Below are positions 1 to 64,000 of a stretch of 64,000 bases of DNA, piece after piece. Under the pieces are notes generated by a model. That model made no database searches. It was not told where the DNA came from and worked only from the letters and a program-made list of their open reading frames with translations. The position numbers were made by a program, and so were the translations under genes. The stretch comes from Octopus vulgaris (lineage: Eukaryota): NCBI GenBank assembly GCA_951406725.2, contig OX597818.1, forward strand, positions 122,822,001 through 122,886,000, given 5' to 3'. The first letter of the stretch is position 1; the number at the start of each line of letters is the position of its first letter.

Positions 1-258
1 AGTGTTCGACTCGACACTTTTCCAGCAGCTTCTGCAACCAAGTTCGTGCCAAACGTAATGATCTGCACTCCTTTGGACTACGTCAGCAAGGTCAAGATAG
101 GAGTCCTGATGATTGGGCTACCCAGGACTTTCTTACATCTAGTCAAACCTGCGCAAAACTGGAGAGGAAATGAAATGTAAAAACCAGACTGGATTAGTCT
201 ATGCGCAACTCCATTGTCACCCAAGACGAAAGGATGCCAACAACAACAACAACAACAA
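1..258 (+). mobile_element. Probable 3' end of a non-LTR retroelement with a (CAA)n tail
   Basis: Relatively GC-rich stretch ending in ccaacaacaacaacaacaacaa; family not recognised. Confidence 0.3.
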
Positions 259-589
259 AGAGACCGAACAGCGGAATAAATATTAAACCGTAAAGAACAG
301 AAATATAACTTTATGGATAGAATCCTTCGTCGAAATAAGAATAAATGTTTATTTGAGTGGCGGAATTGTGTTGCCTTGAATTGAACTGTCTTCCTTCGTT
401 CTGTTTCTCTGCTCTGTCTTTCTGTTCATTATGTGTTGTTATTGGACTTTTTATTAGGAACATTTTAGATTTTGTGTTGACCCTTTCTCTTTATTTTTCT
501 TTTGCAAGCATGGCAAAAAAAACAAACACTATTGGAATGGCAAATTGTCACCCCCCAATCAGTGAGAAAAAACTTTAATGAGAGTTCGG

Positions 590-693
590 TGGTGTTGAGG
601 TCATATTGAACTCAAATTGAAAGTAAAGACGGACGAACTGCTGCTAAGCATTTTATCCGGCATGCTAATGATTCAGCCAGCTCACTACCTTTA
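590..693 (-). mobile_element. Degenerate SINE family B head
   Basis: Reverse complement taaggtagtgagctggctgaatcattagcatgccggataaaatgcttag matches the SINE head at 7310. Confidence 0.65.
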
Positions 694-1695
694 CCTTCCA
701 AAATTCTGAAGAAAAATATTGCATTATCAACTTGAGGTTAACTATATTTAGTATTGTTAATATAAAATTAGTATCTATTAATATTAATGGATTCCTATTC
801 TTGGTCGAAATTCCAACATAAATGTCGAATTTTAGATATAATTAGATGGGTTTTTAATCCCGGAAATATTCAGAATTACATAGCTAGCGGTCTTAATTGT
901 GCGGGTACATTGTCGCTTTTCTATAATATGGAAAATAAAATCATGTCGTAAAGATTTCGACCTGGTTCTATATCCTAATTTTTTATCTTACATTTTTTTC
1001 TTATACTTCAATGTTGACTTCGTTTTCTCCTTTGTAATATGTGCTATTTTTTTCTCATTCATATTATAAAACAGCCTGAAAGACTATATATATTATTTTA
1101 TATAGTAGCAGTACATAGTATAAATGAAATGGAGAAGTCATCCACTATATGAGTGTGGGAATAAGGAAATCTATACACGCAACGAAAATCCGGCTCAATA
1201 GTGCCCTCTATAATCCACTCCGATACCTAGCATACTAAGACACGGAGAACCAAAATCGGGATGAGCTAGACTGCGGAATACGAGCAAAATTAATTCATTC
1301 GGCATTATTAATAAAGTATTTGGTGTCGAGAATTTAGTAATGTTAGTAATAGTCTTCGTCAATATAACTGTAAGAAAATATATTTTGAAACGTTTCGTTT
1401 AAATATTCCAATGTTATTTGCAGTCTATAACACTGATAGGTTTTAAATTTTAAATATAACAAATTGCACATTTCCCACCTGCCATACACGAAACACAAAC
1501 AAATTTTCATGTGCTCTTATAAAACAAACTGAATATGTGTCTATATTTGTTTGTGAGTGTGTATGTGTGAGTGAGTGTGTGTGTGCATGTGTGTGTATAC
1601 AGGCATGTATATGTATGGCGTGTATATAAATATATGTTGCATGTAGTATATACATACACACGCACACACACACATATGTATTTATATATGTATCT

Positions 1696-1774
<79 letters not shown>

Positions 1775-1800
1775 TAAGAGAGATAGATAGATAGACAGAT
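1696..1800. repeat. (TAGA)n microsatellite
   Basis: Direct inspection. Confidence 0.95.
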
Positions 1801-1854
1801 AGACAGGCAGAAAGATAGACACATAAACAGAAAGGTAGATAGTTAAGACAGATA

Positions 1855-2240
1855 TTCTTTTATTTGACGGCGGCCATGATGGAGCACCGCTTTGATGACT
1901 TTTAGCCCAACAAATCTACCCAAAGACTTACGTTTTAAGCATCTCATTTATGCTATCAATCTCTTTTGCCGAAAAGCTAGATGCGGTGACGTAAGCACAC
2001 CAACACCGGTTGTCAAGCGGTGATCTGGTGACAGACACAAAGACACGCACAAACACACACACAAACCCCCACACACAAACACACACATACGATGGGCTTT
2101 TTCACTTTCCGCCTACCAAACTTACGACGCTTCGTTCAACTCGAGGCTATAGTAGAAGACACTTGCCCAAGATACCACGAATGACATTGAACCCGGTACA
2201 ATACAATTCGGAAGCAAGCTTCACACCACACAGTCTCTTC
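1855..2240 (-). mobile_element. tRNA-derived SINE family A (octopus OR-like), degenerate
   Basis: Colinear with the intact copy at 43905-44321 (cggccatg.tggagcaccgc; ggctatagtagaagacacttgcccaag). Confidence 0.85.
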
Positions 2241-2270
2241 TGTGTGTATATATATATATACATACTCATA

Positions 2271-2765
2271 CACGTGGACTGATCAATAAGTATCCGGACT
2301 GTTGCTATAGTAACGAAGCTAAAGTACACAGAGTAAAGTCGCTTGGCACAGATTCATTCTGGACGCTGTTGCGCATGCGCACTAAGTTTTAACCTTTTAG
2401 TTCACTTCCGCTGTTCACACCAATGCATGGAAAGAAGGTGTATCATTGACCATGTCAGAGGAAGTTGAACAGAGAATCTGCATTAAATTTTGCCAAACCC
2501 TTGCGATAACTACTCAGAAGCCGACACAAAGTTCTCAACACAATAAAGAACTTGTGCAATTGAAATCCGAGTGCTTATTAGTCAGCTAAACGTAGTTTTT
2601 GCACAAACTTTGCAGATCTGCATGTCATGCCTATATCTTCATTGATAATGGACTGAACTAAACCGTAACTAATCTGCACGTCCTCTGACGGATGGGTATT
2701 CGACGATTTCCCCCCACAGCTGCATGTACATCTGCGATATTTTTCTCACTTCTGCTGGTTGCGGG
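2271..2765 (+). mobile_element. Rearranged mariner fragment: terminus and transposase N-terminus, then an inverted internal piece
   Basis: Terminus ctgatcaataagtatccggactgttgctatagtaacgaagctaaa matches the ends of 11369-12388; MSEEVEQRICIKFCQ on +; about 2580-2765 is the reverse complement of the region homologous to 11730-12040. Confidence 0.75.
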
Positions 2766-2829
2766 ATAGATACATATATATGTATGTATATATGCATTTA
2801 TATACATTATTTATATTATTATACAATCC

Positions 2830-3460
2830 AATGCCACGCATCCATTTCCAAGTAAGTTATCTTGATAATTCTGATGCGACACTTTATAACTATCCTATCA
2901 CTATCTCAATTCTGCTCTTTTATTCTTCTTTCCGTTTCTCTCCCACCTTTTTCTCTTATTCTCCTCCCCTTCACCGTTCTCTTACTCACCCTTACTCTTC
3001 ATCCTTGACTCCCTCGTTGCTCACTAGTGACCAGAGACTAACTTTACTTCCCCTTGCCTTTCAAGAGACAACACGCATTTTTGCCAGTCTCATGTCAAAG
3101 CTCGTTTCTCCAGCGTTAACCACTTCACCTCGTTATGGATTAACAGCCGTTACCATTTGTTTTTACTGTTTTGTTCTTTCTGTCTTTTTTGGTATCACTT
3201 TAACCCTCCGCAAGTCCCAAATTTTGTTTAATTTTCTTTACGGGAACAACTGTTTTAACGAAGATGCGTCTTGCCCCAAGCGTTCGAACGCGGAGTAGAT
3301 AAAACAGGCGGCAACTGATGAAGGGATTGTTCTTTATGTCGCCTGTCTCGTTTCTCTATTTGTTTCTTTCGTTGTTCGAAAAAAATTTCGTGTTCCATAT
3401 TTTGTTTTTCCTGTTCTCGTTTTACATGTTCTTCACGTTTGTTTGACACCCTGTACCTAT
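2830..3460 (+). mobile_element. Non-coding pyrimidine-rich repeat, same family as 9590-10150; possibly Penelope-derived
   Basis: ggagtagata.a.cagc.g.caactgatgaag.g shared with the reverse complement of 9690-9730. Confidence 0.5.
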
Positions 3461-3497
3461 ATATGCATGTAGGTATGTACATATATGTATGTATATA

Positions 3498-3499
<2 letters not shown>

Positions 3500-3560
<61 letters not shown>
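3500..3560. repeat. (TA)n microsatellite
   Basis: Direct inspection. Confidence 0.95.
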
Positions 3561-3565
<5 letters not shown>

Positions 3566-3748
3566 GTTGAATGAATTATCCTAGTATGGATAATTCGGTT
3601 AACCGATACCTGGGTAGCAAATTCACTTCAGAAAAACACGGTTGAAGCCACATGCCAAGGGCAGAGATCACGTGCTTTCGTGTGGAAAGTTGTGTGTTTC
3701 TTAATACAAATAAATGAAAGAATGGAGTTGAACGACGATTTAACAAAA

Positions 3749-3847
3749 TTCCTTTATTCTCGACATATGTTTCAAAGCCTGCATATTCCTAATTTCGAAG
3801 GAATAAGGGGTGCATTATGCTGCCTTCTCATCAGGAGAGACAAGGAA
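3749..3847 (-). ncRNA. Type I hammerhead ribozyme, mirror copy on the minus strand
   Basis: Reverse complement: ttccttgtctctcCTGATGAgaaggc...gcaggctttGAAACatatGTCgagaataaaggaa; core intact, two changes in stem II. Confidence 0.8.
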
Positions 3848-3970
3848 CTTATGTCAGCATCAAGATGAACAAAAACTCTTAGATGACTGCCCACTCGGAG
3901 TCCATAGCGATAATGGACTCTGAGTGGGCAGTTATCTAAGAGTTTTTGTTCATCTTGATGCTGACATAAG

Positions 3971-4069
3971 TTCCTTGTCTCTCCTGATGAGAAGGCAGCA
4001 TAATGCACCCCTTATTCCTTCGAAATTAGGAATATGCAGCCTTCGAAACATATGTCGAGAATAAAGGAA
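3971..4069 (+). ncRNA. Type I hammerhead ribozyme
   Basis: Stem I tctc(3980-83)/gaga(4057-60), extended by ttcctt/aaggaa; core CTGATGA 3984-3990; stem II gaaggc...gccttc; GAAAC 4045-4049; palindromic stem III ACATATGT; GTC cleavage triplet ending at 4056. Confidence 0.88.
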
Positions 4070-4194
4070 TTTTATTAAATCGTCGTTCAACTCTATTCTT
4101 TCATTTATTTATATGTATATATATATATTATTTATCTTATATGATTGAACGCCACGCATACATTTCCAAGCATATATATATATAAAAATATATA

Positions 4195-4273
<79 letters not shown>
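4195..4273. repeat. (GT)n microsatellite
   Basis: Direct inspection. Confidence 0.95.
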
Positions 4274-4275
<2 letters not shown>

Positions 4276-4592
4276 TTCACTTGCTTCACTCTTTAGGCTG
4301 ATGCTATACTGGAAAGCAAACCTCTTGCCGCACAGCAACAGGTGTTCACCTGAAAGTTGTTAGCTCTCAATGTATGACACTGTAATTCATAAAAAGAGGA
4401 AGAAAATTAATTTAATAATAGCCTCATTTCACTTGTATTTTCTGAAATCTCAATACTTTGATGCCTATCAGTTTAAATGATACACAAAATATTTTTGAGA
4501 AGGCAACAGCATTTTAAAGAAAGAGTCATGTATTTATGTACCAAATATCTTCTAGATCATGTGAGATAGTGAATGTCAACTACTCACTATCA

Positions 4593-4905
4593 CCGGATGG
4601 CTTAGTGGTTAGAGTGTCGGGTTCCAATCATGAGATAGTTAGTTTGATTCCTAGACTGAGATGTGTGCTGTGTTCTTGAGCAAGACACCTTATTTCACGT
4701 TGCTCCAATTCACTCAACTTTAGAAATCAGTTGCGACATCACTGATGCTTTTGCTTTCACCATGGATAACGTCAGTTGCGTGGAGAGGGGGGAGCCGACT
4801 GCTTGTCTTCCATAAACAACCTTGCTCAAACTTGTGCCCCGGAGGAGAACTTTCTAGGTACCGTCCCATGATCATTCGTAACCGAAAGAGGTCTTTACCC
4901 TTTTA
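4593..4905 (+). mobile_element. tRNA-derived SINE family C (Meta-like core)
   Basis: A box tggcttagtggtt, B box gtttgattcc, then gtgttcttgagcaagacacc-ttatttcacgttgctcca. Confidence 0.8.
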
Positions 4906-5635
4906 ATCTATATCGGAATTGCATCTTCGTCAAGCATTTTTATGTTACCTGCAATGAGTCTGCTGTTTGGGCATTATAAAAATGAATCAAACGATATGCT
5001 AATCACTCCTCTGCCTGATACTATATCTACGAACTTGTTACATACAGTTTTACATAATCATAGCTGACCTGGAGGTAAATAACAATGATATCAACTAGTA
5101 ACATATTTGATTGAGCTCATATCAATATATAACGTAAAAGTGTTTTGCTTCTTTTGGAGGTATAATATTTTAACCGTTTTGTAACAAGGGTAAAAATATT
5201 TTAACTCGAATTCAAAACCTACAGCAGCAGACACATATACCTTTCTCTTAAAATAATGTAACAGCATAACTGAAGACATCGGCTACTGTCATTGCGGCAA
5301 GGTATATAATACCTAAAATCCTCACTAAGAGAAAAAAAGTTATGGCAAAATATTTATATGACAGTGTGGCTGCAATATAATAATATTTCCTTGTATCTAG
5401 AGGTTTCCATAATCATTGTCAACCATACATTTCAAATATTAGAACGTAAAAACATATTTTTATATATTTGTTGACGTTTTATTTTATTGTGAAAAGAACA
5501 CTAGAAACCAGGATAATATATATGTGCGTAAGTGTTAGTATATATATGTATGTATATCATTATTCTGTTTTGTTTCAAGATTTCTTGCCAATAAGGAAAG
5601 AGCTGGTTTCTTACCTAGATCCAAGGCTTCCTTCA

Positions 5636-5901
5636 CTGGAATTTCAACATCAACAACTGATGTTGTATGTATGTATGCGTGTATGTATGTATATGTGCAA
5701 CTTTGTATGTTTTGTTTTATGTATGTATTCTCAGGCATATAGTTGCATATCTAGACATGCTCATATATATTTAAATGATAAATGACTGGAAAGTTTTACA
5801 GATTTTTACAGTTCCAGAGATGAACTAGATGTGTAGTCTTCGAATTAACTTTCTCCTTTCTGGTTTTCATAAGCCTAATTTCTCAAGATCGGTATTTAAG
5901 G
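5636..5901 (+). mobile_element. Unclassified dispersed repeat (second copy at 53572-53842)
   Basis: Colinear with 53572-53842, e.g. gcatatagttgcatatctagacatgctcatatatatt and aagcctaatttct. Confidence 0.75.
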
Positions 5902-6011
5902 CCCCACTAATTACAGGTGTAAACCTGAACTTGTAATCTGGATAAATTAACTGCAGATTTCTCAGTAGTTCAGCGTAGGTATTCTTTTTTTCACTAATCG
6001 TCAGCTTTACG

Positions 6012-6131
6012 TATGTATGTATGTATGTATGTATGTATGTATGTATGTATGTATGTATGTATGTATGTATGTATGTATGTACGTATGTATGTATGTATGT
6101 ATGTATGCATGCATATATGTATGTATGTATG
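6012..6131. repeat. (TATG)n microsatellite
   Basis: Direct inspection. Confidence 0.95.
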
Positions 6132-6559
6132 CAAGGTGGGTCTTAGGAGATGCGGGGACCAATTGGGAACAATTTTGGTGGGCCCTAGGTTCCCAGTCAA
6201 CTTGCACCTCGGAAATTCCCTCCCCACCATCTTGGAGTTTTTTTTTTTTTCCTTGTTTGTTTTCAGGTCCTATCAACTAATCTCTCATCGTAATATACTG
6301 CAGAGGACTTTTACCCCTTTCTGGCATATTAGGTGATCAGAATAGTGCCTGTTTTGTATGTTTTATAACTGCTATTTTTAGTATACTAAGCAGCCACCTC
6401 ACGGAGGCGCTGCCTTTCAGTTTATTTAAAACAGAGTGTTTTGTGTACTGTAGATCTATAACCAATTTCTTAACAACTAAATTCTATGGAAAATGAATGT
6501 TCACAAGCAAAATGATTCATAAATATACAAGTATATATTTATTCAAAATAAGTTAATAC

Positions 6560-7305
6560 TTTAGTGTTAATTTCAAGTCTGGCGGTTGGTGCTGCTCTAC
6601 TAATTTTAAAATATTCTACTACGTTGTCAATGATAATCGAAAATCACCTTTTTTCTTTAGAATGTCGGATTCGATTACAAGCTTTTGACAGTAAGTTAGT
6701 GACAAGGCTGAACCATATTCAACAAGGTAGGATAAAAGAAAAGCAGTAAAGTACAACTGCGCTTCCCCACCAGAATAGAGGATACTTTGTAGCAGTATCA
6801 TTTCTTTTCCATACATTGTGTTCTCCATCTTTAAATCTTGCCTGAAATATTTCATCATTCAGCATTTCAAAGAGATTCTCATGCAAACAGATATCTACAT
6901 CAGCAATATCAACTTCAAAAGGAAATGTCACCCAACGTGGTATATTTAACTTCAGCTGGTCGTTAAACTGAGTTTGAATATCATTATGCAAATTTTTCAA
7001 ACGTTCAGTATACAAAGTCATCATCATGCAGATTACTGTTAATTGATTCCAAACTAGGAAATTATAAGAATACACAACATACAATATTTATTTTCTAGAG
7101 CAGTAATTTCCCTAGAAAAGCAGTAATAGCTCCTTTGGAGGATAGATCAGTATTTTCTCCTTGAAGCTGTTTGTTAATCAAATTAATTTTATCAATTATA
7201 TCTGACAAAATATATCAAAATATATCTGATAAAATATATCACATTTAGCTGACACCATTTGTTGGCTGAGATTGTTGTTAGCCAGGAATGAGACAATAGT
7301 GTACC
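6560..7305 (-). mobile_element. hAT (Charlie/ZBED8-SCAND3-like) transposase C-terminal pseudogene fragment
   Basis: Frameshifted motifs DKINLINKQLQG, LKNLHNDIQTQFND, IPRWVTFPF, KYPLFW, SYLVEYG, KGDFRLSLT, typical of the hAT C-terminal dimerisation region. Confidence 0.8.
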
Positions 7306-7309
7306 AAAG

Positions 7310-7833
7310 TAAGGCGGCGAGCTGGCAGAAACATTAGCACGCCGGGCGAAATGCTTAGCGGTATTTCATTTGCCGCTACGTTCTGAGTTCAAATTCCACC
7401 GAGGTCGACTTTGCCTTTAATCCTTTCGGGGTCGATTAAATAAGTACTAGTTACGCACTGGGGTCGATATAATCGATTTCATCCGTTTGTCTGTCCTTCT
7501 TTGTCCTCTCTGTGTTTAGCCCCTTGTGGGTAGTAAAGAAATAGATATTTCGTCTGCCGTTACGTTCTGAGTTCAAATTCCACCAAGGTCGACTTTACCT
7601 TTCATCCTTTCGGGGTCGATTAAATAAGTACTAGTTACGCACTGGGGTCGATATGATCGATTTCATCCGTTTGTCTGTCCTTGTTTGTCCTCTGTGTTTA
7701 GCCCCTTGTGGGTAGTAAAGAAATAGGTATTTCGTCTCTTTATGTTCTGAGTTCAACTTTGAGGTCGACTTTGTCTTTCATCCTTTCGGGGTCGATAAAT
7801 TAAGCATCAGTTGCATACTGGGTTTGATCTAAT
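7310..7833 (+). mobile_element. SINE family B (Nin/Deu-like core) with about 2.6 tandem copies of its ~183-bp body
   Basis: Head taaggcggcgagctggcagaa; units start at about 7361, 7545 and 7727, each with gttcaa and gtcgacttt.ccttt.atcctttcggggtcgat. Confidence 0.85.
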
Positions 7834-7862
7834 TTAAATATAAAAAGCGGTATGTAGATGTG

Positions 7863-7894
<32 letters not shown>

Positions 7895-8149
7895 AGTGTC
7901 TGTGTGTGTGTGTGCGTGCGTGCGTGTATGTGCGTGTATGTACAATGGGAATGGGATGGTGAACGGTCAACTGTGTAAAGGAAAATGAAATAGTGTTTCA
8001 ACACTCTGTGAGTATGTGTGTGCGTGTGTGTGTGCGTGTACAAGTGAAGTAGGTGATTGTTTGTATCTGTGATTATTATGTACCTTATTTATATATAAAA
8101 TATTGCAATTAGCCGTCATTTTTGACGGTACGGGGCCCGCCGGTAATTA

Positions 8150-8730
8150 TATGAAGGTTACACTGTTGCTGAAGAATCCCATGTTAACTCGCCGAAAATA
8201 CAATTTGAAATGAGTGGTGCAGCCGAATGAACAGGTTAAAAAATAAGCAAATAGAAAATCAAATACAATAACAAATGTTTGAGGAAATAAACTGGTCAGT
8301 AAGAAAATTGAAGGAAGAGGTCAAATATTTGTGAGTGGGTGAGTGTCTAGATTTGGTAAGAATGAAAAAAATGAGTGGGGACGGAAAAGGGGGCGGTTAG
8401 TGTAGATGGATGCCGACTTTATGGGAAGGGCCTTTGTGAATAATAAGCTGAGGAAACTGTACTATGTCTATAGTAAACAGATAGTTTGGCGCACCCATGC
8501 GTAAATATTTATACAGAATAAAACGAAAAATTTTAGAAGAGATGGAGTGGTCAAGAATAAGAAAACAAAGGAAGAATTCAAACATTTAGGAGTGGAAGTT
8601 GGATGGACTTGTCAGGAAAGAAGAAAAGGAAGGATGAGTAAAAGACGGAGATATGAGTTGGAAGATGTAGTCTTTAAGAGGGGAACATAGTATTCATAAT
8701 TGGGCGCTTAGTACTTCACAGTAAATATTA
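8150..8730 (-). mobile_element. Highly degenerate Penelope-like RT fragment
   Basis: Minus-strand peptides RPIMNT, LFTIDI...PSHKVGI and RVNMG appear in the order expected for PLE RT (RPIVS, LFTMDIxSLYT.IPH, GVAMG). Confidence 0.4.
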
Positions 8731-8973
8731 CATAAAAAGTCGCCTGCTCGCCTCACACACGTACACTCATATTGCACCGATAGTGTCAGCATATGTATGC
8801 ACGTACACATACAATGAGCTCACAAAGTTAAGAAAATATACAAACACAATATATGTTACAGTTCTATATTTAAGAGATGAGGAATTATGTACATTATTTA
8901 CATTATTAACAACAAACAAGATGAAGACAAATATACGTCAAATGTAAATAATGTAAATAACAAAAATAATGTA

Positions 8974-9012
<39 letters not shown>

Positions 9013-9066
9013 GATGTCGGTATGTACATATATGTATGTATGCATATGTTTTATTTATTATTTTGT

Positions 9067-9103
<37 letters not shown>

Positions 9104-9104
<1 letters not shown>

Positions 9105-9310
9105 TTAATCCACACATGAAAACACAAAGAGGAAACACAACAACGCGAGGACGTGGAACAAATGTAGTATTATTCGACGCTCAGGAAGGACGGGAAGAAG
9201 GAGGGTTTAACGTCTCGAGCGGAGCTCTTCGTCGGAAACATAGGAGAAGGAAAGATCCAGAGAAGGGAAGACAGAGGAAAAAATCGCCAACGGTACACAC
9301 GCGGTCACAT
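9104..9310 (-). mobile_element. Short non-autonomous element with a minimal hammerhead-like motif (same family as 58207-58415)
   Basis: Reverse complement gtttCCGACGAagagctccgctcGAGACgttaaac at 9205-9239; colinear with 58207-58415. Confidence 0.7.
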
Positions 9311-9312
9311 TT

Positions 9313-9524
9313 TGAGTGTGTGTATGTTTGTCCCCACACCGTCACGTGACAACCGCTGCTGGTGTATTTATATCCCCGTAAATTAGCATTTCGGCAAAAA
9401 AGAGACCGATGGAATAAGTACTAGACTTACAAAGTCCTGGGAGAGATTTCTTCGACTAAAAGCCTTTAAGGCGGTGTTCCAACATGGCCGCAGTCAAATG
9501 ACTGAAACAAATAGAAAACTATAA

Positions 9525-9528
<4 letters not shown>
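9313..9528 (+). mobile_element. SINE family A, 3' half
   Basis: tcggcaaaaaagagaccgat...aaggcggtgttccaacatggccgcagtcaaatgactgaaac. Confidence 0.85.
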
Positions 9529-9560
<32 letters not shown>

Positions 9561-9589
9561 GTGTGTGTATGTTTGTGTGTGTGTGTGCA

Positions 9590-10150
9590 GGACGTCACCA
9601 ACATTTAACAACATGAAATATGAAAGCAAATGAGTTAAATACGCAAATTACGAAGGAGAAAAAAGGACAAGTAATACAAAGAAAGACTCTTCATCAGTTG
9701 TCGGCTGTCTATCTACTCCCCATTTCGAGCAATCATTGACAATATGAATCTTCAAAGAGAGTTGCTCCCATAAATACCAAAATTAAATTTGGGATTATGC
9801 AGGATCAAAGTTACGAACAAAAGCAGAACGGTCGAGATATACAAGGAAACCGAACGAAAACTAACATGGAAGCTCGTTAGACCTGAACGAGGGGAAATAG
9901 TGAACGCTGAGAAAAATATTTTCTTTGATAAAAGAAAGAGATTGGAGACTTCCAGTCCTTAGCACGTCCGTGCAGAACGTGAGGGAAAGAAAGATGAACG
10001 ATGGTCACGTGTGAGTAACGAGAGAGAGAATAAGAGAAAGTCTGTAAGAGAGTGACAGATAGAAAACGGTGAAACGGAGAGAAAGGGAATTAGAGAGTAT
10101 AGGGGAGAAAACACGATAGAGTAGAGCCGCATCAAAAAGATTAAGATAAA
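9590..10150 (-). mobile_element. Non-coding repeat, same family as 2830-3460
   Basis: Shared motif and shared purine/pyrimidine asymmetry. Confidence 0.5.
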
Positions 10151-10169
10151 TGTATGTACGTCTGTTTTA

Positions 10170-10398
10170 TGTACATGTGTATGTTTGTGTGTCTATGTTT
10201 GTCCCCCCACCCAGCATCGCTTGACAACAGATACTGGTGTGTTTACGTTGCCGTAACTTAGCAGTTTAGCAAAATATGCCAATAGAATAAGTACTAAGAT
10301 TACAAAGAGTGAGTCCTGGGGTCGATGTGTTCGACTAAAGACGGTGGTCCAGCATGGCCGCACTGAAATGACTGAAACTTGTAAAATAATAAAAGAAT
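10170..10398 (+). mobile_element. SINE family A, 3' half
   Basis: Matches the family A tail. Confidence 0.85.
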
Positions 10399-10410
10399 AT
10401 ATATATATAT

Positions 10411-10629
10411 GTGGGTGTGTGGTAAGTAGCTTGTTTACCAACCACATGGTTCCGGGTTCAGTAGCTTGTTTACCAACCACATGGTTCTGGGTTCAGTCCC
10501 ACTGCGTGGCACCTTGGGCAAGTGTCTTCTACTTTAGCCTCGGGCCAAGCAAAGCCTTGTGAGTGGATTTGGTAGACGGAAACTGAAAGAAGCTCGTCGT
10601 ATATATGTATACACACACACACACATATA

Positions 10630-10688
<59 letters not shown>

Positions 10689-10919
10689 GCGTGTGTATGT
10701 TTGTGTGTCTGTGTTTGTCCCCCTAGCATTGCTTGACAACAGTTGCTGGTGTGTTTATGTTCCCGTTACTTAACGGTTTGGCAAAAGAGACCGATAGAAT
10801 AAGTACTGGGCTTACAAAAGAATAAGTCCCGGAGTCGAGTTGCTCGATTAAAGGCGGTGCTCCAGCATGGCTGCAGTCAAATAACTGAAACAAGTAAAAG
10901 AGTAAAAGTGTAAGAGAGA

Positions 10920-10920
<1 letters not shown>
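10411..10920 (+). mobile_element. SINE family A, near full length, with a 35-bp duplication in the head
   Basis: gtgtggtaag A box, ggttcagtccc B box, ccttgggcaagtgtctt core, tail gcagtcaaataactgaaacaagtaaaagag. Confidence 0.92.
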
Positions 10921-10974
<54 letters not shown>

Positions 10975-11368
10975 AAAGTTACAGAAAAACAAAAGACGAA
11001 GACAGCTGAAAGTCTATTGCGTTTCGACGCTCCTGAACATATAGGAATAAGAGAAAATAAACAGAGGGAATATAAAAAAGAGCCGACATACCGATCTAAC
11101 CACGTATATATCGAAACGTTTCCAGCAATTTCTTCATAATTTCTATCGCTTTAAGCCAGGAAGATTTACGTAATGGATGCATTTCCTATGATATATTACA
11201 CAAACCTGAAACGTGCTTATTAAGTTACTTCAAAATATCACTAGCTAGTTTTACTTCATTATTACAACGTTACCGAGCACCATATTAATACATTGCTTGT
11301 GCTTCATGCTCAGGTTTGTTTCTTTTTTCCTTTTCTTCTTTTTTTCTCTCTAGTTTTTGTATTGATTA

Positions 11369-12388
11369 TTCGATGTCTGATCAGTAAATATCCGAACTGT
11401 TGTCATACTAATGAAACTAAAGCCTTCAACGTAAATCTGCGTGATACTGAATGACCTTCAACACTTCTGTGCAAGCTCACTGCGTTTTAACGTTCTGACT
11501 CACATCCTCTGTTTACAGTTGAGCTCGGATAGTACGTGTGTAGCGTGTCTATCGTAGCATCGATCATGACAGAGAAGGTTATGATGGCGATACCAGCTCA
11601 GGAGCCGACGCAATGTTGCAGTAAGTGTATGGAGATGAATGTATGCGCTGCACACAAGTGTACGAGTGGTTGAGACGTTTTCAAGATGGCCGAAAAAATG
11701 TCGATATTGACGAACGTTCTAGGAGACTCGCAACCAGCAGATTTGGGAAAAATATCGCAGATGTGCGTGCAGCTGTGAGAGGAAATCGTCGAATCCCCCT
11801 CTTTGATTTATCAGAGGATGTGCAGTTTAAACAACCTAGCTTTTTCATCAATAATGATAATCACAGAATCGCTTGTGCTAGTTGTTAACTGTCATGTATG
11901 AAAGAAAATAAATATGAACAGCTGCATTATAACACAGAGACTTTCATAATACAATAACGCTGTATAAATTATTCGTTGCACTTTTGTACAAGAGATCCCC
12001 ATTTTAAGAACATCTGCCAAGTATGTGCCAAGTATGTGCCAAATTTGCTTTCAGCTGACCAAAAAGTCACTCTGGGTTCACTTGCACAAGATCTCTTTGA
12101 TTGCGTCGAGAACGATGAAAACCTTTAGAAAAGTTTACATAGGTCTCTGAGCAGGTATCACCAAGCTTTCGGCAAAATTTGATGCTGATATAGTGCTCAA
12201 CTTTGTCATGGTTAACGCGACGATCACATGCTACACACGTTCCTTCAAAGCACTGCGGTAAACATCGGAAGTGAGCTATAATGTTAAAACTTAGTACGCA
12301 TGCACATCAGAGTTCACAGCCAAGCGTGTTTACTCTGCATAATTTAGCTTCGTTACTATGGCAAAAGTTGAGATACTTATAGATCAGA
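11369..12388 (+). mobile_element. Internally deleted mariner transposon with TIRs
   Basis: TIRs tctgatcagtaaatatccgaactgttgtcata and the reverse-complement tctgatctataagtatctcaacttttgccata; HTH region VYGDECMRCTQVYEWLRRFQDGRKNVDIDERS; AKYVPNLLSADQK. Confidence 0.88.
11826..12015. repeat. 190-bp inverted duplication of 13412-13601
   Basis: Ungapped reverse-complement match with few mismatches. Confidence 0.93.
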
Positions 12389-13118
12389 ATATATATATAT
12401 TAATAATTAATATATGCTGAAGATTTGTGAGGCAGCCGAAATAAAGTTGTCTTGCAATTATTACCATAAAACTTAGACGAACTTTTTGCGATTGAAGTAA
12501 CATCAGATTGCATGTAAAACTAGTTCACTCCTGCATCGCCAAGGATAAACGTGTTCCCGTTGTCTTCTCACCTGAAGTGCAACACCCTTTCAAAAGCTAA
12601 TTTTCTCCCTCACTGCATCAACAAGATTACGTGATAGTCCGACATCTCAACAAACTAGCCGACTCGTTAGAACATGGGTAATTACCTTGCGGTCGTTTGT
12701 ATCAGGTCTCTGCAATCTATGTTCAAATGTCACTAAGGTCAAATCTGACGTTTCATTTCTTTGGAGTTGATCAAAAAATTTACTATTCAAGGGCGATGGA
12801 TTGGTAAAGGTGCAGGATCGTCATACGCAATACGTAATAATACTTGTTTCAGTTCTTGACGTTTAGAGTTCTTGGATAACAGATTTAATAAGCGGGTAAT
12901 TAAACACCAAACCAGCATTTTGCAATGACATGCGGTGTCTTAGGCCCAGTTCATTCTATTTTACGTATTTGTACCAGCTCTCCCGTTTGAGCATAACTTT
13001 CTCCTATAATCCTGCCAGGCTTTGTATCCATAAATAGCAAATCGTGGGCGCCGCTGTTCCTCCAGCTTTGATTAAACTGCCAAAAACCAAAATCTCCTTT
13101 TGTATTATGTAAATTAGA

Positions 13119-13243
13119 AGCCTCGTGGAGCTTTTTAGGTGTTTTCGCTCAATAAACACTCACAACGCCCGGTCTGCGAATCGAAACCGCGATCCTACGA
13201 CCGCGAGTCCGCTGCCCTAACCACTGGGCCATTGCGCCTCCAC
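13119..13243 (-). mobile_element. 3'-truncated tRNA-SINE head flanked by a 12-bp TSD
   Basis: Matches the 5' 125 nt of 25761-26146; atgtaaattaga at 13107-13118 and 13244-13255. Confidence 0.9.
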
Positions 13244-14744
13244 ATGTAAATTAGATAAACACTTGTTAAAGACGATCACACTGATCTTCATTCCAACAAC
13301 ATTACGCATAAGTGATTCAATTGCTCATGTAACGGGTTGAATTTTTGCTGAACGGTTCGGTAGGGAAAAAGCGGTACACTGACGTAATTGAAGAGGTAGA
13401 AGAGACTGAAAAGATGTTCTTAAAATGGGGATCTCTTGTACAAAAGTGCAACGAATAATTTATACAGCGTTATTCTATTATGAAAGTCTCTGTTTTCTAT
13501 TGCAGCTGTTCATATTTATTTTCTTTCATACATGACAGTTAACAACTAGCTCAAACGATTCCGTGATTATCATTATTGATGAAAAAGCTAGGTTGTTTAA
13601 ATTTGTTTTAGTATTATTTATCGCCAATTCAATTTCATCAACATTTATAATAAGCACAAATATTTCAGAACAGTCGTTCCAAACTTTGCATACCTGTCTT
13701 TCTGTGGTGCAAGATAATAGTTGAGTGGCTGCGGCTAAGAGAATATAACTATAAGTAGGAGAACGTGATGTTAACACCATCGCCTCTATTATGTTTTCTT
13801 GTACTTGTTGTTGTTTATACATCATTAACATCGCTTGTCACAATGAAATTAACTACATTTTAAAACTAATTCTGTTCTAACAAGTATATCCTGAGCTTTA
13901 TTGTTCCACTATATGTGGTTTAAATTTTTAGAATAATTATTAGAAGTTATGAAAATTTTACTTTCTCATTATCAAATGTGATACTAGTGTTCTGGAGAAG
14001 GTGCGAAAATTAATCAAACATTTTGCAATAGTGTGTGTATAGACGTTGATTTCTTTTTTATCACACACGTTAATTTTATAAATAAAAGAAGAAAGTGATG
14101 TACTAGTAATGTTAACTCCATTGCCTCTATTACGTTTCCTTGCTTTTGCTGTTGTTTATGAACGTTTAGCATGACAACCGGTAGATTATCTTTTGGTTAC
14201 CCCTTCAATGTATTATTTACATGCTACCAAATATATGGCCATCTACGAAAATGAAGGAATATTGTAAATTTAAATGTGCTTTTGAGATTAATATATTTTT
14301 TTTGATACACCTTCAGAATAATTACATCAGGAACTAAAGTGTATACAATGTCATCATACATTACATATGTGGTTGTTTAGACATGTCTGAATTAATTCAC
14401 TGTCTACTCACAAAAATCTGGATGGATTTAATTATTAATTTCAGCTGGCTGGAAACAGTTACAAATTCCATCAACTGTCAAATCCGAACATTGGTGAGTG
14501 AGAACATATGTATGATAAAAGCCATTAACTCGCTGTAATGATCTTTTCTAAATTTGTAAATTTTTTTAAATATTATGAACTTAAACTTGGTAATAATTCA
14601 ATTTGAAATTTGCCTTACACAACACATTTAGTTTGTAAGAACATCATTAAATACAGCTGCGTATAGAAATTATGCACCCCCACTACACTCACTACACATA
14701 CGCACGTGCACACGCACATACATATACAAACATGTATTCGTCCG

Positions 14745-15039
<295 letters not shown>

Positions 15040-16843
15040 CCAGATATGGCTGTGCACTTAGATGGTACTTCAAAATTATTAGGAATATATTCTAACACTA
15101 ATCAAATAGATTAATGGGAGGCGGGGTATACTTGACTAGTACCAAAACATTAAAAACGGAATTAAAAGCGAAATGACAATATTCCACTGTATCAAATTAT
15201 GCAATTATTTTAATAATATTTGTTGTTTTAATGATTAAGCGAATTATTTAGTACGTTATATTTGGCAAAATAAACTGTGTGATTTCACTAATTTTAACGA
15301 ATATCGTATCTTATTTGAGGTACATCACTCTATATCGCTTTGATGTTGCTATACGTAGATTTCAGTTAAAGAAATGAGGTAAGAGTAAACGTTCGACAAA
15401 TAGCCAGAAATTAAAGACATTTTCATCATTTGATGAAAGATTTTATAAAATGATATGAAGTTTCTTAGGACCAATAGTACAGTTATGGTTTTATGATTGT
15501 TCAAAAAACACCAACAAAAGATACGATGAACATTCAAAAAATTATAAAAGACTTAAATGAGAATTCTAATTCGAAATTAGATGTTTGAAGTAGTTAGTAT
15601 GTTGTGGCTTATATGCTAGTAGGAAGCCGTTATGACGAGGCGTGTCATGGGAATTTTTGACTTGTGTAGGATACTTATTCTTCAGCCACAGCTGATTTCG
15701 TTCAAACAGAGACAGGGATAGGAAGAGGGGAAAACAGAGAGAGAAGAAACCACCCAAGTATAGGAACAGTCCTTTATTTATGAATACTAAAATGATGAAA
15801 AGTGAAGTTAACTTCAGCAGTTTTTGAACACAGTTCGCCGCAAAAGTAGCTCTGAGCAACTTACCTAAAGTTCCGAAGACTCAGTGAATTCGACGCATAA
15901 TATGGTAGCAAATAATCAACGAAATATTCGCGTGTTGGTAACTTAGACACTAGCAGATACTAAAATAAAAGGCAGTCAATCACCTATCAACAATATAAAC
16001 AGTAACACAACTTTGCTGCCACTAGAACCATGTGGAAGGACAATGTATTCCTTTTTTTTTGAGATATTGATTATCAATTTAATTCATTTGTACCACCTTG
16101 CTTTTAAATATTGCAAAAATGTTATGATATTACACCACACGAACATAACAACTTTTGTAAAAATGAGAGGAACCAGAATAACATTTTGTGAAAGATATAT
16201 TCCGATAACCTTGTTGATTTAGATACACCCAGTCAGAAACATTCTATAACCTAGTTGAATTATGAGAAAAAGATGTTTAAAAGTAGTAAAAGCAAAGAAA
16301 GACAAAATATTTAAAATTCCTTAGGAAAACTTGAATGAAAAAGGAATAATATTTTTGGCCAGTTTACCAGGATTTTCTTTTTTTTTTTTATAGAAGACAT
16401 TTTCCATATTATCTGTATAATTTCTATCATATTTTATTTTCCTTTCGGTTTTTAAGAACTCAAAAATAATTTTAGAAATTTCGGAATATAAAATTTGCTC
16501 AACGTATATTTTTCCATGTTTCCTACATACTTTTTTCTCTATAATTGGAATAGATACACACATAAATACTGTGGCAGTAAATCTTCATAAATCCAAGTTG
16601 AAATTTCTGGTTCTTTCAACTTCTCCCTAATGTTTTCTTAACGTTCATCATTCACTATGTTTCCATATCGAAAGCTTTGAAGAAAAGAATAAAGACCGTT
16701 GATTTTGCTAGTGCAACGAAACTAGGATTGGTTCTTTGGGAATTAAGCCAAAATATTTAGCTTCTCATTTCGAGATGAAACGAGGATATCTGACATTTAC
16801 AAGGACATATCATCATTAGATATGAGAAGGTACATACGGCATT

Positions 16844-16890
<47 letters not shown>

Positions 16891-16895
16891 GCATA

Positions 16896-19224
<2,329 letters not shown>

Positions 19225-19228
<4 letters not shown>

Positions 19229-19460
19229 GGAATTCACGAAAGAAACGAGAGACGAAGACAGGTGGTGTAGAAAACAAACAGATATATTAGTATAACGCTC
19301 AGGAATTGAAAAAGTCTTTTACGTTTCGAGCCTACGCTCTTCTACAGATAGGAACACAGCAAGAAACGAGATAAAAAAAATGTGTGTTGTGGCTACCGAT
19401 CTATCATGGCGACTGCCGGACAGAAGGGTCACACAGGAGAGCGAAGAAGTAGGGGATATA
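19225..19460 (-). mobile_element. Short element with a minimal hammerhead-like motif, in (TA)n
   Basis: Reverse complement CTGTAGAagagcgtaggctcGAAACgta at 19320-19347; related remnant at 10970-11100. Confidence 0.6.
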
Positions 19461-19825
19461 TATATATATATGCATACATGCATGTGCGTGAAAGTGTATG
19501 TATATATGCTTGTGTGTGTGTGTGCGTGCGTATGTGTATGTGTGTGAAATAGCACATGGCCTAAATGTTAGGGATTGAATTCACGACCATAAATAAGGTC
19601 GTTGTTTCGAATACCAGGAAATTGTTGTCACATGTTTCTGCGTCAATAGGCTTTATGAGCACAGCAATCGTCTTACTTTAACTCCAGCAGATGAGATAGT
19701 CGCATATAACACAGAATGGGAAAGAGCAGAAAACCTTTATGGCTAAGGATAATCTGTATTATTCAAGCGAAAATGAGGCACGCGTTATAACTCATGATTA
19801 GTGTCATGGATACGTGCCATGAAGT

Positions 19826-19873
<48 letters not shown>

Positions 19874-20274
19874 ATTATCATGGAATATAAATTCTCGAAT
19901 TATTGAAAATATCTTCCCTTCTCATTTGAAATTCGTAACAATAAAACGAGACTTTTACTTAATCTCCTCTCGGATGTAAATCAAGACTTTATCATGTATG
20001 ATTCTTCAATTAATTTTATTCGTATTTATTGTATATGTTCAAGTATATATGTATATTTATAACGTGTGCATTCACGATTGTGTTCAGACTGTATTGGTTA
20101 TATACATGACTTACACATATATGACAGAACTAAACGTGTAAAACAAACCAGTCACCTCTACATAGTCTCATGACTTTGTAATGTTGTATTTAAAAACTGA
20201 TGTTATGAAAAGTAGATGAATAATTTAAATTAAGAAGGAGACATACAACGAAAGAAGGACAGAAATAAGGACAG

Positions 20275-20308
20275 TATAAATACTGTTGGACTATGCACAC
20301 TATCAGAC
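20275..20308 (+). promoter_or_regulatory. Candidate TATA box and initiator
   Basis: TATAAATA at 20275-20282 and TCAGAC (Inr-like) with its A at 20305, 30 nt downstream. Confidence 0.45.
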
Positions 20309-20415
20309 GGCAAAACAGCATGGATTTTATTTTGCTTTCGCTGATAAATACGGAAGTAACATATATACAATCAAATAGCGAGTAGATAAAACAATCCCGA
20401 ACAGCAACATTAATT

Positions 20416-20530
20416 ATGGCTTTTATTTTGAAATGTCTTCTGTTTTTAAACTTGTGCAGTAAACTGGCAGACTCTTTAGTGCAACAGAATAGAATTGACA
20501 ATATTACTTTTGGCTCTTTACATTCTGTTG
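20416..20530 (+). CDS. Candidate exon 1 of a small secreted protein (signal peptide)
   Basis: MAFILKCLLFLNLCSKLADSLVQQNRIDNITFGSLHSV; phase-1 donor G|GTAAAA at 20531. Confidence 0.5.
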
Positions 20531-20762
20531 GTAAAATAAAGTATTACTTAAGTAATGGAGTTGATAATTATGAAGTAATACCACCTACCTTTAAATTGCT
20601 GCCCTTATATCTAAATTAGAAAAGCAAACGGGAAACAAAAACGGAAATGGTATAATGTGACTTTCATGTATCTTTACTAATGGTGCTAAGTCAATTTCTC
20701 GTGTTAAGTGTTTGCATATACTCAAATCTTTCTTTTAATATTCTTTAATGAATTAATCGAAG

Positions 20763-20869
20763 ATAAAATTGAAGCGACCATAGACATTTTCAATGGCTCG
20801 GTGATTGCTGCGAAGTTTAGAGGGTGCTTTCTAAGGCAGCAGACCAAGTCCAAATGCATGAAACCGAAA
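20763..20869 (+). CDS. Candidate exon 2
   Basis: T-rich tract and AG at 20761-62; phase 1 restores (D)KIEATIDIFNGSVIAAKFRGCFLRQQTKSKCMKPK; phase-0 donor AAA|GTAATC at 20870. Confidence 0.45.
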
Positions 20870-21141
20870 GTAATCTGCTCAAGACACCCAACGACGAAGT
20901 AGCGTATCACGCAAGCACAAAAGCAAATTCGCGGGCAAATTTCCGGTCACCGTATTTTATTTATAAGGCTATAATCGAGGTTATGAAAGAATACACTTTC
21001 TTTAGATGCTATGCAATAAGGATGGAACCCGGAACCATTTAGGCCCGAAAGGAACCTCACCCTTATAGAACAATTTCCGAGCCAAACAAACAAGAAATAT
21101 CCCGGGTACAAATCTGTTACTCCTGTGTTTATGACTTGCAG

Positions 21142-21192
21142 GTAATGAGACCATGCTTCTCATTATATGAATGCTGTACTGCAAATATTTAG
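21142..21192 (+). CDS. Candidate terminal exon 3
   Basis: ttgCAG acceptor 21139-41; phase 0 gives VMRPCFSLYECCTANI*; AATAAA at 21230-21235. Confidence 0.35.
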   Translation, partial: VMRPCFSLYECCTANI

Positions 21193-23579
21193 TTGAGAAG
21201 AATTGAAGCATTGTTAACGTTCCGTTGGGAATAAAACTAAGAAACATAATCACCAATTATGTATTTTATTTAATTTTAGCCAATGATATTAATGGTAGTC
21301 TAACACAACTAAAGGCATTACATCATGAGTAGGTGTTTTCATTTCTCTTCGGTATGGTATGTATTTATCCTTAATGCAAGATCAATCTTTCGCATGAAGT
21401 CACTAACTACCGTCAATTAAATCTATATCGGTTATTTTTATAAGTTACTATATATTTTATTGATTTTAGACGGATGAATATCAAACTGGATCCAATGAGT
21501 CTAAAACCAGAATGTAAAGAGTTAAATTGGCATCTTTAAATCATTTCGTATGATTTGTTTCTGTCTCTAGTAACAAAGCCCAGCGACATGCTCTGTATGG
21601 GAATCAAATAAAAAAAAAATTGATGCTAACATATTACATAATGCAGTGAGACATTAAATGTTAATTAATTAACCTCCCGGTGAAGAGAAGTGATCATTAG
21701 CTTAATGATTAATTCTGCTCAAGAATTCCAGGAACACAACCTCAGAATTTTAATTGATTAGCATCTTTTTGCTCACTACACAAGGTTAACACCAAGCTTA
21801 CTATTATCTTAGCGAATCCATCACCTTCAATTAACACCTTCAACACAAAATTTTAACCTGTAAATCCAAAATAAAACAAGAAAACAAAATTATATAGAAA
21901 CCTTATATTGAAATTAAAAGATTTTAATTCTTACTCTCAAAAAAAAAGAATTAATTCTAAAAATATTTTGAGTTATTCAAGGAAAAGTGTATATTTCCTT
22001 TGACTACGGAATGTTAGAGTTCTTTTTGTTTTCTTTCATTATACTTTCCAGTTGTTTTATTGAAGCCTCGGCGTAAAGATGGCCAGAACTTAGAGCATCA
22101 CAGACATGGACGTTAAGATTGAATTTAACATAAATTTGAAGCTCAGCAATGTAATATGTATATTTGAGGAATTACATGTTGTAAACCTATCATAAATAAA
22201 TAGTAAGAAGGAAGTTGAATGAAATATGGATATTTCGTGTATATTTTTCTAAAGTACACAAAATGCACCCTTGCGATTCCAAAGGGACAGAATAAAGTAT
22301 AAACATAGAATTAATTGGCAAATCTATTTATTGCCAACAAGTTTTGCATAAGAAGCATCAAAAATGATTTAGATAAAATATATTCTTCAGCTAATATTAC
22401 ATTGGTTCCGTGAACAACACGAAAAGACTCCTAAATTGTCTGAGTATTATCGAAGATCCTCAGCAAAGCGTAGAAGGCGTTGTACCTGCTGGGAAAGTAT
22501 ATATATTTTTCTCGGTATTTTTATACCCTTCTGTGTTGCGTATGTTGGCATTAAACCATTTCCCCCCACGTAAACAGTGACTAAGAGCGATTTGTACTCT
22601 GAATATTATAACTTACTGTAGATAGAGTAATTATGTATATATTACTATAATTCCCTTTAATATTTGTATGGGCATTGGTCCCTTCCGCCCTACATATAAT
22701 GTGAGAAAATTTAGTATTTGTGTAGTTTACACTGGGAAAGTACATTTATAGGAAATCAAGCACTACCTGGTATCATACAAGGAAATGAACCAGCGTCTCC
22801 ACTGTAACAAACCTGCATTAGTTTTACTCTTTTTCTCCAACTTAAGATAGTCAAATGTATTACCGCGTCATATTGCATATCAATAGTTAATAGTATTTAA
22901 CAATCTAAGAGAGTTAAGTACACTGACAATAGATAGACGAGTTTTGCTGAAAGAGTAAAAGCCTAAAATATACGATTAAACAAGGCCAGCGGTGAATCTT
23001 CACTCATCAATAGATTTCCGTGCTAGATCGATATTTCAAACAAAGCGACAAGTCTCTATGAACGATACAGCTAACTTTACTTAGTCAGCGAATTTCTTTA
23101 TCCTAAGGTAGATGACATGATTACTCTAAGAAATAGAAAGTGCTGTACAAAGTGGGTGAAATAAACGTGTAATGCACTCATATCCAACGGCATAAATTAT
23201 GACAGAAAGAGTGTAAGAGAATTAACAGTAGAATAGATTAGCTGGAAATATGATAAATGCAGAATAAGTTAGAAATTATGTAAAAATATCGGTTCAAGCG
23301 TAAGCGTTGAAATCACACCAAGCAATTATGAGTTTACATGTAACCTATTTCTGTACGTTTGTAAGTTTATGAGCATATATATATGTGTGTGTGTGTGTGT
23401 GCGTGCGCGTGTGTGTATGTATGTATGCGTAGATATGTTTGTATATGGATATGTGTGTGTGAATATATGATTTTATATGCATGGGTGTCAGTGGTCCGTG
23501 CGCGCGTGTGTGTGTGAGTAGATATAAATGTGTGTATGTGTGTGTTTGTGCGTGTGTATGCATGTATATATATCCGAGC

Positions 23580-25520
23580 ATTAAGTCTTAAAGGCCAGCT
23601 AGGGCAATCGCTTGAAGAACAAATCAGCTGTACAAAGAAATAAAATACCAATCCCTTTAAAATGGCAATTCCTTTAACAGTACCAGAATCATCATCCCAC
23701 TAAATCTACACTTTCAAAGCAGTCTGACAACGGCCCTTCAGCAACAAAACACCCTGATAAGCTTAGTGACAACTACTAAATTCAGGCCACGACAGATGTT
23801 CTTGAAGGGGAGGATTTTAAACTTATGGAAACAGTATTTACATATCGCCCGAGGAAACACAACTAGATTTCATAATGCAGTAAACATTTGCATAATCAAG
23901 TACCTGCATACCTGGAGAACTAAGGTGCGTCCAAACAATTGTAGTGATTAAAAAATAAATGTCCAAATGTTCTCAATTATATATGCATAAACCAGAAATG
24001 TAGACTAATCAACCCAATTGAAACAGAAATGGGCATTATTTGCAAAAGTATTTTAGATTCTATTTTACACAAGTTAAATAGAGAATTAAATTGACAGATT
24101 TGGGGAAATAGTAAGTGAGTTGTAGATTGGTTCAAGGGAATTAACCATAAATATAATTGCAAAATTTTTGCAGTTCGATATTGTCGATTTTTCCTGTCAA
24201 TATCCAGGCTTCTACTTCTTAAAGCGTTAGACTTCGCCAAGCAATGTTAGCATCGACAGTTCGGATATAAATATTATCCTGTATACAAGGAAATCCCTCT
24301 TTTTTTACCATGATTCTACGTGGGTCAAAAAGAGCAAGTATTCCTTATTCGATGTGCCGATGGGGGCATATGATGGGGCGGAGATATGTATGCTTATAAG
24401 AGCTTATATTTTGCAAAACCTGCATTTGAAACTTCCTTTTATAGATGCAGGATTTTACAGAGATGACGTTCTTATAGTCACCCGGAGTATGAACGGCCAT
24501 GAGTTAGATAGACTTAGGAAGAATCTTATTGCCTTCTTCTAAAGAATTGGCTAATGGATAACGATAGATACTAACATTAATAATGTAGTCTTTTTTTAGA
24601 TATTAACTTAGATTTGCAATTAGATAAATTTGAATCTACTTGTAATCCTAAAGAAAAACTATACATCAAGAGTCAAATCATTTACCGTAGTACTTTATAA
24701 TTTAGTGAGTAATACAGAAGGTGCTTATACATATCTGCAGATGAGATAGCATTTTCTATTTATCGCCTTTATATCTAGCATTTTACATTTTACGACTTTC
24801 AAGAAAAACTTCGAGTGTTTACAATTTTAAATTTAAATTTCAACGGCGGTCAAATTTTTACTCATTCTCAAATTTAAATATATACTTTTTTCTTTAAATT
24901 TTTTATATCTAAAATGAATATTTTTTCATATTTAAATTACATTAACTTTTTGCACCGTTTTCTTATTTTGATATGCTGTCATTTGATGTTTTCGTAAACT
25001 CTCCTTTAGTGTATATATATATAAAACTTAGATAAAACTTAGATATGTTTCGACCAGAGTTTGGTCCAGGCCATGTCTAACTTAATAGCACCATATATAT
25101 ATATGTATATGTTTGTTGTGTTTCTATGCATAAGTAAATTTTTGTATGCATTTGTACATGTGTTTATTTTTATGCTGTTTAGATCACTGTAAGTGAATAT
25201 TTCGTTATAAACAGACTTATATTTTTTTAATTGAATCTATTTTACCATTAATTAATTTACTCTAGGTATATATGTTTTTTTTCCTTCTAGTTAAAGCTCA
25301 TTTTTGTTTTAAGGTTTTCTTCGATTTTACATATGATTTTTAAATCGTCACTTAAAATTTGTGTATAACACTGGTTAGCTGAAAGGACCAATGAAACAAA
25401 ACCAATTTCAAATGTGTATCTATCAATGTAAATTGTATATTTATACATATAAGCTTAATTCTTTGTTCCATTCTCAAACAAACCTGTGCAACGAGCAGTT
25501 TTTTTTGTGATATTTTTGTG
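23580..25520 (+). mobile_element. Degenerate Penelope-like element (RT region; possibly Naiad-type)
   Basis: CRLINPIETEMGIICKSILD, VVDWF, QFDIVDFFLSIS, FDVPMGAYDGAEICML, GFYRDD, ELDRLRKNLIAFF, with stops and frameshifts; extent beyond about 24800 uncertain. Confidence 0.8.
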
Positions 25521-25611
25521 AGGACTTTGCAGTTTTAATAATAAAGTACACACATACACACAAACACACACGCACACATACACACACATACACACACATA
25601 CACACACATAT

Positions 25612-26438
25612 TATTTTATTCTTTTACTTGTTTCAGTCATTTGAGTGCGACCATGCTGGATCACCGCCTTGAAAGGTTTTAGTCGAAAAAATCGATCCTA
25701 GGACTTATTTCTTAAGCTTAGTACTTATTCTATCGGTAACTTTCGTCGAACCACTATATTGGAAGCACTCCGCCGGTTACGACGACGAAGGTTCCGGTTG
25801 ATCCGAATCAACGGAACAGCCTGCTCGTGAAATTAACGAGTAAGTGGCTGAGCACTCCACAGACACGTGTACCCTTAACGTAGTTCTCGGGGATATTCAG
25901 CGTGATACAAAAAGTAACAAGGCCGGCCCTTTGAAATACAGGTACAACAGAAACAGGAAGAAAGAGAGAGAGAAAGTTGTGGTGAAAGAGTACAGCAGGG
26001 ATCACCACCATCCCCTACCGGAGCCTCGTGGAGCTTTAGGTGTTTTCGCTCAATAAACACTCACAACGCCCGGTCTGGGAATCGAAACCGCGATCCTATG
26101 ACCGCGAGACCGCTGCCCTAACCACTGGGCCATTGCGCCTCCACGCACCACTATATTACGGAGACATAAACACACCAGCACCGGTTGTCAAGTGGTGATG
26201 TAGGATAAACACAGACATAATGATGCACACGCATAGATACATATATATGTGTATATACACACGACGGATTTCTCTCAGTTTCCATCTACCAAATTCACCC
26301 ATAAGGTTTTGGTCGGCTCGAGGCTATAGTTGAAGAGACTTGCCCAAGGTGTTACGCATGTTGTTGGGAAGCATGTGGTTTGGAAACATGTGGTTGGGAA
26401 CCATGTGGTTGGGAAGCAAGCCTCTTACCCCACAGGAG
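25612..26438 (-). mobile_element. SINE family A interrupted by a younger SINE
   Basis: Family A tail at 25612-25760; remainder at 26147-26438. Confidence 0.88.
25761..26146 (-). mobile_element. Full-length tRNA-derived SINE (family C-related) with an 11-bp TSD
   Basis: Head ggaggcgcaatggcccagtggttagggcagcgg...gtttcgattccc; accactatatt at 25750-25760 and 26147-26157. Confidence 0.92.
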
Positions 26439-27943
26439 TAATTTTTTAAATCAAGCAAATAGAAGAAACTGGGAGTGAAAAAAGAAAAATACTACCATAA
26501 CTTTTGCTGAATCTGCGCCTGCTACTAGTTAGAAAGACACAACTACACCCACTATAACTACAAGCTTTGTTGTTGCTACTGGTACCACTAACTGCAACGC
26601 CTACTGCTATGGTTATTATAAATAACCTCCTGGGTCTGCTGCAATCACCAGGAGTCATCAACAATCAGAAAGAAACGAAATTTTAGCGCCATATAGGAAA
26701 CAAAACATGTTGACTTCCATAAGTGATATCATGAAATTAATTCAATTAAATTACTTTCAATCTATTAATCCTTTTATTTTGTATGACCAAATCGTATAAC
26801 AACTGTAAAATACTTTGATAGAAATTGAAGATACGTTCTTTTATTTTTGATGAATTTCTCAAAGCATTTTCTTTCTTGTTTTGTAACGCATATACACACA
26901 AACACACGCACACACACACACGCCCACGCACACACACACACACAGCACACACACGAACAAACAGACACACACATATGCACACACACAAACTCACAAACAC
27001 GCATATTCAACTATGTGTGTGTGTATGAGTGTGTGTGTGTGTGTGTGTGTGTGTGTAGGTGTACTTATATGTGTATCTACGTCCGTCAGGTATTTCAAAG
27101 GATTCATGTTCTTCCGAAATCTAAGACAGTGACTATCAAATGTGACGAAGCCTTGTCTGAATCAAGACAGAATCTAGAATTGATGAACATGGCATTTGCA
27201 CTTATACATTGTGTACTTGTATCCCTTTAATATAATAGTATATATCATCACTTTATGAGTATGTTAGTATTCTACATGAGTATAGGTGATTTTATGTATG
27301 TGAATTGAGAAAGATTAATGGAAGCAAACGAAAGAAAAGTGTCGGATGCAGTTACTAAATTTTCTCATTCAGTCAGACGGATCCTAGGCGTGTGTATGTG
27401 TGTGTGTTTGCGCGTGCATGTGTGTATGAATGTGTATACAGACATAAAAATTTTATAATAGACATTCAAACGTTGCTAGTTTCTCTGTAGAGAAACTAAA
27501 AGAAATAACGAATAAACGCAATTGATTGGGTTTTCATCGTAGGTGTTTACATCAGTTGACCAATCCTAGAGAAATAAATTGCCAAATCGTTTAGTTATAC
27601 AGAAGAACCGGGTAGCTTCAGACAACCGGGGCTATTAACTGTTTATTAATTTAATACATACATGAGTCTACGTACATAAACAGACAGTCACACTTACAAG
27701 CATACAGACACATACACACAAACACATACACACAAACACATACACATATACACTCATGCACACACACACGCGTACACACGAATACACGCTCACTAACGCA
27801 TATATATATAAGGGTGTGTGTCTGTGTGAACAGAGAGAATGGAACGAGCAAGCTGTTTTATTGCATAATACAACAATTGATTCATGACCATTATACATAC
27901 ACATATAGGACGATAGAAAAATATTTAATGAAAATACTTGACC

Positions 27944-28293
27944 AGCTTGCTAACCAACCACATGGTTCCGGGTTCAGTCCCACTGCGTGGCATCTTGGGC
28001 AAGTGTCTTCTGCTATAGCCCCGGGCCGACCAATGCCTTATGAGTGGATTTGGTAGACGGAAACTGAAAGAAGCCCGTCGTATATATGTATGTATATATA
28101 TGTGTGTGTGTCTGTGTTTGTCCCCCTAGCATGCTGGTGTGTTTACGTCCCCGTCACTTAGCGGTTCGGCAAAAGTGACCGATAGAATAAGTACTAGGCT
28201 TACAAAAGAATAAGTTCCGGGGTCGAGTTGCTCGATTAAAGGCGGTGCTCCAGCATGGCCGCAGTCAAATGACTGAAACAAATGAAAGAGTAA
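27944..28293 (+). mobile_element. SINE family A
   Basis: Near-consensus match to 43905-44321. Confidence 0.92.
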
Positions 28294-28613
28294 TCCACTC
28301 CAAGTGTTCTCAATGAAAGAGTAAATATTGAAATATATTGAGAAGTTGGACTTATGTTGTATGAAGATGCTAACCTGACTCTCATTTGTAGATGACCCTT
28401 AGCAAGAGGCGTCATCGCAGTACGAATGGTGCTTCAAGCATCACCCTTCAAAGAACTTCGCAACGCATTTTTAAGTAGTCAGTACTTCAGATGGAATTAC
28501 AATCATACTTTCTTCTATTTATTTTATAGCAACAAATTAATATTACACTAAGCTTTAATCGCTGCTAAAAAGGCTGAGAAGCGATAATACATTAATATTA
28601 TAATTATCGGTTC

Positions 28614-29190
28614 AAGGCGGTGAGCTGGCAGGATTGTTAGCATTTCCCGTTAAATGCTTAGCGGCATTCCGTCCGTTTTTATTTTCTGAGTTCAAGTTCT
28701 GCCGAGGTTGAATTTGCCTTTCATCCTTGAGGTATGGTTACAATAAGTACCTCTGTGTGTGTGTGTTTGTATTTGTGTGTGCGTGCGTGCGTGTGCGTGG
28801 GTATGTCTGTATGTGTCTTCGCCACTGTATTTGTCTCCCGCTTTCCAACTGGTTTTGGTGTGTTTATATCCCCGAACCTTAACGGTTCGGCAAAATATAC
28901 AGGTCAAATAAGTACTAGACTTAAAACAAATATGTATTGCTGTCGATTGTTTAGACGAAAATTCTTCAAGGCAGTACCCCAACATGGCCGCAATATTATG
29001 ATTGAAACAAGTGCTCCAGTCCACTCAGCTTTATCGCACTCTGTGTCATGCTGAATCTCAGTGAGGTCTGCGTTAAGGGTAGGAGTGTCTGTGGACTGCT
29101 CGGCCATTTTCACGTTAATTTCACGAGCATGCAGTTCTATCCATTAGATCAACTGAAAAACCTGTCGTTGTAACCGACGTAGAGCCAGCC
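28614..29190 (+). mobile_element. Composite SINE: family B head, family A tail, family C 3' part
   Basis: aaggcggtgagctggcagg head; cggttcggcaaaa...catggccgca tail; tgctccagtccactcagct...gtaaccgac. Confidence 0.75.
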
Positions 29191-30930
29191 AGTTTTACAG
29201 AATCGAAATCGTATTTTACACTACAGTTAAAGAGAGTTTGTCTTTTTCATGGAAAGTTTACTGACAAAAGTAATAAAATAAATTATAGCTTTTCTCTGTC
29301 AAATCGAGAGACAGGTAATATATGCTGCTCTGTACACATGAAAAATAAAATAAAAACGAAAAGAAAGAGAACACTTTAGGTGTTAATTTCCATTTAAACA
29401 AACCAAAGAATCATTTATTTTCAGAAGGAAAAAAAAATAATTTCGAATTGGTAATGTTTGAAATATGTGTTGTAACACTTCATGTTAGTGAATTTTAGAG
29501 CGCCATCGATTACCAGAAAGACGTAAATTATGACGAGAATATTGTGACACCGATCTCAACTAATTCCTCTTAATGATTATGTAACTAAATTTGTAAAATG
29601 AGACATAACTAGAGAAAATTGTGATTTAATGATTGTTAACATTATTTTTACCTCTCTATTTTCTATTATATATGACAAACGAAATCAATCTTTGCTCATA
29701 CACTTTTGGAAGAATCTAAATACAAATTTCGTGGGGTACAGTAAAATTTAATTTGAATCTATTCTTATCATTTGAAATCGGTTATGTTTTCATATAATAT
29801 ATAAGACGCCAAAATGGCAGAGTAGTTAAAGCCTTGACTATATAGTATAACAATCTTCGTTCCAGCTTTCTCAAATCTGACTTCAAATATCACCAGTGTG
29901 TCTATCCAGAAGAGTCTTGCAATAGTACAGTTTTTCTTACCATCTCTTTCTCTCCTGCTTCCTTTCTCTATTTCTACTTGTTCCTCTCAGGAAGAAATCG
30001 GCCGTCGTCAGCCGTCAAAGTAGAGCGGAGTCAGTGAGATCTGTAAGTGCCCAAGACACGCCGTATATCATGACAGCGCCTCTACCACGTCATTAGGAAC
30101 TAGGAGCCTAAGACACGACAAGGAATATAATGCATATTGTTTTACTCTGTTCACACATTCAGATAGTGGTTATCCTAGGTAGTCTATTTGAAAGATTTAG
30201 TCGATGATATTTATCACACTATTTATTTCCTACTGATGGGAGTGAGACGGAGACTTGTTGGAAAGCACACGTGTTTTGGGTCGACTCAAGATTATGGTAG
30301 AGACCATTTTCCACGATATCACTCCAGGGGATCTTACTAGTGTATCATGTTTGCGAAACCACCTTCTTAACATACTGCTGTTTTTTACGTTAACTGTTAA
30401 TGTTCTGTAACATAGCAGTTCGGTAAATATGTCTATAAAATAATTACCAGGCTGGAATAAATATTGTAACCAACATCTTAGACTTAATCCTTAACAGCAT
30501 AGTGATTGATAGAAACACGAATACTGAGCATCAAAAACAGACAGTAAATTCACACACACACACACACACACATTCACACACATTCAAACACATACACAAA
30601 CTGCACCACACAAACACACATATATATGGTGGGTTCCCGTAGAGTCTGTGGCTACGAATTTCTGTCACAAGCAATGGTCAGTCAATCGGAGGCGACAGTA
30701 TCAAAATTTGATTTTTTTCCCAAAGTTCCTGATCCACAGCTACAGGTAAATAGCCTCATCGCATCATGAAACGAAGACTAAGATTGGATCCTGTAAATGT
30801 TGAACTCTACATTCTCCAGGCAACTTGTGCTATCAGTGTAGAGTCAAGCATTTTCTGCATTGATTTGGATGTTCCCATTGAGGTCAAGAAGGAGGTTTTA
30901 GCGCCTGTGATAATAATGTTGATGATGATG

Positions 30931-30999
<69 letters not shown>

Positions 31000-31192
31000 A
31001 ATGGGATTGGTACTTGGATGTTGAATGTCTTCCGCGATAATTAACAACCAAATATTAAAGTTTATAATGTGAGGAAAGATACCCTGCAAGACCTCTGACA
31101 GTAGGCGGCTGTCAGCTCTCACAGAATCGATGAGAGCAAACAAGACCGAACGATCTGAGAAATAAAACAACAACAACAACAACAACAACAAC

Positions 31193-31246
<54 letters not shown>

Positions 31247-31644
31247 TACATGGATTCCTACACAGGGCTCTCCATTCAAACATAAATATAATCTAATAAC
31301 AACGGTGGAATGGGATAAAGGAACATGTGGAAGACTTGAAGGAAGCGGCTTTTAACGAAAATACTCACAAAAACCAAATTTTACTGCCATACAGAGCACA
31401 GTTTCTCCCATGCACGATGTCTCAGTGAAACATGTTCAAAAGACACGCGAAATCAACATTGGAAAGCTGACAAATTATAAAATATAAGTGGAAAAAAACA
31501 GTAAGTACGTAAATTGATTATTTACGCATACACTCGAATGTCTACACAACCATATACACATTTTAATACCCACAGGACTACACATACATCCCAATGTCTA
31601 CACAACTACGTGAAATTTACAAGACACACATAATAATAATAATG

Positions 31645-31714
<70 letters not shown>

Positions 31715-31739
31715 CAACAACAACAACAACAATAAGGAA

Positions 31740-32600
31740 GAAGTAGAAAAATGACATGCAGAAAAATTACGCAAGAAGGGACTACACAATCAATTCCATG
31801 TAGCCAACAAGCTGTTGGAAAATAGGTGGGATTGGCTGATGAAAGAAACCCTTAAAGGAGACCGAGAGAACTATACTGGCACCGCAGGACCAAATTCTGG
31901 CCATGAACTGGAGGATCAACCTAAGGAATTAGCAAATGTCTCCGCTTTACTGCATCAGCAATAGAGTGGATGAAACCATTGCCCATATCACGAACGAATA
32001 CCTTAGACTTGCCCCAAACCACTAAGAGTTGTGGCGACATGACCACGTAGCGAATGTGTTACATTGGAAACTGTGCGGAAAGTGGGGGCTAAAGAGAAGC
32101 AAGATGTGGTATGAGCACAACATGCAGAGAGATGCAGAGTAGGAGACTAGCAAAATACTCTGAGATTTTCTAATTCAAACAGATCAGGTGCTAGAGCATA
32201 ACACACCGGACCTAGTGGGGATGGACAACGTGCAACACACACATATACTATATAGTTGACGGTGCATGATTCTTTGACCCACGAATATGCAAGAAGGGAG
32301 GCGAAATGATAGATAGATAGATACAACCCTCTTATGTACGAAATAACCCGGTAATGGAAAATGAAGTTGAAGATAGTGTCAATTATTGTTGAGAATGTAT
32401 AAGGGGGAATATAAAATAAATTGGAATAGAGTGTCCAGTAGAATTATTACAAAAGGTTCGCCTCCTTGGCATGGCCAGAATAACCAGGAAAATATTAGAT
32501 AGCTGAATAGAATGAATAGTATGGTACTTTAGGCTACTAGTAGTAAGCCCGCTACGCATGCAAGACCCCAGAAGCTCCAAAAAAACCTGTGATAAAAATA
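31740..32600 (+). mobile_element. R4/Dong-like LINE remnant next to (TAA)n
   Basis: QDQILAMN, ETIAHITNE, RHDHVANVLHWKLCGKWGL, WYEH, IL*DFLIQTDQVLEHNTPDLV. Confidence 0.85.
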
Positions 32601-32874
32601 AAAAATAAAAACGGCACTATTAATATCATCAACAACAGCAACAACAACAACAATAATTATAATAATTCGGTACGGTGAAAATACTCAAGAGGTTTGAGAT
32701 AATTGAAAAGAACAGATAGCATGGTACCGTAGGCTGTAGACAAGACTCCAAGAGGTTCCAACAAAATCTGAGGTTAAAAGAACAAATAGAACAAATACAA
32801 CAACAATATTAGAAAGTGCATTGCAGAAGTTTTGAGAATTTTTCAGGAGAGACATTATCGTCAAAGAAATACAA

Positions 32875-33225
32875 AACTCTAATCTCATTCAAAGTAGGAT
32901 ATTCTGACTTTAATACACTTCCAGCACTTCAGCAACTTCAGGAAGGTCCCATGGAAGTTCTTCAAAGGGAAGATGTTCCAGGACACTTATCACAGACACT
33001 TTCATCTTCTCCGTTTCTTCAAAACAGATTGAAAACAGCCAAAAGTCCCAGGAGGAAAATCTAGACTGCTGAAAGAGTGAGGAAAAATTTTGACACACAT
33101 CTTCCTCGGGTAGCTGGTTATCAGGATGGAATTGTGGACTGTGCATTGTCCTGGAGAAGAGTGCCCATAAACTGAGTAGAAAACTCTGGCCCTTTCCGAT
33201 GAAACCTCCAGGAAGTACTCATTGT
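32875..33225 (-). mobile_element. Mariner transposase fragment (catalytic region)
   Basis: RKGPEF...LLQDNA, VHNSILITSY. Confidence 0.65.
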
Positions 33226-34133
33226 TGACCCCGTGGTGACACCTAATCCACGATCATGACCTGAAGCTACTTCAGAGTTATTAGTAAATCTTAGAATTAG
33301 TACTAACAACACAGGAAATAGACCCATAAGGTCATCACGCTATCGAGCTACGTAGTCACAGCGGATGCCGCAGCTCAAATCTTGACAAGGCTATGTTCTC
33401 TTCGCAATTTAAAAAACTTAATGCTTCTTAAATTCGCGCATAGCATTTTAATAACGAACACCTTAGCTTATAACAACTTGGTTTCGATTCTATTTCATTT
33501 TATCATATTTTGTTGTTTATTTTGAAGACGTATGTCTGAAATAACAGTTAATGGAACTGACAAAGATTTATCAGTAAAAGAATAATTTTTGCAAATTTTA
33601 TTCCATTGTCTTATTTTTGTACCATTGCACAATATGTGTAATTATTCTAAATTGTTATATTTTTTATACACTTTCTCTGTTACATAAGTTATTGATATTA
33701 CTTGATGAAGCTTCTTGCGTTACTAATGAGGAAATATTGTTAGAACGAAACAAAAGACAAAATTAAGATGCTATAAAAGCAATAATAGCTATTAATGATA
33801 ATGATGGGCGAATCATCAATATATGTATCTGGAAACAGCCAAACCTGACAACTATGACTTGACTAATTGCAAATGTATTTTTTTAAATATGCAACGTATT
33901 ATTATCGTTGGTTAAGAAATAGAAAATTAGGTTACAGAAATGAGAATGGTTGTAATACAAAAATCTGTCATGCCCCGTCCCTTGCTCCCAAATAGTTGTT
34001 CCTCGCAACCTTTTATAGGTCATATATTCATCTAAACTATACTTTAGACAGCATTATGTCATTGTGATTCCGATTAAGTAAAATGTTGCCAAATATTCGG
34101 CCGCACTGATTAACGAATTTCTCTCTATGCCAT

Positions 34134-34140
<7 letters not shown>

Positions 34141-34180
<40 letters not shown>

Positions 34181-34358
34181 GTGTGTGTGTGTGTGCGTGT
34201 GTGTGTGCGTGTGTGTGTATGTATGTATGCATGCATGTATGCATGTATTTATGCATATATATACACATATATATAAATATATATAGATATATATGAACAT
34301 ACATATATGTATATATATATACATATATATATGTACATATATATGTATGTATATATAT

Positions 34359-34400
<42 letters not shown>
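34141..34400. repeat. Compound (TA)/(TG)/(TATG) microsatellite
   Basis: Direct inspection. Confidence 0.9.
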
Positions 34401-34401
<1 letters not shown>

Positions 34402-34403
<2 letters not shown>

Positions 34404-34780
34404 CACAGGTGTGGCTGTGTGGTAAGAAACTTGCTTTCCAACCACATGGCTTCAGGTTCAGTCCCACTGCGTACCACCCTGGATAAATGTCTTCTACTAT
34501 AGCCTCGGGCCGACCAAAGCCTTGTGAGTGAATTTGGTTGATGGAAACTGAAAGAAGTCGTATGTATGTATGTATGTATGTATGTATGTATGTGTGTATG
34601 TATGTATATATGTGTGTCAGTTCCCCACCATCACTTTGACAACCGATGGTGTGTTTAGCGGTTCGGCATAACAGACTGATAGAATAAGTACTAGGCTTAG
34701 AAAGAATAAGTCATGGGTTCGATTTGTTCGACTAAAGGTGATGTCCAGCATGAACGCAGTCAAATGACTGAAACTAGACT
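34402..34780 (+). mobile_element. SINE family A
   Basis: gcacaggtgtggctgtgtggtaag head through gcagtcaaatgactgaaac tail. Confidence 0.9.
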
Positions 34781-35800
34781 ATAACAGGTTGTGGTTTTAC
34801 AGAAGTGCAGATGATACAACAAATTTAAGGGTAGCAGGGATACAAATATTTTCAACTAAAATTGAAAAACCAGTTTTTAGACAGAATGGACGAAATCCAT
34901 GACACCCGATGCCACACACCGAATATAGAACTCCGAATGTTATAGATTATTCCCACAAAGCCCTCTTTATGTAACCAATTAAAATTCTTTCCAAATTATT
35001 AAAATTCACCCCAACTCAACAAAATTCCAACATGAATGAAATACAGATCGATATTCAGGAATATATTATAAAACTACGCACAAAAGAACAATTGTAAGAC
35101 AAAGACGTTAACGAAGAATGAATGCTTCATAATAAAGGTAACTACAAACTGAAAAAGAGTAAAAACCAAACCCTGGACTTTTTTTTGTTGTTTTGTAACT
35201 ATTTTTTCTCATAATTTGCTACCGCATTCAAAATTTATAGCAAATACCTGCCGACAAAAATCGAAAATCTTCAATGACTTAACGTGTAATCGCAATGTAG
35301 TAATAAAAGAAACTGATAAAGGCACAGTTATAGACATTATAGTTTCAAAATATAACATTAACGATACACGGGTTCTACTTCAAAATCTATTATGAAAAGG
35401 TAAGCGATTGCCAACAGTCCGAAATAATGAAGAAACTCACCCCTTCATCCAACAGTTCCCAAAGCATTTAACGGAAAAACAAAGAAAGTATTTAACGAGA
35501 TTTGAATTCTGACTTGAAAATGTCCAAACGGCCTACCTGAACGAATTGGGGAATAATTTAACACTGAAGGGTTAAGGTTCAAGCTACAAAGTAACTCCTT
35601 TAACTCCAGAGACAGCACTTGCAGGACAAAAATCTGAGACTGTAATAGAGATGAACTTTTCCACCACATTTGCTAACGTTGTTCAAAAATACTTAGGAGT
35701 TCAAATATACGAAAACGCCAGACTGAAATTTGCCAATAACCTTCATAAATAACCTTCGTACCTGCAAGCCCACTGGAAACGATATCTGGACCGTTGTGTG

Positions 35801-35862
<62 letters not shown>

Positions 35863-35865
<3 letters not shown>

Positions 35866-36074
35866 GGTGTCCCCAAAAAATGTATGCATACTTTAACTGT
35901 TTTTGCACTTCAACTGCATTTTTACACTTCCAGTATCATTTTAGAATGAATTTTCTTTGTTCAAAGCTTAAACTGACTGCCATCATTAAATCCTATAGGT
36001 TTCATCTGGAAAGAAAAAATATCAAATGAGTTATCAGCTGCTAAAGTGTGTATACAGTTTTTGGGGACACCCTG
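35863..36074. mobile_element. Tc1/mariner-type MITE (212 bp) with TIRs and TA TSD
   Basis: TA-CAGGGTGTCCCCAAAAAA ... TTTTTTGGGGACACCCTG-TA, inserted in (TA)n. Confidence 0.92.
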
Positions 36075-36169
36075 TATATATATATCACGTCACGTGATCA
36101 CGTGACCGACCAGACCATCAGATGTTGTTACACATCGCTGGTCACAATGCGTTTGCATTGTTTTAGCCT

Positions 36170-36211
<42 letters not shown>

Positions 36212-36287
36212 CAAACAAAACCATTTCAGCTTAAAACAGTTCAAAATCTTAATTCAAAACCGAAAACGAAGAATTCTCCTTCTTTTG

Positions 36288-36755
36288 TTAGGCTGGACAA
36301 AAAGCTCGTTCGTTTCTTTTCTTTTTACATGGGTGAACGTTAGATATCTGACACTGTTCACTATATTCCTTTTAGTATGCGTACTAGTTAGATACCTGAC
36401 ACATTAACGTAGTTTGCCACGAATTTCCGACGAGACAGGTTGTATTTTGTGTGCTTCAGGTCACTTTTAAAATTGAGAAACAAAGCGAATATTATCGACA
36501 CATAATGCCATTTTTTACTCTCTTGAACAGAAAGAAATCAGCGAATATCCGCCGGAAGATATGTGTACGGAAAGAATGCTGTTACAGACGTGGATTTCGA
36601 GATTTCGATCGGGACATTTTTCCATTGAAGATGTAATTCTCTCTTGAGACTGACGGCAACAAAGTGAAGGCATTATTGATTCGGCCAAGTAGATGTTCTC
36701 CAAATATCCAAATATAGTATTCAAAAACCATCTACATCAACTTGGTTACATCAAG
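36288..36755 (+). mobile_element. Degenerate mariner 5' fragment
   Basis: EKQSEYYRHIMPFF...KKSANIRRKIC resembles a mariner N-terminal HTH; later HLHQLGY. Confidence 0.6.
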
Positions 36756-36899
36756 TGTTAGGTGTAGGCGGAACTCGAATAAGCGTGACTTTAAATATTA
36801 AAAGCATAATTTCTTATGATATTGTCTTGAATGTCTGTGCGCGGAAGCAGCCCATTCCTTGATGTAGGAGTAATATTTCAAATTCTAATTCACTTGAAC

Positions 36900-37620
36900 A
36901 TTGTAGAGTGTCAGCAATTGATGAGAAATTGACATATAATCTGGGCCTAAAAACGAAATATCAGTGTTTGGAATGCAGCACTTACTATGTTAAATATTTC
37001 GACACATAGGACCTTTAGAGATAGAGAGCGTCCTTGAGAGCTCTGGTTGCGTGCTGCCAGTTGTTACGGTGTTTGTAGCGGGCTTAAATCTTGTTGATAT
37101 GGGTAGTACTTGTGCGTTTGTAGTATTGAAAGGTACAAGACTGACGTGGTGCCATTGGCAAATTATTTCGAGGACTTCGTTCATGATTTGATGTATAATG
37201 TCTAGGTGAAGTTTGAATGGTGTGTAGTTGGGGTAATTTAGCGTAGGATGAAGGACAGCATCATTTGCTTTGGGACATGACAGCATGTACGTCACTGATG
37301 TATAAAAGAGAATGTTATGGCAATAACGTGATTTTGTAGGGGGGGAAGAGCCGTTAATTCACCTCAAGAAGCTACTGGCCCGAGAGATAAGAGACACTTG
37401 CTCTTAGACACAAAGTTTTGATAGAAAATGTGCAAATTCTTTAGACTAAAAGGTAAAAGTATTTCATCTGTAAACCGCAGTAAATCCTCTGCAATCCACC
37501 AATAGCCGAAGTACTTTACGTGGACCATTACTTGTAGTCCATAGCATGCCAATCTCACTACGAGAAGTGCTCAGTATGGTTTCTTTCAGTTGGATCATCT
37601 TCTCCGAATCAATTTAGAAT
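36900..37620 (-). mobile_element. Degenerate CR1/L2/Jockey-group LINE RT fragment
   Basis: RLACYGL, LLYISDV, ANDAVLH (YADD-like), ICQWHHVSLVPFNTTNAQ (cf. W..NLV.FNASKTQ). Confidence 0.6.
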
Positions 37621-39075
37621 TAATTTTCCAGTCTACATATTATTGATCTCAATTCACGGATCACTTCTTTATGGATTAGTCTTTGTGCATCCAAAGTTTA
37701 GTGCTTTATAAATTTCCATATACATACGGTTCTGTGAAGACGACCTAATATTTTGTCTGGTGTGAATCGCCACTTGCGGGTCATATTTTGTGGAGGATAT
37801 TTTTCCCGGATCAGGTTTTGTAGACAGCTTTTGTGAGCCGCTTACTTTGTGTGTTCCATTTGTAGGTCAAGATTTACGAAGCCGGCCCGCTGTTATATTA
37901 TATACTCATATAACCTAGCCTCTCCTTTATTGGACAGCTTTTCTTATTAGGCTTCCTCCTACTGGATCATTCTTCATGGGGCATCACAATGATGGCCATT
38001 TCTTTAATTTGATTTTGCTTGGTGTTCACTCGGCTTTGTCTTACTGATTCATTAGATCTCCCTGGAATCCTCTACCTATAGAATTACTTACGTTCGAGCA
38101 CTCTTCTTCTTGTGTTTCACAGTGACTGTGCGAAAATTTTATTTTGTTTTATTTTAATTAATTCTCTTATTTAAATGTTTTATTTCATTTAATTTTAGTT
38201 AATAATCTCTTACTATAAATATTAAGTTAATTTAACTTTAACTCCGTTGGATGACTTAGCACGGATCTCTTTTGTACGGATATCTATGATCGTTTAGCCT
38301 GCATTATGCATTACTGCATCGAACATTCTCACTCGGATGCGGATCACACAAAAGACGGTTCCCGCCACGGAGGAATCGCTACCGACATGATGGCTGTTAT
38401 TAGTCTATTTCAATATTACAATTGCGATTCGATTTATTCAACCAATACCTAGAAGGCAGTGCTCCAACGTAGCCAACAAGTGATTCCCGAAAGTAAGTAA
38501 AAAGCAGTAGCACAATGTATCGCTTCACAAACGAAACTTTCGCAGCATTGGCAGAATATTTTCTTCAAGTAGTTCTTTGGACGAAAACTGCTGCCCCACT
38601 GCATTGTTTAAGCAATTGTTTTGGCCATTATTCCGAAATCTATATCAATGAATTGACCTGAGGTCAATTTAATCGATTACATCGTAATTCTTAAAGAGTT
38701 GGCATGATGCCCAATGAGATGAAATTAGTAATATTCATTTTCTTTATAATTTTTCTATATGGAACAAACGGCATTAGTTTCCAGCTTCACTCTTTGTTAT
38801 CATACAACAGAATTTATTTCTTATATACTGTTCTTGCTACAAATGTTTTATCTGACCTTATCGTTGTTTAGCTCCAAGTCTTCTCTGTTTCAGCAAACCT
38901 ATGATTTAAGAATTTCCAGCTGTGACCTCTTGTCTAATTTAGGAATATTTAGGACTTCAGATTTATCCAATTTCATGTCTTCTTTGACGTGATTTCGGAG
39001 TGATTTAGTTGCTCTTTCTACTCGGCCCTGTTACAACACAAATTCAACGTCATCGCCTTTTTGGTAACAATATTA

Positions 39076-39308
39076 AATAAAAGAAATGCACCTTTTAAAA
39101 GCCTAGCCGGGATCACGGGCCCCGTTTCCCGGTTTCTATGGCGTATGTGTTCCCCAGCTGGACATTTTTGCCAGCTGAGTGGACTGGAGCAACGTGAAAT
39201 GAAGTGTTTTGATTAAGAACACAACGCGTCGCCCGATCCAAGAATCGAAACCACAATCTTACGATCATGATGCTGACATCCTAACCACTAAGCCACACGC
39301 CCCCACGC
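39076..39308 (-). mobile_element. tRNA-SINE family C with an 11-bp TSD
   Basis: gtggcttagtggttagg...gtttcgattc head; taacaatatta at 39065-39075 and 39309-39319. Confidence 0.88.
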
Positions 39309-39421
39309 TAACAATATTAGTGAACTTTAAATAATAGAGTACACTTACAAATTCACGCTACAAAACCTTTTCGTAACTAAATGTGCAGCACATGATTAAA
39401 AATGAAATATTTTATCAATTC

Positions 39422-39499
39422 ACATACATATATAGATGCATAGATAGATAGATAGATAGATAGATACATACATACATACATACATACATACATACATAC

Positions 39500-39530
<31 letters not shown>

Positions 39531-39940
39531 CATACATACATACATACATACATACATACATACATACATACATACATGCACACACACATACATATATACA
39601 TACATACATACATAAATACATACATACATACATACATGCACACACACATACATATATACATACATACACGCATACATACATACATACACACACACATACA
39701 CACACATACATACATACATACATACATACATACATACATACATAATACATACATACATACATGCATACATACATACATAATACATACATACATACATACA
39801 TGCATACATGCATACATACATACATACATACATAATACATACATGCATACATGCATACATGCATACATACATACATACATACATACATACATACATACAT
39901 ACATACATACATACATACATACATACATACATACATACAT
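39422..39940. repeat. Long imperfect (TACA)n microsatellite
   Basis: Direct inspection. Confidence 0.95.
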
Positions 39941-40265
39941 GAAGGAGCACTTGGTCAGTTACGATGACAAGGGTCCCAGACGATACGATCAACGGAGCAG
40001 CTTGCTCGTGAAATTAACATGCAAATGATTGAGCGCTCCACAGACACGTGTACCCTTAACGTAGTTCTCGGGAAGATTGAGCGTGACACCTTGTGTGACA
40101 ATGCTGGCCCCTTGAAATACAGGTACTACTCATTTTTGCCAGATGAGGAGACAGGAGCATCGTGAAATGAAGTGTCTGGCTCAAGGACACAACGCGGCGC
40201 CAGGAATTGAACTCACGATCTTACGATGTGAACCGAACGCCCTAACCACTAAGCCGCGCACCTTC
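39941..40265 (-). mobile_element. tRNA-SINE family C, full length
   Basis: Head gcgcggcttagtggttagggcg; 3' part colinear with 25761-25940. Confidence 0.88.
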
Positions 40266-40750
40266 AGATACATACATACATACGAATACGCACACGCACA
40301 CACACATTCACATACACACACATGAGTGTGTGGAATGTATTATTTAATAATGCAGACACACACTAATAGAAATATGTAAGCAGGTAAATATGTAGATTTT
40401 AAAATGATAATTAATGAACAATAAACAATTAATCGATACGTTTTAAAATCAATATTAATATATTATAATAAATTGGTAAATGATTTGCGAATGATAATCC
40501 ACAGACGTGCATTTAAACGGCGAAAATACGCAGGTACACACACATACATATACACGTACACGCACGCACGCACACGCGTATGCGCACATAACACATAGCG
40601 ACGTATGTACATACACAGACGTATGAAATAGACAAATCTTTCGATTTGTAATTACCGGACGAGAGATGAATGCTGAATATTTATATATTGAAGTTCATAC
40701 ACACACTTATACATGCACACACAAATATACATATACATATATAAATATAC

Positions 40751-40820
<70 letters not shown>

Positions 40821-42032
40821 ATAAATAAATCAGATTTAATTCCCAGAACTTATGCACCTTCAGAAGGACTGATTCCGATGGTTCGAACGGTATGACACTT
40901 GTGACGGTGGCGTGATGAAGAAGGAACGCTGATTGGTTGAAACAAGATGGGTAGGATGGTGTTGGGGGTGAATAAGCCCCTATTGTTTCGAAAGAAATCC
41001 TGCATTGTTCACGAAAGTCACATTTCCTGTAATTTTTTAAATTTTTTTTATGCCATATAGTTCTGAAAGTTGCTTTAAATAAATCACTCTGTTGCAATAA
41101 TAAGTCTGCCACCGTTCTTTTGCAAATGCAATTGCGATCACTGTCTCACATTATATTGCTTTGTTATTGCAATTGTTGTTGAGTGTCTTCTTTATTCGCG
41201 TCGTATCTTTTCTTGTTAGTCTTTCTTTCTTTCTTTCCTTTTTTGCTTTTCAAGCGTTCCAAATTAAAAACCTGGAACGGAAAAGAGAAATGAAACGAAA
41301 CCAAGCTAAAGAAAATAGATTTGATTTATATACCCAGATTTCCGTGCGAGATAATTGAAATAAACGTATATATAAGGTAAATAGGCATTGTAATACTGAT
41401 ATATACGCCTGTGTACACGCACACACACACGTGCACACATATATGTGTACGCATGTATGCATGTATGAACGTTGTATTTATGTATATATGTATGTATGAA
41501 TCTATGCATATGTGCATATATAACTATGCATGCATGCATACATGTATGTATGCCTGTATGTATGCATTTATGTATGTATGTATGTATGTATAGGCAAGAG
41601 GGATGGAAAACGAAAGTAGAGGTAAGAGATTGTATATACAATATAGAAATAATCTTCGTAAGTATGTAATGAATAGGTGTGAAAGTGTGTGTGATGAAAG
41701 CGTATGATATGTTTCGGGCGGTTTGACTGAGTATAGCCTCCTGAATGGTTCTGTGCATGTATACAGATTTTATGTATGCGTACTTGAAAGAGAGGGGGGA
41801 TAGAGAGAGATGGAGAATGAGAGAGAGAGAGAGAGTGAGTGAAAGAGTGAGAGAGAGAGAGAGAGAGAGAGAGTGAGAGAATATGAGAAATTGTCTGACC
41901 AAATTTTGTTGGGAGAGATAACGATCAGATGTAGAGTAAATGGTTGATAAAATAATATGTGATTACTTGGAGGACACATTCAAAGAAAACAAAGAGTGAA
42001 AAAGAGATAGAAAGATAAGGGAAGGAGTAGAA

Positions 42033-42072
<40 letters not shown>

Positions 42073-42149
42073 GGGGGAGTCAAGAAAAAATGGGAGGGAA
42101 GGAATAAAATTTGTCGAGCGAGATGTATCTGATATTCACATAACTTTTA

Positions 42150-43570
42150 TAAACGTCGTTAATACATGCGTAAAATGCGTGTTGTAGTCATACATGGTAT
42201 GGTAATAAATGAGGCCGTAATGGAGAGATGGTACATTGTGTGGAAGTACTTGTTTAGTAATACATAGCGAAGTAATGCATGGTGTGGCAAACTGTGGTAA
42301 TACAAGGTTCAGGAAATACATAGTTTAGTAAAACATGCATAATACAGGCAAAGATGGTGATGTAATGTGTGATGTCGTAACACATGGAGGAGTAATGCAT
42401 TGTACATGAGGGATAATAAAGTGTGTGGGAAAGCAATGCATAACGAAGAAAAACGGTGTGGACATACGATTTGTAGTAATAAATAGGTTACTAAAAATGT
42501 ACATAATACAGCATATATATGGTGTGGTAATATATAATGTCGGAATACATGGAGGGGTAATGTATTGTATATGAATTCATAGCTTTGTAATATATAGCGA
42601 AGTAATGCATGATGTGGCAAAATGGTGTGGAAATACATGATTAGTAAAACATATATAATCTAGCACATTCATGGTGCGGAAATTCATAGTTAAGTAATAC
42701 ATGGTAAATACGCGTTGCAGTAATGCATAATTTCGTTAAAGATGATGTAGCAACGAATGCTATGGTAAATTCATGGTGTGGTAATGCATGAATTCGTCGC
42801 ATACGCTACGGTAATGCATGATATGATGTGTGGTAATACATAGAATACACAGTTTGGTAGCATATGTTGTGGAAGTTTGTAAAATGTATGATGTGGTAAT
42901 GTGTAGTCTGGTGGTGCTTGGTGAGGTTTGGTGATACATGGTACGGTAGTGCATAGTTTTGTAATATATAGCATGTTTTGTAAAATATAACATTTCATAG
43001 CGTGATGGGCTAATTTATTGTGTGACAAGACATTGCTTGATAATACATGGTGTGGTAAAACAGGGTATCGTAATTCATGACGTATTAATACATTGTACTG
43101 AAAAGTAACGTGTTGTAATATATGATGGGGGTAAAACAATGTGTTGGTAATCATGGGGTGGTAACTCATGGTGTAGTAATGCATGATGTAGTAAAGTATG
43201 GTGCGGTAACATATAGAGGGGTACGGTAATATATGGTGCAATAATACACAGAGTGGTAATACATAATGTGCTAACACAAGGTGTGTAAAACTATGATGTG
43301 GGAATGTACAATGTGATGAAGCAGGATGTGATTACAAATGGTGTGGTATGGTAGTACATGTTAAATATATGTAATACATAATTGTAATACATTGTGTGCA
43401 AATATATAATGTGTAAGCCCATTGTGTGGTACGTTAGTGGTAATATACGGTGTGGTATGCATCTTGCAATAAGACATGTGTACGTCCATGCTGACGTAAT
43501 TCATGTTGTGGCAATATATAGTTCGGTAATAGAAGTTGTGCTAATATACGGTTGGCTAATGTGTGATGTT
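42150..43570. repeat. Decayed minisatellite (unit about ATGGTGTGGTAATAC)
   Basis: Recurring gtgtggtaatacat/gtaatgcatg motifs throughout; higher-order copy 42256-42345 vs 42587-42660. Confidence 0.75.
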
Positions 43571-43616
43571 ACTGTTAATCTGACAACACTTAGCAAGCTC
43601 TATATTTAGAGGTTAT

Positions 43617-43817
43617 AAGGCGGCGAGCTGACAGAACCATTAGTGCGGCGAACAAAATGCGTTGCAGCACTTCTGAATTCAACTTCTGCCAAGGTTAACT
43701 TTGCCATTCATCCCTTCAAGGCCGATGAAATAAGTACCAGTTCAATACTGAGGTCGGTGCAATAGACTTTCTCTTCCCCGAAAAAATTATCGGCCCTTTG
43801 CCAAAATTTGAAGCAAT
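43617..43817 (+). mobile_element. SINE family B, single unit, with a 16-bp TSD
   Basis: aaggcggcgagctgacagaa head; tatatttaga(g/a)gttat at 43601-43616 and 43818-43833. Confidence 0.85.
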
Positions 43818-43904
43818 TATATTTAGAAGTTATCGTTATGATAGTTATGTGCTTTGTTATTTAGCACTCGCATCAGCTTTCATCAAGCAAAATTTCAAGC
43901 CATG

Positions 43905-44321
43905 ACTCTCTCTTTTACTCTTTTACTTGTTTCAGTCATTTGACTGCGGCCATGCTGGAGCACCGCCTTTAGTCGAGCAAATCGACCCCGGGACTTATTC
44001 TTTGTAAGCCCAGTACTTATTCTATCGGTATCTTTTGCCGAACCGCTAAGTAACGGGGACACAAACACACCAACATCGGTTGTCAAGCAATGCTAGGGGG
44101 ACAAACACAGACACACAAACACACACACACACACACATATATATATACATATATACGACGAGCTTCTTTCAGTTTCCGTCTACCAAATCCACTCACAAGG
44201 CTTTGGTCGGCCCGAGGCTATAGTAGAAGACACTTGCCCAAGGTGCCACGCAGTGGGACTGAACCCGGAACCATGTGGTTGGTAAACTAGCTACTTACCA
44301 CACAGCCACTCCTGCGCCTAT
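43905..44321 (-). mobile_element. SINE family A, full length
   Basis: Reverse complement: ggcgcaggagtggctgtgtggtaag...ccgggttcagtcccactgcgtggcaccttgggcaagtgtctt...gcagtcaaatgactgaaacaagtaaaagagtaaaagag. Confidence 0.95.
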
Positions 44322-45759
44322 AGCATCTGTTGATGTAATGTGGGGCTACATTATATCAACATTATTTATGATTGTCGGATATGATTGAGGGATACTACTC
44401 ATGTCGAGAGGCTACATATATATTTCTTCATTTGCTTAAGATGTCTTCTCCTACATAATTTAGTAATAAACATTTCCAATCATTTCTTCGATTTATTCTG
44501 AGAGAACCTCTTCATTTTAGACAATCCTGCTGGAAATAACAAACAAGTAACACCCGATCGCTTTTCCACAATGAGGCCAAATTGGATAAAGTAGTTAGAG
44601 GTAAAATATGTCGAAAAAAGATCATTAAGGAACTCAGTGACAACTGGTCGTCATGAACCGAACGGTTCCCTGGGATTAAACAGTAACAATTGCAATAGTA
44701 CCATTTTTTTCCTGTTTTTAACGAGCACGTAAACAATAAATATATCCGTATATCTTATATGCGAATAACATTTGCAGCCATATATTGCTGAAAATTTACA
44801 GCAACAGTATTAAATTTGTCAAACAGTAACCATGTTAACCGCACGCTTCTTTCTATATTTTCTCTGTAGTTTTGTAATCGGGCTTTCAATGTAACTTTTA
44901 TTCCGAATCAGTAACAAACCAATTAAGAGTTACCGTTGTTCACTCCAACGAACAGAAAGTTTATCACGACATAACATGCTGCTTGTTTGGTCACGGCGTT
45001 TTGCCAATTAATATGGAAATTGTAGCCATTGTGCATGTTAGCATTTGATGTTTGCTTTGGGTTTTTCTTGTTTTTCTAAATAAATGCATTGTAGCAAGAC
45101 AACCCCAAATTATCAGCTAACTAAATGTCAGTTGGTAGTTGTTGGATTGCTTAGCTGATATATCGAACGACCATATACACCTCACTAGATAGATCAGATC
45201 CAGTTTGTAGATATTTACAGTTGTAACTATTTCTCTACATATATTTATAATATTTCATCATTAGTTCATAGCTAGGTGTGGCTCGGTGGTTAGGGTGTTT
45301 GACTTCAAATCATAAGCCTCTTTGTTTCATACTTAAACACATCCTTCAGCAAAGCACTTACACGTTAAACAAGCAGGAAGAGGCTCCTTTTATCCTCTCA
45401 CTCCTGTTCTCGAACTCGCTTTTTGCACATTTTGAGCTGACTAGACGGTTTAAAGCCTTGTCAACTCAAAATGGCATTCTGACAAACTGCCAGTGATATT
45501 ATTCAATATCGACAACGTTTCTAACATCCATTCTTCACACAATATTTTCATGCGCGTCGTGGGGACACAGTCCTCTAAGACGTCCTTCACAGGGTCTTTT
45601 CTTTAACAATCATCAGCAAATATTCAATATTCCCAAGCGAGTATACCCAAGGTTAAAGACATTATCCAGCAATATTGCATGTGGTGTACACTTGGGTCTC
45701 TAGCAGTAAAATCTATCCCGTAATTCTATCTTGTAATTCTATTCTGAAATTGTAAGGTA

Positions 45760-46030
45760 TACTAGCCATCTCAATATGGCTAACCACTAAGGGTGGGTGT
45801 TACTGTAGCTTGTAGCCCCAGGAGATCATCGTCTCCTGCTGGCTTTAGGCACACTTTCTGTGCCCTTATGGTATTTGCAAAGGGAGGTCATCCCTCACTC
45901 GTCAACCTAGGTGACACGCACGGACTGCAGTTTCTAGGTATTTGCCTGTCTTCAGCGTACGACAGTCACCGGTTGTCGATGAAGGGGTCCCAAAGCAAAT
46001 CTTTATATCGTTTTCCCAGTAACTTTTTGT
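45760..46030 (-). mobile_element. Dispersed repeat, same family as 52927-53278
   Basis: Reverse complement matches 53030-53260 (ccctttgcaaatac, gcacagaaagtgtg, ctcctggggctaca, cacccttag.ggttagccatatt). Confidence 0.8.
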
Positions 46031-46932
46031 CACTGATCTCGAAAAACTGTATGCAAGCAATAATAAATCTCTGAAATTGTTTTCTCAAATATTTTGAACA
46101 CATACCTGTTGTATCGAAGTTGTAACACCTCAATGCAAAAACTTAGTGGTTCGAACTGGAATGATCCTCTCATATCCGAGTAATGCCCCACACCTTGAGT
46201 AACGCTATTCTGCGAACCTTCAAAGAAACCTCATTCTGGTTACTTGTAAATGACTCAAGAACAAAGCTTGCACAATCTCGATTCTCAGTATAAATACGGA
46301 CTGTGAATCAATCTTTACAAATATCAATCTTTTACAAATAAAGAGTTCGACAACGGCATTGAGTATTTTGATAGAAAACTGGCTTAACCTAAAATGTGGT
46401 TTTACATTGAAACTGCATATTTTTATAAATACATTATACATACATGTATATACAATTATAATAAACATATATATCTAAATGTACAAAAATAAGCATATAT
46501 ATACATACGCATACATACATAAAATCTGAAGGTATACTACACGTTTATACAGAAACAAACTCACACACTAAGGCAAACACACTCACACACACACATGCAC
46601 ATACACATACATGCATACATATAGTTTCACAGTCCATACACACATACACACACACATACATACGCTAATCAGAGATTTTTTTTTTCATATACAGAAGATA
46701 AAGGTGTGAGTCGGATATTACCCAGTGTGGAAATTTAACAGGTATCTCGAGGATATACGAAGTTTGCAAAAATCCTGAAACTTTCAAACATCCACAACTA
46801 CGTAAACGCAGCCCGTTTCTAGTCATCCACTTATCACTGTGAACAAAGCTTTTCAGTTTCTGTGAATCAAACATTAAATGAAATTGATCTCGTTCATAGG
46901 CACAAAAGAAGAAACTTTAAAGGAGTTTAAAT

Positions 46933-47058
46933 AGGCGCAGGTTCCGGGTTCAGTCCCACTGCGTGGCATCTTCAGCAAGTGTCTTCTGCTATAGCCCCGG
47001 GCCGACCAATGCCTTGTGAGTGGATTTGGTAGACATAAACTGAAAGAAGCCTGTCGTA

Positions 47059-47111
<53 letters not shown>

Positions 47112-47325
47112 TTGTTTGTGCGTCTGTGTTTGTCCCCCTTGACAACCGATGCTGGTGTGTTTATGACCCGTTACTTAGCGGTTCGGCAAAAGAGACCGAT
47201 AGAATAAGTACTGGGCTATCAAAAAGAATAAGTCCCGGGGTCGAGTTGCTCGATTAAAGGCGGTGCTCCAGCATGGCCGCAGTCAAATGACTGAAACAAG
47301 TAAAAGAGTAGAAGAGAGTAAGAGA
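46933..47325 (+). mobile_element. SINE family A with a deletion in the head
   Basis: ggcgcag joined directly to gttccgggttcagtcccact; rest near consensus. Confidence 0.92.
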
Positions 47326-48537
47326 GCTGATTATATCAACTCCAGTATTTGACTGGTACTTTCCTTTGTCGATCCCAAAGAATAACAGACAAAGTTGAAT
47401 CAGAGTGGGATTTGAAAGTTTTAAATCTAATATATTACTTAATAAATAACGAATAACACATGGTTATCGGTTCTATGGTATCTCAAAATTTTCACATACT
47501 CACGCGGGTACGTCAACATAGTAGGGCATCATGAAACGATTTACGAAAGAAAGTATTTGGATACTCCTACTCTACAAACTAATGAAGTTTAAAATTATAG
47601 TATAGGGGTCCACATATATTTGAACATATATATTTACTTATACTTAACTTTTGAAATACCCTCTGAAATACTCCTTATAAGAGGAGATTATATATTTTCG
47701 AAACTAATGTTTCATTAATTAATTTTGTGTTATTTATGGGCATGCTGATACCTTTAAATGTATACAATAAACTTCGAATATATCATAATAGCGGTATATC
47801 TGAGAGAACATTTGCTGCCATTCAAACCGTTTAAGGGAAAAATGTTGCTTCGCTGTCGAGCCGAACTATTCATGTGTTTGCTTTCTGTCGATTAATATTA
47901 ATAAAACGGATACATAAGCATTTATCTTCGACCAACAGCAACAAATACAGTTAGCTGCTTGATTATTTGTGAAGAGAGGTATACCTAAAAGGACGATAAG
48001 CTCTAATGAGTTTAGCATATAATTGTGATACTAAAAACTAAACAACGGGAACCAAACTGTGTTGAAGATTTGGTTCGTTTGCGCTGAACACATATATTCC
48101 GATGCTTGCTACATCAAAAGATTAGTTTCCATTATATCATCCTGACACAATTTTATTAAACGCAGTTAAACAATTTCTTCTAGACGGGAATTCTTTACTC
48201 CATGATTAAAAATCCGGAAATTGTATTCACTAAAGCCCATTTCAACCTACAAATCAATTTATAACAACGTATCTATTTATTACATCCATATATAACGTTC
48301 AATCCCATATCCAACAAGTTACGAATACGTTAGAGTGTCGCAAGAAGATCAGAAAAACAGAACCATCGTGGGGGGTATCGCGAGATCCATTCATTTCGTT
48401 TAGCTATTTCACGTTGAGTTTTGTCATAGAGAAAAAAGACTTGGTAGAATGCTCTTCTGTCGACGTATTCACGTAGTATAAAACTTAAATTTAGTAAAGG
48501 AAACATTGAGTTGGGGTGGTCATAACTATACTGTGGT

Positions 48538-48602
48538 TGTTTCTTTTCTTCTGTAGTTTCAGCTCAGAGCTGCGGCCATGCTGATACACCGCCGTTAGAA
48601 AG
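48538..48602 (-). mobile_element. SINE/LINE-type 3' tail joined to the 5S copy
   Basis: Reverse complement ggcggtgtatcagcatggccgcagctctgagctgaaactacagaagaaaag vs family A tail ggcggtgctccagcatggccgcagtcaaatgactgaaacaagtaaaag. Confidence 0.8.
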
Positions 48603-48722
48603 ACGTTTACAGCATCTAGGTTTCCCAAGCGGTCACCCATCTAAGTACTAACTAGGCTCGAATTTGCTTAACTTCAGTGATCGGACGAGAACCGGTGTTT
48701 TCAAAATGATATGGCCAAGAAA
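48603..48722 (-). pseudogene. 5S rRNA-derived sequence (head of a SINE3-like chimera)
   Basis: Reverse complement ggccatatcattttgaaaacaccggttctcgtccgatcactgaagttaagc...ttagtacttagatgggtgaccgcttgggaaacctagatgctgta follows the metazoan 5S rRNA sequence, with several substitutions. Confidence 0.92.
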
Positions 48723-49205
48723 GTAAAACAACTAAAATAGTTGAAAATAGCGTTTTTTAAAATCTGGTTGATACCATCGCTCGTGAGCTGGGGCGTGTGG
48801 ATTCCAGAGTGGATGAAAAATAGTAAAGGTGCGCTTTGGAAGAGTATGATGGTTAGAAGGAGTGTGATTTTCGCTAGAATTATATTTGTACCACGTACAG
48901 TATTTACAATTTTCTTACGTTTTCCAAAGACAGTAGAGTATGCGTTACACGTAGTTTACCGTCATTTGAAAACAGGATTGATGACTTTCTAGGCTACAAT
49001 ATAAGGAAACTCCATTCTTTGCTAATTATCATGACCTTTTAAAATAGTTGGCTTTAGTCAACGGGAATATCTAAAAAAGAGGCGCACAGTGATGGAGCAC
49101 TTACAAGAAATTATGGATAATAAACCATTACATAAAACAGATTGTGTTTGATTGAAATAACTGGTGTTCATTTTTGCTTGCTTTCCAAAACACATGAAGG
49201 AGACA

Positions 49206-49316
<111 letters not shown>

Positions 49317-49950
49317 ACTCGGTAATAGCCGGCGCCGAGTTACAAATGTTTGAGAATCAATGGTGTAAACGAAACCGAAAAGCAGCTTCGATTCCACAAG
49401 ACACATGAATTCTTCTTTGAGTTGGAATATAGTCATATTTTTCATGATATGGTAGCAATGATAATAAATAATAATTTCGTTTCTCTTGGCGCGAGATCCA
49501 ATATTTACGAAAATAGCTAACTGTATTACTGCTATTTTCCAGCTTTTCGAGTGTAATTAGTGATGTAAGTGACGAGGAATAAACAACATACTAATAAAAT
49601 CGAAACTAAATTTTGGCCTCAACTTACCAAGTGATTACCACTTGCTTCTACACAGCTCACTGATATTAGGTATGATAGTAATGATACCACTATGGTTATT
49701 GGGAGAATAATAACTAGGATAATTACGTTTGGAAAGAAGCAACAAGCGAAACAATATTATTGCCAAAACCGGTTAAACTGGTTTTCATCTACGAAGTAAT
49801 GATTTCTTCTGATATATATTAAGACACATTCTGACACGACAATCAGCGGGGTCATCATCTTCAAATGATATGCATGCATACATCCATCCATCCATATACA
49901 AGTATATGAGTATATATATATATGTGTGTATGTGAATGTCTATGCATATA

Positions 49951-50064
<114 letters not shown>

Positions 50065-50756
50065 CTACTAACAGAAATTATACTTAGCGATTGAAGAGAC
50101 TCTGCAGCAAAAGATAATTACTACTGAAAATATCTAAATTGTGTTCAATAGTGTCAACAGTATGTGCTAGTAAAATACGTCAATTTATGTGTACATTTAA
50201 CAGAATACCTGACAATGAAATGCGCTGCTTCAGATCAAATCAATACTGGATAAAATCCACCTAAAATAGCAGATGCAGAAGTAATCTAAAATTTTAGGAA
50301 TAAACGCAAATCAATGAATCTAGTTTGTATGGTTGGCTAGAAATTGGATGCAATTGGAAGATTATCGAGTGTCGCGGAAATCGGGTGAGAGTTGAAAGTG
50401 TAATTTTAAAATTCGAAAATATGTCTGCTTGTAGACATATTTAACATGTATTTATTATGAAAAGCGTCCGACATATCCATCCATCAATCCATCCATCTAT
50501 ACATACATACATACATACATACATACATACATGCATACATACATACATACATACATACATACATACATACATACATACATACATACATACATACATACAT
50601 ACATACATACGTTATATACATATATATGTATATATATAGGTTCAGCAAAAATTTAGATTCAAATGAATATGGTACTTAATTTAGATGCACCGGAATTCTA
50701 TATGGTGTTATCCATAAAAATCCGTGGGGTGATTATAATCAAAATTGCTTATTTTG

Positions 50757-50843
<87 letters not shown>

Positions 50844-52516
50844 ATGAAAATGTTTTAGTTTGAAAGAAAAAGGTGGATTTTCAATTAGGCATATAGATTC
50901 GAACCTGAATCTACAGAATACCCTTTTAGCGTACCACAGCACATTCTCAAGAAGCTCAACACATGGCCGATGCTAGGTCGATTTGTGTATTCTCCACTTG
51001 ACCTTTTTGACTCCTCCTTTTCAAACATTAGTTGACAGGAGATAAAGTAGATACCTACGGCCGTTCCCATTGTTTTCAGAGCGGTATGTCCCTCTTTCTT
51101 GCCGTGTTACGATAATTAGAAATACAGATTAAAGTCAGTTAGTGAAGAGAGGTTGGCGAGATGACCAGGGAACGTGACAACTAGCTCACTTTAGAATGGC
51201 AAATGTCATTCTGTCCTCCTTGACAGCTGCTGAAATAACATGCAGAACGTTGGCATCATTCAGTCTTTCACCTCTATCCACTGACTCTATCACCCTATAA
51301 GGGTTTATCACTACTACTAACGACATAAACAGTAAACAACAACACAAGAGGACAACATTAAGAATGACCTCCCTTTTGCTTTGATCGCCTTTCGAGGATT
51401 TGCTATGCGTCAAGGAACTCCGCCTGTCTTTAAGAACTGATATGTATATTCAACTATTTGTTACAACTCTGCGTTTGAACTCTGATATTTTGTGACGACT
51501 TATGTTTTGGACTCAAATATTTATAACAGCTTTGAGGTGCCTTCGTTCTGTGTGTTTTATGCCATTCATCTTTATTAAATACATGTTTTGTTCCTTTTCG
51601 AACCATGTTTTTTTTGGGGTGATGAGTCTACCCCACAGCTCATTCTATTTTTGAGGGATACGGGACCCCTTCAGTCTCGGCGGACTCAGAAGTTTCAATT
51701 CGGAGTATATGGGGCAATCTTTCTGCTCCTCTCCATTTGGTGAGTTTAAATTCAGATTTAATTGCTGGTGAGGTGAAATTAGGTGTTGTTGACTCTTTCC
51801 CAGGTGCAGGTATCGATATGTTGTTAGAGAATGATATTATTGGATCCAAAGTTGCGGCTGAACCTGTTGCCACCGTTTCTCCAGAGTGTTCTGTTAGTGC
51901 AGGAAAATCGGAGGAGGACTTTCTTGATATTTTCCTTATGCAGTGACTTGTTAAATGTCGGAGGACATTTCTTTTAAGACTTCTCAGCCGAATGATCCAT
52001 CTTTTGATGTGTCGGGGAACATCATGGATCATTCTGTTTACGATATAGAGGCTGATGACGTATCTGCAAGTATTCTTGATAAATCTGATAGTGTGTTAGG
52101 AGGTGACCACGTTCGTTCTAGGGAGCGACTCATTAATGCACAGGGTAAGGACGCTGAATTGCAAGAATTAGCTGATAAGGCTATTTCTTTCGAGGAGCTT
52201 AGTAAGGTTTAGGCTTGTTGCTATTTTGAGAAAAGACGGTTGTGTCATGAAGACAAGGTTGAACATTTTGATGATGATGTTAGCAATGCTAAATTTAATG
52301 TCCGTAGTGTTAGTGTTTCATTTAAATCAACCAATTCTAATGTATTGACTCATCTTGATGAGAAATTGTTGCATTTGTTCATTGAGCAGAAAACTCAATT
52401 GCCAGATTTCTCACATTTATTTTCGGGTGTGCCTGGCCAAACTAACATCGTTAGGTGATGCTGTTAAGCAACATCCGCATCGGATGAATTCCGTGAAAAA
52501 TGAAACAATGCGGAAA

Positions 52517-52747
52517 GAAGAAGTGAAAGCCACAGCTACGTTGGTGTACCAGAAGATAACCACTGCTTATGACATTTTAAAACATGATGAACACAGAAAT
52601 GATAGCAGTTACATGGTGGCTCATCCAGAGGAATACTACCTTGATTATTTCTATTTCTATCGCACTCTGGTGCCAAAAGTTGATGTTGAAATTGTCATAG
52701 CTGTTACCGTTTCTGTCGCATCTGTTATTCAGTATTTAAATGCATGG
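52517..52747 (+). pseudogene. DNAJC25: Captured fragment of DnaJ homolog subfamily C member 25
   Basis: YQKITTAYDILKHDEHRNDSSYMVAHPEEYYLDYFYFYRTLVPKVDVEIVIAVTVSVASVIQY resembles DNAJC25 as recalled from memory ([60 protein letters not shown]). Confidence 0.85.
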
Positions 52748-52926
52748 GAAGGTAATATTACAGTTGTCAAAATGTTACGGACACAGGATGATGAATTAAC
52801 TTTTAAGAGCAGAGACAGTGTTCGTGCTAATGCACTTCCTGAACTGAAAAGTTCAGAACATTATTGTTACAGTAGCATCAACCCTTAGGGGTTAGCCATA
52901 TTTAAATGGTAAATATACGTCACGAT

Positions 52927-53278
52927 GTGTTGTAGCTACTGTTTATAACTCTCTCTGAGATTTATTATTGCTTGTTTGCACTTTTTCGATATCAGTGTCT
53001 ATCGATACTGGAAAACGTATAAGTATTTGTGAAGGGAACCTACTTCTCATCGACAACTGTGATTGCCACACGCCGAGGACGGGTCAATACCCAGACACTC
53101 GAGTTCGTGTGTATCATAAGCTGAAGACGAGAAGGATGGCTTCCCTTTGCAAATACTGATAAGGCACAGAAAGTGTGTCTATAGCCAGCTGGAGGAGGTG
53201 TCCTCCTGGGGCTACAAACTACAGTAGCATCCACCCTTAGGGGTTAGCCATATTTAAATTGCAAATATACGTCACGAT
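52927..53278 (+). mobile_element. Nested repeat whose last 59 bp duplicate 52868-52926 (pLTR-like)
   Basis: 52868-52926 matches 53220-53278; homologous to 45760-46030. Confidence 0.65.
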
Positions 53279-53571
53279 TGTTATTGTTATTTACATGATA
53301 TTACTTGCTTGATTAATGATGCATCTGCATTGCGCTTGATGTTCCTATGTTTTGTTTCTGATATTGAATGTATTATCTTTGTTGTTGTAAAAGTAAATTT
53401 CTGAGAAACTTTCTTTTCCCTATGGGGGAGAGAGTTGTGGAAATGTTTAACTTGGAAAGGAAAAAGGTGGATTTTCATATTGACTCGAACCTGAATCTAC
53501 AAGATTCCATTCTAACGTACCACAGAAACTTGTCTCGGAGAGACAAGAATTGACAGTTGTGAAGCTGGGCA

Positions 53572-53842
53572 CTGGAATTTCAACATCAACATCAGGGTCT
53601 TTCTGTTTGTATGTATGTATGAAAATATGTATGTATGTATGTATGCAGATTTGTATGTTTCATGTATATATTCTCATGCATATAGTTGCATATCTAGACA
53701 TGCTCATATATATTGAAATGATAAACTTCTGGAAAGGTTTACAGATCATTACAGTTCCAGTGATGGATTAGATCTGTAGTCCTCAAATTAGCTTTCTCCT
53801 TCTGGTTTTGATAAGCCTAATTTCTGAAGGTTGGTATTTAGG
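53572..53842 (+). mobile_element. Unclassified dispersed repeat (copy of 5636-5901)
   Basis: Colinear identity with 5636-5901. Confidence 0.75.
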
Positions 53843-53861
53843 CAGTGTGTATGTATGTATG

Positions 53862-53895
<34 letters not shown>

Positions 53896-54474
53896 TGTAT
53901 GTATGTATGTATGTATGTATGTATGTGAAACTGGAATATGCAGATGAAGATACTATGGTGTTACGATATGTGTTGCTGTAGTATTGTGTTATTTAAATAT
54001 ATAACATGTTTCTTGGGATGATATTGCTATATTTTTATTTTTACTCTATGATATTGTTACAGAGACTGCAACATTGATTAGCCACTCAAGTAAGTCTGAT
54101 TCACTGCATTAGATCTTAAAACATTATTTCTCTGGGAAAGGTTTCAACGCCTTGCTCTTTCCGTTTTAAAATATATTGTCGTCGCTACTCGGCAAACAAA
54201 GAAAAGAGAGACTGATAGATAGACAAACAGACAAAGAAAGAAACTGAAGGAAATCTTCAAGTATTGTCAGGGAGATGTAATATGAAATTCCAATTATTAT
54301 GAAAGTTTGAATTGTTCATGTATTTTAGTTTTATTTTGTATATATAGCTTTATGCTCTGGGTTATGAAAATTTACATGTTGACATAGACAGACGACAGTC
54401 ATAAAATTGTTGTTTAGTTTGAGCATCAGTATATAGATATATATATATACATATGGACAAACACACACACACAC

Positions 54475-54574
<100 letters not shown>

Positions 54575-54599
54575 TATACAGAAAAATAATAGATATGGA

Positions 54600-55130
54600 A
54601 AATTCCTGAAATCTGTCGTTATGGGTGGAACATTTTGGAAAATTGCTTGGTTTAGAGCCTGATGGTGAGACGGTATTGTTGATAAGATGATAAAAGGCAA
54701 GTTTTTCGATTGCGCTTGAATGAGGATGGTATACATCTGACTTGTTTTGAGAAGCAGAAACCAACGTAGTAGTGGCGTAATGGGCAAAGTGAAGAAACAG
54801 CATGTTCTCTGAACTAGAAGCTGTAGTATGCTTCTGAGTGATTATTTGCCAACTGCTTAAATTACCCTCTTTTTAAAGTGGCGCAGAAGCATTTCTATAT
54901 GCAACCATAGAGTCGTTCCAGATAGGGGACAGGATTCCATTCTGGTGTTATATCGATCGTTATAGAGTGTCATTGGCTGAGTATTACTGCAGTATCTTCT
55001 GACGCTGAATAGGAAGCCAGTTCTTTCAAATGTTACTTTCTTTTATGTTGCAGGGGTTGTGAGTGTCACAAATTGTTTCTTGAAGTTAATGACTCAGTCA
55101 TATTTACCCCAACTTTGTCGTGGATGTTCT
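54600..55130 (-). mobile_element. Degenerate LINE C-terminal fragment
   Basis: HFAHY...IEKLAFYHLINN resembles the post-RT YCSHVW...ESKAFRLIN region. Confidence 0.4.
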
Positions 55131-55151
55131 GTAAGAACAAACTATAAAGTA

Positions 55152-55490
55152 TCATCATCATCGTTTAACATCCGTTCTCTATGCTAGCATGGGTTGGACG
55201 GTTCGATCGGGGACCTGGGAAGCCAGAAGGCTGCATCAGGCTCCAGTCTGATCTGGCAGTGTTTCTACAGCTGGATGCCCTTCCTAACGCCAACCACTCC
55301 ATGAGTGTAATGGTGCTTTTTACGTGCTACCTTCACAGGTGCCAGGCGATGCTGGCAACGACCACGATCAGATTGGTGCATTTTACGTGCCACCGGCATG
55401 GAAGTTAGTCAAGGCGGCGCTAGCATCGGCCACGATTCGGATGGTGGTTTTTACGTGCCACCGGCACGGAAGCCAGTCTAGGCGGTGCTA
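55152..55490 (-). mobile_element. RTE-tail-type retroelement 3' end with a (TGA)n tail and ~60-bp internal subrepeats
   Basis: tcatcatcatcgtttaac...tacagctggatgcccttcctaacgccaacc; three copies of ggtgc.ttttacgtgc.acc. Confidence 0.7.
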
Positions 55491-56714
55491 TTTTATTATA
55501 GCTTGTTCTAACGGTATATCTACGTTTTAAGTGGGGTTAAATATTATTTCGTGGTATTAATACTGCTTCTGTCGCTAATATATGTTTTATAAGGAGTCAA
55601 TATGCCTGTGTGCTGTTGAAAGATACATGAGTGTCACGTTCCCTCTCATTGACGAAAATTTTCTAGAACTTTGCTCATGGCATCAGTGTAGATTTAACCT
55701 GATATATCTGGTTTATATGCTGATGCTGTCTGTGTACGGATCATTAGATGTGGCACTAAGTAGGTTATTTATGTACTATATGAAAATTATCTAAACTTTA
55801 GTGTACAGCAGAGGTCAGCGTATGTGTGGGCTGGTCAGCTGATTTGAAGTAAAATAAGATGGATATAGGTTATTATACAAAGAATCCAACTATTAACTGT
55901 GGCTATTCTGTCATTATTGATCACGACTTACACTGTTCGGCTCACAATCACCAAGTTTAATTGGTTCCTGGATTTTGGTAAATCATTTTATGTTGCTTTA
56001 GCCTACTCAATCATTCACAACGTGGATGCTTTGCAGGGCCAGAGTTGAGCAAGTGAAGACGATATTCACGGCTACATAGGCATCTAAAAACCGTAAGTGA
56101 ATGTATTGTAGCTACCCTCCCTCCAAGTCATAGTCTCTCGCATGCCGTTGGTGTACTGTTTTCATATCTGCCTCTTGTATTTGCGATAAATCCTTTTGTT
56201 CAATCTTAAACATGACAGATGTTTTGTCCATACTATACTCAACTGCTACATTCAGAATTTCCAGCAAGTATGTATACGTTTTCTTGTTTTTAGATTTGAT
56301 GGAGTATAATTTGGTTTTGGTTTTAGTTCAATGGAGCCACAATTACTCTGTTGTATATCACTGAGAGATAGTTATGTTAATAAGGTTCTGTGATAGTGGA
56401 CACTAGCTATTTACTCTCAAATATAAGAAACACATTCTTCTATTCGATTTCGATTTTGATTCTGTTATATATGTTTTTGAAACAAAGCCAAAGGGAATTC
56501 TCAGAAGAATATATATTATTCCAAGTTATAGAAATAGAATCTTTATTATTGGAAGAGTCTAGACCATTATCGTTCTCTCGTGACAAAGAGAGCTTACATG
56601 AAGATGATAATAATATATAGATTTAGCAACAAAAACAGAACAACAGCAACTACTATAGTAGGAAGTAATATCTAAAACATGATCAACGAAAAAGAATGAT
56701 AATGCAAAAATTGC

Positions 56715-56719
56715 TATTA

Positions 56720-56779
<60 letters not shown>

Positions 56780-56907
56780 CATCAATGATGATAACAAAAT
56801 GATGATAACAAAATGATGATGTTCATGTCGATGATGATGAGGATGTCGATGGTGATGATGATGATGACGATGAGGATGATGATGACGATGATGATGAGGA
56901 GGACGGC

Positions 56908-56951
<44 letters not shown>

Positions 56952-57330
56952 CGACGACGACGATGATGAGAATGATGATGATGATGATGACGATGATGAT
57001 GACGATGATGAGGATGATGATGATGACGATGATGATGATAATCATGATGATGATGATGATGATGTCGATGATGATGAGGATAATGATGATGATGACGATG
57101 ATGATGACGACGATGATGATGACGATGATGATGATGACGATGATGATGATGATGATGATGACGATGACGACGCTGATGATGATGATGACGATGATGATGA
57201 TGATGATGATGATGACTGTCACTTTATTGAAGAAGAAGAAGAAGAAGAAGAAGAAGAAGAAGAAGAAGATGATGATAAGAAGAAGAAGAAAAAGAAGAAG
57301 AAGAAAAAGAAAAAGAAGAAGAAGAAGAAA
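56715..57330. repeat. Compound triplet microsatellite (ATT)n-(GAT/GAC)n-(GAA)n
   Basis: Direct inspection. Confidence 0.95.
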
Positions 57331-57708
57331 AATTATGTGAAATTGAACAAGAGTGTATTGTATAAAATGTGTTTGTTTCTTAGATGAAATGAAAATAAAA
57401 ATCTCGCATGGCATCAACGTTTCGCAAAATGCAAATATTCATCTGCAAATTACCTGCCACTGACAGAATCGGTAAAAGTTGCTTGAGATCTATTAAGCGA
57501 ATATAAGGAAGGGGAGATGAAGGGGAATGTATAGTAAAGAGTAAGAGAATCATTGCTGTGCGCGTATTAATAATAAAACACAGAAAAATACCATTAATGT
57601 AATTACCGAAGGTGTTTCAATAAGGAAAAAAATTACAACACGTACCTCAGTTAATGACGTACATCTTTTTAATAAAGCAAATCGATATGCAATATGCATA
57701 TATGCATA

Positions 57709-57755
<47 letters not shown>

Positions 57756-57760
57756 CTATA

Positions 57761-57822
<62 letters not shown>

Positions 57823-57840
57823 TGTATTAATATATTTATT

Positions 57841-57877
<37 letters not shown>

Positions 57878-58053
57878 GGTGTCGTGGCAGTTGGTTTTGA
57901 GATAATTATAGCGCATGTGTTTCTAGGTGCACATGACAACTCATCTGAATACGAGGTACCTTGGTCTGAAAGTATTTTATGTACAATTGAAAATTGATGA
58001 AAGCTATGTCAACAAGGACGAGGGGAAAATATGTATGTGTATGTATATACACG

Positions 58054-58110
<57 letters not shown>

Positions 58111-58206
58111 ATGAATGTGCATATTTATATACAAACAGATTACGCACACACACATAGACATACATATATATTTATATAAATATACGTATACTTATATATA
58201 TATAAC

Positions 58207-58415
58207 ATGTGATCTCTTGAGCACCACCAGCAAAAAAAAAATTCCCTCTGTCTTCCCTTCTCGGGATCTTTCCTTCTTCTTTGTTTCGGACGACGAGCTC
58301 CGCTCGAAACGTTAAACCCTCCTTCCCTTCTTTCCTAAGCGTCAGATAATACTTTAATTGTTCCACGTCCTCGCGTTGCTGTGTTTTTTCTGTGTTTTCT
58401 TGTTTGGATTAACTT
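58207..58415 (+). mobile_element. Short element with a minimal hammerhead-like motif (58283-58317)
   Basis: gttt-CGGACGA-c-gagc-tcc-gctc-GAAAC-GTTA-aac, with palindromic stem III AACGTT. Confidence 0.7.
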
Positions 58416-58540
58416 TATATATGTATATACATACATATACATACATACATATATATATGTATGTATGTGTATGCATATATATATATATGTATATATATAT
58501 ATACATATATGTACATATATATACACATATATGCATATGC

Positions 58541-58973
<433 letters not shown>

Positions 58974-58977
<4 letters not shown>

Positions 58978-60220
58978 GTTGCCACGAAAGTAAAATCGTA
59001 TTTCGCAAATTTTTGCGATTTTTGTTATGACTTTTTTTAACGTTATGATTTTTACTTTTTCGCATTTGATAGCCCTTACTTTTAGTTTACTTTAGAAGCA
59101 AATTGTCTGTAATTTTGTTTACAGTTTTTAGATCATTGTTAATTTTAACATGGAGGGCAAAAACGAACTTCTTCACCATATTTTGCTTTTTATTTCTGTA
59201 AAGGCAAGCAAGCTGCTAAGGGTCACAAAGAGATATGTGAAATTTATGGTGTTGATTGCTTAACAGAACGCACATGTCAGAAATGGTTGAAAAAATCCGT
59301 TGGGAGAAATTTCACTCAAAAATGACCAATGTTCTGGTTGACCTACTGAAGTTGATGATGACCGAATAAAAGCTATAATTGAATCTGATTGTCATATAAC
59401 TGTGTGCGAGATAGCAGAGAAGTTAAATGTATCACACACAAGAATTTAAAATCCCTTCAAACGTCTTGAACTCATTAAGAAGCTCGATATTTGTATTCTA
59501 CATAAATTGAAAGAGATTCACTTAACACAACGAATCAATATTTGAGATATGCATCTCAATCGCAATGAAATCAACCGCTTTTTTAAACCGAATCATCACT
59601 GGTGACGAAAAATGGATTGTCTACAATAACATCAATCGAAAACGATCATGGTCCATGTGCAGTGAACCAGCACAATCCACATCGAAAGCTGAGTTGCATT
59701 AAAAAGGTAATGCTATCAATTTGGGGGGGGGGGCTAACCACGGTGTATTGCATTTTGAGCCCCTTCCAGGGAACCAAACGATCAATTCGGATGTTTACTG
59801 TCAACAACTAATGAAACTGGACGAAACAATGAAAGAAAAAGCGGCCAGAACTGGCAAATCGTAAATGAATCGTGTTCGATGACAACGCTTGACCACACAC
59901 GTCTTTGCTAACCCGTGAATAATTAATAGAGTTTGGTTGGGAAGTGATGTCATATCCACCATATAGCCCTGACCTTAAACCACCAGATTATTCTTTGAAT
60001 GGTAAAACTTTCAATAATGATGATGACCTGAAATCGCACTTGCTTCAGTTTTTGGTTGATAAGGACCAGGAATTCTATGAGCGCAGATTCATGAAGTTGC
60101 CAGAAATACGGCAAAGGTCATGGAACAGAATGGAAAATATATGATTAATTAAAGTTCATTATTTGTAAGAAAACACACGTTTATTTCACACCAAAAGGGC
60201 AAAATAATTTCTTTGCCAGT
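58974..60220 (+). mobile_element. Full-length degenerate mariner (DD34D) transposon
   Basis: TA-TTGGGTTG terminus; MEGKNELLHHILL, EIYGVDCLTERTCQKW, IITGDEKWIVYNN, KKVMLSIW, DNA*PH, YPPYSPDLKPPDY; many frameshifts. Confidence 0.93.
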
Positions 60221-60578
60221 GTATGTTTATATGTATATGTATTTATGTGAATATAAGCATACACTCACATACATAAGAAATCAGAAGGAGAGAGGGTATA
60301 TTTAGAATGCAATTGGGGAAAAAGCACCTTGGCAGCGGAATTCTGAATTTATTAATTAACCCAGTGAGCTTTAGGCTTTAGTTGCAGGTATCATGTTCCT
60401 AATTAACAAGATTAATAAAAAATGATAAAGAAAGAAAAGTCATCTTAGAATAGAAAAAGAAAATTATAACGACTATCATCTATTTATGCTTATTGGTTGG
60501 ATTTTTTAAATGCTAGAGGTTATTAATGTTCTCTTACCTCTTCTACAAATTCCGATATCTATCTATCTATCTATCTAC

Positions 60579-60613
<35 letters not shown>

Positions 60614-61364
60614 CCTACCTACCTATCTATCTGCTTATCTATCCAGACTCACATGCACACGCACGCACACACACACACACTCATCATTTTGTTAATGATA
60701 CATAGAAAATAGGAGGCAGAAGTACCAACATAGCGAAAGTTTTATGCAAGATAGAATACTATATATGGTAGGCAAAATCATTATGTAAAAGATAGACATT
60801 AGCTCAAGACTAAAAATGTGAAGAATTGGCAATAATTTAGGCAATAACTCAAGCAAATTTTTCTGTGAAATTGTTGTCATAAGTAGATTTTACTGTAATG
60901 CATAACTAATTTTTGTATTATTCAATTTATTGTACAAACCAATTATGTACTACTACTATTTTTTATAATCTATTTTCAAATTTCTAATTATTAATTAATA
61001 ATTCAAAAACTGATTTTTTTTAAATTGCAAAAAATATTTTCAGTTACTTTTATTTTTAATAGACGTAACAAGTAATAACAAATAGAAGTAATAACTTGTC
61101 CTGAACTTTTCCAAGTGTAATAACTTGTCATGTACTTTTCTGTATTTGTAGTATTAAGGATGTTGTTTCTCCAGCACGCATTTTCCCAGGTAATATACAT
61201 ATATAAATACATACATACACACACACACACACACATTTATATATATTATCATTATTAAGGCAGCGATCTAGAATATATATACATACATGTACATACACAC
61301 ACACACACACACTCACTCACACACACACACACACGCACACACACACACGCACACATTTATATAT

Positions 61365-62349
61365 AATTGTTGGGGCTCGTATGGCAGGCGTTAGCGTAAC
61401 AAAAATAGCCGAAATGTTTGGTGTATCAAGAAGTACTCTCTTGAAAGTAATGAGAGCCTTTGAGAAAGAAGGAAAAAACCTCCTCGAAACAAAACTCCGG
61501 AAGTAAGAAAAAAATTTCAGACAGGGACCGTCGGACTCTTACGCGAATTGTTAGAAAGGAACTCAGTTTGCCGGGAGCTGCACAAAGCCGGATTTCACAG
61601 AAGGGCAGCAATCAGAAAACCACTACTTTCAAAAACAAATGATGCAAAGCGTTTAGAGTTAAGTAAAAACTTATAGAATTGGTCTCTAGAGCAGTGGAAG
61701 AATGCTATTTTATCGGACGAGTCATCCTTTACACTATTTCCAGCCACCGGCCGAGTGTACATGTGAAGACAGCCAAAAGAAGCATTTGACCCAGACCGCT
61801 TTCTTCCAACTGTAAAATATGGAGGAGGATCTGAGATGATCTGGAGGGGGGGCTATATCTTGGAAATCCGCCGGCCCAACGGTTTCCCTTCATGGCAGAA
61901 TTAATAGTGAAGACTATTTAGTCATTTTTATTTGATCAAATTCATTTTTTTGGTTGCGAAAGTGTTTCCAGAGGGCAACGCAATCTTTCAGGATAATGCA
62001 TCAATTCACACAGCTAAAGTTGTTACTGAATGGCACGAGGAGCATTCTAGTGAGGTTGAACATCTCATCTGGCCACCACAGTCCCTAGATCTCAATATTA
62101 TTAAACATTTATGGTGCATTTCAGAAAACAAAGTAAGGAGTCGGTATCCTCCACGCTCATCACTACAAAAGCTGGAAACTATTTTAGCCGAAGAATGGAC
62201 AAAAATTCCTTTGGAAACAATTCAAACTTTGTACGAGTCCATAGCTCGTAGAATTCAAGCTGTAATTACTGCCAAAGACAGTCCTACCCCATATTAAAAT
62301 AAATTTGTGTGAAGTTTTAAAGTGTTTCCATTATTTTTCCAACTCCTGT
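61365..62349 (+). mobile_element. Tc1-like (DD34E) transposon, 5'-truncated and degenerate
   Basis: IVGARMAGVSVTKIAEMFGVSRST, ILSDESSF, TVKYGGGSEMIW, FQDNASIHTAK, WPPQSLDLNIIKHLW; ends ...aactcCTG-TA. Confidence 0.92.
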
Positions 62350-63736
62350 ATAAGCGTGTATGTATGTGTATACACGAATTACAATTGTCTCTCAATTGTT
62401 AGAATCCTGCACGAAATGCTAAAACGGCAAGCAGTCCATAGATAGACAGGGAAATTAATAGTAAATAAAAGCACCCATCATCCCCTAAATACACTCCAAG
62501 AACCAACACTCACATGCATCTGATCCTGGTTGCACACATACAATAACACAAGCACACCGATTGCACAAATTCACCACTTATGCTATTCGCTCCCTCATAT
62601 GTTTACACAGAAAAAGTTACAAATGCACTCTCACGTGTGCGAATGTAATGACACTCATATACATACATACACATATAATATATACATACATACATACTCA
62701 TATACATACATACATACATACATACATACATACTCATATACATACATACACTCATACTAGCAAACACTTCACGCGTATTCACCGATATTCACTTATTCAA
62801 TTTCGGCTATTCAAACCAAAACGCACTCCCGACTCCACATTTTCTCCCTTTTGTCGTCGACTACCACCATATACACTTATCCACACGCAAACACACGGTC
62901 ACACAATTACGTACATGCATGCACGCTTACACACAAAAAATTCACACGTATGCATAATACTTTTTCGATCATTTCGTTCCCTTGAATGACCAGGCCGCCT
63001 TAGGAAAAAAAAGAAGACAATTTAGGGTAACGTTCACTTCAAGTAATATTGGCTATATAAGAAAAAATAAATGAAAATAAAAAGAAATGAAAAAAGCAAA
63101 TGTTCGGAATTTACTCTATCCAAAATGATTGTTTCCCTTTAAGGACCCCATTCTTGCTTGAGCATATATACGTGCCTTTTCAATGCACGCAAACATGTCC
63201 GTACTGGACAGCACGATTTAATTTACAGAACACACACAACACTACACAGCTGCAAACGCAATCCAGATAGACACTCAGATTTAGGTATGTTGAGCCAAAA
63301 GATACATTACACATGGATATCCATGACAGCCCTTGTAGTCTGAGAAAGACTTCTGAAATTTCTTGTTGAACGTCCTGCACAAATTAATTTTCTGTAGTCA
63401 TGGGCTGGGGAACATTGGGTGCAGTGGATGCAAGCGCATCTCTTAAAATTTGATAAAAATCAAAAGTTACGCCCTTACTTTTCTTGGGTTTAGAAAACAA
63501 TACGCCAAAAGTGATTTGTAAAAAGAAGCTTGAAGTTAGCTTTCTTCGTAAAGAACAAAGAGCAAATATAAATAAATAAAAAAGCAATAACACCTTGATG
63601 GTCAAAAGATTTGTACCTGGGTTAGCACCCACTAAGAAGGTCTTGGGGTCGAAATTTGCTTAGTGATAAAATATTAGTAATGATCAAAATATTGTACTGT
63701 ACATTAACTCACTCTCTCCAACAAATCGATGTTTCC

Positions 63737-63905
63737 TGAGCAGGTGCACAGTGTACCGCATGTCAGGTGGCGAACTGATCGCAGAGCAAGGTGAGGTGAA
63801 GTGTTTTGCTCAAGAACACAGCGCACCGCTTTGTCCAGGAAGTGAAACGACGATCTCAAGACCCTGAGTGCAAAACCTAAACTTTTATATCATGCGCCCT
63901 CACAC
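63737..63905 (-). mobile_element. Degenerate tRNA-SINE family C
   Basis: gtgaagtgttttgctcaagaacacagcgc...gaaacgacgatct...gcgccctcac, similar to 39190-39308. Confidence 0.7.
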
Positions 63906-64000
63906 ATATACATATGTACAAAGGTTAAATATACCCGACCACACACCATATTCTTGACATGGAGACCCATCACTAACATTTCTGTGAGTCTTGCAAACAC

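What the first reader, a model, noticed from the sequence alone, without database searches (positions are those of the whole stretch)
48538..48722. 5S rRNA head joined to the SINE/LINE 3' tail: candidate SINE3 family
Seen: an essentially full-length 5S rRNA copy on the minus strand is followed within about 10 nt by ggcggtg..cagcatggccgcagc.....gctgaaac and an A/G-rich tail. This is the same 3' end as the tRNA-headed SINE family A, with a different hairpin variant (cagc-tctga-gctg vs cagtc-aaat-gactg). Known: 5S-derived SINEs (SINE3) exist but are much rarer than tRNA SINEs, and shared tails point to a common partner LINE. Inferred: either a ~185-nt SINE3 family or a one-off 5S/LINE template-switch chimera.
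Basis: partly seen in the sequence, partly recalled or inferred. Interest (0 to 1): 0.7.

Follow-up and report, generated by a model that had tools for sequence, protein, structure and literature searches.

The report
Recurrent 5S-retroelement chimeras, not SINE3
This is a copy of an unprocessed 5S ribosomal RNA joined to the last 41 bases of a jumping gene; it is not a self-spreading family but one of many separate fusions in this genome, likely made when the jumping gene's copying enzyme ran off the end of a short RNA and hopped onto a freshly made small RNA.

Summary
The unit is 5S rRNA (nt 7-119), then 7 nt matching the end and 3' trailer of real 5S genes on the same contig, then the 41-nt two-hairpin 3' end of an endonuclease/RT LINE. 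Such units are common, but all 60 5S-tail junctions in hand differ. Three 5S gene types pair with several tail types, no diagnostic mutations are shared, and 16 of 60 keep a Pol III terminator inside. Of 93 dispersed 5S copies, 90 are fused to another repeat: 53 at a SINE's 5' end, 23 to a bare hairpin tail. U6 and an intron-containing pre-tRNA are fused at the same points. The LINE-side break is nearly fixed, 2-3 nt before the first hairpin, where solo LINE ends also pile up. Best reading: recurrent end-to-end template jumps onto nascent Pol III transcripts (inferred). It resembles U6/L1 chimeras but uses a different LINE, sense near-full-length pre-5S and a fixed breakpoint. The scan noted single chimeras of this kind before, here and in another genome, as one-offs.

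The parts
48604..48716 (-). 5S rRNA retrocopy, nt 7-119, of the gene type found in the 5S cluster at G000:C5:16.41-16.50 Mb. Internal promoter region matches the genes; two private changes.
   Evidence: Rfam 92.3 bits; 84 of 85 nt identical to the L141 copy and 115 of 120 to an L140 gene; at least 9 differences from any C4-array gene; private changes
48597..48603 (-). 5S nt 120 plus the first 6 nt of the gene-specific 3' trailer. Marks an unprocessed precursor as template; ends before the terminator T-run.
   Evidence: Same letters follow the C5-cluster genes L140-L142; 7 gene-templated and 0 extra nt at this junction
48556..48596 (-). 41-nt 3' end of LINE subfamily T1: two unpaired A's, hairpin 1 (48594-48573), hairpin 2 (48572-48560), then 4 nt
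   Evidence: One change from the 3' end of LINE copies; fold -17.6 kcal/mol, z -2.4, 3 of 200 shuffles as good; ORF upstream in longer copies has endonuclease and RT domains
48538..48555 (-). A-rich 3' end of the insertion; no target-site duplication found
   Evidence: Sequence; TSD search empty for this copy and 0 of 93 complex TSDs for hairpin-ended units
47255..47305 (+). 3' end of a neighbouring tRNA-type SINE A copy with the homologous tail (type T3); comparison only, a separate insertion

Best explanation
The locus is a chimeric retrocopy: a 5S rRNA precursor copy fused in sense to the 41-nt 3' hairpin end of a LINE, one of many fusions with different junctions, likely made independently by the LINE reverse transcriptase jumping from the end of its first template onto the 3' end of a nascent Pol III transcript. 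Step 1 (inferred): the LINE protein binds the two-hairpin tail and primes on genomic DNA. Step 2 (pattern shown, cause inferred): the first template ends at a preferred point, either the 5' end of a SINE RNA or 2-3 nt before hairpin 1 of the tail. Step 3 (inferred): the enzyme jumps to the free U-rich 3' end of pre-5S, U6 or pre-tRNA and copies it to or near its 5' end. Step 4 (supported): the joined cDNA integrates as one unit. The copies show no sign of having spread further as a SINE.
For: Junctions: 60 of 60 differ. Linkers match real gene trailers: C4 array and C5 cluster. 5S body type tracks trailer type (16 of 18 C5 bodies have the C5 trailer) but each of three body types occurs with T1, T2, T3b, SINE A and SINE B partners. 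No partner-specific private changes. 16 of 60 keep four or more T's in the linker. Sample of 93 dispersed 5S copies: 53 at a SINE 5' end, 23 bare tails, 1 three-part 5S+5.8S+SINE, 90 with some repeat partner, no antisense hit to the reference partners. U6 behaves alike: of 38 dispersed copies, 17 at a SINE 5' end, 14 bare tails, 2 onto the 5' end of another U6. A tRNA with intron-like insert and trailer is fused to tail T2. TSDs enclose the whole unit in L147 and L170 (2 of 18 against a null of 0.07) and by eye in L096 and L119. Fixed break: 44 of 52 T1/T2 chimeras carry 3-4 LINE nt before GGCGG, 36 of 43 without those picked by the pattern. Tail copies picked only by the tail stop at 28-42 nt in 28 of 69 (T1) and 29-43 nt in 20 of 30 (T2); 1 of 69 stops at 43-123 nt. 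R2 RT jumps only on reaching a template 5' end (PMC8594491 passage). RtcB ligation is strongly reduced by a 5' triphosphate or a 3' OH (PMC6789731 passages).
Against: No biochemical or RNA evidence for the jump. Junction letters do not separate jump from ligation: 17 of 52 are clean, 3 overlap, 32 have apparent extra bases that may be trailers of genes not in hand. No source gene was found for the commonest trailer (CACAC type; 25 exact matches, the 11 displayed all chimeric). Body and tail types are not fully independent (T1 leans to the CACAC trailer, T2 to the others). Same-partner pairs share slightly more private changes than different-partner pairs (0.044 against 0.031; 17 of 300 permutations). 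At least 2 of 93 junctions lie inside the LINE (L132, L134), not at a natural end. Hairpin-ended units have no TSDs, so single-event insertion for the window copy is inferred from the class. The R2 rule may not hold for this RT.
Confidence: 0.72

Rival explanations
1. RNA ligation: RtcB or another ligase joins a cut 5S precursor to a cleaved LINE-tail RNA with a 5' OH, and the fused RNA is then retrotransposed, as for human U6/L1.
For: A fixed LINE-side break in an unpaired linker is what an endonucleolytic cut would give; 17 of 52 junctions are clean; U6 is among the partners; an unchecked scan note reads another U6 class in this genome as ligation.
Against: 53 of 93 5S copies and 17 of 38 U6 copies join a SINE at its 5' end, and 2 U6 join another U6's 5' end. 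Pol III 5' ends are triphosphate or capped (established knowledge), which RtcB uses poorly (PMC6789731 passage). Primary Pol III 3' ends are U-OH, not cyclic phosphate (established knowledge). The tail-only class alone could still arise this way.
Confidence: 0.13
2. A true SINE3, or a small one hidden in the set: one or a few 5S-tail master copies were transcribed by Pol III and mobilised by the LINE.
For: Architecture is that of a SINE3; the internal promoter region of the window copy matches the genes and it has no T4 until 48483; dispersed copies probably exceed 100; a 2026 octopus repeat annotation lists one '5S' SINE family without describing it (PMC13282606 Table 1).
Against: No two of 60 junctions alike; no diagnostic changes; 16 of 60 contain a terminator; LINE-end copies far outnumber 5S-headed ones (1 of 69 T1 tails and 0 of 30 T2 tails sampled have a 5S head), as Kojima 2015 expects for independent switches. 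The listed '5S' family averages 6 kb per insertion, so it is unlikely to be this unit.
Confidence: 0.08
3. Sequential insertion: a tailless 5S retrocopy came first, and a LINE end or SINE later inserted directly behind it by target preference.
For: Hairpin-ended units lack TSDs, so two events cannot be excluded at this locus; these elements favour T/A-rich sites.
Against: It would need a second hit on 90 of 93 copies at the trailer, with no antisense case seen; TSDs or split microsatellites enclose whole units (microsatellite on both sides 16 of 93 against a null mean of 6, maximum 12); real genes examined carry no such insertions.
Confidence: 0.05

Closest known systems
Small-RNA/LINE-1 chimeric retrocopies of mammals (U6/L1, 5S/L1; bioRxiv 10.1101/2025.02.02.635956, passages; PMC6789731, passages)
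   Same: Small RNA fused 5' of a LINE 3' end in one insertion; recurrent unique events that do not self-propagate; U6 full-length and in sense.
   Different: There, 5S is about 10% of 253 chimeras and often truncated and antisense, and the L1 part is variably truncated. Here 5S is sense, near full-length and carries its gene's trailer; the LINE is a hairpin-tailed non-L1 type without TSDs; the LINE-side break is nearly fixed; most partners are SINEs joined at their 5' end.
SINE3 (Kapitonov and Jurka 2003, cited in papers read; HaSE3, CoeSINE5, SINE-1_Pmo in PMC5786205, passages)
   Same: 5S head plus LINE-derived tail shared with a tRNA SINE; vertebrate SINE3s use CR1-clade LINEs (PMC7245038 passage).
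   Different: No master copy, no uniform junction, no diagnostic changes; the head equals current 5S genes.
Repeated 5' additions of U1 onto crocodilian SINEU-2 (PMC4494074, passages and section 19)
   Same: Multiple independent additions of a small RNA to the 5' end of a SINE, attributed to template switching.
   Different: Pol II snRNA onto one SINE family there; here Pol III precursors onto four SINE families and five tail types.
[quoted passage not shown]
   Same: Jump at the 5' end of the first template onto the 3' end of another RNA; serial jumps would explain three-part units (L147, L183).
   Different: Shown in vitro for R2; not tested for this LINE.

Membership tests
SINE3 | Head at least 60% identical to 5S rRNA over at least 60 nt (SINEBase criterion) | tested here: met
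SINE3 | Short, interspersed, at least 100 copies | tested here: inconclusive
   60 5S-tail units in hand; 23 of 93 in a sample from 611 pattern matches suggests about 100 or more over all tails, far fewer for any one tail; extrapolated, not counted
SINE3 | 3' tail shared with a partner LINE | tested here: met
SINE3 | Common origin: uniform head-tail junction among copies | tested here: not met
   60 of 60 junctions differ
SINE3 | Diagnostic changes shared by copies but not by the cellular RNA gene | tested here: not met
   None specific to a partner; at most 2 shared per pair, also across partners
SINE3 | Pol III transcription from genomic copies through the tail | not testable with these tools
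   Not measured; 16 of 60 contain an internal T4
Small-RNA/LINE chimeric retrocopies | Small RNA copy 5' of a LINE or SINE 3' part, same orientation | tested here: met
Small-RNA/LINE chimeric retrocopies | Each copy a unique event with RNA-gene-identical head | tested here: met
Small-RNA/LINE chimeric retrocopies | Single insertion shown by one TSD around the whole unit | tested here: inconclusive
   None at this locus or in 93 hairpin-ended units; present in L147, L170 and by eye L096, L119
CR1-clade LINE (partner) | APE endonuclease plus RT in ORF2 | tested here: met
   Pfam PF14529, PF03372 on T1 copy L285 and related L283; PF00078 on L037 and L283
CR1-clade LINE (partner) | RT phylogeny groups with CR1 | not tested
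   No reference set held; 'CR1-like' rests on recalled motifs, short 3' UTR, simple-repeat ends and lack of TSDs

The most novel reading that the evidence does not exclude
In this lineage the LINE and SINE RNAs yield a discrete RNA of about 45-55 nt, just the 3' two-hairpin module, that works as a minimal retrotransposition adaptor: it primes at the target, and the RT then jumps onto La-type nascent Pol III transcripts (pre-5S, pre-U6, intron-containing pre-tRNA). The genome would hold hundreds of ready-built SINE3/SINEU prototypes that failed to spread, making the bottleneck in SINE birth directly testable.
Probability: 0.35. Interest if true: 0.7.

Novelty: new variant of a known kind. Interest (0 to 1): 0.5.

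Why it matters
It corrects a likely mis-annotation: a repeat pipeline could build a '5S SINE' consensus from copies that share no master. It extends small-RNA chimera formation from mammalian L1 to a hairpin-tailed LINE in what appears to be an octopus, at a scale where nearly all dispersed 5S copies sampled are chimeras. Fusions onto SINE and U6 5' ends are genomic evidence that favours end-to-end template jumping over ligation, a question still open for U6/L1. The fixed break beside the 3' hairpin points to an unexplained RNA-processing or RT-stop step. The set is also a fossil record of 5S gene variants and trailers, including one whose source gene was not found.

Tried and rejected
Tandem-array spacer: real 5S genes end in trailer plus T-run with no tail (47 gene copies with distinct flanks). 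TSD at the window copy: none. Inverted likeness of the two flanks (score 12): not exceptional, 13 of 60 units score higher and two tie. Twin priming: no antisense hit in 93 against nine reference partners. Idea that L132 joins a full-length LINE 5' end: rejected, the junction is internal in 19 of 19 other copies. ARAGORN found no tRNA in the window or in seven loci, so the tRNA origin of the SINE heads is by resemblance only. Expression: no RNA holder listed. Empty site: no joint across the insertion in four contig sets. Literature: no description of octopus SINE3 or octopus 5S chimeras in searches (stem-loop truncation hot spot) returned 0 papers. Repbase, Dfam and the Zenodo library of PMC13282606 could not be seen and may hold such a consensus; bioRxiv supplements were closed.

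Full report
Observation. The minus strand carries a 5S rRNA match at 48604-48722 (92.3 bits), then TCTTTCT, a 41-nt tail at 48596-48556 and an A-rich end. The tail is homologous to the 3' ends of tRNA-type SINE copies in the window. The host looks like an octopus; this rests on earlier scan notes and repeat content, not on a test of mine.

Is it repeated? A genome search with the 185-nt unit gave 2,051 first-look candidates. Of 40 scored, one was the window itself and 38 of the other 39 covered both 5S and tail, on many contigs. So the architecture is common, but the copies did not align as one family: the spacer varied in sequence and length, and the tails fell into several types.

Where the tail comes from. 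The 28-nt tail core has 1,693 exact matches. Most of the first 30 are 3' ends of a LINE, whose longer copies encode an endonuclease and a reverse transcriptase. A second tail type, T2, has 3,044 exact matches and belongs to a related LINE. T1 and T2 fold into the same two hairpins, and the SINE A tail into a similar pair. The sequences show compensatory pairs directly: C-G against U-A at the base of hairpin 1, and CU/AG against UC/GA in hairpin 2. I call the LINE CR1-like from recalled features; the clade was not tested.

Where the spacer comes from. Real 5S genes lie in clusters at C4:35.2-35.3 Mb and C5:16.41-16.50 Mb. Each has a short gene-specific trailer followed by a T-run, and none examined has the tail. 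The window copy matches the C5 type: 84 of 85 nt with the L141 copy (itself internally deleted) and 115 of 120 with an L140 gene, trailer included. The template was therefore a 5S precursor, not mature 5S.

SINE3 test. I gathered 60 distinct 5S-tail units; this is not a random sample. All 60 junctions differ. In 112 classified copies, 5S body type follows trailer type, as expected from source genes, but each of three body types occurs with T1, T2, T3b, SINE A and SINE B partners. Private non-CpG changes are not partner-specific; the small same-partner excess (17 of 300 permutations) may reflect age. Sixteen of 60 keep a run of four or more T's between head and tail, which would end Pol III transcription (established knowledge). 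SINEBase separates SINEs from RNA pseudogenes by shared diagnostic changes (PMC3531059 passages), and Kojima uses uniform chimeric structure (PMC7245038 passage). Both criteria fail.

The wider pattern. A 27-nt 5S pattern has 611 matches with up to one mismatch. The first 100 listed places are exact matches on C1-C9. Six lie in gene clusters (one not fetched) and one is a local duplicate, leaving 93. Reading the table by eye: 53 are joined to a SINE at its 5' end (A 38, B 11, C 2, D 2), 23 to a bare hairpin tail (T1 4, T2 12, T3 4, T3b 2, T4 1), 1 to a 5.8S piece plus SINE B (L147), 1 to a longer LINE piece, and 9 to internal or 3' pieces of other elements. Six were unclassified, including two BLAST labels that I dropped as simple-repeat hits; three of the six join other repeats. 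No antisense partner was found among the references. U6 gives the same picture: 386 matches; of the first 51 places, 13 are gene-like and 38 dispersed, with 17 at SINE 5' ends, 14 bare tails, 2 onto another U6 and 5 internal pieces (read by eye). A tRNA with an intron-like insert and a trailer is fused to T2 (L267).

The fixed break. In 44 of 52 T1/T2 chimeras exactly 3-4 LINE bases precede GGCGG; 36 of 43 after removing copies selected by the pattern. Tail copies chosen only by the tail stop in the same zone: 28 of 69 T1 copies at 28-42 nt (12 at 41-42), with 1 between 43 and 123 nt, and 20 of 30 T2 copies at 29-43 nt. Contigs of four public runs show loose ends at 48596-48597 too. The point lies in the unpaired linker 2-3 nt before hairpin 1, after the enzyme would have read through both hairpins. 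A discrete short RNA, cut there or trimmed back to a protein footprint, is my preferred cause; an RT stop is the alternative. Neither is shown.

One event or two. Hairpin-ended units have no complex TSD (0 of 93; null mean 0.5) but more often have a microsatellite on both sides (16 against a null mean of 6, maximum 12 in 30 shuffles). Units ending in other SINE tails show TSDs around the whole unit in 2 of 18 (null 0.07), and two more by eye. The window copy has none.

Age. Contigs from runs labelled organisms A, C and D cross the 5' junction by 40 nt or more, and B by 30 nt; A and B also cross the 3' junction; no empty site was seen. T1 chimeras average 5.3% from the nearest gene. The insertion is old and shared.

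Mechanism. R2 RT jumps end-to-end and only at a template's 5' end (PMC8594491 passages). RtcB ligation needs a cyclic phosphate and a 5' OH (PMC6789731 passages). Fusion to SINE and U6 5' ends, precursor trailers and three-part units fit serial jumping better. Junction letters are uninformative (17 clean, 3 overlapping, 32 with apparent extras). I put jumping at 0.72, ligation 0.13, a hidden SINE3 0.08 and sequential insertion 0.05.

Comparison and novelty. The closest class is mammalian small-RNA/L1 chimeras, where 5S parts are often truncated and antisense (bioRxiv 10.1101/2025.02.02.635956 passages). My searches found no description of an octopus SINE3 or of these chimeras. PMC13282606 (two of three parts of the text and a supplement search) lists a '5S' and a 'U-L1' SINE class without detail. 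Other papers seen as passages only: PMC4824008, PMC5786205, PMC10886601, PMC4758252, PMC10294476. Earlier scan notes read single loci of this kind as one-off accidents; the genome-wide counts show a systematic process. Verdict: new variant of a known kind, interest 0.5.

Noticed in passing
G000:C4:35.20-35.34 Mb (L061-L090): 5S gene cluster with genes in both orientations, a repeat unit of about 5.2 kb and many different trailers; most carry C at 5S position 102, whereas nearly all dispersed copies gathered carry A (partly set by my search pattern).
   Followed up: partly
G000:C5:16.41-16.50 Mb (L140-L142): Second 5S cluster with a distinct variant that has compensatory changes in two helices and its own upstream flank; possibly a stage- or tissue-specific 5S type. 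Two copies share a 24-nt internal deletion.
   Followed up: partly
L241-L252 and many chimeras: A common 5S type with a CACAC trailer survives in chimeras, but no matching gene was found; the source may be extinct or unassembled.
   Followed up: partly
L147 (G000:C5:35.96 Mb) and L183 (C9:38.79 Mb): Three-part units: 5S + 5.8S piece + A-run + SINE B inside one TSD; and 5S + 5' part of SINE C + bare T2 tail.
   Followed up: partly
L068/L069 (G000:C25:5.355 Mb): Two near-perfect 5S+trailer copies head to tail, followed by an unrelated sequence; looks like a recent double jump.
   Followed up: no
L267, L272, L278, L281: Other heads on the T2 tail: a tRNA with intron-like insert and trailer, a tRNA-like piece, and two unidentified short sequences ending in T's.
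   Followed up: partly
L316-L322 (G000:C1:139.42-139.43 Mb): Tandem array of seven U6 genes about 1.1-1.4 kb apart.
   Followed up: no
L283:190-4426: 5S joined inside ORF1 of a near-complete related LINE whose 3' end is followed by an inverted duplicate; ORF1 piece has a weak CCCH zinc-finger hit.
   Followed up: partly
window 3704-4114 and 11826-13601: Long near-perfect inverted repeats: 202-nt arms 7 nt apart, and 190-nt arms 1.4 kb apart (possible DNA transposon ends).
   Followed up: no
window 42175-43568: Degenerate 15-nt tandem array of about 1.4 kb.
   Followed up: no
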